32,575 nt of DNA, taken from contig CBDVDH010000046.1 of NCBI GenBank assembly GCA_965372715.1, positions 1-32,575 of the forward strand, read 5' to 3'. Numbering within the stretch: the first letter of the stretch is position 1; the number at the start of each line of letters is the position of its first letter. The notes under the pieces were generated by a model. That model saw nothing but the letters and a program-made list of their open reading frames with translations, was not told where the DNA came from and did no database searches. The position numbers and the translations under genes are program-made. Below are positions 1 through 32,575 of the stretch, piece by piece. Source of the DNA: an uncultured bacterium. Its GTDB lineage: Bacteria > B130-G9.

Positions 1-24
1 CTTGAATGCCGGACCGCCAATTGA

Positions 25-48
25 GGGCGGCTCGTGAGCCGCCCCTAC
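25..48 (-). repeat. GTAG-family REP palindrome (probably the right half of a REP doublet cut by the window edge)
   Basis: GGGCGGCTCGTGAGCCGCCCCTAC is the reverse complement of the GTAGGGGCGGCTCACGAGCCGCCC unit at 2557 and 12069. Confidence 0.85.
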
Positions 49-136
49 ATCTCCAGAATCCGAATCATTGGACAGCCCGTGAAGGTATGGGCGCCGCTGA
101 GCTGCCACGCCTTATTCAGTTCGCCCGCCGCGAACG

Positions 137-218
137 GCAGACTTCACCATGGCGCCTCCTTCGCCATAGTAGCTCGAAGAGTTACGGTAGCTGAAAGCCT
201 ATGGCTACATCGGCTGAA
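137..218 (+). repeat. Dispersed CTTCGCCATAGTAGC...GCTACG..GGCTGAA hairpin repeat, nested/degenerate copy
   Basis: Outer GCAGACTTCACCAT...GCTACATCGGCTGAA encloses an inner CTTCGCCATAGTAGCTCGAAGAGTTACGGTAGCTGAA; matches the copies at 22904 and 30380. Confidence 0.75.
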
Positions 219-287
219 AAGGAGGATTCTTTCATTTCGCCCTTTGGGGAAACTCCTCTCATTAAGGATGTTGCATTGTAGCGTCGA

Positions 288-296
288 TGATATACT
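288..296 (+). promoter_or_regulatory. Candidate extended -10 promoter for hppA
   Basis: TGA-TATACT (TGn-TATAAT-like) about 100 nt upstream of the likely start. Confidence 0.35.
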
Positions 297-398
297 GTCA
301 AGTGGATTGGTGCTGTCGGTATGGCGATTCAGATTTCGCTTCGCCTTTTCTCTCGTTTATGAAATGTTATTGTGAGTCTGAAGGGGGTTTGCGCAACG

Positions 399-2543
399 AT
401 GACCGCTGAGAGTCTTTTCTGGGTCGCGCCCGTCGGTTCGATTATTGCGTTGATTTTCGCCTACCGGTTCTATCGCCAGATTATGAGAATGAGCGAGGGC
501 GAGCCGGCAATGGTCAAGATCGCAGAGCACGTGCGACAGGGCGCGATGGCGTATCTCAAACAGCAGTATAAAGTGGTGGCCATCTTTTTCGTGTGCGCGG
601 GCGTGGGCCTGGGTTTTCTGGCCTGGCTCGATATGCAATCCGCCTGGGTTCCGTTTGCGTTTTTCACGGGCGGCTTCTTCTCGGGGTTTGCGGGCTTCAT
701 AGGCATGAAGACGGCCACGAACGCCTCCGCCCGAACCACCTTTGCCGCTAAGCAGTCGCTGAATGACGGGTTGAACGTCGCGTTCCGAGCCGGGGCCGTC
801 ATGGGCTTGACCGTAGTGGGTTTGGGCCTTCTCGACATCAGTTTATGGTTCATAGTCCTGAGGAAGCTTATGGGCTACGATCTGCACATCGTAACGACCA
901 CTATGCTCTGCTTCGGGATGGGCGCGAGTTCACAGGCGCTTTTTGCCAGAGTCGGCGGTGGCATATTCACAAAGGCGGCGGATGTTGGCGCCGACCTCGT
1001 TGGAAAGGTCGAGGCGGGCATACCGGAGGACGATCCCCGCAATCCGGCCACAATTGCCGACAACGTGGGCGATAACGTGGGCGACGTGGCGGGAATGGGC
1101 GCCGATCTCTACGAGTCCTACTGCGGCTCGATACTGGCCACCGCCGCGCTCGGGGTCGCCGCGGGACTCGGGATAGAGGGCGTGATCGCGCCGATGACAC
1201 TTGCCGCTGCCGGGATATTAGTCTCAATCTTCGGCGTTTACCTCGTGAAGACGAGCGGCGAGGAATCTCAGAGAAAGCTCCTAGCTGCACTGGGCCGAGG
1301 TATCAACGTGAGCTCCTTGCTTGTGGTCGTTGTATCGTTTTTTATCGTCCTGCTCCTTCTGCCGAAGCATTTCGGCGTTTTCTTCGCGGTCGTCATCGGC
1401 CTGGCCGTGGGAATCATCATTGGGAAGTCCACGGAATACTACACGTCGAATGCCTACAGGCCGACGAGGCGCGTCGCTGAGCAGGCCAAGACGGGACCCG
1501 CCACTGTCATAATAGAGGGACTCGGAAGCGGCATGTTATCCACGGTTATCCCCGTGCTAGCGGTCGGGCTCGGGATACTTGGCGCGTATGGCGCGATGGG
1601 CGGGTTTGGGAATCCGGCCATGGGGCTTTACGGCATCGGGATCGCGGCCGTCGGGATGCTGTCAACGCTTGGAATCACGCTTGCCAGCGACGCATACGGG
1701 CCGGTCGCGGACAACGCCGGGGGCAACGCGGAGATGTCGGGACAGCCGGAATTCGTCCGAAAACGAACCGACGCTCTCGACAGCCTCGGCAATACGACCG
1801 CCGCAACGGGCAAAGGCTTTGCTATCGGCTCTGCCGCCCTGACCGCGCTTGCCCTTCTCGCCTCATACATCGAGGAGGTAAAGATAGGTCTTCACAGGCT
1901 TGGCGAGGAGACGCTCACGTTGATGGGGAAAGAGATCCCTGTTCTGAGCGCGACGCTTGAGAACTTCATGGATTACTACCACATTCACCTCATGAACCCG
2001 CGTGTGCTTGTCGGCCTTTTCCTTGGCGCGATGCTGGCGTTCGCGTTCTGTGGGATGACGCTCAAGGCCGTGGGCCGCGCCGCCAGCGCGATGGTGGAGG
2101 AAGTCCGGCGGCAGTTCCGCGAGATCAAGGGCATCCTGGAAGGGAAGGCCGAACCCGACTACGCGACCTGTGTCGAGATCGCAACCAGAGGCGCGCAGCG
2201 CGAGATGCTATTGCCCTCGCTGATGGCAATCCTTGCGCCGATTGTGGTCGGCCTGGTGCTGGGCGTGCCGGGCGTCATGGGCCTTCTCGGCGGGGCACTG
2301 TGCACGGGGTTTTCGCTGGCCGTCTTTATGGCCAATTCCGGCGGCATGTGGGACAACGCCAAGAAATACGTCGAAGAGCACGGCCAGAAGGGCTCCGACA
2401 CGCATAAAGCCACTGTCATCGGCGACACCGTCGGCGACCCCTTCAAGGACACTGCTGGCCCGAGCCTCAACATACTCATCAAGCTAATGACGATGGTCAG
2501 CATCGTAGTGGCGGGCCTCATCGTCAGTCACCACATTTTCTAG
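399..2543 (+). CDS. hppA: K+-dependent membrane-integral ion-translocating pyrophosphatase (probable Na+,H+-PPase subfamily)
   Basis: Motifs [48 protein letters not shown] and [11 protein letters not shown], plus many TM helices; start placed at ATG 399 after SD-like AAGGGGG (the ORF track starts at GTG 372). Confidence 0.97.
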
Positions 2544-2556
2544 ATGGGCGCAGCTC

Positions 2557-2630
2557 GTAGGGGCGGCTCACGAGCCGCCCTTTTTGGGATTGACCGAACT
2601 GACATAGGGCGGTTCGTGAACCGCCCCTAC
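2557..2630. repeat. REP doublet (REPIN-like), 74 bp; may also act as the hppA terminator
   Basis: GTAGGGGCGGCTCACGAGCCGCCC, 26-nt spacer, inverted GGGCGGTTCGTGAACCGCCCCTAC; the first hairpin is followed by TTTTT and starts 13 nt after the hppA stop. Confidence 0.9.
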
Positions 2631-2649
2631 ATCAACCACGCTTGGCGCG

Positions 2650-2676
2650 GCCAACTGCCAACTGCCAACTGCCAAC
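2650..2676. repeat. Heptamer tandem repeat (GCCAACT)x~4
   Basis: gccaact gccaact gccaact gccaac read directly. Confidence 0.9.
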
Positions 2677-2695
2677 CTAAGATGTTAGATCGAAC

Positions 2696-3424
2696 ATGAT
2701 CCTTCCGTATAAGGACGTTAATCCCACCAACTCGTTCCCGTATGTTACGGTGACGATTATTGTACTGAATGGGCTGCTGTTCGCCGGACAGATCACCCTG
2801 GACATGACGGAGGGGATTGGGCAAAGCATCTATCAGTACGGCTTTAGGCCCGTGTCGCTGCTTCATCCGGGCCAAGAGAGGCCCGGCGCGCACCCGCTAT
2901 TGACACTTATTCTCTCGATGTTCATGCACGGCGGCATAATGCACATCGTGGGGAACATGCTCTACCTTTGGATATACGGCGACAACATTGAGGACGTGAT
3001 GGGGCACGGCTTCTATCTTACGTTCTACATAGTGGGCGGGCTACTGGCCACGTTGACCCACACGCTGTTCCACCCGGACTCAAACATCCCAATGATCGGG
3101 GCAAGTGGCGCCGTGGCCGCCGTCCTGGGCGCGTACCTGGTGCTGTATCCTCACGCCAAGGTCAAGACCTTTGTCTGGATATTCCTCTTTATAACCACCC
3201 TCTATATCCCCGCCTGGGTCCTGATCAGCTTCTTTGTGGCGACCAACGTCTTCATGGGATTGATTTCTATGGCGCAGCCGGAACCGATCGGCGTGGCCTG
3301 GTTTGCGCACCTGGGCGGACTGGCGTTTGGCCTCGCGCTCGCTGTGCCGTTCAGAAGCAGGCTTCGCCACGCCCGGGAGGTCCATTCGCGATTCGACCAT
3401 TGGCCCGGCGAGTGGCGGCTTTGA
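2696..3424 (+). CDS. Rhomboid family intramembrane serine protease
   Basis: SMFMHGGIMHIVGNM, catalytic IGASGAV, and AWFAHLGG. Confidence 0.95.
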   Translation: MILPYKDVNPTNSFPYVTVTIIVLNGLLFAGQITLDMTEGIGQSIYQYGFRPVSLLHPGQERPGAHPLLTLILSMFMHGGIMHIVGNMLYLWIYGDNIEDVMGHGFYLTFYIVGGLLATLTHTLFHPDSNIPMIGASGAVAAVLGAYLVLYPHAKVKTFVWIFLFITTLYIPAWVLISFFVATNVFMGLISMAQPEPIGVAWFAHLGGLAFGLALAVPFRSRLRHAREVHSRFDHWPGEWRL

Positions 3425-3425
3425 T

Positions 3426-3467
3426 AGTTCAAGGTTCAAGGTTCAAAGTTCAAAGTACAAGGCGCAA
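3426..3467. repeat. Heptamer tandem repeat (RGTTCAA)x~6, degenerating 3'
   Basis: agttcaa ggttcaa ggttcaa agttcaa agtacaa ggcgcaa directly after the rhomboid stop. Confidence 0.85.
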
Positions 3468-3743
3468 GAGCTCCAAGTCCCGGATCATTATGTTCTAGTC
3501 TAGCGCAGGCGCATCTGCCCTTCCCTGCTGTTGGCGTCCGGTCTGAAAGTCTGTGGGCGTGATGAACAATCCAGCTAATCGGATCGGTTGGCATTTCCGA
3601 TGATTCTTGGCGTGTTAATGGATTCTAAGAATGGGCGAATCTGCGCCCGGTCAAGCGATTAGACGTTGAGGTCTATTCGGGTTATGCGGACATGATGAAC
3701 ATGACAGTCGTTTCCGGCTTGCGTTCTTGGACGAGGGAAAGCG

Positions 3744-6329
3744 TTGTCAAGACAGGATGAATCACGCGCGTTCTCGATTTGCGTGCTTGATAGTGATCCC
3801 AGAGGCGCCGCCATATATTCGGACATTTTCTCTTCCGGTCGGGCACGACTTATGGTCTTTTCAGAGGCCCAGGCGGCTCTTGAATATGTTGAAGAGGAGC
3901 GGCTTGACCTGATCATCGGGTCGCTGGAGCTCTCCGATGAGTTCCTGCTTGAGCTCGTCGATAGGGTCAAGAGGCGCCAGCCCGAGGCCGCGCTTCTGAT
4001 TATGCATCCTGGGCTTGGAGCGGAGGATGTCGCGGTTCTGGAGGGATGCGGCGTTCAGGCAGTCGCCCCAGAGGACAGAAGCCCCCTTGCCTACCGAGAG
4101 GCGATAGGTGGCTCGATCAAGAGCCTCTTCGGCGGCCTGGGTTGGGGTTCAAGGGGAGGCTCGAGAGGGCGCCTTGCACCAGCAGACTCGCTTCTTTCCG
4201 GACCACTTGACCTTGAGGTATCCGACATCGTTGATAAGGCTGGCGGACTGATTCAATTGCCGGACGCGCTTGACGAATCCCTTGTTCAGGACGCTCAGCG
4301 CATGGCGGAAGCGGTAGGCAAAGTCGATTCACGTAGTGGCTTGAGTTCTTTTGAGGGTGAGGTGCTGAGGGTTGGGAAATCCAGGGCCGCGCTCGCGCTG
4401 CTTCATTTGTGCGAAACGACGAAGGCGCCTGAACAAGTGTGGCTCCTGATAAGGTTTCTTTCGTTTATTCCATCGTACACTACGAAGCTTGCGCTTGAAC
4501 GGCTATCAAAGTCGCACCCCAACCCCAGGGCGAGGGACCTGGCAAAGAAGAGCTGCAAAGCGCTGCTTCGGAAGTTTCCGATCATTTTTCACGCGGAGCG
4601 GCTGCTTTCAGAGAGAAAGGGACCCTCGGTGTTGAGCAAGGCTGCTGAATCGATAGCCAAATGCGACAGCGAGATTGCGGTCGGTGTGTTGACAAGCGCG
4701 CTGGGGGCCAAAGGGGCAATGGTTCAGCGCGCCGCGATCAGGGGTCTTGGCATGGTAGGCACCGAGAGCGCCTTGAAGGTCATATTCAGAAGGTTGAGGA
4801 TATCCGGGCTTATTCGCGAAACGGCCTTCTTCCAGGATTCATACGACGCCAAGCAACATCTGCTATACATTGAGGCGCTGGCAGCCATTCTCAGGACGAC
4901 GAATGACGAGCATCCTGAAGCGTCCCAGGAGGTTGCCCTGGAGCTCCGGTCCAACGACACAAGGGCAAAGCTCAAGGCGATAGAAATCGTAGGCCTTTCA
5001 AGGACGGCGTCATGTTGCGAGATGCTCTCTGGGCTGATTCGGTCCCGCGACTGGCGCATCCGGATGTCGGTTCTCCAGGCGGTCGCGCGTTCGTCGGACC
5101 CACGTTCGCTTGACGTCATACGCGGCTTCGTTGATGACCCGAATCAGGCGATCAGCAATCAAGCGATGGAGGCTTTGGAGCGGCTGAGGATGAGGGATGA
5201 TCTTAGAAAGGCCCTTCAGGATGGCCAGGACAGGGTGAAAGCCTCGGCAGCGGCGGCGCTCGGCAGGCTGACGGACCAAGAATCAGTCAGTGAACTTGTC
5301 AGGCTTGCGTTCGGCGAGGACCGGGACGCAGCGCACGAGGCGTTGAAGAGCCTGGGAAAGATCGCTGATCCCAGCTGTGTTCCCGGCGTCGTGCAGTTGC
5401 TCTCGCAGTCTTCCAGGCCAGAAATCGTTGCGGACGCAGGGTATTGCCTCGGCAGAATCGCGACAGACAGTTCGCTTGAGGCACTTATTCAGCTGGCAGA
5501 GCCGCGCATACGCCGTCCGGATTTCAGATTGCCGCTTATCATCAGGGCGATTGGGGCCACTGTAAACTCTGAAAGATGGGAGCGGAATGATGCCTCGATG
5601 GAGAAGGTCTTACTGTTGCTTCAAAAGGCTGGGATCGCTTCTGATGATGCCACTAGACTCGAGATCGCAGGTATCCTTCTTCATATAAGGGGGCTGAGTC
5701 TCAGGTCATGCGACAACATGCTGCTCCTGCTTGAGAAACTCGCCGTTCGGAGGTCTGAATTCACTCCTCAGCAAAGCCGAATGTTCTCAATCTCCCGTAG
5801 GGCCATCGAACACATCCGCAGGAAGAAGTTGAGGCTGCACGAGTTTGAAAAGACCCTTGATGGAATCCGCCAGATACTTGAATCGTTGCCGGCGCGTCCT
5901 GACGGCGAGAAGCACCGTATGTTCGCGGCGCTCGGCGCCCTGCTGTCCTCTATACCACTGGCCGAGCGAAATAAGAACGCTGTCGCGGAGGCCGCAGTCG
6001 GTGCGCTGTTGAAATGCCTGAACGACCCGCGGACAAGCTGGAAAGACCGGGCGTCGGCCATAAAGTCTCTGAGCATGATTGGCGAGCGTCGGACTCTTCC
6101 CATGCTTCGAGAGCTCAAGAGAGCTCAAGAGCCGTATTTGATGGGGCTGGCCACCCGAGCAATACGTTCAATCATCAGGAAGAACCTTCTCGCGTCCAGC
6201 TCGCAGGAGACACCGCCCAAGGTCGAGGAGGAGCAGCCGGCTATGGGAGACAGCATCTCGGACCTTTCAGATTGCGGATTGCGGATTGCGGATTGTGGAT
6301 TGGCGAGCAGCAACCAGCCCATTTCGTAG
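3744..6329 (+). CDS. HEAT-repeat protein with N-terminal receiver-like (probably pseudo-receiver) domain
   Basis: 861-aa ORF; N-terminal ICVLDSD...LDLIIGSLEL has the REC fold pattern; HEAT/PBS-like repeats (VQRAAIRGLGMVG, VKASAAAALGRL, AAHEALKSLGKIAD, DRASAIKSLSMIG); the TTG start is uncertain. Confidence 0.8.
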   Translation: MSRQDESRAFSICVLDSDPRGAAIYSDIFSSGRARLMVFSEAQAALEYVEEERLDLIIGSLELSDEFLLELVDRVKRRQPEAALLIMHPGLGAEDVAVLEGCGVQAVAPEDRSPLAYREAIGGSIKSLFGGLGWGSRGGSRGRLAPADSLLSGPLDLEVSDIVDKAGGLIQLPDALDESLVQDAQRMAEAVGKVDSRSGLSSFEGEVLRVGKSRAALALLHLCETTKAPEQVWLLIRFLSFIPSYTTKLALERLSKSHPNPRARDLAKKSCKALLRKFPIIFHAERLLSERKGPSVLSKAAESIAKCDSEIAVGVLTSALGAKGAMVQRAAIRGLGMVGTESALKVIFRRLRISGLIRETAFFQDSYDAKQHLLYIEALAAILRTTNDEHPEASQEVALELRSNDTRAKLKAIEIVGLSRTASCCEMLSGLIRSRDWRIRMSVLQAVARSSDPRSLDVIRGFVDDPNQAISNQAMEALERLRMRDDLRKALQDGQDRVKASAAAALGRLTDQESVSELVRLAFGEDRDAAHEALKSLGKIADPSCVPGVVQLLSQSSRPEIVADAGYCLGRIATDSSLEALIQLAEPRIRRPDFRLPLIIRAIGATVNSERWERNDASMEKVLLLLQKAGIASDDATRLEIAGILLHIRGLSLRSCDNMLLLLEKLAVRRSEFTPQQSRMFSISRRAIEHIRRKKLRLHEFEKTLDGIRQILESLPARPDGEKHRMFAALGALLSSIPLAERNKNAVAEAAVGALLKCLNDPRTSWKDRASAIKSLSMIGERRTLPMLRELKRAQEPYLMGLATRAIRSIIRKNLLASSSQETPPKVEEEQPAMGDSISDLSDCGLRIADCGLASSNQPIS
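6270..6304. repeat. Heptamer tandem repeat (GATTGCG)x~5 inside the 3' end of the HEAT gene
   Basis: gattgcg x3, gattgtg, gattggc; encodes DCGLRIADCGL. Confidence 0.9.
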
Positions 6330-6398
6330 GGGCGGTGCTTGCCCCGCCCTACGTGCATTCGCAAATCAGAAGAAGGGTGCAGCGAGCAGCACCCCTAC
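6326..6398. repeat. Divergent GTAG REP doublet, 73 bp
   Basis: GTAGGGGCGGTGCTTGCCCCGCCC ... GGGTGCAGCGAGCAGCACCCCTAC; its GTAG supplies the HEAT gene TAG stop. Confidence 0.8.
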
Positions 6399-6424
6399 AC
6401 CACGCAAGGCGGACCGGCCGATTC

Positions 6425-6454
6425 ATTCGTGCAATTCGTGTTCATTCGTGGTTT
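6425..6454. repeat. ATTCGTG short repeat x3 (9-10 nt period)
   Basis: ATTCGTG at 6425, 6434 and 6444. Confidence 0.75.
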
Positions 6455-6552
6455 CACCTTCCGCCGCATCCTGAAAGTCTCACAAAAACAAGGCCGGGTC
6501 GAATGCCTCGGCCGCGGCCAGAATGCCCAGTGGCGCAAGACGAGCAAGTGGC

Positions 6553-6595
6553 AATTAGGTAATGCCCAATGAAATAGGTAACGAATTGGGTAATG
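6553..6595. repeat. 12-mer direct repeats AAWTRGGTAAYG x3
   Basis: aattaggtaatg 6553, aaataggtaacg 6572, aattgggtaatg 6584. Confidence 0.65.
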
Positions 6596-6698
6596 ACTGT
6601 GGTAAAAGCTGTGAAGGCTCAGAGGGACCACAGTTGGACACGAGGACCGGATGACTAAGAAGCCGATTTACTGAGTTTTAACGCGATGATATCACTGG

Positions 6699-6895
6699 TT
6701 CTCATTTTATTAGCACCCGACTTCAGTCGGGTGGCCTGAGGAGGCCGAGGCGCCCCCTCCCTCTCCTCCCTTCCCGGAATCATCATCTGAAGAGGATAGA
6801 AGGGAGGTCTCGGTGTGCCGCACATCCCCCATCTGAAGATGGGGGTTAATGAGAATCGTAGCCGTCTGCATCGCCTCGGCTGAAGCCGGGCGATG
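6699..6895. mobile_element. Non-autonomous palindromic element with TTCA/TGAA-loop hairpins (REP or IS200/IS605-end-like)
   Basis: CACCCGAC-TTCA-GTCGGGTG (6714-6733) and CCCCCATC-TGAA-GATGGGGG (6826-6845) lie in opposite orientation, bounded by TTCTCATT/AATGAGAA; third hairpin CATCGCCTCGGC-TGAA-GCCGGGCGATG (6869-6895); no transposase. Confidence 0.55.
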
Positions 6896-8028
6896 ATCTG
6901 ACCGCGAGGTTCGGCCGCGGCTTCTCCTATCCGAATCTGAATAGATTCCGCCAATTCTACCTGGCCTATCCTCGGGAGGGCATTCTCTCGACACTGTCGC
7001 GGAAATCAGACCAAGAACATCAGGCAGAGAAATACGCGACACCGTCGCGTATTTCACAATCTGAATCATCGAACAAAGCACATGAAGGGATCTGCCAGAC
7101 ACCGTCTGGCGATTCCGGCGCTCTGCCAGCTGATCAGAAATCCACGGTGATTCTTCAGACAGTGTCCGAAGAATCGCAATCATCTGCCGCTGAGGTTGTC
7201 CTGCGCCATGCGGCGGCATGCTTCCCGCTGCCCTGGTCCGCATACGTCCGCCTGCTCTCAGTCAAGAAGGAGAATGCCAGGCGCTTCTATGAGACCGAAG
7301 CCCTGCGCGACGGTTGGTCAGTGCGGCAACTCAATCGACAGATCAACTCCCAGTTCTATGAGCGCACGGCCCTATCCCGAAACAAGGCCGCTATGCTGAG
7401 AAAGGGGAAGATGGGCTTGCCGGAAGACGCCGTGACGCCTGAGGAAGCGATTAAGGACCCGTATGTCCTGGAATTCCTTGGGCTCAAGGACGAGTACTCC
7501 GAAAGCGAGCTGGAAGAGGCGCTTATCGGGCACCTGGAGACCTTTCTCCTCGAGCTTGGCGGCGATTTCTGCTTCATTGCCAGGCAGAAGCGCTTGCGCA
7601 TCGGCGATGAGTGGTATCGCGTTGACCTCCTCTTCTTCCACCGTCGTCTGCGGTGCCTAGTCGTGATTGACTTGAAGGTCGGAAAGTTCACGCACGCCGA
7701 CGCCGGCCAGATGCACCTCTATCTCAATTATGCCCGTGAGCAATGGGTGCGCGAGGGAGAGAATCCCCCCGTTGGCCTGATTCTCTGTGCCCAGAAGGAC
7801 GAAGCCGTCGCGCGATACGCCCTGGAGGGACTTCCCAACAAAGTGATGGCGTCCGAGTACAGAACCGTCCTGCCCGACGAGGAAACACTGGCTGCTGAAA
7901 TCAAGCAGACGCGGGCCATCCTGCAAGGCAGATATAGCATCGCATTCCCATCGCCGAAAGAGGCTAGGTCAATAAAGGGCGCAAGGAAGAAACCGGGCTC
8001 CCTTGGCAAAGGAGAGGAAGAGGATTGA
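6895..8028 (+). pseudogene. DUF1016/YhcG-family PD-(D/E)XK nuclease-domain gene, 5'-truncated
   Basis: The frame is open from 6862 with DLTARFGRGFSYPNLNRFRQFYLAYP, LPWSAY, RRFYETEALRDGWSVRQLNRQI, KDPYVLEFLGL, VDLLFFHRRLRCLVVIDLK and GQMHLYLNY; in-frame stop at 6859-6861 and no ATG/GTG/TTG before 7147, so the usual N-terminal helices are missing. Confidence 0.85.
6981..7175. repeat. In-frame array of four ~27-bp palindromes with GAC-ANN-GTC core in the YhcG linker
   Basis: Centres at 6994, 7042, 7102 and 7162; the 7029-7055 copy is a perfect 12-bp inverted repeat. Confidence 0.85.
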
Positions 8029-8040
8029 GCTGTGTATGTG

Positions 8041-8115
8041 AAGCCCCGCCGTCGGGCGCAGCCTTTGAACGGAATGATTCAGTCCATTAACACGGTTGCG
8101 TTGACTGGCGGCTTT
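8041..8115. other. Long imperfect inverted repeat between yhcG and the protease gene
   Basis: AAGCC-CC-GCC-GTC-GGG-CGCAGCC ... GGTTGCG-TT-GAC-T-GGC-GGCTT. Confidence 0.5.
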
Positions 8116-8124
8116 GATTATACT
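8096..8124 (+). promoter_or_regulatory. Candidate sigma70 promoter for the protease gene
   Basis: TTGCGT-N17-TATACT, 80 nt upstream of the ATG. Confidence 0.45.
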
Positions 8125-8203
8125 GTGCCCAGCACTGCACGCGTTGGCATTCTGGCCACCGGGTCGTGATGAATGATGCAGCTTACAGAAGGGGGAGTCG
8201 GAG

Positions 8204-9412
8204 ATGATCATGAGTAGGAATGGCCTGACCGGTTTGGTTGCGATCGCATTTGCCTTCGTCGCTCTGTTCGCAATCTGCGCGTATGGTTCCGAAGAAGAGT
8301 TACGGCAGATACAGGAAGCCCTTAGACAAAAGGGCGATCCCTGGGTCGCTTCTATGAATCCCATATCAGAGATGCCGCTCGACGAACGACGCGGAGTCTC
8401 TGGAGCTTTGACTCGCAGTGAGTCCGAGCTCCGGCGTGGAAGGGTACCCCGTTTTCGGCCAATGGATTTACCCAGTCATTTCGATTGGCGCGACAACAAC
8501 GGCAATTGGGTGACATCTGTCAAATATCAAGGGGCCTGTTCGTGCTGCTGGGATTTCGCGGCCACAGCATCAGTTGAGTCTGGCACTATCATTAAACACA
8601 ATCGCCCCGGTTATGACTATGATCTTTCAGAGCAACACATTCTTTCCTGCGCAAACGCGGGCGACTGTGACTACGGATATCCCTCCGATGCGCTGAGCTA
8701 CTACATGTCGGACGGAAGTCCCGACGAGGACTGCTTCCCTTATGAGGCGGATGACTCCATTCCTTGCTCTCAAAGCTGTTCCGACTGGCGATCCCGAGCT
8801 CAGAAGATAGAAAGCTGGGAGTGGGTCACTCGTGATAGCGCCAACGTTGAGGCTATAAAGGCAGCGGTCTATCAGTATCCCGTCACTTGCAGAATGGAGC
8901 TTTATGATGATTTTTATTACTATATGGATGGGATCTATGAATATAGCTGGGGGAGTTATAACGGGACCCACATTGTCTTAATAATTGGATGGGATGAAGA
9001 CGAGCAATACTGGATCGCCAAGAACTCATGGGGGACGTGGTGGGGAGAGGACGGGTTCTTTAGGATCAGGTGGGGCGAGGTCAGTTTTGGGACCTATTCT
9101 ATACTGATCGAGCCAAGCGACGACACCCCCTGGTATGGCCCGGAGCTGCGCGACCCTACGTACTCACCAAAGTCAGGCCGGACCGACACAAAGTTCACCT
9201 TCACAGTTCATTACTACCACGCTGGCGGCCAGGCGCCGAGCAGGATACAGGTGTTCGTGAACGACGCGCCTCACGACATGACGCTCGATTCGGGCACCGC
9301 CGACAATGGAACTTATAGCTGGACTGGGCTCATCCCCGAGGGTGGGCTGGCACAATATCACTTCGAGGCGGAAGACAGCTACGGTAGCTCTGCTATCTGC
9401 CTCCGTCGTTGA
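8204..9412 (+). CDS. Secreted papain-family (C1A) cysteine protease with C-terminal beta-rich domain
   Basis: Signal peptide; LPSHFDWRD, QGACSCCWDF (catalytic Cys), LSEQHILSC, THIVLIIGW (His), KNSWGTWWGEDGFFRI (Asn). Confidence 0.93.
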   Translation: MIMSRNGLTGLVAIAFAFVALFAICAYGSEEELRQIQEALRQKGDPWVASMNPISEMPLDERRGVSGALTRSESELRRGRVPRFRPMDLPSHFDWRDNNGNWVTSVKYQGACSCCWDFAATASVESGTIIKHNRPGYDYDLSEQHILSCANAGDCDYGYPSDALSYYMSDGSPDEDCFPYEADDSIPCSQSCSDWRSRAQKIESWEWVTRDSANVEAIKAAVYQYPVTCRMELYDDFYYYMDGIYEYSWGSYNGTHIVLIIGWDEDEQYWIAKNSWGTWWGEDGFFRIRWGEVSFGTYSILIEPSDDTPWYGPELRDPTYSPKSGRTDTKFTFTVHYYHAGGQAPSRIQVFVNDAPHDMTLDSGTADNGTYSWTGLIPEGGLAQYHFEAEDSYGSSAICLRR

Positions 9413-9470
9413 GCGGAGACAAGCCAAGGAGCGCCGAGGTAGAGGGCTGGTGAAGTAGGGGATACTGGAA

Positions 9471-10691
9471 ATGACAACACGATTAAGACTTGTCTCACCT
9501 CCTGCCGCTGCTGAACAGGGCCGGACAAAGACAAAAAAGCACTCAATCTTCGCTGAGATTTGCGATCAGGTAAATATCCCTGTTGAGAAAGCATGGTTGT
9601 CAGAAGGAAGCACGGTGACAGCGGAAGGTCTGGAGGCAGTTCTCACTAGCGTGGCGAAGGGGACAGGCACTCCGCCAAAGCACTTATCTGCTCACGAGAA
9701 GCTTGTGTGGAGATTGCTCCACAAAAGCACAGAGGCGATGATTCTGGCGCTCGAAGTGATTAACAAGCCATCAATCTCATATCGGCTGGAGTGCTCTCTC
9801 TTGCTTCTGCTCAATGCCTGGGAATCCCTTCTCAAAGCGAGGATAGTCCAACTGGAGAGTGATACTCAAGCGATCAATCAGGAGGATAACCCGAAGAGAA
9901 CGATACCGTTCTTAAAGGCTCTCAGGAGCATTTTCGTTTCCGAGAAGGATGTCATCAGAATGAATCTTGAGAGACTTTACGATCTCCGAAATGACGCGGC
10001 ACACCTTTTCATTTCGGTAGTGCCTGCGGAACCAGTGCTGATGTTTCAGGCCGCCGTTTTCAATTATGAGGAACAGTTGAATATATGGTTCGAAAGATCT
10101 CTCTGCGATGGGATACCGCTGGGGATGATGTTCTTAGTCCCGAACATAGATGCCGCCATACATTCGGTTGATTCTCCCGTGCTAACTAGAAATCTCTCGC
10201 CTGAGAGTCTCGCGTATCTAAGGGAATGGCAGGAGAGCTTCAGGAACGACCTCGATTCAATTCCCGAGAATCAGATGGGCTCTTATGTTGTCCCGCTGGA
10301 CATCAGGCTTTCAGTAGTGAACAACCCCAAGAAAGCCGATGTGTTGGCTTACTTGGACTCCCTGGGAGCGCCCCAATCAGCAGTTGCTGTCAGGTTTCAG
10401 CACTTGACTGATAAATATCCCCTAACCTATAAGGAGGATTTGGTACCCCAGGTGAAGATGGCAATGCCGGAGGTCAGTCAAACGCACATAAACTACGTGA
10501 TCAAGCGCTTCAATATGAAGAACAACCGAGAATACGCCGACTATAACCCGTGGTCTAAGAGGCTCCGGGAGAGGTACCAACAGACCGGCGAACTGCCCAA
10601 AGGCACACCGAGCATTTATAACCAGAAAGCTGTGGAGTTCATCCTTGAGAAGCTGAGGGACGATGAAGTTAGAGGAGCGCTGGGCTTATGA
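9471..10691 (+). CDS. DUF3644-domain (HEPN-like) protein
   Basis: LLHKSTEAMILALEVINKP..YRLE...LLLNAWESLLKA matches the DUF3644 pattern; RNDAAH fits the HEPN R-x4-H motif; visibly more AT-rich than the backbone. Confidence 0.8.
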   Translation: MTTRLRLVSPPAAAEQGRTKTKKHSIFAEICDQVNIPVEKAWLSEGSTVTAEGLEAVLTSVAKGTGTPPKHLSAHEKLVWRLLHKSTEAMILALEVINKPSISYRLECSLLLLLNAWESLLKARIVQLESDTQAINQEDNPKRTIPFLKALRSIFVSEKDVIRMNLERLYDLRNDAAHLFISVVPAEPVLMFQAAVFNYEEQLNIWFERSLCDGIPLGMMFLVPNIDAAIHSVDSPVLTRNLSPESLAYLREWQESFRNDLDSIPENQMGSYVVPLDIRLSVVNNPKKADVLAYLDSLGAPQSAVAVRFQHLTDKYPLTYKEDLVPQVKMAMPEVSQTHINYVIKRFNMKNNREYADYNPWSKRLRERYQQTGELPKGTPSIYNQKAVEFILEKLRDDEVRGALGL

Positions 10692-10871
10692 TACGGTCGC
10701 GTAGCGGGTCCGTCTGATTCAGACGTTCAGCGCAACAGGAGGCACCGCCTCAGGTTCTTGAGGGGGCCAAGTAGCGAGTATCTGGTTCTGTTGAGGGCCT
10801 TGCGATAGAGCATTTGGAGCTTCTCCGGGGGGACCTCGTCAAGCCGCGTGCATGGGTCGCGGCGACGGGAC

Positions 10872-12083
10872 TTATTCGGCCGCCAGCTGCCGTCTGATGA
10901 GGCGCTCCATGCCGTTGACCATCGCTTCCCATGACTTGCCCTGGGCTGCTTCTTGAAGCATCGCCCTGTGTTCTGGACCGAGGCTTAGACAGCGGTTTAT
11001 AGCGTCGTCGAATGAGGCGGGGCTGTCGTAGAACTCGACTAGGTCCGGGTAGTCTGCCACGACGTCAGGCACGCGGGATGACACAACCGGTAGGGCGGCG
11101 CTCAAATACTCCAGCGTCTTTGTCGGGCTGATCTTCATCGTGAGCTCCGTAATGGCAAACGGCATCATCGCGACGTCAAACGCCTTCATAAACCCTGCGA
11201 GCTCGGCGTAAGGCTTCGCGCCGAGGTAAAAGACGTTTGGCATCCCGAACAGCCGCTCTGGATTGACTTTCAACAGCGGGCCAATTAGGACGAACGACCA
11301 ACCGGGGTGCGCTCCTGCGCTTGCCTCGAGCAAGTCGTAGTCGAGGCGCTCATCCACGGCGCCTACGTAGCCGATAATAGGACGTGGGATTGCCTTCATC
11401 TCGTCGGAGATCGTGGTGTCCGGGGCAGTTGCCTTCGCGAAATGCTCAAACTCAACGCCGCATGGGAAGAGATGCACGTTCGGGTTGAACTCCTTTTTGG
11501 CCTCAAAGAGCGAGCGGCCACCGGCGAAGATGATGTCGGCTCGCTTTAGCACCCGTCGTTCAAACTGCTGCGTCTCGGGCTCCGAGTGCACGAACGCCTG
11601 GAACTCGTCCATGCAGTCATATACCACTAGGTCGGGGCTCAAGAGATCGAGTATCCGTAGGTCCCTGGGATGATACAGCCACAGAACCAGAGGTCCAGTA
11701 TCCGCGCGCCGTCGGGCGCCTTTTCTTATCATCGAGGCCACCTTGCGGGTGTAAAGCCGCCGGTTGACGCTCCTGAAAAGAAGCGCCTTGCCGGTCATCG
11801 GCAAGAACGGGACGTAGCTCACCTGGACGTTTGCATCCGGCGAAAACGTGTAGCAGAACGTCGAGGTTCTCGGCAGCGACCAGAACGCCTTGGTGGGGAC
11901 CTGGCAGAAATACTCTACCGGATGGCGCCTCGCCAGCCGGCTCATGACCTGCTGCGGTCGTTGGAACAGGTTCTTGTCCCAAATCAGATGAGAGAGGCAC
12001 GCGATTGAGAATAGCACGTCGGGGGCATGCCGCTCACCTCTTGACTGCGACTCCGGATGCCGCAGCCCGTAGGGGCGGCTCAC
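10872..12083 (-). CDS. GT-B (GT4/TuaH-like) glycosyltransferase; start uncertain
   Basis: FQRPQQVMSRLA, VVYDCMDEF, PIIGYVGAVDERLD, SPTKTLEYLSAALPVVS. Confidence 0.92.
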   Translation of the reverse strand: MSRPYGLRHPESQSRGERHAPDVLFSIACLSHLIWDKNLFQRPQQVMSRLARRHPVEYFCQVPTKAFWSLPRTSTFCYTFSPDANVQVSYVPFLPMTGKALLFRSVNRRLYTRKVASMIRKGARRRADTGPLVLWLYHPRDLRILDLLSPDLVVYDCMDEFQAFVHSEPETQQFERRVLKRADIIFAGGRSLFEAKKEFNPNVHLFPCGVEFEHFAKATAPDTTISDEMKAIPRPIIGYVGAVDERLDYDLLEASAGAHPGWSFVLIGPLLKVNPERLFGMPNVFYLGAKPYAELAGFMKAFDVAMMPFAITELTMKISPTKTLEYLSAALPVVSSRVPDVVADYPDLVEFYDSPASFDDAINRCLSLGPEHRAMLQEAAQGKSWEAMVNGMERLIRRQLAAE

Positions 12084-12142
12084 GAGCCGCCCTTTTCCGG
12101 ATTGACGGAACTGGCATAGGGCGGTTCGTGAACCGCCCCTAC
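12069..12142. repeat. REP doublet, 74 bp, overlapping the ribF 3' end
   Basis: Near-identical to 2557-2630, including the spacer (ttttccggattgacggaactggcata vs tttttgggattgaccgaactgacata). Confidence 0.92.
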
Positions 12143-13099
12143 AACCGAACTGCTGCTCTCCAGGCGTTCCTGGTCCTGAAGATGAAAAAACTCCCTGGCC
12201 ACGTCGATATCGGAGCAGATCTGCCTGATGAGCTCCTCTCTCGAGGCGTAGCGATGCTCAGCTCTTATTCTCTTTAGAAAGGCTATCTTGACGGATTCGC
12301 CGTAAAGGTCTATCCGGTGGTCGAGTATGTGGGTTTCGATGGAGGTTGTCTCCGAGAAGAACGTCGGGTGATGCCCGACATTGGTTACCGAATGGTACGT
12401 TCGCCCGTCAACGTCGGATTGGGTTATGTACACACCATTTTGCGGCAGAAGCGTCTCAATGGCGACCAGATTCGCCGTCGGGAAGCCGAGCCCGTGGCCC
12501 CTGCCGGAACATCTATCCACCGTTCCCGTAATCGAATAGGGCCGGCCCAGAAGACAACTTGCCAGACCGATGTCCCCGTTGAGGAGGCACTCCCTTATTT
12601 TGGTGCTGCTCACGATGGTCCCATCCACCTCCTGACGAGGGACCTCAATCACGTCGAAGCCGAACCTGCTTCCAATCTCCTGTAAGAAAGCGAGATTGCC
12701 CTCCTTGTTGCGACCGAGAGAGTAACGAGGACCGACGACAAGTGCCGCTATCCGAAGGTCATCGTGTAGGACCTTCTTTACGAAATCACGGGCACTCGTC
12801 CCTGCCAGCGCGTCGTCGAACCTCAGCCTGAAGAGAAGCTCGATGCCGCTCTGTTCAATCAGCGCCGCCCTGTCCTTCAACGTGGTCAACAGCTTGATGT
12901 CGGGGTTCTTGAGAAGAACCTTGAGCGGATGGGGCACAAAAGTAATCGCGCCTGGGACGCCCCCCAGCTCCTTCGCCGTCTTGACCACCGCGGCAAGCAG
13001 TGCTCGATGCGCCAAATGGACGCCGTCGAAGTTGCCGATCGTCAGAACGAGCGGTTTGACTCGCTTGTTCGAGAACTTCGTGGACTCAAGAATCTGCAT
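12080..13099 (-). CDS. ribF: Bifunctional riboflavin kinase / FAD synthetase
   Basis: TIGNFDGVHLAH, VSSTKIR, GRGHGLGFPTAN, NVGHHPTF, IETHILD. Confidence 0.97.
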   Translation of the reverse strand: MQILESTKFSNKRVKPLVLTIGNFDGVHLAHRALLAAVVKTAKELGGVPGAITFVPHPLKVLLKNPDIKLLTTLKDRAALIEQSGIELLFRLRFDDALAGTSARDFVKKVLHDDLRIAALVVGPRYSLGRNKEGNLAFLQEIGSRFGFDVIEVPRQEVDGTIVSSTKIRECLLNGDIGLASCLLGRPYSITGTVDRCSGRGHGLGFPTANLVAIETLLPQNGVYITQSDVDGRTYHSVTNVGHHPTFFSETTSIETHILDHRIDLYGESVKIAFLKRIRAEHRYASREELIRQICSDIDVAREFFHLQDQERLESSSSVVGAVHEPPYASSVNPEKGGS

Positions 13100-14324
13100 T
13101 TCTACCTCTTGTGCTCATAGACACTATGCCCACAACAAGTAGTATGATACAAGCTCCGGATGCCGCTGCAAGCACGTGCCACGCCTTCCACCCACGAAAG
13201 ACGAGATCGTGATGGTAGCTCACGAAACCCGCGATGTCATAGTTCCCATACTCTTTGCGCATCCGTTCAGCGTCCCAGCCCCTCCATTCCCCCAAATCTG
13301 TGTATCCAGCGTAGTAGATGCGCCGAATCTGCTCCTCGCAGAACGCCTCCCAATACTGTTCCTGTCGCACGAGCTTGTCTCGCTCTGCTCGGTGTTTCCT
13401 CGCCTCTGTCTCGTAAAAGTCCTCCGCCGCCCAGTAGCCCTTGATGGCCGCTGACGCAACCGATCCGCCGCGAGGCAACAAAGGCCCGGATGTGGCTCTG
13501 TCGCTGCGCCTCAAGAGCTCCTTTTTTGGATAGAGCGAGTAGAAAACGCCGCATCTCTCGTCATCGATTCCGTAGCCGATATGAAAACCCAACATGAACG
13601 TGGCGGTGGCTATCACTGAAGCGGCCATCAGGATGAGGATTGGACTCAACTGCTTTGGCCTTGACCTTCCCGAGAGCACGCGAGGCGAGAAGACGAGTCT
13701 GATGGCAAAGATCGCCAGCCCAGCCACGAGGGCGTTGATATGAATGTCCCTGAACTCGCCGACGCGCCGCGCGATGTAGCCTTGAACCGCCTCATCGCCC
13801 AGGCCGACGAGGTACATCGCGATGAACGCCACGATGTATGCCGCATAGCCCTTAGCCGAGACTGACACGGCCCTCAGCACTAGTATTGTGATGAGGCTGT
13901 ATTCAAACAGGTGGATGAACTCGATTATCCGAACGCCTTGCGCGGGATTGGTGCAGATCGCGTGAAAAAGCCCGAAATAGTAGAGAACGACGCAGACGGC
14001 CGAGAGCGCGATCTTTCTAAGCACGATCTTTCCAACGGAGGGGGATTTCCGCGACCCATGGGAATTGGCCGAGCGAGCTCTCTTCAGCTCCAGCCAAATG
14101 CCTGAAGTCAGCAACGCCAGGCCCAGAGCAGCTATGGTCGCTTTGAATATCACGTCGAAGTGGTCCTGAAGGCTCCTTCTGAGCAGGACCTGCATCTCCC
14201 GGACGTATGGGGCGGAGGCAAAGAGCGCGACCACAGAGGCGGCAGTAATGCTCCACCATAGCCACAGATTGCGGATTGCGGATTGCGGATTGCGGATTGC
14301 GGGTCTGAGCCCTTTGTATTCCAT
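13086..14324 (-). CDS. Membrane protein with VanZ-like domain
   Basis: Multiple TM segments; HLFEYSLI...GLGDEAVQGYIARRVGEFRDIHIN fits the VanZ pattern. Confidence 0.75.
   Translation of the reverse strand: MEYKGLRPAIRNPQSAIRNLWLWWSITAASVVALFASAPYVREMQVLLRRSLQDHFDVIFKATIAALGLALLTSGIWLELKRARSANSHGSRKSPSVGKIVLRKIALSAVCVVLYYFGLFHAICTNPAQGVRIIEFIHLFEYSLITILVLRAVSVSAKGYAAYIVAFIAMYLVGLGDEAVQGYIARRVGEFRDIHINALVAGLAIFAIRLVFSPRVLSGRSRPKQLSPILILMAASVIATATFMLGFHIGYGIDDERCGVFYSLYPKKELLRRSDRATSGPLLPRGGSVASAAIKGYWAAEDFYETEARKHRAERDKLVRQEQYWEAFCEEQIRRIYYAGYTDLGEWRGWDAERMRKEYGNYDIAGFVSYHHDLVFRGWKAWHVLAAASGACIILLVVGIVSMSTRGRNADS
14267..14301. repeat. Perfect (GATTGCG)x5 tract in the 5' end of the VanZ-like ORF
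   Basis: Read directly; encodes AIRNPQSAIRN on the minus strand. Confidence 0.95.
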
Positions 14325-14326
14325 GG

Positions 14327-14354
14327 ACTTTGAACTCGGAACTTTGAACTTGGA
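14327..14354. repeat. Heptamer repeat (ACTTTGA-like)x4, reverse complement of the 3426 family
   Basis: actttga actcgga actttga acttgga. Confidence 0.8.
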
Positions 14355-14364
14355 ACCCCTGGGG

Positions 14365-15195
14365 TTACGGCTGGACGAAATCCATCGATATGTCGCAGGC
14401 CGGCGCCGAGTGCGTCAACCGCCCTATCGAAATGAGATCGACCCCCGCCTTGGCGACCTCAAGCACGTTTTGAAGCGTGATATTGCCCGACGCCTCGACC
14501 GTCGCGCGACCATCGATGAGCCTGACTGCCTCCGCGATCATCTCCGGCGCCATGTTGTCCAGAAGAATCGCATCAGCGCCCGCGTCGAGCGCCTCGCGGA
14601 CACCGTCTAGGCTCTCGACCTCAACCTCGACGCTGAGCATGTGATGAGGGCGGCGCTTGGCCGATTCGAGCGCCTTCGCGATCGAGCCGGCCATCGTAAT
14701 GTGGTTGTCCTTGATGAGGACGCCATCGGCGAGCGACATCCTATGATTTGTGCCGCCGCCGTGAACGACTGCCTGTTTCTGAAGTAATCGCAAGCCTGGG
14801 ACAGTCTTTCTAGTATCGAGGATTTTGGCCGATGTGCCCTCGATGGCATCACAGAACTTGCGGGTGAGCGTTGCGACGCCACAAAGCTGCTGGAGCAGGT
14901 TGAGAGCGACCCTTTCGCCGGCGAGGATGCTCACGGCTGGCCCCGAAAGCTCAGCGATCACGGCGCCCTCATTCGCCTCGTCGCCGTCGTCGATGTCAAA
15001 CTCCACGGAAACCGCCGGGTCGATCATCTCGAAAACTCGGGCGGCGGCCAACGACCCTGAGAGCACGAGTCTCTGCCGTGCGGTTATTCTCGCCTCGGCG
15101 AAAAGATGAGACGGCAGGACAGCCTTGCTCGTCACGTCCTCGAGGCAGGCGTCCTCCTTGAGCGCAAGCGCGACGATCTTGTCAACTGGGTCCAT
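14365..15195 (-). CDS. nadC: Nicotinate-nucleotide diphosphorylase (carboxylating) / quinolinate phosphoribosyltransferase
   Basis: GERVALNLLQ, LDTRKTVPGLR, NHRMSLADGVLIKDNH, EVEVES, ILLDNM, EASGNIT. Confidence 0.97.
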   Translation of the reverse strand: MDPVDKIVALALKEDACLEDVTSKAVLPSHLFAEARITARQRLVLSGSLAAARVFEMIDPAVSVEFDIDDGDEANEGAVIAELSGPAVSILAGERVALNLLQQLCGVATLTRKFCDAIEGTSAKILDTRKTVPGLRLLQKQAVVHGGGTNHRMSLADGVLIKDNHITMAGSIAKALESAKRRPHHMLSVEVEVESLDGVREALDAGADAILLDNMAPEMIAEAVRLIDGRATVEASGNITLQNVLEVAKAGVDLISIGRLTHSAPACDISMDFVQP

Positions 15196-15952
15196 TTAAC
15201 CTTTTGCCACTCTCTAATTGCCCAAGCCGGCTTTCCAACAGCCCGGCAACCTCGTCAACGGCATCCCTGCTGGACCCCGACACGACTATCGTAACCGTCC
15301 ACCTGCCATCGTCGTGCATCTTGGGATAGGAGCCTATCGAAACGTCCGGGCGCTTGGGCAGTGAATACAGGACCTGGGAAAACTCAGATTCGGGGAGATA
15401 CGCCGGTATCTCCCTCTCAAAGAACTCCGTCGTTTCGAGACTTGGTAGAATCTCGTCGAACATCTCCTGCATTAGTTGCGGGACACCGGGAAACACGAAG
15501 ACATTCTCAATGCGAAAGCCCGGCGCCGCGAAGCTGCGGTTTCGTATGAGCTCAGAGCCTTCCGGCAGCCGTGCCATGGCAAGCCGGTATGGATTCATGT
15601 TTTCCCTGTAGCGCTCCCTTATTATCCGCTCGGCCTCCGGATTGGTGGCAAGTCCTCGATTAAAAGCCGTGGCCACAGCCTGCCGGGTAACGTCATCAGG
15701 CGTCGGGCCTATCCCGCCGGTGACTATGACATAGTCGTGCTCCCGCGAGAGGTCCCGCACGGTCTGGGCTATCTTCTCCTCAACGTCAGCAATCGTTGCT
15801 ATGCATCCAACCCGGATACCTAACTCATACAGCTTCTTCGCTATCCAGTGGGAGTTCGTGTCAAGCGTGCGCCCGCACAGTATCTCGTTGCCAACTATTA
15901 TGATTGAGGCGCTCTTGGGTTCCTTGCTACAGTTGGTCATTGGTCCGGCCAT
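15182..15952 (-). CDS. CinA N-terminal / molybdopterin-binding-domain protein (COG1058-like pyrophosphatase), no PncC domain
   Basis: IIVGNEILCGRTLDTNS, TGGIGPTPDDVT, APGF, FPGVP, IGSYP. Confidence 0.9.
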   Translation of the reverse strand: MAGPMTNCSKEPKSASIIIVGNEILCGRTLDTNSHWIAKKLYELGIRVGCIATIADVEEKIAQTVRDLSREHDYVIVTGGIGPTPDDVTRQAVATAFNRGLATNPEAERIIRERYRENMNPYRLAMARLPEGSELIRNRSFAAPGFRIENVFVFPGVPQLMQEMFDEILPSLETTEFFEREIPAYLPESEFSQVLYSLPKRPDVSIGSYPKMHDDGRWTVTIVVSGSSRDAVDEVAGLLESRLGQLESGKRLNGPS

Positions 15953-15961
15953 TGATATAGC

Positions 15962-17275
15962 TCAAATGTCGAGTATCCACTCATGGTCAGGTCTGAAAAC
16001 GCCCATCTCAGTCCGCTCAGACCGAACAGCAAATGTGAAAAGCCGATTGAGATAGTCGTAGGGATGATCGTTCTCCGCGTGTGCCGCCACGTCTAGGTAA
16101 TAGGACGCGGAAAGAAGCGCAAGCCGATCGAGCCTCATGACAATCCTGCCCTGGCCGTCCGCGCTTTCGAGATTCAGTTGGTCGATCATCGTGTTTGTGC
16201 CGTAGCACCACGTGCCGTCCGTCCTGAAGATGCCGATGCCAAACACGGGCTTTTCTATCCTCTTGTGCGCCACGTATGCAATCTCAATGAACACAGTGTC
16301 GCCGCAGTTGAAAACGTATCGTTCCTGGCCCTCTTCGTTGCGCATGACGACGGCGGTTATCTCGATCTCGCGGCTGCCCCAACGCTGCGCCGGCTCGACC
16401 GGCCTCGACGGCGCCGCCGCCTTGTAGGGCAGTTTCGGCTCTTGCTCAACGGCCTTTGCCCCAGCACTGGCCATACTTTCGACGCTTTCGTCATGCTCCC
16501 TCGCGTAGCGCTCAAGCTCGCTCTCGGTTACCTCCTGCAGATACTTGCTCACTACGCGGGTCGTGTCGCCATATTCCATCAGCTCACCCTGGTGCAGCCA
16601 GGCCACCTCGTCACACAGCCGGCGTATCGCCCCAAGGTCGTGCGACACAATGATAATCGTCTTGCCTCGGCGCTTGTAATCGTAGATCTTGTCGTAGCAC
16701 TTCTGAGCGAACACCGCGTCACCAACGGCAAGGACCTCGTCTATTAGCAGTATGTCGGGATCAACGTTCACCGCGACCGAGAACCCCAGCCGCATGAACA
16801 TCCCGCTGGAATAGGTTTTGACGGGATAGTCGATGAACTTCTCAAGCTCGGCAAACGCCACAATCTCGTCGAATTGCTCCCGTATCTGGGCCTTCGACAG
16901 CCCGAGAATCGCGCCATTTATGTAAACGTTCTCCCGGCCGCTTATCTCGGGGTGGAATCCCGCTCCGATCTCGAGAAGCGTTGAGATTTTGCCGCTGACC
17001 GTGACCGAGCCGCTCGTCGGCTTCGTGATTCCGGCGATTACGCGAAGCAGCGTGCTTTTGCCCGAGGCATTGAGCCCGATGATGCCGGCCGTAACACCGG
17101 GTTTTACATTCAAGCTCACGTCCTTCAAAGCGACGTTGAACTTGTCCTCGTCCGGAATAGGCGGCCTTCGCCAGAGGTCCCGAACCGCCGCGCCCTTGAG
17201 CGTCTTGAAATGCCTCAGACGCGCGAACCGCCTGTAGGACTTCGATACGTGCTTCAGCTCGACCGCGACCTGCAT
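15962..17275 (-). CDS. wzt: Polysaccharide ABC exporter ATPase with C-terminal carbohydrate-binding (Wzt_C) domain
   Basis: GLNASGKST, GFHPEISGRENV, YSSGMFMRLGFS, LLIDEVLAVGD; C-terminal RWGSREIEIT...FGIGI...YGTNT. Confidence 0.93.
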   Translation of the reverse strand: MQVAVELKHVSKSYRRFARLRHFKTLKGAAVRDLWRRPPIPDEDKFNVALKDVSLNVKPGVTAGIIGLNASGKSTLLRVIAGITKPTSGSVTVSGKISTLLEIGAGFHPEISGRENVYINGAILGLSKAQIREQFDEIVAFAELEKFIDYPVKTYSSGMFMRLGFSVAVNVDPDILLIDEVLAVGDAVFAQKCYDKIYDYKRRGKTIIIVSHDLGAIRRLCDEVAWLHQGELMEYGDTTRVVSKYLQEVTESELERYAREHDESVESMASAGAKAVEQEPKLPYKAAAPSRPVEPAQRWGSREIEITAVVMRNEEGQERYVFNCGDTVFIEIAYVAHKRIEKPVFGIGIFRTDGTWCYGTNTMIDQLNLESADGQGRIVMRLDRLALLSASYYLDVAAHAENDHPYDYLNRLFTFAVRSERTEMGVFRPDHEWILDI

Positions 17276-18120
17276 CAGACCTCCTCGGCGAACGAATCGC
17301 GGAACTTCTCAAATATGAGATATCCCAAAAAGAGTATGACCAGCGACGCCGCCAGCATCACGACCAACTCTGCAAAAGACGGCGCTATCCTACATAGAAA
17401 GATCTTATGATGCGCGATTATCAGATACGCCATGGGATTGTAATCGATAGCGAGACTCTTGAGTATCTGCGGAACCTGCTTCGAGCTCAGCTGCATCACA
17501 GGGTAGATTATTGGCGAGGCGAAGAACCAGAGCGTCATTAGGTTGACCACGATGTGCTGGATGTCCCTCAGGTGCACCGTGAGCGCCGAGAGCGCAAGCG
17601 CAAGGCCATACGTGAATATGAGCTGGATGAGCATCAGCAGCACGAACGAGACCACCAGCCAGACCGGGTTCGAGGCGGTTACATCGGCCATCGCTGAGCC
17701 GAGAACATCCTTGGGCTCTGGCGCGCCGTTCAGCGCCAGGAACGGGATGAGTATCACGAGGCTCAGCAAGTAGTGGACGAGGTTCGTCAGCACGGACACA
17801 AGCGGCAAGACCTCCGCCGGGAACATGACCTTTTTTATCAGGTTGCCGCCGGAGACGATCGAGACCGTCGCCTCGTTAATGGAGCTCGCGAACCAAATCC
17901 AGGGCAGAAGTCCGGTCAGCAGGAACGAGGCGTATTTGGGCATGCCGAAGCGGAGAAAGATCGTAAAGACAGTCGCATAGACGGCCATGAGCAGCAGGGG
18001 ATTTAGGAATGACCACAAGAAGCCAAGCAGCGAGCTCCTGTATCTCGCCTTCAATTCCCTCGAGACGAGCGCCTGGACGAGCGCCCTGTGGTTGTAAATG
18101 CTGACGATACTGTCCTTCAT
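17275..18120 (-). CDS. wzm: Polysaccharide ABC-2 exporter permease
   Basis: RELKARYRSSLLGFLWSFLNPLL, LIKKVMFP, WFFASPIIYP, NPMA; TGATG overlap with wzt. Confidence 0.93.
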   Translation of the reverse strand: MKDSIVSIYNHRALVQALVSRELKARYRSSLLGFLWSFLNPLLLMAVYATVFTIFLRFGMPKYASFLLTGLLPWIWFASSINEATVSIVSGGNLIKKVMFPAEVLPLVSVLTNLVHYLLSLVILIPFLALNGAPEPKDVLGSAMADVTASNPVWLVVSFVLLMLIQLIFTYGLALALSALTVHLRDIQHIVVNLMTLWFFASPIIYPVMQLSSKQVPQILKSLAIDYNPMAYLIIAHHKIFLCRIAPSFAELVVMLAASLVILFLGYLIFEKFRDSFAEEV

Positions 18121-18301
18121 ACTCTAGCCTTCTTGACTGAATGGGATATGCACACGCTTGCACGGCTATTGGTATAGTGCTCGAATTGCCCAGCAGTGTA
18201 AAGATGCTGGGATGAGGGTGTTCCCCAGAGTGGGGAATTGGGTCAAGGGGGCGAATCTCCGGCTTTCGGCCCCTGCTCTTGAGTGATACCTTGGGTCGGT
18301 C

Positions 18302-19411
18302 ATGACCCCAAGGAAGATACTCGTGGCATTCGGGACCAGGCCCGAGGCGATAAAGCTCGCGCCGGTTATCCTTGCGCTTAGGCGGGAGGCGGACGCCTTT
18401 GAGTGCGAGGTGTGCGGGACGGCTCAGCACCGCGAGATGCTGGACCAGGTCCTCGATGTGTTTGGCATTTCGCTCGATTTCGACCTGAGGCTTATGCGGG
18501 CGGAGCAGGAGCCATCGGACGTTATCTCCCGTGGTTTGCCGCTTTTCATGGATGCCTTGGCGGCGTCCAGGCCTGACCTCGTGCTCGTGCAGGGCGACAC
18601 TGCCAGCACTTTCCTGGCCGCGTTTGCGGCTTATTTGTCGAAGATTCAGGTCGCGCACGTTGAGGCGGGGCTTCGGACGTTCTGCAAGTATCATCCGTTC
18701 CCTGAGGAGATGAACAGACGTCTGACGAGCGCCCTCTGCGATTTTCATTTCGCCCCGACAGAGCGGGCAAGAGAGAACCTGCTGTCAGAGGGCTTGCCGG
18801 ACGCGGACATCGTTGTGACGGGTAACACTGCGGTGGACGCCTTGTTCTATGCGCTGAACAAGGGACGTAACGCGAATGTATCGCCCCTTGCCAAGTCGTC
18901 GTCACGGCTTATACTTGTTACGGCGCATCGGAGGGAGAGCTTTGGAGAGCCGTTGCGTCGGATATGCTCCGCTCTGAAGATGATCGCGGAGCAGCATCCG
19001 GGCTACACGATGGTGTTTCCCGTGCATCCGAATCCCAATGTGCGGTCGGTTGTGAGGTCGCTTTTGTCAGGAATCAAAAACATCAGGCTAATGGAGCCAA
19101 TGAACTACGACGAGTTCGTCGTTCTTATGAAGGAGGCATATCTGATCTTGACCGATTCGGGCGGCATCCAGGAGGAGGCGCCTTCGCTTGGCAAGCCGGT
19201 TCTGGTTCTTCGGGACAAGACCGAGCGTCCCGAGGGCCAGGAGGCGGGCGTTGCTATTCTGGTGGGTTCTGAGCCGGACAAGATATTCGACGAGACGCAC
19301 AGGCTGTTGATCGATGAAGGGTATTATCGTAGCGTTGTGTCGCGTAGGAATCCTTACGGCGACGGGAGAGCGTCGGAGCGGATAGTTGAGTTTCTCAAGG
19401 AGCGGGTTTAA
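18302..19411 (+). CDS. wecB: UDP-N-acetylglucosamine 2-epimerase (non-hydrolysing)
   Basis: FGTRPEAIKLAP, VQGDT, HVEAGLR, PFPEEMNR, TAHRRES, TDSGGIQEEAPSLGKP, NPYGDG. Confidence 0.97.
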   Translation: MTPRKILVAFGTRPEAIKLAPVILALRREADAFECEVCGTAQHREMLDQVLDVFGISLDFDLRLMRAEQEPSDVISRGLPLFMDALAASRPDLVLVQGDTASTFLAAFAAYLSKIQVAHVEAGLRTFCKYHPFPEEMNRRLTSALCDFHFAPTERARENLLSEGLPDADIVVTGNTAVDALFYALNKGRNANVSPLAKSSSRLILVTAHRRESFGEPLRRICSALKMIAEQHPGYTMVFPVHPNPNVRSVVRSLLSGIKNIRLMEPMNYDEFVVLMKEAYLILTDSGGIQEEAPSLGKPVLVLRDKTERPEGQEAGVAILVGSEPDKIFDETHRLLIDEGYYRSVVSRRNPYGDGRASERIVEFLKERV

Positions 19412-19435
19412 TGGGAATAAGAAGGCGATTCTAGG

Positions 19436-21235
19436 ATGAGTAAGGACCAGTCCGCCGGCCAGGCTTCCGCAGTCGCTCAGCTGTGCGACCGGTTGCTCTT
19501 TGGCCTTTTCGCGTCGATGCTATGCGTGTCGCCGTTCATATACCACAAGTACATGGATGCGAGCGTCGCCTTCCGCCGGCCCAAGGAGACCGCTTTTCAG
19601 CTCCTCTGCATTCTTATCATTGGGACGTGGCTGGTTAAGTATATCGAGAGCGGCAGGCTCTCCACTTTGGGGAAGCTCGCGAGGCCCAGGGGCTGGCTAG
19701 ACCTCTTGAAGCGGTCACCCATTGCCGCTCCGCTTCTGATGCTGGCCGTCGCGTGCCTCCTTTCCCTGATCAACGCTGCGAGCTACTTCTATTACTGGGA
19801 CACGGCGATAGGCGTCTTCGGCGGCATCTGCCTCTGCTTCATCCTCTATGAGGTGCTCAAGAACAACTACAAGCGGCTGTTGGGGTTTCTGGGCCTAATA
19901 GCGATAGCGAGCAGCTTCATGGGTGGGTATTGTATGCTTCAGTATTACAATCTCGACCCGCTTTTTGTGCCCAGGAAACCAGAATACGCCGGAAGAACCG
20001 TCTCGTCAGGCTTCATCGACAACCCCAATACAGTTTCGGGATACCTCGTCGTCGCTCTGCCGCTCTTGCTTAGCGTCTTCTTTTTCGCCAAGCGCAAGGA
20101 GGTCAAGGTCTATGGCCTGCTGGGCGCAATCGCGCTCTTCGGCGGGCTGCTCTCGGCGTGCACACGCGGCGCCCTACTTGCAGGAGTTTTCGCGGTCGGG
20201 GCATTTCTCATCTTGATGTTTTTCAGGAGCAAGTTTTCGCCCGGCGAGAAGCGGATGATTGCTATCGCGAGCGTCGTCGTGATCGGGTTCGTTGCTGTTT
20301 ATGTTGCCATAAACCCATTCATCTACCACAGAATCGCGAACATAAAGAGCGTCTTGAGCCTGCGGACGAACACGAGGTATATAGAATGGGCGTCCGGCAA
20401 GCGAATGATCGCGGACCACTTTCTCGTCGGCCTGGGACTCGGCAATTACAAGTATTATTACCTCGACTATCGCGGCGACGCGGTTCGTGAGACCGATTTC
20501 ATCGGGCGCTGGGAGAAGGCGAATCAGGCCCACAACGAGTATATACAGGTGGCGACGGAGCTTGGCTTCATCGGCTTATTCGCGGTGTTCTGGCTTGTCG
20601 CTTCCTTTAGCTGGTTCGTCATCCGGGAGGGCATCAGGTCTAAACGGCTCATGCGGGAGCTGGAAGAGCATCAGGCTCAACTGGAGCAGCGGCGCGTCCA
20701 TTTGCTCAACGGTTTGTTGGCTTCTTTTGTGGGGTTGGCGGGCCACTCCGCGTCCATGTTCCCCCTGCACATTGTGCCATCAGCGGTTGTCGGCATCTTC
20801 GTGGTTGCGATGGCTTGTGCGATAGCTCGGATGCCGAGGAAGTCGTTTGACCTTGCAGGGCCCTCGCTCAAGGGCGCTCTGTTCAATGAGGCCGATTATG
20901 CGCCCTTTATAATAGGTGTCTTCGTCCTTGGGGGCCTCCTGGCCATACCAATGCTGTGGTCTGACCCGGAGCGAATCAACATGACCTATGCAGAGGCTGT
21001 TCCGTGGGCCATCGGCGCGAGCATGGTCTTTCTTGCCGCGTTCCGGCGAAACGGGACGGTTTCCTGGCTTCGGGCCGTTCCTGCGGTCGCGGCGATGATA
21101 CTGGCGGAGGTGTTCTTGGCCAAAACAGATAGCACGCCAGCTCTCGTCTCGTATGCGGTTTTTGCCGTATTCGCAATCACGATCTGCGGCTATATCGGCA
21201 TAGGTATTGGCAGGCTCTTCCGCCGAGGGCTATAA
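19436..21235 (+). CDS. O-antigen ligase / O-oligosaccharyltransferase (Wzy_C) family membrane protein
   Basis: Polytopic; NPN, TRGA, R..EW..G..MI..H.LVGLGLGNY, AHNEYIQVATELGFIG. Confidence 0.88.
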   Translation: MSKDQSAGQASAVAQLCDRLLFGLFASMLCVSPFIYHKYMDASVAFRRPKETAFQLLCILIIGTWLVKYIESGRLSTLGKLARPRGWLDLLKRSPIAAPLLMLAVACLLSLINAASYFYYWDTAIGVFGGICLCFILYEVLKNNYKRLLGFLGLIAIASSFMGGYCMLQYYNLDPLFVPRKPEYAGRTVSSGFIDNPNTVSGYLVVALPLLLSVFFFAKRKEVKVYGLLGAIALFGGLLSACTRGALLAGVFAVGAFLILMFFRSKFSPGEKRMIAIASVVVIGFVAVYVAINPFIYHRIANIKSVLSLRTNTRYIEWASGKRMIADHFLVGLGLGNYKYYYLDYRGDAVRETDFIGRWEKANQAHNEYIQVATELGFIGLFAVFWLVASFSWFVIREGIRSKRLMRELEEHQAQLEQRRVHLLNGLLASFVGLAGHSASMFPLHIVPSAVVGIFVVAMACAIARMPRKSFDLAGPSLKGALFNEADYAPFIIGVFVLGGLLAIPMLWSDPERINMTYAEAVPWAIGASMVFLAAFRRNGTVSWLRAVPAVAAMILAEVFLAKTDSTPALVSYAVFAVFAITICGYIGIGIGRLFRRGL

Positions 21236-21237
21236 TG

Positions 21238-21284
21238 GATTGTGGATTGCGGGCTTGTCCGCCATAGCCGTAGGCGACGGCGGA
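21238..21284 (+). repeat. Short GATTGYG tract followed by a TCCGCCATAGCC-GTA-GGCGACGGCGGA hairpin
   Basis: gattgtg gattgcg, then stem tccgcc/ggcgga with inner gcc/ggc; shares CGCCATAG with the 22904 family. Confidence 0.65.
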
Positions 21285-21331
21285 TTATTGGCAGAGGGTT
21301 TTATGACCCTGAAGACGAATAGGAAGCGACG

Positions 21332-22885
21332 TTGAAAAGGCTTCTTCAGATAGCAGTAATCATCCTGACCGTATGGCTTTGCGCTACAATAGTTAGGCCT
21401 TTTCTGACGCAGGTCAACCTTGAGTGGGGGAAGCGCCGGATGGAGATGGCGCTCAAGATGGGTCAGGCCGCGAGCAAGAAGAAGGAGCCCGCGACGACCG
21501 CTCTTAGGGTACTTCGCGACGCGGAGCGATTCTTCAGTACTGCGAGGCGAGTAACGCTTGGCGACGGCCAGGTCTGGCTCTATCTCGCTAACGTTGCCAA
21601 TCTTGCACCCGGATTGGACAAGAGCATGTCGAAGGGCCGGCAGAAGAGCAAACAGCGGGAAGTGATCAAACTAGTCGATGAGGCGGAGGACTTCTACATC
21701 GACAACAACATGATCCTTCGCCGGGCGATGGCCTATTCGTCACTTGGGAACACGATGAAGGCGATTCAGGGCCTTGAGGCCGCTCTCTATTACTACGCCA
21801 TGTGGTCGCAGGCGATTAGGCCGATTGTTCACAGTTACAGGCGAGAGATTACGAAAAGGAACAAGAAAGAGCCGAAGCGGATTCTGAGAGCGATGGAGCG
21901 GCTGGTTGACAGGTTCCCTAAGAATCGTGACGCCGCGACGCATCTTGGCAGGCTCTATCTGGACCAGAAGCGGTCAGAGGAGGCGCGCATCTGCTTCCGG
22001 AAGGCGGAAGGGGGCAAAAAGGGCAACATTGAGCTAGGCAGACTGATTGCTCAGTCTTACATTCAGGAGGGTGACTTCAGAAGGGCGATTTGGGAGCTCT
22101 GTCGGGCGTTGCACTTCTCCAAGGCCAAGAAGAGCAAGGACCTCGCTCCCGTCATTGGAACGATGCGGGCTTGCCTTGCGCGCGATCCCAATAACGGGGA
22201 CGGGCATTTCATCATGGGCACGGTGCAGCAGGACCGTTTGGCGGACCTCAACGCGGCCAGGCGGGACTATCGCAACGCCTACAAGGTCCGCAAGGCGCAT
22301 CTTGAAACGGTCGAGAGGTTGGCCGAGGTGTGCGAGGGGCTGGGAGACACAGAGGCCGCTGCCAAGTGGCGGGAGGTTGCGGATAAGATCCGTGAGTACT
22401 CCAAGAAGGTACGGCTTGTTCTGCCGTCGGGCAAGAAGAGAGACGCCTATTGTTTGTTTGTGGCTGAGGCAAGTGAGCTTTCGCCCCTATTCGGCGAGGT
22501 CGTCGGGGACGACGCAGCCTCAAGCGGCAAAGCCGTCCTGCTGAGCAAGGACAACGGCCGCTCGGTGCCGATTTCGCTTCGGTGTCCGCCGCTCCCGGCT
22601 GGTGACTACGAGGTGAGCGTTAGAATGAAAGTCGCAGACCTGCTGGGGCCTCCTAAGTCCGCGGTGGCGTCGCTGTGGGTCCAGGGTGAGAGCGTGCAAC
22701 CCTTTGGATCGAGGAAAAAGGCCAAGCCCGTGTTTGTCCGCGATTTCAAGCGGGCAAATGAGTATCGAGACTTCACATACGGCTTTTATCATCCTGGCCT
22801 CGTCGATTATGAGATACGGATTGAATACAAGGCCCTCTGTGACGTGTATATCGACCGAATCACGGTCGGCTTCTTGGAGGATTGA
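21332..22885 (+). CDS. Membrane-anchored TPR protein with C-terminal beta-sandwich (carbohydrate-binding-like) domain
   Basis: N-terminal TM helix; TPR-like helices (HLGRLYLDQKRSEEARICFRKA, DPNNGDGHFIMG); C-terminal D..ASSGKAV...LPAGDYEVSVRMKV...VYIDRITV. Confidence 0.75.
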   Translation: MKRLLQIAVIILTVWLCATIVRPFLTQVNLEWGKRRMEMALKMGQAASKKKEPATTALRVLRDAERFFSTARRVTLGDGQVWLYLANVANLAPGLDKSMSKGRQKSKQREVIKLVDEAEDFYIDNNMILRRAMAYSSLGNTMKAIQGLEAALYYYAMWSQAIRPIVHSYRREITKRNKKEPKRILRAMERLVDRFPKNRDAATHLGRLYLDQKRSEEARICFRKAEGGKKGNIELGRLIAQSYIQEGDFRRAIWELCRALHFSKAKKSKDLAPVIGTMRACLARDPNNGDGHFIMGTVQQDRLADLNAARRDYRNAYKVRKAHLETVERLAEVCEGLGDTEAAAKWREVADKIREYSKKVRLVLPSGKKRDAYCLFVAEASELSPLFGEVVGDDAASSGKAVLLSKDNGRSVPISLRCPPLPAGDYEVSVRMKVADLLGPPKSAVASLWVQGESVQPFGSRKKAKPVFVRDFKRANEYRDFTYGFYHPGLVDYEIRIEYKALCDVYIDRITVGFLED

Positions 22886-22903
22886 CGCTTTATAGGCCGA
22901 TTT

Positions 22904-22946
22904 GCAGACTTCGCCATAGTAGCTCGCAGAGCTACGTCGGCTGAAC
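22904..22946 (+). repeat. 43-nt dispersed hairpin repeat
   Basis: GCAGACTTCGCCATAGTAGCTCGCAGAGCTACGTCGGCTGAAC; the copy at 30380 differs at only three positions. Confidence 0.9.
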
Positions 22947-22959
22947 AGGAGGGACAAGG

Positions 22960-23616
22960 ATGAAAATCAAATGGCTTGGACATTCCGCGTTCACCATCAC
23001 GGCGAGCGACGGGACAACGGTGCTGACCGACCCGTATAGGGCTGGCGCGTTCGACGGTGCGGTCGCATACGGCCCAATTGGCGGGCGTTTCGACGTCGTA
23101 ACAGTCAGCCACAAGCACGCTGACCACGACGGCGTTGATGGCCTTGCCGGAACCCCGACCCTGGTTGATTCGGTCGGCCGAACCGAGGCGAAAGGTATCG
23201 AGATCGAGGGCATTGCCTCGTTTCACGACAAGGTCAAAGGGGCCCAGCGAGGGCAAAACATCATCTTCTGTATCAAAGTCGATGGGTTGAAGGTCTGCCA
23301 CCTCGGCGATCTCGGACACATCCCGGATGAGGCCGCTCTCGCCAAACTCAGCGACGTTGACGTGCTGCTGACCCCGGTCGGCGGGACGTTCACGATCGAC
23401 GCGGGTGAGGCGTGGCAGACCGTCCAGAAGATCAAGCCCAAGGTCGTCATCCCGATGCACTTCAAAACGCCGAAACTTGGCTTTGATCTCGCGCGGGTTG
23501 AGCGGTTCACGGCCGGGAAGCCCGACGTTGTCCAAACCGGCTCTACTGAAGTCGAATTGACGCGCGAGACCCTGCCCATGGCGCCTCAGATTATTGTGCT
23601 CCAGCACGCCCTTTGA
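22960..23616 (+). CDS. MBL-fold metallo-hydrolase
   Basis: IKWLGHSAF, TDPY, TVSHKHADHD, HLGDLGH, PVGG, IPMHF; SD GGAGG. Confidence 0.93.
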   Translation: MKIKWLGHSAFTITASDGTTVLTDPYRAGAFDGAVAYGPIGGRFDVVTVSHKHADHDGVDGLAGTPTLVDSVGRTEAKGIEIEGIASFHDKVKGAQRGQNIIFCIKVDGLKVCHLGDLGHIPDEAALAKLSDVDVLLTPVGGTFTIDAGEAWQTVQKIKPKVVIPMHFKTPKLGFDLARVERFTAGKPDVVQTGSTEVELTRETLPMAPQIIVLQHAL

Positions 23617-23630
23617 TACGGGTGGGACCT

Positions 23631-25286
23631 CTATTCCTCGTTCCCAACACGGTATGAGTCAGTGATTCTGAACGGGAATAAACTGGGTGTTCCGATGAAC
23701 TCGAATTGGCCCGGCTCGGACAGCGCGGCCGCAAAGAGGTAGCTTCCGGTGCCTTCCGGGACGGTTGTCCGGAGGACCTCGCTCGGCCCGAAGTGAAACC
23801 CGCTGGGCAGCAGCACGTTGGACACCCAGGGGTATATCCCATTCGCCAGGCCCCCGGCCGTGAGTGAGACTACCACGCCGTTTGGCAGGACGAAGGCGAC
23901 ATAGACGTCAGCAGGAACATCTGGGCCAGGATTCTGTGCCTCGATGAACCCGACAAGCGTATCGCCCGGGGCAAATTCGCTTTCGTTGAGCCAGCATTCA
24001 ATCCGTAGGTTCTGGTCAAGCGCCGGCGAATAATGATAGCCGATGTCAACCATTCCCGCGTCCGGGACGCCATCCGTCCTCGTGGTGAACTTGTCCAGGC
24101 CGACGCTCTCCGCCGTGCCGCTTCCGGCGTCAATGCAGGGGCTGTCCGCAGCCTGGCCCGCTGCCGTGCAGGAAAGATAGTAATCGCCCAGCGGCCCCTC
24201 GACGAAGAGCGGATCATCCGAGATGTTGCCCTCGCCCCCGCCCGCCCAGTCCCGAATACACGAATACGTTATCACAGCATTTCCACAGTCTCCCAGCTCC
24301 GGGTGCGTGGGCGCGTCGTTTCCCCAAACGACGCAGTTGGTGATCGTGCCGCCACACGCGTACAGCGCGCCGCCGCCGCCCCCAAACGAGCCAGTTGCCG
24401 AGTTGCTGCTGATCGTGCAGTTGCTGATCGGGCCGTTGCACGAGTCAAGCCCCCCGCCCCAAAAAGCGGAGTTCCCGGTGATCGTGCAGTTGCTGATCGT
24501 CCCGTGGCAGGCGACAAGCCCGCCGCCGCGACCATACAAGCCGCGGCAAAAGTTGCCCTCGATCACACAGTTGCTGATCGTGCCATGACACCATGCCAGC
24601 CCGCCGCCGTGACCATACGAGCCGCAGGAAAAGTTGCCCTCGATCACACAGTTGCTGATCTCCCCATCACATCCGGCTAATCCGCCGCCGCTCACGAACT
24701 GCCCCGTCACCGAGTTGCCGGTGATCGTGCAGTTGCTGATCACGCCGTCACAGTAGGCCAGCCCGCCTCCCCCCCATGTTCCGGTCGAGTTGCCGCTGAT
24801 CGTGCAGTTGCTGATTTCGGCAAGCGTGCAAACCGGAGGATCGGACCACTGGTCCCCACCTAGTATTCCGCCTCCGCCTTTCCCGGAATCGCCGTTGGTG
24901 ATCGTGAAGCCAGAGAGCTGGCACCTCTCGTCTTCCGTGCCGGCAAACCTAACTACGCTGCCGTTCTGGCCGCCGTCAATGATAGTCGAGGCGACGACCT
25001 GTTCGTCCTCCGGGTCAACGGAACGCAGCGTTATGTTCTTGCCGTCGAAGTGGATGTTCTCATAGTAGGTTCCGGGATGCACCACTATGACGTCGCCATT
25101 CACCGCCGCATCAATTGCAGCCTGGATGGTCGTGGAATCCCCGCTCCCATCCTGATTGACCTGATACGTTGCACCAAAGCCCGGCGTCGGCAGAAGTGCG
25201 GCGCAGCAGAGCAAGAGACCGAGGATGAGTGTCCCTGTATTCCTGGGGCCTTCGAGCATTTGAAAACTTCTGCGCTTTCGATTCAC
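23631..25286 (-). CDS. Secreted right-handed beta-helix (pectin-lyase-like) repeat protein with C-terminal beta-sandwich domain
   Basis: Signal peptide; TIQAAIDAA..GD.I.V.PGTYYENI; seven ISNCxIxxN-type units joined by GGGL.xCxG; SPCIDAG, DIGYHY; SD GGGAGG. Confidence 0.88.
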   Translation of the reverse strand: MNRKRRSFQMLEGPRNTGTLILGLLLCCAALLPTPGFGATYQVNQDGSGDSTTIQAAIDAAVNGDVIVVHPGTYYENIHFDGKNITLRSVDPEDEQVVASTIIDGGQNGSVVRFAGTEDERCQLSGFTITNGDSGKGGGGILGGDQWSDPPVCTLAEISNCTISGNSTGTWGGGGLAYCDGVISNCTITGNSVTGQFVSGGGLAGCDGEISNCVIEGNFSCGSYGHGGGLAWCHGTISNCVIEGNFCRGLYGRGGGLVACHGTISNCTITGNSAFWGGGLDSCNGPISNCTISSNSATGSFGGGGGALYACGGTITNCVVWGNDAPTHPELGDCGNAVITYSCIRDWAGGGEGNISDDPLFVEGPLGDYYLSCTAAGQAADSPCIDAGSGTAESVGLDKFTTRTDGVPDAGMVDIGYHYSPALDQNLRIECWLNESEFAPGDTLVGFIEAQNPGPDVPADVYVAFVLPNGVVVSLTAGGLANGIYPWVSNVLLPSGFHFGPSEVLRTTVPEGTGSYLFAAALSEPGQFEFIGTPSLFPFRITDSYRVGNEE

Positions 25287-25398
25287 TTTTCTCCTCCCTT
25301 ATCGTGCTGCGTTAAAGGAACCGAACAGCTATTCATCTGTCCATAAGCATATCATACCCTCGTAATCCATCAAACCGTCGGTCACGATCAACACGCGC

Positions 25399-27078
25399 CT
25401 AGTCTGCCGCACCGGAATGCCTCTTCATCTGGGATCGGTAGGATTCAAGGTCGCGCCAAAGCTCATCCAGGGGGACGCCTGAGGAAATGTGTGCCCAGGG
25501 CAGAATCTCATCGCGAGACCTTGTTCGCAACGCATAGAACTCGGGATTCACGTCAACGCTCTTCCGCGAGGCCTGCCAGTCAAAACTGGTCTCTGCGAGG
25601 GCCGAAACCAGCCTGGAGCAGCGCCTGTCGCCTCGAGAAAGAACGCCCTGGATGAAAGCCCATTTCGGCAGGTCCGCATGAACCGAAACGCCGCGTGTCC
25701 CTGACAGCCCCGTCTTTGCGGCTCTGATGCAACGCGAAAGCTCGTTCGGCGCGAGCATCGGCGCCCATTGCAGAGGTGTGTGCGCTTTCGGGACGAACGA
25801 CGAGAGCGAGACGTTGATCAGAACGTCGCGCTTGCCGGAAGACCGCTTGCGCAGACCGTGTTTCATGCGTTTCACGAGCGACACGATCTCCTCAACATCC
25901 TCGAGGGACTCGCCCGGCAGGCCGACCATGAAGTAGAGCTTTAGGGCCGAAAAGCCGGCGCTGGCAACCTGGGCGGCCACATCGATGAGCAGCTCGTCGC
26001 TGCACGGCTTGCCCAGTGCGAGTCGCAGCCGTTCTTGGCCAGCCTCGGGTGCAATCGTTATCGTCCGCTGCCCACCTCGCCTGAGTAACTCCAGCATTAG
26101 TGGGCTGATCCTGTCCGCCCTGAGAGACGAGACGGTAACGCCCACTTCCATGCTGAGCAGGCCCCTCAGTATTGCGAGGAGGTCAGGATGGTCCGCGACC
26201 GCCGACCCAAGAAGCCCGATCGCCTGCCTATGCTTCTTTGTGGAACGCGCCGCACGGAGGATGCTGCCTGCGCTCAGAAAGCGCGCCGGGCGGCTGCAAA
26301 ATGACGCCATGCAGAATTTGCACGCCCGGGGACAGCCCCTGACCGCCTCCACGAGGCCCAGGTGACCGAACTCGGTATCCTGGGTGAAGACGATGGTGCG
26401 CGCCGGGACGAGCTCTTCTCGCGGCGTTACGCGCCTCTTGACCGCCTCTCGGTCGCCCTGGACATGGATGGCCGAGACTGTCCCATCCGGGCCGTATTCT
26501 GGCTCGAAGAGATCCGGCACATAAACGCCCTCTATCTCGGCCAGACGAGGCAATAGGTCACTTTGATTGAGCCTCTCTTGCTTCGCTTTGAACAAGGTCT
26601 CCGCGAACTCCTGAACTGCACGCTCGCCATCCCCGACGAAGAACGCATCGACGAACGCGACAAGCGGCTCTGGATTGGCGCTCACCGCACATCCCCCCGC
26701 GACGACGAGCGGCTTACCGAATGACCTGCCGTCCCGGTCGGGCGTTATGCCGCTAAGCATGAGAAACCGCACCAGGTTCGGGTAGTCGTTCTCGAAAGGC
26801 ATCGCAAAAGCGATCACGTCGAAGCGAGACGCCATGTCCCCGCTCTCAACTGAAAGCGGCATTTGCGCTTTTGCGCCGCCCCGAAGAGATTCGTCCGGCA
26901 TGAAGGACCGCTCACACCGAACGTAGTCGAGCGAGTTCAAGGCCGCGTAGATCGCATGGAAGCCCAGGTTCGACATCCCAACGAAGTAGCTGTTTGGAAA
27001 GACCAAGAGCACGTTCAGCTTGCCGCCGGGGTCCTTGTGAATCGCCCCAATCTCATTTCTCGCACGCCTCACCGTCAT
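25399..27078 (-). CDS. Radical SAM protein (B12-binding-like N-terminal region)
   Basis: RGCPRACKFC (CxxxCxxC), YFVGMSNLG, TIAPEAG, KLYFMVGLPGE, FVPKAHTPLQW. Confidence 0.92.
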   Translation of the reverse strand: MTVRRARNEIGAIHKDPGGKLNVLLVFPNSYFVGMSNLGFHAIYAALNSLDYVRCERSFMPDESLRGGAKAQMPLSVESGDMASRFDVIAFAMPFENDYPNLVRFLMLSGITPDRDGRSFGKPLVVAGGCAVSANPEPLVAFVDAFFVGDGERAVQEFAETLFKAKQERLNQSDLLPRLAEIEGVYVPDLFEPEYGPDGTVSAIHVQGDREAVKRRVTPREELVPARTIVFTQDTEFGHLGLVEAVRGCPRACKFCMASFCSRPARFLSAGSILRAARSTKKHRQAIGLLGSAVADHPDLLAILRGLLSMEVGVTVSSLRADRISPLMLELLRRGGQRTITIAPEAGQERLRLALGKPCSDELLIDVAAQVASAGFSALKLYFMVGLPGESLEDVEEIVSLVKRMKHGLRKRSSGKRDVLINVSLSSFVPKAHTPLQWAPMLAPNELSRCIRAAKTGLSGTRGVSVHADLPKWAFIQGVLSRGDRRCSRLVSALAETSFDWQASRKSVDVNPEFYALRTRSRDEILPWAHISSGVPLDELWRDLESYRSQMKRHSGAAD

Positions 27079-27103
27079 AGTCGCCTCATGCTGTCTTGCT
27101 CAT

Positions 27104-27188
27104 CCTCGATCCCCGCGTGTAGGGGCGACTCGGTGTGGGCCGGGCTTTCCAGCCTGCCAGAACACCTCGATCCCCGCGTGTAGGGGCG
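27104..27188. repeat. 24-bp direct repeat CCTCGATCCCCGCGTGTAGGGGCG x2 (61-bp period)
   Basis: Copies at 27104-27127 and 27165-27188, each ending in the start of a GTAG REP. Confidence 0.9.
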
Positions 27189-27253
27189 GCTCAGGAGCCG
27201 CCCTCCGCTGATTTGACCCGACGCATGAAGGGCGGCTCGTGAGCCGCCCCTAC
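27180..27253. repeat. REP doublet, 74 bp, overlapping the SGNH gene 3' end
   Basis: GTAGGGGCGGCTCAGGAGCCGCCC ... GGGCGGCTCGTGAGCCGCCCCTAC. Confidence 0.9.
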
Positions 27254-28501
27254 CAGGAAGTTCTCTTGTATATACTCGGAGAGTATTTGGCCGACGAGCT
27301 CGTGCCCGTTCTCGTCCCAGTGCGCCTCGTAAACGTTGTAGAGCCGCGCGCCCTCTTCGCTTAACTCGGTAGCTTTCTCCTTGAAGGTCTCCGTCGGGCT
27401 TATCAAGGGGATCGATTGCCGCTCGCAGATGACTGCGAGGTCCTTCGCGACCTTCTCGACGTCGCACTCGGCGTCCGTGATGCCGTAATAGGACTTGGCA
27501 ACGTCCCAGTAGAATGGATAGATATTCTCCCTCGTCGGGATATGGAAGACGATGAGCTGGCCCCCGCTCTCCCCCACCTGACCGCACAGCCTCACCAGCA
27601 GCGCCTCGGTAATGTCCCAGGCGTATTGCATCTGCGGGGGCCTTTTCTTCTGCCACACTCTGAACTCGTCCGGAAGCGGCACACCGTAACGGAGTTCGTC
27701 TTGAAGCGTGTCGAGCTGCCGGTCCCAAAGCCGCTCGGCCATTCCCACGCTCTCCATCGGCCGTCTGAACAACGAAGTCCGCTCCAGCTGCCGCACAATG
27801 AAAGCGTAGATGTATGATTCCGAGCCAAGCCAGTCGTAGAACCTGACCTTGCGCCTACCGCCGAGCGTCCACGAGATGTCCGGCTGAGGGACAGGGACGT
27901 TGGTGAGCCGAAGCTCACCATCCTTGAGCCTGAACAGCGGCTTATAGTAATGCAGATATTTGAGCTGCGTATTGTACCAGACGTCGTTCTCGCAGAACAT
28001 CAGCACCACTAGATTGGGGCTGTATTTCTTGCCCTCCGACTCGAAGAACAACAGCTCCTGGTCCGTGGAATAAGCCCTGGTTCCGGCGTTTATGACCTGA
28101 TAGCTGCGGCCGTCGCGGCGCCTGTTTAGGCTGTCCTTCAAACGCTCGGAGAACAGCTTTTCGAAGCCAACCGTGTAGCCCTCCGAGAACGAATCGCCCA
28201 GAATCAGTATCCTGAACTCGTTGACGGGTTTCTCAAAGGCGTATTCCGGCCCGCGAATCCCCTGCGAGTTGATCTCCTCAAAGACCTCGAACTCGTCGTG
28301 GAATATCCACCCCTTTTGGCTAGGGATCTTCCACCAGCCGAGCCGCGGATCGTGCCGGTAAAACGACTCCTCACTGACGGGTTCCTTCGCCGGATGCATC
28401 ACACGGAGCACCATTTCCGCAAGAACAAGCGATACGCCCAGCGTGAAAACAAAAAGCGCCAGATTTGCCAAGCCCTGCCTCGTTTTGCCCGACCTTGTCA
28501 T
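27191..28501 (-). CDS. Membrane-anchored SGNH/GDSL hydrolase family protein (polysaccharide O-acetylation-like)
   Basis: N-terminal TM; INSQGIRG, ILILGDSFSEG, INAG..AYSTDQE, END, AHWDENGH. Confidence 0.88.
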   Translation of the reverse strand: MTRSGKTRQGLANLALFVFTLGVSLVLAEMVLRVMHPAKEPVSEESFYRHDPRLGWWKIPSQKGWIFHDEFEVFEEINSQGIRGPEYAFEKPVNEFRILILGDSFSEGYTVGFEKLFSERLKDSLNRRRDGRSYQVINAGTRAYSTDQELLFFESEGKKYSPNLVVLMFCENDVWYNTQLKYLHYYKPLFRLKDGELRLTNVPVPQPDISWTLGGRRKVRFYDWLGSESYIYAFIVRQLERTSLFRRPMESVGMAERLWDRQLDTLQDELRYGVPLPDEFRVWQKKRPPQMQYAWDITEALLVRLCGQVGESGGQLIVFHIPTRENIYPFYWDVAKSYYGITDAECDVEKVAKDLAVICERQSIPLISPTETFKEKATELSEEGARLYNVYEAHWDENGHELVGQILSEYIQENFLVGAAHEPPFMRRVKSAEGGS

Positions 28502-28646
28502 TGAACCTTCCCCGGGCCGCTCGGTTCACTGGTTGACGTGCTCTTGAGTGTCGTGCTGGGTTCACACGGTCGGGACGTAACGCGCGTCCCTTTTTCATGC
28601 TCGCTGCTTCGGGGCGGTAGAAGATAATTCCACGTCGCGAGTCTTC

Positions 28647-28734
28647 GTAGGGGCGAACCCCCGTTAGGCTGGGTCATACCTCCTACATCCGATCGGATCG
28701 ATAACTGCGGGCGGGTCTTTTGACCCACTCCTAC
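28647..28734. repeat. Degenerate GTAG REP cluster
   Basis: GTAGGGGCGAACCC...CCTAC and GGGCGGGTCTTTTGACCCACTCCTAC. Confidence 0.55.
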
Positions 28735-28806
28735 AGGGCGTTTACGGACATCTCGTCCCAAGACAACAACCCCGCCCTTGAACTTAGAAGCCGGCTGGAT
28801 TCGCTA

Positions 28807-29151
28807 TCAGCCCGGAGGCCAGGCCATCTTGCGCCCGCCCAGGACATGGAAGTGGATGTGATTGACGACTTGACCAGCGTCTTCCCCAGCGTTTAGGACA
28901 AGCCTGTAGCCACTCTCGCGAACCGATTCGTGCTCAGCGATCTTGGCGCACGTTTCTAACACCTTCGCAATGATCGGGAGATCTTCCGGGCTGCACTCAG
29001 TGATGCTCGGGATGTGCTTCCGTGGGATGACGAGTATGTGTGTCGGAGCCTGAGGATTCATGTCATGGAAAGCCACGACGTCCTCGTCGCTGTAGATGAT
29101 CCTGGCCTTCAATTCGGCCTGAGCTACTTTGCAGAAAATGCAATCAGTCAT
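28807..29151 (-). CDS. hinT: Histidine triad (HIT/HinT) nucleotide-binding protein
   Basis: DCIFCK, PQAPTHILVIPRKHI, GQVVNHIHFHVLGGR..WPPG; SD GGAGG before ATG 29151. Confidence 0.95.
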   Translation of the reverse strand: MTDCIFCKVAQAELKARIIYSDEDVVAFHDMNPQAPTHILVIPRKHIPSITECSPEDLPIIAKVLETCAKIAEHESVRESGYRLVLNAGEDAGQVVNHIHFHVLGGRKMAWPPG

Positions 29152-29264
29152 GGCGCCTCCTGAATCTATTATCAATAGTGGTTCTCTTAAAGCATTCTTG
29201 CAAGCTTGACGATATAGATCAAGTGCTAGATCATTCAGCCGAGTGAGGCGGGGGCAAGAAGAGA

Positions 29265-29675
29265 GTGAATGCGACTTGGATGCCGAATGCTGCAGCGGGG
29301 ATCAACGTGCTTGTAGTTGATGATCAGGACTGTATCGTTGATCTGCTGTCCGACATTGTAGAGGGACTTGGTTTTACCAGCGATGTGGCCCACGATGGTC
29401 AGGAGGCAATTGAGAAGTTTGGCGTCGGTGATTTTCAGATTGTTATCACCGACATCAAGATGCCGCGCATGGACGGTATAGAGTTGATGAAGCGGATCAA
29501 AGAAACACGGCCAGATGTGCCGGTGATAGCGATAACAGGCTATGGCACTGAGGACACGGAGGGCGATCTCTCCCAAGACGGCATGGACGGCTTCTTGGAA
29601 AAACCCTTCCGCGTGGCCAAGATAGAGGACATGATATGCAACGTTCTGGAGAGATACGAACTACTGGACCGCTGA
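29265..29675 (+). CDS. Single-domain response regulator (CheY-like receiver)
   Basis: VLVVDD, VITDIKMPRMDG, ITGY, FLEKPF. Confidence 0.93.
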   Translation: MNATWMPNAAAGINVLVVDDQDCIVDLLSDIVEGLGFTSDVAHDGQEAIEKFGVGDFQIVITDIKMPRMDGIELMKRIKETRPDVPVIAITGYGTEDTEGDLSQDGMDGFLEKPFRVAKIEDMICNVLERYELLDR

Positions 29676-29691
29676 GCGACTTCCGCGTCCC

Positions 29692-30360
29692 ATGAACGGC
29701 CTGAAAGACCCCTTTGCGGGCAGAACTGACCGCGATTCTGGACGGAGACTCTCGCCCTTCATTGTTCTTTCGGTTGTTGTGCACCTAGTATTCGCCTCGC
29801 TCCTTTTGTCTGCGACGTTCAATAGACCCTCCCCTGGTCCTATGCCGGCGGGTCTGAAGGTGAGGCTTGAGGCGCCTGAAGCTCAAAGGGATGAGGACGC
29901 TGCAAAACGGACGCTCGTAGAATCTGAGAAGTCGATGCCAAAGCCGCTCTCGAAGCCTGCCACAGAAGCCAAGACCAAACCCAAATCGACAAAACCGGCC
30001 TCGAGAGAGCGTCCCAAAAAGCCAAGAGTTGCCGAAGTATCTACTCCAACGCTTCCTGACGCGCCCGGCTTTGAATACCCCTACTACCTCAATATGCTCA
30101 GGGGCAAGCTTTCGGATGCCTGGCTCTATCCAGCGGAGGCGGCTTCAGGCAAGGAAGTGTTGCGGGCAAAGGTTGCGTTTCGCATAAACCGCAACGGCAG
30201 GGCTGACCACGTTAGGCTACAGGAGACTTCGAAGAGCCAGGTCTTCGACCGCTCAGCGCTCAGGGCCGTCGAGGCCGCGGCGCCGTTCCCGCCCTTGCCC
30301 GATGGCTACAAAAAGGAGACACTAGGTACCCTTTTTGTTACGTTTGAGTATCATAAATAG
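29692..30360 (+). CDS. TonB/TolA-family energy transducer
   Basis: N-terminal TM with SVVVH, Lys/Pro-rich linker, C-terminal F.I.RNG...S....FDRSALRAV..AAPFPPLP; directly upstream of tolB. Confidence 0.88.
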   Translation: MNGLKDPFAGRTDRDSGRRLSPFIVLSVVVHLVFASLLLSATFNRPSPGPMPAGLKVRLEAPEAQRDEDAAKRTLVESEKSMPKPLSKPATEAKTKPKSTKPASRERPKKPRVAEVSTPTLPDAPGFEYPYYLNMLRGKLSDAWLYPAEAASGKEVLRAKVAFRINRNGRADHVRLQETSKSQVFDRSALRAVEAAAPFPPLPDGYKKETLGTLFVTFEYHK

Positions 30361-30379
30361 TTCTGTTGGGGATGTGATG

Positions 30380-30422
30380 GCAGACTTCGCCATAGTAGCC
30401 CGCAAGGCTACGTCGGCTGAAC
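30380..30422 (+). repeat. 43-nt dispersed hairpin repeat abutting the tolB start
   Basis: GCAGACTTCGCCATAGTAGCCCGCAAGGCTACGTCGGCTGAAC. Confidence 0.9.
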
Positions 30423-31766
30423 TTGTTCTTCTTGGGGCAATTCCCGTTGGGCCGCTCTAGCTTTATCATTTGCTCGCTCATTGCGCTCGTTTTTCTTGTG
30501 CCCCTACACTTTTTGGCCGCCGACCGCGAGCCGCTCGATAAGGACGGCCGGATATATCTCACGATCAGCGCGGCGGGACCCCGACTCATCAAGGTCTGCC
30601 TGGCCGGGCCGCTGGGGGACGAGCCAGGGCCAATCGTAGAATCGACGCGGGGCATACTGGAGTTCGATTTGTCCCAGTCGAACCGGTTTGAGCTCGTAAA
30701 GGTGGAGCCCAAGCTCATTGGGATGGTGCGGTCTGGGAAAAGGAGCAGGTCGGGCTGGGTCAACTCGAAGCGCGGCGTGGACGTTTTCGTTGTTTGGGAC
30801 GCTGGCTCCGACGGCAGCAGCTTTGCGTTCAAGGGAGAGGTCAAGGACTCGAGGACCTCAAAGAACGTCTTCACCAGGAGCTTCTCGGTGCCGATTGCTC
30901 AGCAGAGAGCCGTTTTGCACCAGTTCGTGGATGAGATAGCGCTGATGCTTTCGGGCAGGAGTGGGACGGCGCACTGCAAGATAACGTTCGTGTCCGATTG
31001 GACCGGCCACAAGGAGCTCTACACGGCGGACTACGATGGCCACAACGTGAGGCAGCGGACGGAGCTTTGTGGCATCGTGCTCTCACCCGCATATTCGCCA
31101 AAAGGGGACAAGATCGCGTTCATTAGATTCAAGGATAATGGCCCGGTTCTCTCGATACTGGATATGGTCTCCGGCCGTATCGACGACGTCCTGACCCCCG
31201 AGGGGATTGTCGCCTCACCCACTTGGTCGCCCGACGGCCAAATCATCGCGGTCTCCATCAGCAAACACGGCAACAGCGATGTCTGTCTGTTGGACGTCGG
31301 CACTGACGAGCTTACGAGGCTTACGTATTTGAGGTCCATAGAGACCTCCCCAACGTTTGCGCCCAATGGTCGGTCCATTGCTTTTACGTCCGACAGGACT
31401 GGCCGGCCACAGATATACGTCATGAACATCGACGGCAGCGGCCTCAGGAGGCTGACCTTTGAGGGCAAACACAACGAATCGCCCGTCTGGTCCCCCGACG
31501 GAAGCCTCATAGCCTATACCGCGCTTCGAGGGAACACGTTTGAGCTCCGGCTGATTAGCCCTGACGGCGACGGCCCCTACACCGTCGTCGAAGAGCTCTC
31601 AGACGGCGAGGCGCCCGCATGGTCCCCCGACGGCGAGAAGCTCATCTTCAGCGCCAGGGATGACGGCTCACACAGCGCCTTGTATCTTGTCAATCACGAC
31701 GGCAGCGGACTAACCAAGGTCATCTCAATCGCGGGCAACTGCACGGAGCCAAGCTGGTCACCGTGA
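30423..31766 (+). CDS. tolB: Tol-Pal beta-propeller protein TolB
   Basis: H.FVDEI, KITFVS..TGHKELY.ADYDG, PD40 repeats SPAYSPKG/SPTWSPDG/FTSDRTGRPQIY, ends EPSWSP; start uncertain. Confidence 0.9.
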   Translation: MFFLGQFPLGRSSFIICSLIALVFLVPLHFLAADREPLDKDGRIYLTISAAGPRLIKVCLAGPLGDEPGPIVESTRGILEFDLSQSNRFELVKVEPKLIGMVRSGKRSRSGWVNSKRGVDVFVVWDAGSDGSSFAFKGEVKDSRTSKNVFTRSFSVPIAQQRAVLHQFVDEIALMLSGRSGTAHCKITFVSDWTGHKELYTADYDGHNVRQRTELCGIVLSPAYSPKGDKIAFIRFKDNGPVLSILDMVSGRIDDVLTPEGIVASPTWSPDGQIIAVSISKHGNSDVCLLDVGTDELTRLTYLRSIETSPTFAPNGRSIAFTSDRTGRPQIYVMNIDGSGLRRLTFEGKHNESPVWSPDGSLIAYTALRGNTFELRLISPDGDGPYTVVEELSDGEAPAWSPDGEKLIFSARDDGSHSALYLVNHDGSGLTKVISIAGNCTEPSWSP

Positions 31767-31779
31767 GGTTTCCGTTCTC

Positions 31780-32475
31780 GTGAGGCGGATGAGGATTGCG
31801 ATCGACGGGCCATGTGCGAGCGGCAAGAGCACGGTTGCCAAGCTTCTGGCTCTGCGGCTTGGGTATAAGCTAATCAACACCGGCGCCATGTATCGCGCCG
31901 TCGGCCTTTTGGCTATCGAAAAGGGGATCGAGCCCCTGGACGAAGCGGGCGTGAGTTCCATCCTGCCCAACATCGAGATCGATTTCGTCGGCCCCGCCTC
32001 GAGCCAACACGTTATCTTGAACGGGCGGGACGTCACCGAACGAATTGTACAGCCCGACGTCGCGTCGGCCGCGTCCAGCGTTTCGAGCCTACTTCCCGTG
32101 CGCGAGAACCTCGTGGCCCGTCAGCAGGCGATGGCAAGAAGCGGCGGAGTCGTGCTCGAGGGTCGGGACATTGGCACCGTCGTGCTGACCGACGCCGAGT
32201 GCAAGTTCTACATCACCGCCTCGATAGAAGAACGGGCGAGGCGCCGCTTGAACGACTACGAGAGCATGGGCATCCAGAAGGAGCTCGCCGAGGTGCAAGA
32301 CGACCTTGACCGCCGGGACAAGAACGACATGACCCGCGAGCACTCACCCCTCAAAAAGGCCCCAGACGCAATCGAAATCGACACAACCCACCTCACAATC
32401 GACGAAGTCATCCACCGCCTCATGGCGCACATCCAATCCGTGTCAGCAACTTCCGACGACGGCCGCTGCTCTTAA
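31780..32475 (+). CDS. cmk: Cytidylate kinase
   Basis: IAIDGPCASGKST, TGAMYRA, VLEGRDIGTVV, RDKND..R.HSPL. Confidence 0.96.
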   Translation: MRRMRIAIDGPCASGKSTVAKLLALRLGYKLINTGAMYRAVGLLAIEKGIEPLDEAGVSSILPNIEIDFVGPASSQHVILNGRDVTERIVQPDVASAASSVSSLLPVRENLVARQQAMARSGGVVLEGRDIGTVVLTDAECKFYITASIEERARRRLNDYESMGIQKELAEVQDDLDRRDKNDMTREHSPLKKAPDAIEIDTTHLTIDEVIHRLMAHIQSVSATSDDGRCS

Positions 32476-32520
32476 CAATGCCTTGCGCGGCTTCCGCTCG
32501 TTTCTCGATGAGGGTCCCTA

Positions 32521-32547
32521 TGGAGTGCGGCGGCTCGACGCCGCTTT
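32521..32547. repeat. REP-like palindrome TGGAGTGCGGCGGCTCGACGCCGCTTT (possible terminator; any partner lies beyond the window)
   Basis: Stem GCGGCG/CGCCGC followed by TTT, downstream of cmk. Confidence 0.55.
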
Positions 32548-32575
32548 GGCTGGCCGCGGCCTGACGCGGCTTGAC

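Follow-up and report, generated by a model that had tools for sequence, protein, structure and literature searches.

Tandem in-frame DNA palindromes at a fixed position in YhcG/DUF1016 nuclease genes

Introduction

Inverted repeats and dyad-symmetric elements have been described in several genomic contexts, some of which overlap with protein-coding sequence. In a set of mitochondrial genes, inverted repeats lie inside the coding sequence, both arms are translated, and the protein and a strict secondary-structure element are preserved together (2019, PMC6649704). These repeats are long (up to 284 bp), numerous, specific to one lineage and scattered over several genes. PARCELs are tandem in-frame repeats of about 25 residues, whose DNA shows dyad symmetry and which are horizontally spread and variable in copy number (PMC2996958). 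They define repeat proteins of unknown function, many of them membrane-targeted. The REP/REPIN elements, which are associated with RAYT transposases, are short hairpin-forming palindromes of 20-40 bp with solo copies at gene 3' ends, and IS elements are reported to target them (PMC3733652, PMC1525189). REPs are extragenic, high in copy number and tagged by GTAG or CGTC.

Integron attC sites conserve structure while the sequence varies, with conserved outer boxes and a free, complementary middle, and are read as folded single-stranded DNA. They are at least about 57 nt long, imperfect with extrahelical bases, lie between cassettes and need IntI. Quasipalindrome template-switch mutagenesis in Escherichia coli copies one arm of an imperfect palindrome onto the other in one step, thus producing concerted compensatory changes. 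It is a source of mutation hotspots, but is not known as a mechanism that keeps a coding palindrome in place across a gene family. Finally, CRISPR arrays alternate partly palindromic repeats with spacers at a period of about 60 nt, in a defence-associated context.

The locus analysed here contains four short palindromes within a gene of the YhcG/DUF1016 family. In contrast to the mitochondrial repeats, a single short dyad of 25-27 bp sits at one homologous codon position across a bacterial gene family spanning many phyla, with covarying arms and local tandem copies. Unlike PARCELs, the dyad is a fixed single site inside an enzyme gene, although a 26-residue, 78-nt array at locus L076 of our homologue collection looks similar in form. 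Unlike REPs, the palindromes are intragenic, phase-locked and few per genome, with no linked RAYT gene apparent, without a dedicated search for one; an IS1 junction in an E. coli copy (see below) recalls the targeting of REPs by IS elements. None of the distinguishing features of attC sites was seen, and the action of template switching at these sites is inferred only. Literature on DUF1016/YhcG/COG4804, on hairpins or palindromes in yhcG, on coding or intragenic palindromes, and on palindromes or inverted repeats in RhuM, Bro-N and DUF1016 genes yielded no description of this element, in searches resting largely on listings and the openings of abstracts.

Architecture of the locus

The window, i.e., the whole stretch of DNA analysed, comprises 32,575 nucleotides of an uncultured bacterium (GCA_965372715.1, contig CBDVDH010000046.1, positions 1 to 32,575). 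An earlier note, based on the sequence alone, had described an array of four covarying palindromes at 6981-7175. The features relevant for this study are the following:

6651-6665, forward strand: relic of the yhcG start (ATG and codons for MTKKP), in a different frame from the rest of the gene and followed by a stop two codons later
6666-6891, no strand assigned: segment replacing about 70-85 N-terminal codons of yhcG, built from short repeats dispersed in this genome, several of which form 9-bp hairpins with TTCA or TGAA centres (e.g., 6714-6733 and 6826-6845)
6862-8031, forward strand: remaining open frame of the YhcG/DUF1016 gene, 388 codons plus the stop; the first in-frame start codon is the GTG at 7147
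6981-7007, no strand assigned: palindrome unit 1 (ILSTLSRKS), 8 of 11 Watson-Crick pairs plus 1 G.T; a hybrid with a left arm of the ILST type seen in the phylum relatives and a right arm of the IYATLSRK type
7029-7055, no strand assigned: palindrome unit 2 (KYATPSRIS), a perfect 12-bp inverted repeat around ACC
7089-7115, no strand assigned: palindrome unit 3 (ICQTPSGDS), 8 of 11 pairs (7 contiguous) plus 1 G.T
7149-7175, no strand assigned: palindrome unit 4 (ILQTVSEES), 11 of 12 pairs around AGT
6996-7148, forward strand: mosaic linker segment of foreign ancestry, from the centre of unit 1 to the left edge of unit 4
7234-7236, forward strand: conserved Trp codon of the LPWSAY motif, the landmark for the family-wide palindrome position; the ancestral unit starts 30 nt upstream of it in unexpanded family members
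7444-7890, forward strand: YhcG_C PD-(D/E)XK nuclease domain

The gene matches Pfam YhcG_C (PF06250, E 1.2e-58 over residues 195-343), a place also found by a whole-genome search, as well as the candidate defence family PADLOC PDC-S02. The N-terminal domain DUF1016_N (PF17761) is incomplete, since only profile positions about 54-137 are present. The gene is a 5'-disrupted member of the family. The frame-3 translation of the relic start reads ...GHEDRMTKKPIY*, and the same start, MTKKP, is seen in three full-length relatives of the same phylum (loci L082-L084), with which the DNA aligns. The replacing segment shows no homology to these relatives. For its repeats, blastn finds many copies on other contigs of the genome. 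The neighbouring genes code for an H+-PPase, a rhomboid, a HEAT protein, a C1 peptidase and DUF3644; no restriction-modification, recombinase or cas gene is found among them.

The array lies between ...FRQFYLAYP and LPWSAY. The flanks 6892-6995 and 7149-7300 are 86-88% identical to L082-L084, and homology to these relatives ends in the 3-nt centre of unit 1, at 6993-6995. The intervening piece (6996-7148) has no match in them, and its best matches are two other homologous loci, L042 (76% over 63 nt) and L012 (75% over 60 nt). A profile search of PDB sequences with 30 sequences yielded no solved relative. A structure model of a full-length relative (P0002) is poor overall (mean pLDDT 58.8, pTM 0.41), and was used only to infer that the linker (residues 106-160) is predicted with low confidence (pLDDT below 50).

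The four palindromes exceed coding expectation

The observation put forward in the earlier note holds. All four units are present in the same codon phase, and their centres at 6994, 7042, 7102 and 7162 are spaced by 48, 60 and 60 nt. Pairing over the 11-bp arms is 8, 11, 8 and 10, and the flanking g/c pair extends unit 2 to a perfect 12-bp inverted repeat and unit 4 to 11 of 12. Units 1 and 3 are weaker than the note implied.

Chance is excluded by three lines of evidence. In total, 37 of 44 arm positions pair, compared to 22.3 +/- 2.7 in 20000 synonymous-codon shuffles using the gene's own codon usage, a control that the note had itself named as a test. The shuffle maximum was 32, and 0 of 20000 reached 37. 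In the whole 3.56-Mb genome, 7 of 1657 GACNNNGTC sites have 10 or more of 12 arm pairs; units 2 and 4 score 12 and 11, and the only other site reaching 11 is an unrelated one on another contig (C32). A genome-wide repeat was rejected on these grounds. Moreover, the RNA fold of 6960-7200 forms units 2, 3 and 4 as very stable predicted hairpins, at -88.6 kcal/mol and z = -4.07. A scan of 5500-9000 on either strand against Rfam 15 gave no match at E <= 1. Public sequencing runs yielded a list of 17, all containing 9% or less of the sampled words and none of them an RNA data set with this stretch, which says nothing about expression.

A family-wide coding palindrome

The motif is not special to the window. 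In 79 close homologous ORFs, 155 distinct units were chosen by peptide pattern only. They average 8.83 of 11 pairs compared to 5.20 +/- 0.11 in shuffles; 111 units have 9 or more pairs, against 3.1 expected (maximum 9 in 1000 shuffles), and 38 are perfect, against 0.02 expected. None of the 1000 shuffles reaches the observed pairing. The synonymous third base of Leu at codon 2 tracks the second base of codon 7 in 39 of 47 cases: CTC pairs with G in 24 cases, CTG with C in 11 and CTT with A in 4, while 8 of 47 are off-diagonal. Codon choice inside the units is far from the rest of the same genes, as Thr is ACR in 128 of 129 units against 588 of 1274 elsewhere, and Ile is ATT in 100 of 110 against 315 of 1264. 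An explanation by protein selection alone was rejected accordingly.

The position of the palindrome is likewise conserved. In 41 of 58 distant DUF1016 genes the best 11-3-11 hairpin in the 24 codons before the conserved Trp has 9 or more of 11 pairs, and in 40 of 58 a hairpin with 8 or more pairs sits exactly at -30 nt in phase 0, with unrelated arms and peptides. If all 58 genes are taken unfiltered in the fixed register (a 12-bp stem with a 3-nt centre), all 12 pairs change on both sides. There are 193 compensatory cells against 75 +/- 6, and the covariation score is 0.574 against 0.161 +/- 0.016; 0 of 500 shuffles reach it, and slid registers score 0.08-0.17. Among 174 gene pairs with equal-length linkers, which are not independent, there are 270 compensatory double changes, 8 non-compensatory doubles and 462 single-arm changes.

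The symmetry appears to act at the level of DNA. GT versus AC mismatches number 24 v 57, 8 v 8 and 7 v 5 in the three sets, and thus G.U is not favoured over A.C on either strand. The centre reads R-N-Y, or R-S-Y on both strands, and the Thr codon at the first centre position is ACA or ACG in 128 of 129 units and never ACC. The first and third centre bases are often complementary (0.56-0.80). The mismatch and centre statistics were computed on units pre-selected for 8 or more of 11 pairs. The outer edge is sharp, with pairing of 0.97 at the outermost arm position, then 0.51 and 0.31 outside it. Palindromes with the same 11-bp arm and 3-nt centre also sit at fixed positions in RhuM and Bro-N genes, which encode no YhcG nuclease. 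In E. coli K-12, only a 79-aa RhuM fragment with an internal stop was found.

Expansion, solo copies and breakpoints

Units are gained, duplicated and diversified. Homologues carry one to about five, and one locus has a 19-unit array with a 78-nt period, outside a yhcG frame and next to an intact yhcG. E. coli K-12 yhcG contains three units plus two solo copies nearby, and these 5 are the only such palindromes in 4.64 Mb, all within 8.4 kb around yhcG. The solo copies each begin 15 nt after a stop codon (gltD and yhcG), on the transcribed strand.

Several breakpoints fall on palindromes. In addition to the mosaic segment of the window, an E. coli yhcG truncation ends at the last base of the third unit (palindrome c), and an IS1 junction lies 3 nt inside it. 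In strains without yhcG, homology resumes 10 nt beyond the post-gene solo palindrome. Yet, not all breakpoints are at palindromes: E. coli classes start at query positions 72, 146, 152 and 435, the hyper-divergent blocks between otherwise near-identical genes begin about 180 nt upstream of the first palindrome, and the window's own 5' disruption ends at 6892. Alignments also revealed discordant histories of the N- and C-terminal parts of some genes, e.g., 76% versus 98% identity for loci L034/L050. In E. coli, single-arm mismatches sit in both major allele classes (1241 records at 99% identity or more, 2318 at 95-99%; one sequence of each class was examined), which suggests neither fast correction nor strong selection on that time scale.

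Interpretation

The four units are best explained as tandem in-frame copies of a YhcG-family coding palindrome, a dyad with 11-12-bp arms around a 3-nt centre, in which the outer ATT/AAT and, in this subfamily, also the inner GAC/GTC are fixed, while the middle base pairs are free to change but stay complementary. The analysis demonstrates that the dyad is ancestral to the gene family, starting exactly 10 codons before the conserved Trp in most DUF1016 genes sampled, and that in this subfamily, which includes E. coli K-12 yhcG, dyad and spacer have been duplicated into the linker. It also demonstrates that the peptide follows from the DNA symmetry, not the other way round, and that what is kept is strict Watson-Crick dyad symmetry without wobble tolerance on either strand. 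From these data we infer, tentatively and from sequence alone, that the element acts as DNA, as a hairpin- or cruciform-prone site, rather than as an mRNA structure or a peptide repeat. In this view, the arms are kept alike by fold-back (intra-palindrome template-switch) copying, by selection against mismatches, or by both, and the main visible effect is to make this point of the gene recombinogenic and fragile. The palindrome would seed unit duplication and long arrays, exchange of linker segments between lineages (as at 6996-7148), deletion and IS junctions, and solo palindromes left beside the genes. A benefit for the gene, for example through modular shuffling of a candidate defence nuclease, is not among the things shown. 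Fold-back copying does not by itself explain why the palindrome has stayed at one codon position throughout a very diverged family, or why unrelated RhuM and Bro-N genes share the same 11+3+11 geometry. In the genome studied here the gene is a 5'-disrupted remnant, and hence the array is a relic.

The interpretation given in the earlier note is supported in part. Its claims that the units are nucleic-acid-level modules and that protein-level selection cannot explain them are borne out, whereas a programmable or self-recording system is not supported, and the proposals of a self-encoded site for the gene's own nuclease and of processed structured RNA are weakened. Moreover, the note missed that the element is family-wide and ancient, and that this copy of the gene is 5'-disrupted.

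Among the alternatives, two appear unlikely but possible. The hairpins might work in the mRNA, where they would control translation or decay of a potentially toxic nuclease message or protect 3' ends, with the coding sequence having to accommodate them. The stable predicted fold and the placement of the solo copies after the gltD and yhcG stop codons fit such a role, which is not excluded; yet, the lack of a G.U preference on the sense strand, the constraint on the first and third centre bases, which a 3-nt RNA loop does not need, and the absence of an Rfam match argue against it. Alternatively, the palindromes might be selected, structure-specific DNA sites read by a protein, either bound or cut by the gene's own nuclease, as proposed in the note, or used as exchange points for gene modules by a host or mobile-element recombination function. 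The YhcG nuclease domain was predicted to resemble archaeal Holliday-junction resolvases and YraN (PMC1189080), and an extruded cruciform is a four-way junction. The fixed position and length, the conserved end and top base pairs with a free middle, the breakpoints and solo copies at palindromes and the discordant gene histories are in agreement with this view. However, RhuM and Bro-N genes have the same kind of palindrome without encoding this nuclease, the arms are too variable for sequence-specific binding, stems of 11-12 bp in general extrude poorly as cruciforms, and no dedicated recombinase is linked.

A small mobile palindromic element that inserts in frame into genes, in the manner of REP/REPIN, Rickettsia palindromic elements or PARCELs, is very unlikely. 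Solo copies, the array outside a yhcG frame and the horizontal spread of PARCELs speak in its favour, but the element is not dispersed: the only strong copies in this genome are in this gene, and those of E. coli K-12 are local. The constant codon position and phase across distant subfamilies points to inheritance and not repeated insertion. A CRISPR-like system acquiring spacers from invaders would fit the repeat-plus-spacer periodicity of 48-60 nt and the match to PDC-S02, but is contradicted by the evidence. The repeats differ from each other, the whole array is translated in frame, there is no cas gene or leader, and the spacers are ordinary coding linker segments, recognisably conserved among homologues from different phyla. 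Arms and spacers have no match in 50,697 phage or 72,556 plasmid records (blastn, E <= 0.01), and the spacers have only chance-level matches of 13-17 nt in the host genome.

Implications

A more far-reaching possibility, which we consider unlikely, is that the palindrome is a selected, structure-read DNA signal shared by at least three gene families typical of defence islands and mobile elements, YhcG, RhuM and Bro-N, always with the geometry of an 11-bp arm plus a 3-nt centre. It would serve as a hairpin-based exchange point that lets these genes swap modules, duplicate and relocate. This would be an undescribed recombination system written inside coding sequence, and the Holliday-junction-resolvase-like YhcG nuclease could be one of its enzymes.

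Conserved nucleic-acid structure that overrides amino-acid sequence inside a bacterial protein gene is rare. Here it holds at one codon position across distant subfamilies of a nuclease gene family that is widespread, horizontally mobile and still uncharacterised. For annotation, the linker should not be read as a peptide repeat or as an "insertion", and the palindromes mark places where these loci break, expand and recombine. The recurrence of the same geometry in RhuM and Bro-N genes suggests a general property, so far unnamed, of genes that ride in defence islands and mobile elements.

The four paired units in the linker of a YhcG/DUF1016 gene

The earlier note described four palindromic units at 6981-7175, and this observation held. 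All units are in the reading phase of a single open frame, which encodes a YhcG/DUF1016 protein (PF06250 at E 1.2e-58 and PF17761 at E 1.8e-21). The features of the gene and its surroundings are as follows.

6651-6665: the surviving start and first five codons of yhcG, in another frame
6666-6891: dispersed short repeats in place of the 5' part of yhcG, with hairpins at 6714-6733 and 6826-6845
6862 to the stop at 8029-8031: the open frame of the YhcG/DUF1016 gene
6981-7175: the array of four units
7029-7055: unit 2, a perfect 12-bp inverted repeat around ACC
6996-7148: a linker segment without a match in the relatives of the same phylum
7147: GTG, the first in-frame start codon left
7149-7175: unit 4, paired at 11 of 12 positions
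9471-10691: a DUF3644 protein gene

Units 1 and 3 pair at 8 of 11 positions plus one G.T each. Summed over the four units, 37 of 44 arm positions are complementary, whereas replacement of each codon by a synonymous one drawn from the gene's own usage yields a mean of 22.3 (sd 2.7, maximum 32), and none of 20000 shuffles reaches 37. In the whole 3.56-Mb assembly, 7 of 1657 GACNNNGTC sites have 10 or more of 12 paired arm positions. Units 2 and 4 score 12 and 11, and only one other site (on contig C32) reaches 11. The observation is therefore real, and the element is not a genome-wide repeat. An unrelated perfect 11-bp palindrome family (gggtgggtcaa...ttgacccaccc) with variable 3-nt centres occurs at least five times in the same genome (contigs C16 at 51752 and 51790, C26 at 38093 and 38163, and C31 at 1593).

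State of the gene and its neighbourhood

Full-length relatives in three genomes of the same small phylum (seven genomes available) begin MTKKP... and have about 94 residues before RQFYLAYP. In the window the start and its first five codons survive at 6651-6665, yet in another frame, and the sequence from 6666 to 6891 has no homology to those relatives. This segment consists of short repeats that occur on many other contigs of the same genome, with roughly ten or more blastn hits each for about 6670-6760 and 6824-6896. Several of the repeats form perfect 9-bp hairpins with TTCA or TGAA centres, and they look like a MITE- or REP-like repeat family of this candidate-phylum genome. The gene is thus 5'-disrupted, and the first in-frame start codon left is the GTG at 7147.

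The neighbours are an H+-pyrophosphatase, a rhomboid, a HEAT-repeat protein, a C1 peptidase, a DUF3644 protein, a glycosyltransferase and RibF. The DUF3644 gene (9471-10691) lies two genes downstream of the broken yhcG, after the C1 peptidase gene. No restriction-modification genes are present in the neighbourhood.

The units are general in the subfamily and the peptide follows the DNA

The 120 best protein homologues (63-80% identity; 53% for the homologue P0006) come from sources labelled with many phyla. In the 50 linkers that could be extracted by pattern, the same peptide units recur: ILSTVSRES, IYATLSRKL, KYATPSRIS, ILQT.SEES and ICQTPSGKS. DNA was retrieved for 80 loci, and in 79 ORFs, including the window, every nonamer matching ...T.S... 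in the 130 residues before the LPWSAY-like motif was taken, a selection made by peptide and not by pairing. The 155 distinct units average 8.83 of 11 Watson-Crick pairs; 111 units have 9 or more pairs, and 38 are perfect. Synonymous shuffles give a mean of 5.20 +/- 0.11, with 3.1 units of 9 or more pairs (maximum 9 in 1000 shuffles) and 0.02 perfect units.

The synonymous third base of a CTN leucine at codon 2 predicts the second base of codon 7: CTC goes with G (Gly) 24 times, CTG with C (Ala) 11 times and CTT with A (Glu) 4 times, while eight of 47 cases are off-diagonal. Codon choice inside the units is also unlike that in the rest of the same genes. Protein-level selection cannot produce these patterns.

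Table. Codon choice in the palindrome units and elsewhere in the same genes (position; codons; in units; elsewhere)
Thr, codon 4; ACA or ACG; 128 of 129; 588 of 1274
Ile, codon 1; ATT; 100 of 110; 315 of 1264
Glu/Lys, codon 8; GAA or AAA; 87 of 90; 1750 of 4313

The palindrome is family-wide and fixed in position

DUF1016_N matches were sampled in 151 genomes from each of two other phyla and in five further genomes. This gave 71 distinct ORFs, of which 60 were 300-500 aa long and 58 had the conserved Trp aligned. In 41 of the 58, the best 11+3+11 hairpin in the 24 codons before the Trp has 9 or more of 11 pairs, and twelve are perfect. In 40 of the 58, a hairpin with 8 or more of 11 pairs starts exactly 30 nt before the Trp codon, in phase 0. 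The arms and peptides are unrelated to each other (IQHALRAEL, IGYTLCSQL, IVVTLSRQF, IGQQPAAQL, IVQRVVAQL).

All 58 genes were then taken unfiltered in that fixed register, and a 12-pair stem was counted. Every pair changes on both sides, and there are 193 compensatory cells, against 75 +/- 6 in shuffles. The covariation score is 0.574, against 0.161 +/- 0.016; none of 500 shuffles reaches it, and registers slid by 1-3 columns score 0.08-0.17. E. coli K-12 yhcG belongs to the subfamily of the window and has three in-frame units: IHQTMSGEL at 10 of 11, IPQTPSAEF at 10 of 11 and IWQTLSAKS at 11 of 11.

Dyad symmetry of DNA or RNA

Among units with 8 or more of 11 pairs, G.T mismatches are not commoner than A.C mismatches, with 24 v 57 in the subfamily, 8 v 8 in the distant YhcG genes and 7 v 5 in RhuM genes, although a folded RNA of either strand should tolerate G.U far better than A.C. 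The 3-nt centre reads R-S-Y, and the same description holds on the other strand. The first and third centre bases are complementary in 56%, 70% and 80% of the three sets, which a 3-nt loop does not require. Pairing stops abruptly at the outer edge: it is 0.97 at the last arm position, then 0.51 and 0.31 outside it, and in the distant genes a 12th pair holds at 0.88, followed by 0.40. On this sequence evidence we read the pattern as strict dyad symmetry of the DNA. The RNA would nevertheless be predicted to fold well (z = -4.07).

Duplication, mosaicism and breakpoints at the palindromes

Homologues carry from one to about five units. At one locus (L076 1-1201, corresponding to G312:C189:18341-19764, L195), 19 yhcG-type units with a 78-nt period and 79% matches between copies lie just upstream of an intact yhcG, between a gene with a nuclease-like C-terminus and the yhcG start. 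A frame of 585 codons stays open through this array, with the repeat unit ILQTVS[AV]ES....

The gene in the window is a mosaic. The segments 6892-6995 and 7149-8028 are closest to the relatives of the same phylum, at 86-88% identity over the first 150-nt flanks and 81-84% over the rest, while the segment 6996-7148 has no match in them. It resembles the IYATLSRK...KYATPSRIS type of linker instead, with best matches to the homologous loci L042 (76% over 63 nt) and L012 (75% over 60 nt). The left junction lies in the centre of unit 1, and this explains the mismatched arms of that unit.

The E. coli K-12 chromosome has exactly five matches to the unit pattern, all within 8.4 kb: three inside yhcG, one beginning 15 nt after the gltD stop and one beginning 15 nt after the yhcG stop. 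The latter two are perfect solo palindromes (2633-2657 and 10971-10995 of the K-12 locus L159), their arms equal the right arms of in-gene units a and b, and they are the only copies outside yhcG in the whole chromosome. Of 5426 complete genomes, 3560 hold the array. In other strains, one recurrent class has yhcG cut exactly after the last base of palindrome c, another class has an IS1 end 3 nt inside palindrome c, and in strains without yhcG homology resumes 10 nt past the solo palindrome. Other breakpoint classes, at query positions 72, 146, 152 and 435, are not at palindromes. The two major E. coli allele classes, of which one sequence each was examined, differ by single-arm changes only, and each keeps an imperfect unit, which suggests that correction or purging is slow on that time scale.

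Some pairs of otherwise near-identical yhcG genes (the loci L034/L050, L010/L040 and L035/L045) differ sharply in a block that runs from about 180 nt upstream of the units to the Trp. These genes are 93-100% identical over the nuclease half and 80-100% identical at the 5' end, yet drop to 45-70% identity in a block of about 300 nt ending at the conserved Trp (about nt 230-600 of the ORFs), a hypervariable or exchanged cassette around the palindromes. Among 174 non-independent gene pairs with equal linker length, the arms show 270 compensatory double changes, 8 non-compensatory doubles and 462 single-arm changes. In several pairs the arms are unchanged, while 17-40% of spacer positions differ.

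Related phenomena

The closest published phenomena are coding palindromes in Nematomorpha mitochondria (PMC6649704) and PARCEL repeats (PMC2996958). Rickettsia palindromic elements, integron attC sites and quasipalindrome template switching also belong to these closest phenomena. YhcG itself was predicted in 2005 to be a nuclease like a Holliday-junction resolvase or YraN, with no function assigned (PMC1189080), and PADLOC lists it as candidate PDC-S02. Our literature searches found no description of the palindrome. The window presents a decaying four-unit copy with a junction inside a palindrome.

Interpretation and palindromes in other gene families

The units are most likely an ancestral, in-frame DNA palindrome of the YhcG family, amplified here in a linker that the structure model predicts with low confidence (residues 106-160 of the full-length relative P0002 have pLDDT below 50, in a poor model). 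The pairing beyond synonymous expectation, the fixed codon position in most of the distant genes sampled and the covariation of the arms are results of the sequence comparison, while the physical behaviour of the site is inferred from them. Our preferred, still tentative reading, held with less than even confidence, is a hairpin-prone DNA site. Its arms would be kept alike by fold-back copying, by selection against mismatches, or by both, and it would make this point of the gene prone to duplication, exchange and breakage.

A role of the hairpins in the mRNA is possible but unlikely, and the same applies to a protein-read structural DNA signal, possibly involving YhcG itself. A small mobile element is very improbable, and a CRISPR-like recorder is the least likely of these readings. 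The interpretation of the earlier note was partly supported: protein-level selection indeed cannot account for the units, but the proposed programmable or self-recording system fails, since the spacers are conserved coding linker and match nothing in the phage or plasmid collections or, beyond 13-17-nt chance hits, elsewhere in the host. The note had also suggested a binding or cleavage site for the gene's own nuclease, and the occurrence of the palindrome in other families argues against this.

Palindromes of this type are not specific to YhcG. In 18 of 20 RhuM genes (from loci L165-L194), the best hairpin of the whole gene lies at -67 or -58 nt from the YNLD motif, with 9 or more of 11 pairs and covarying arms. 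In 18 of 21 Bro-N genes (loci L202-L222), the best hairpin lies 118-142 nt into the domain, and seventeen of these have 9 or more of 11 pairs, although several are near-identical and hence not independent; here, too, the arms covary. Both families use 11-bp arms and a 3-nt, mostly A/T, centre. DUF1016 and RhuM are both listed as enriched beside programmed-inversion targets in restriction loci (PMC9881135). Rather than to a site made for YhcG's own nuclease, the palindromes in RhuM and Bro-N point to something common to these defence-island and mobile-element genes.
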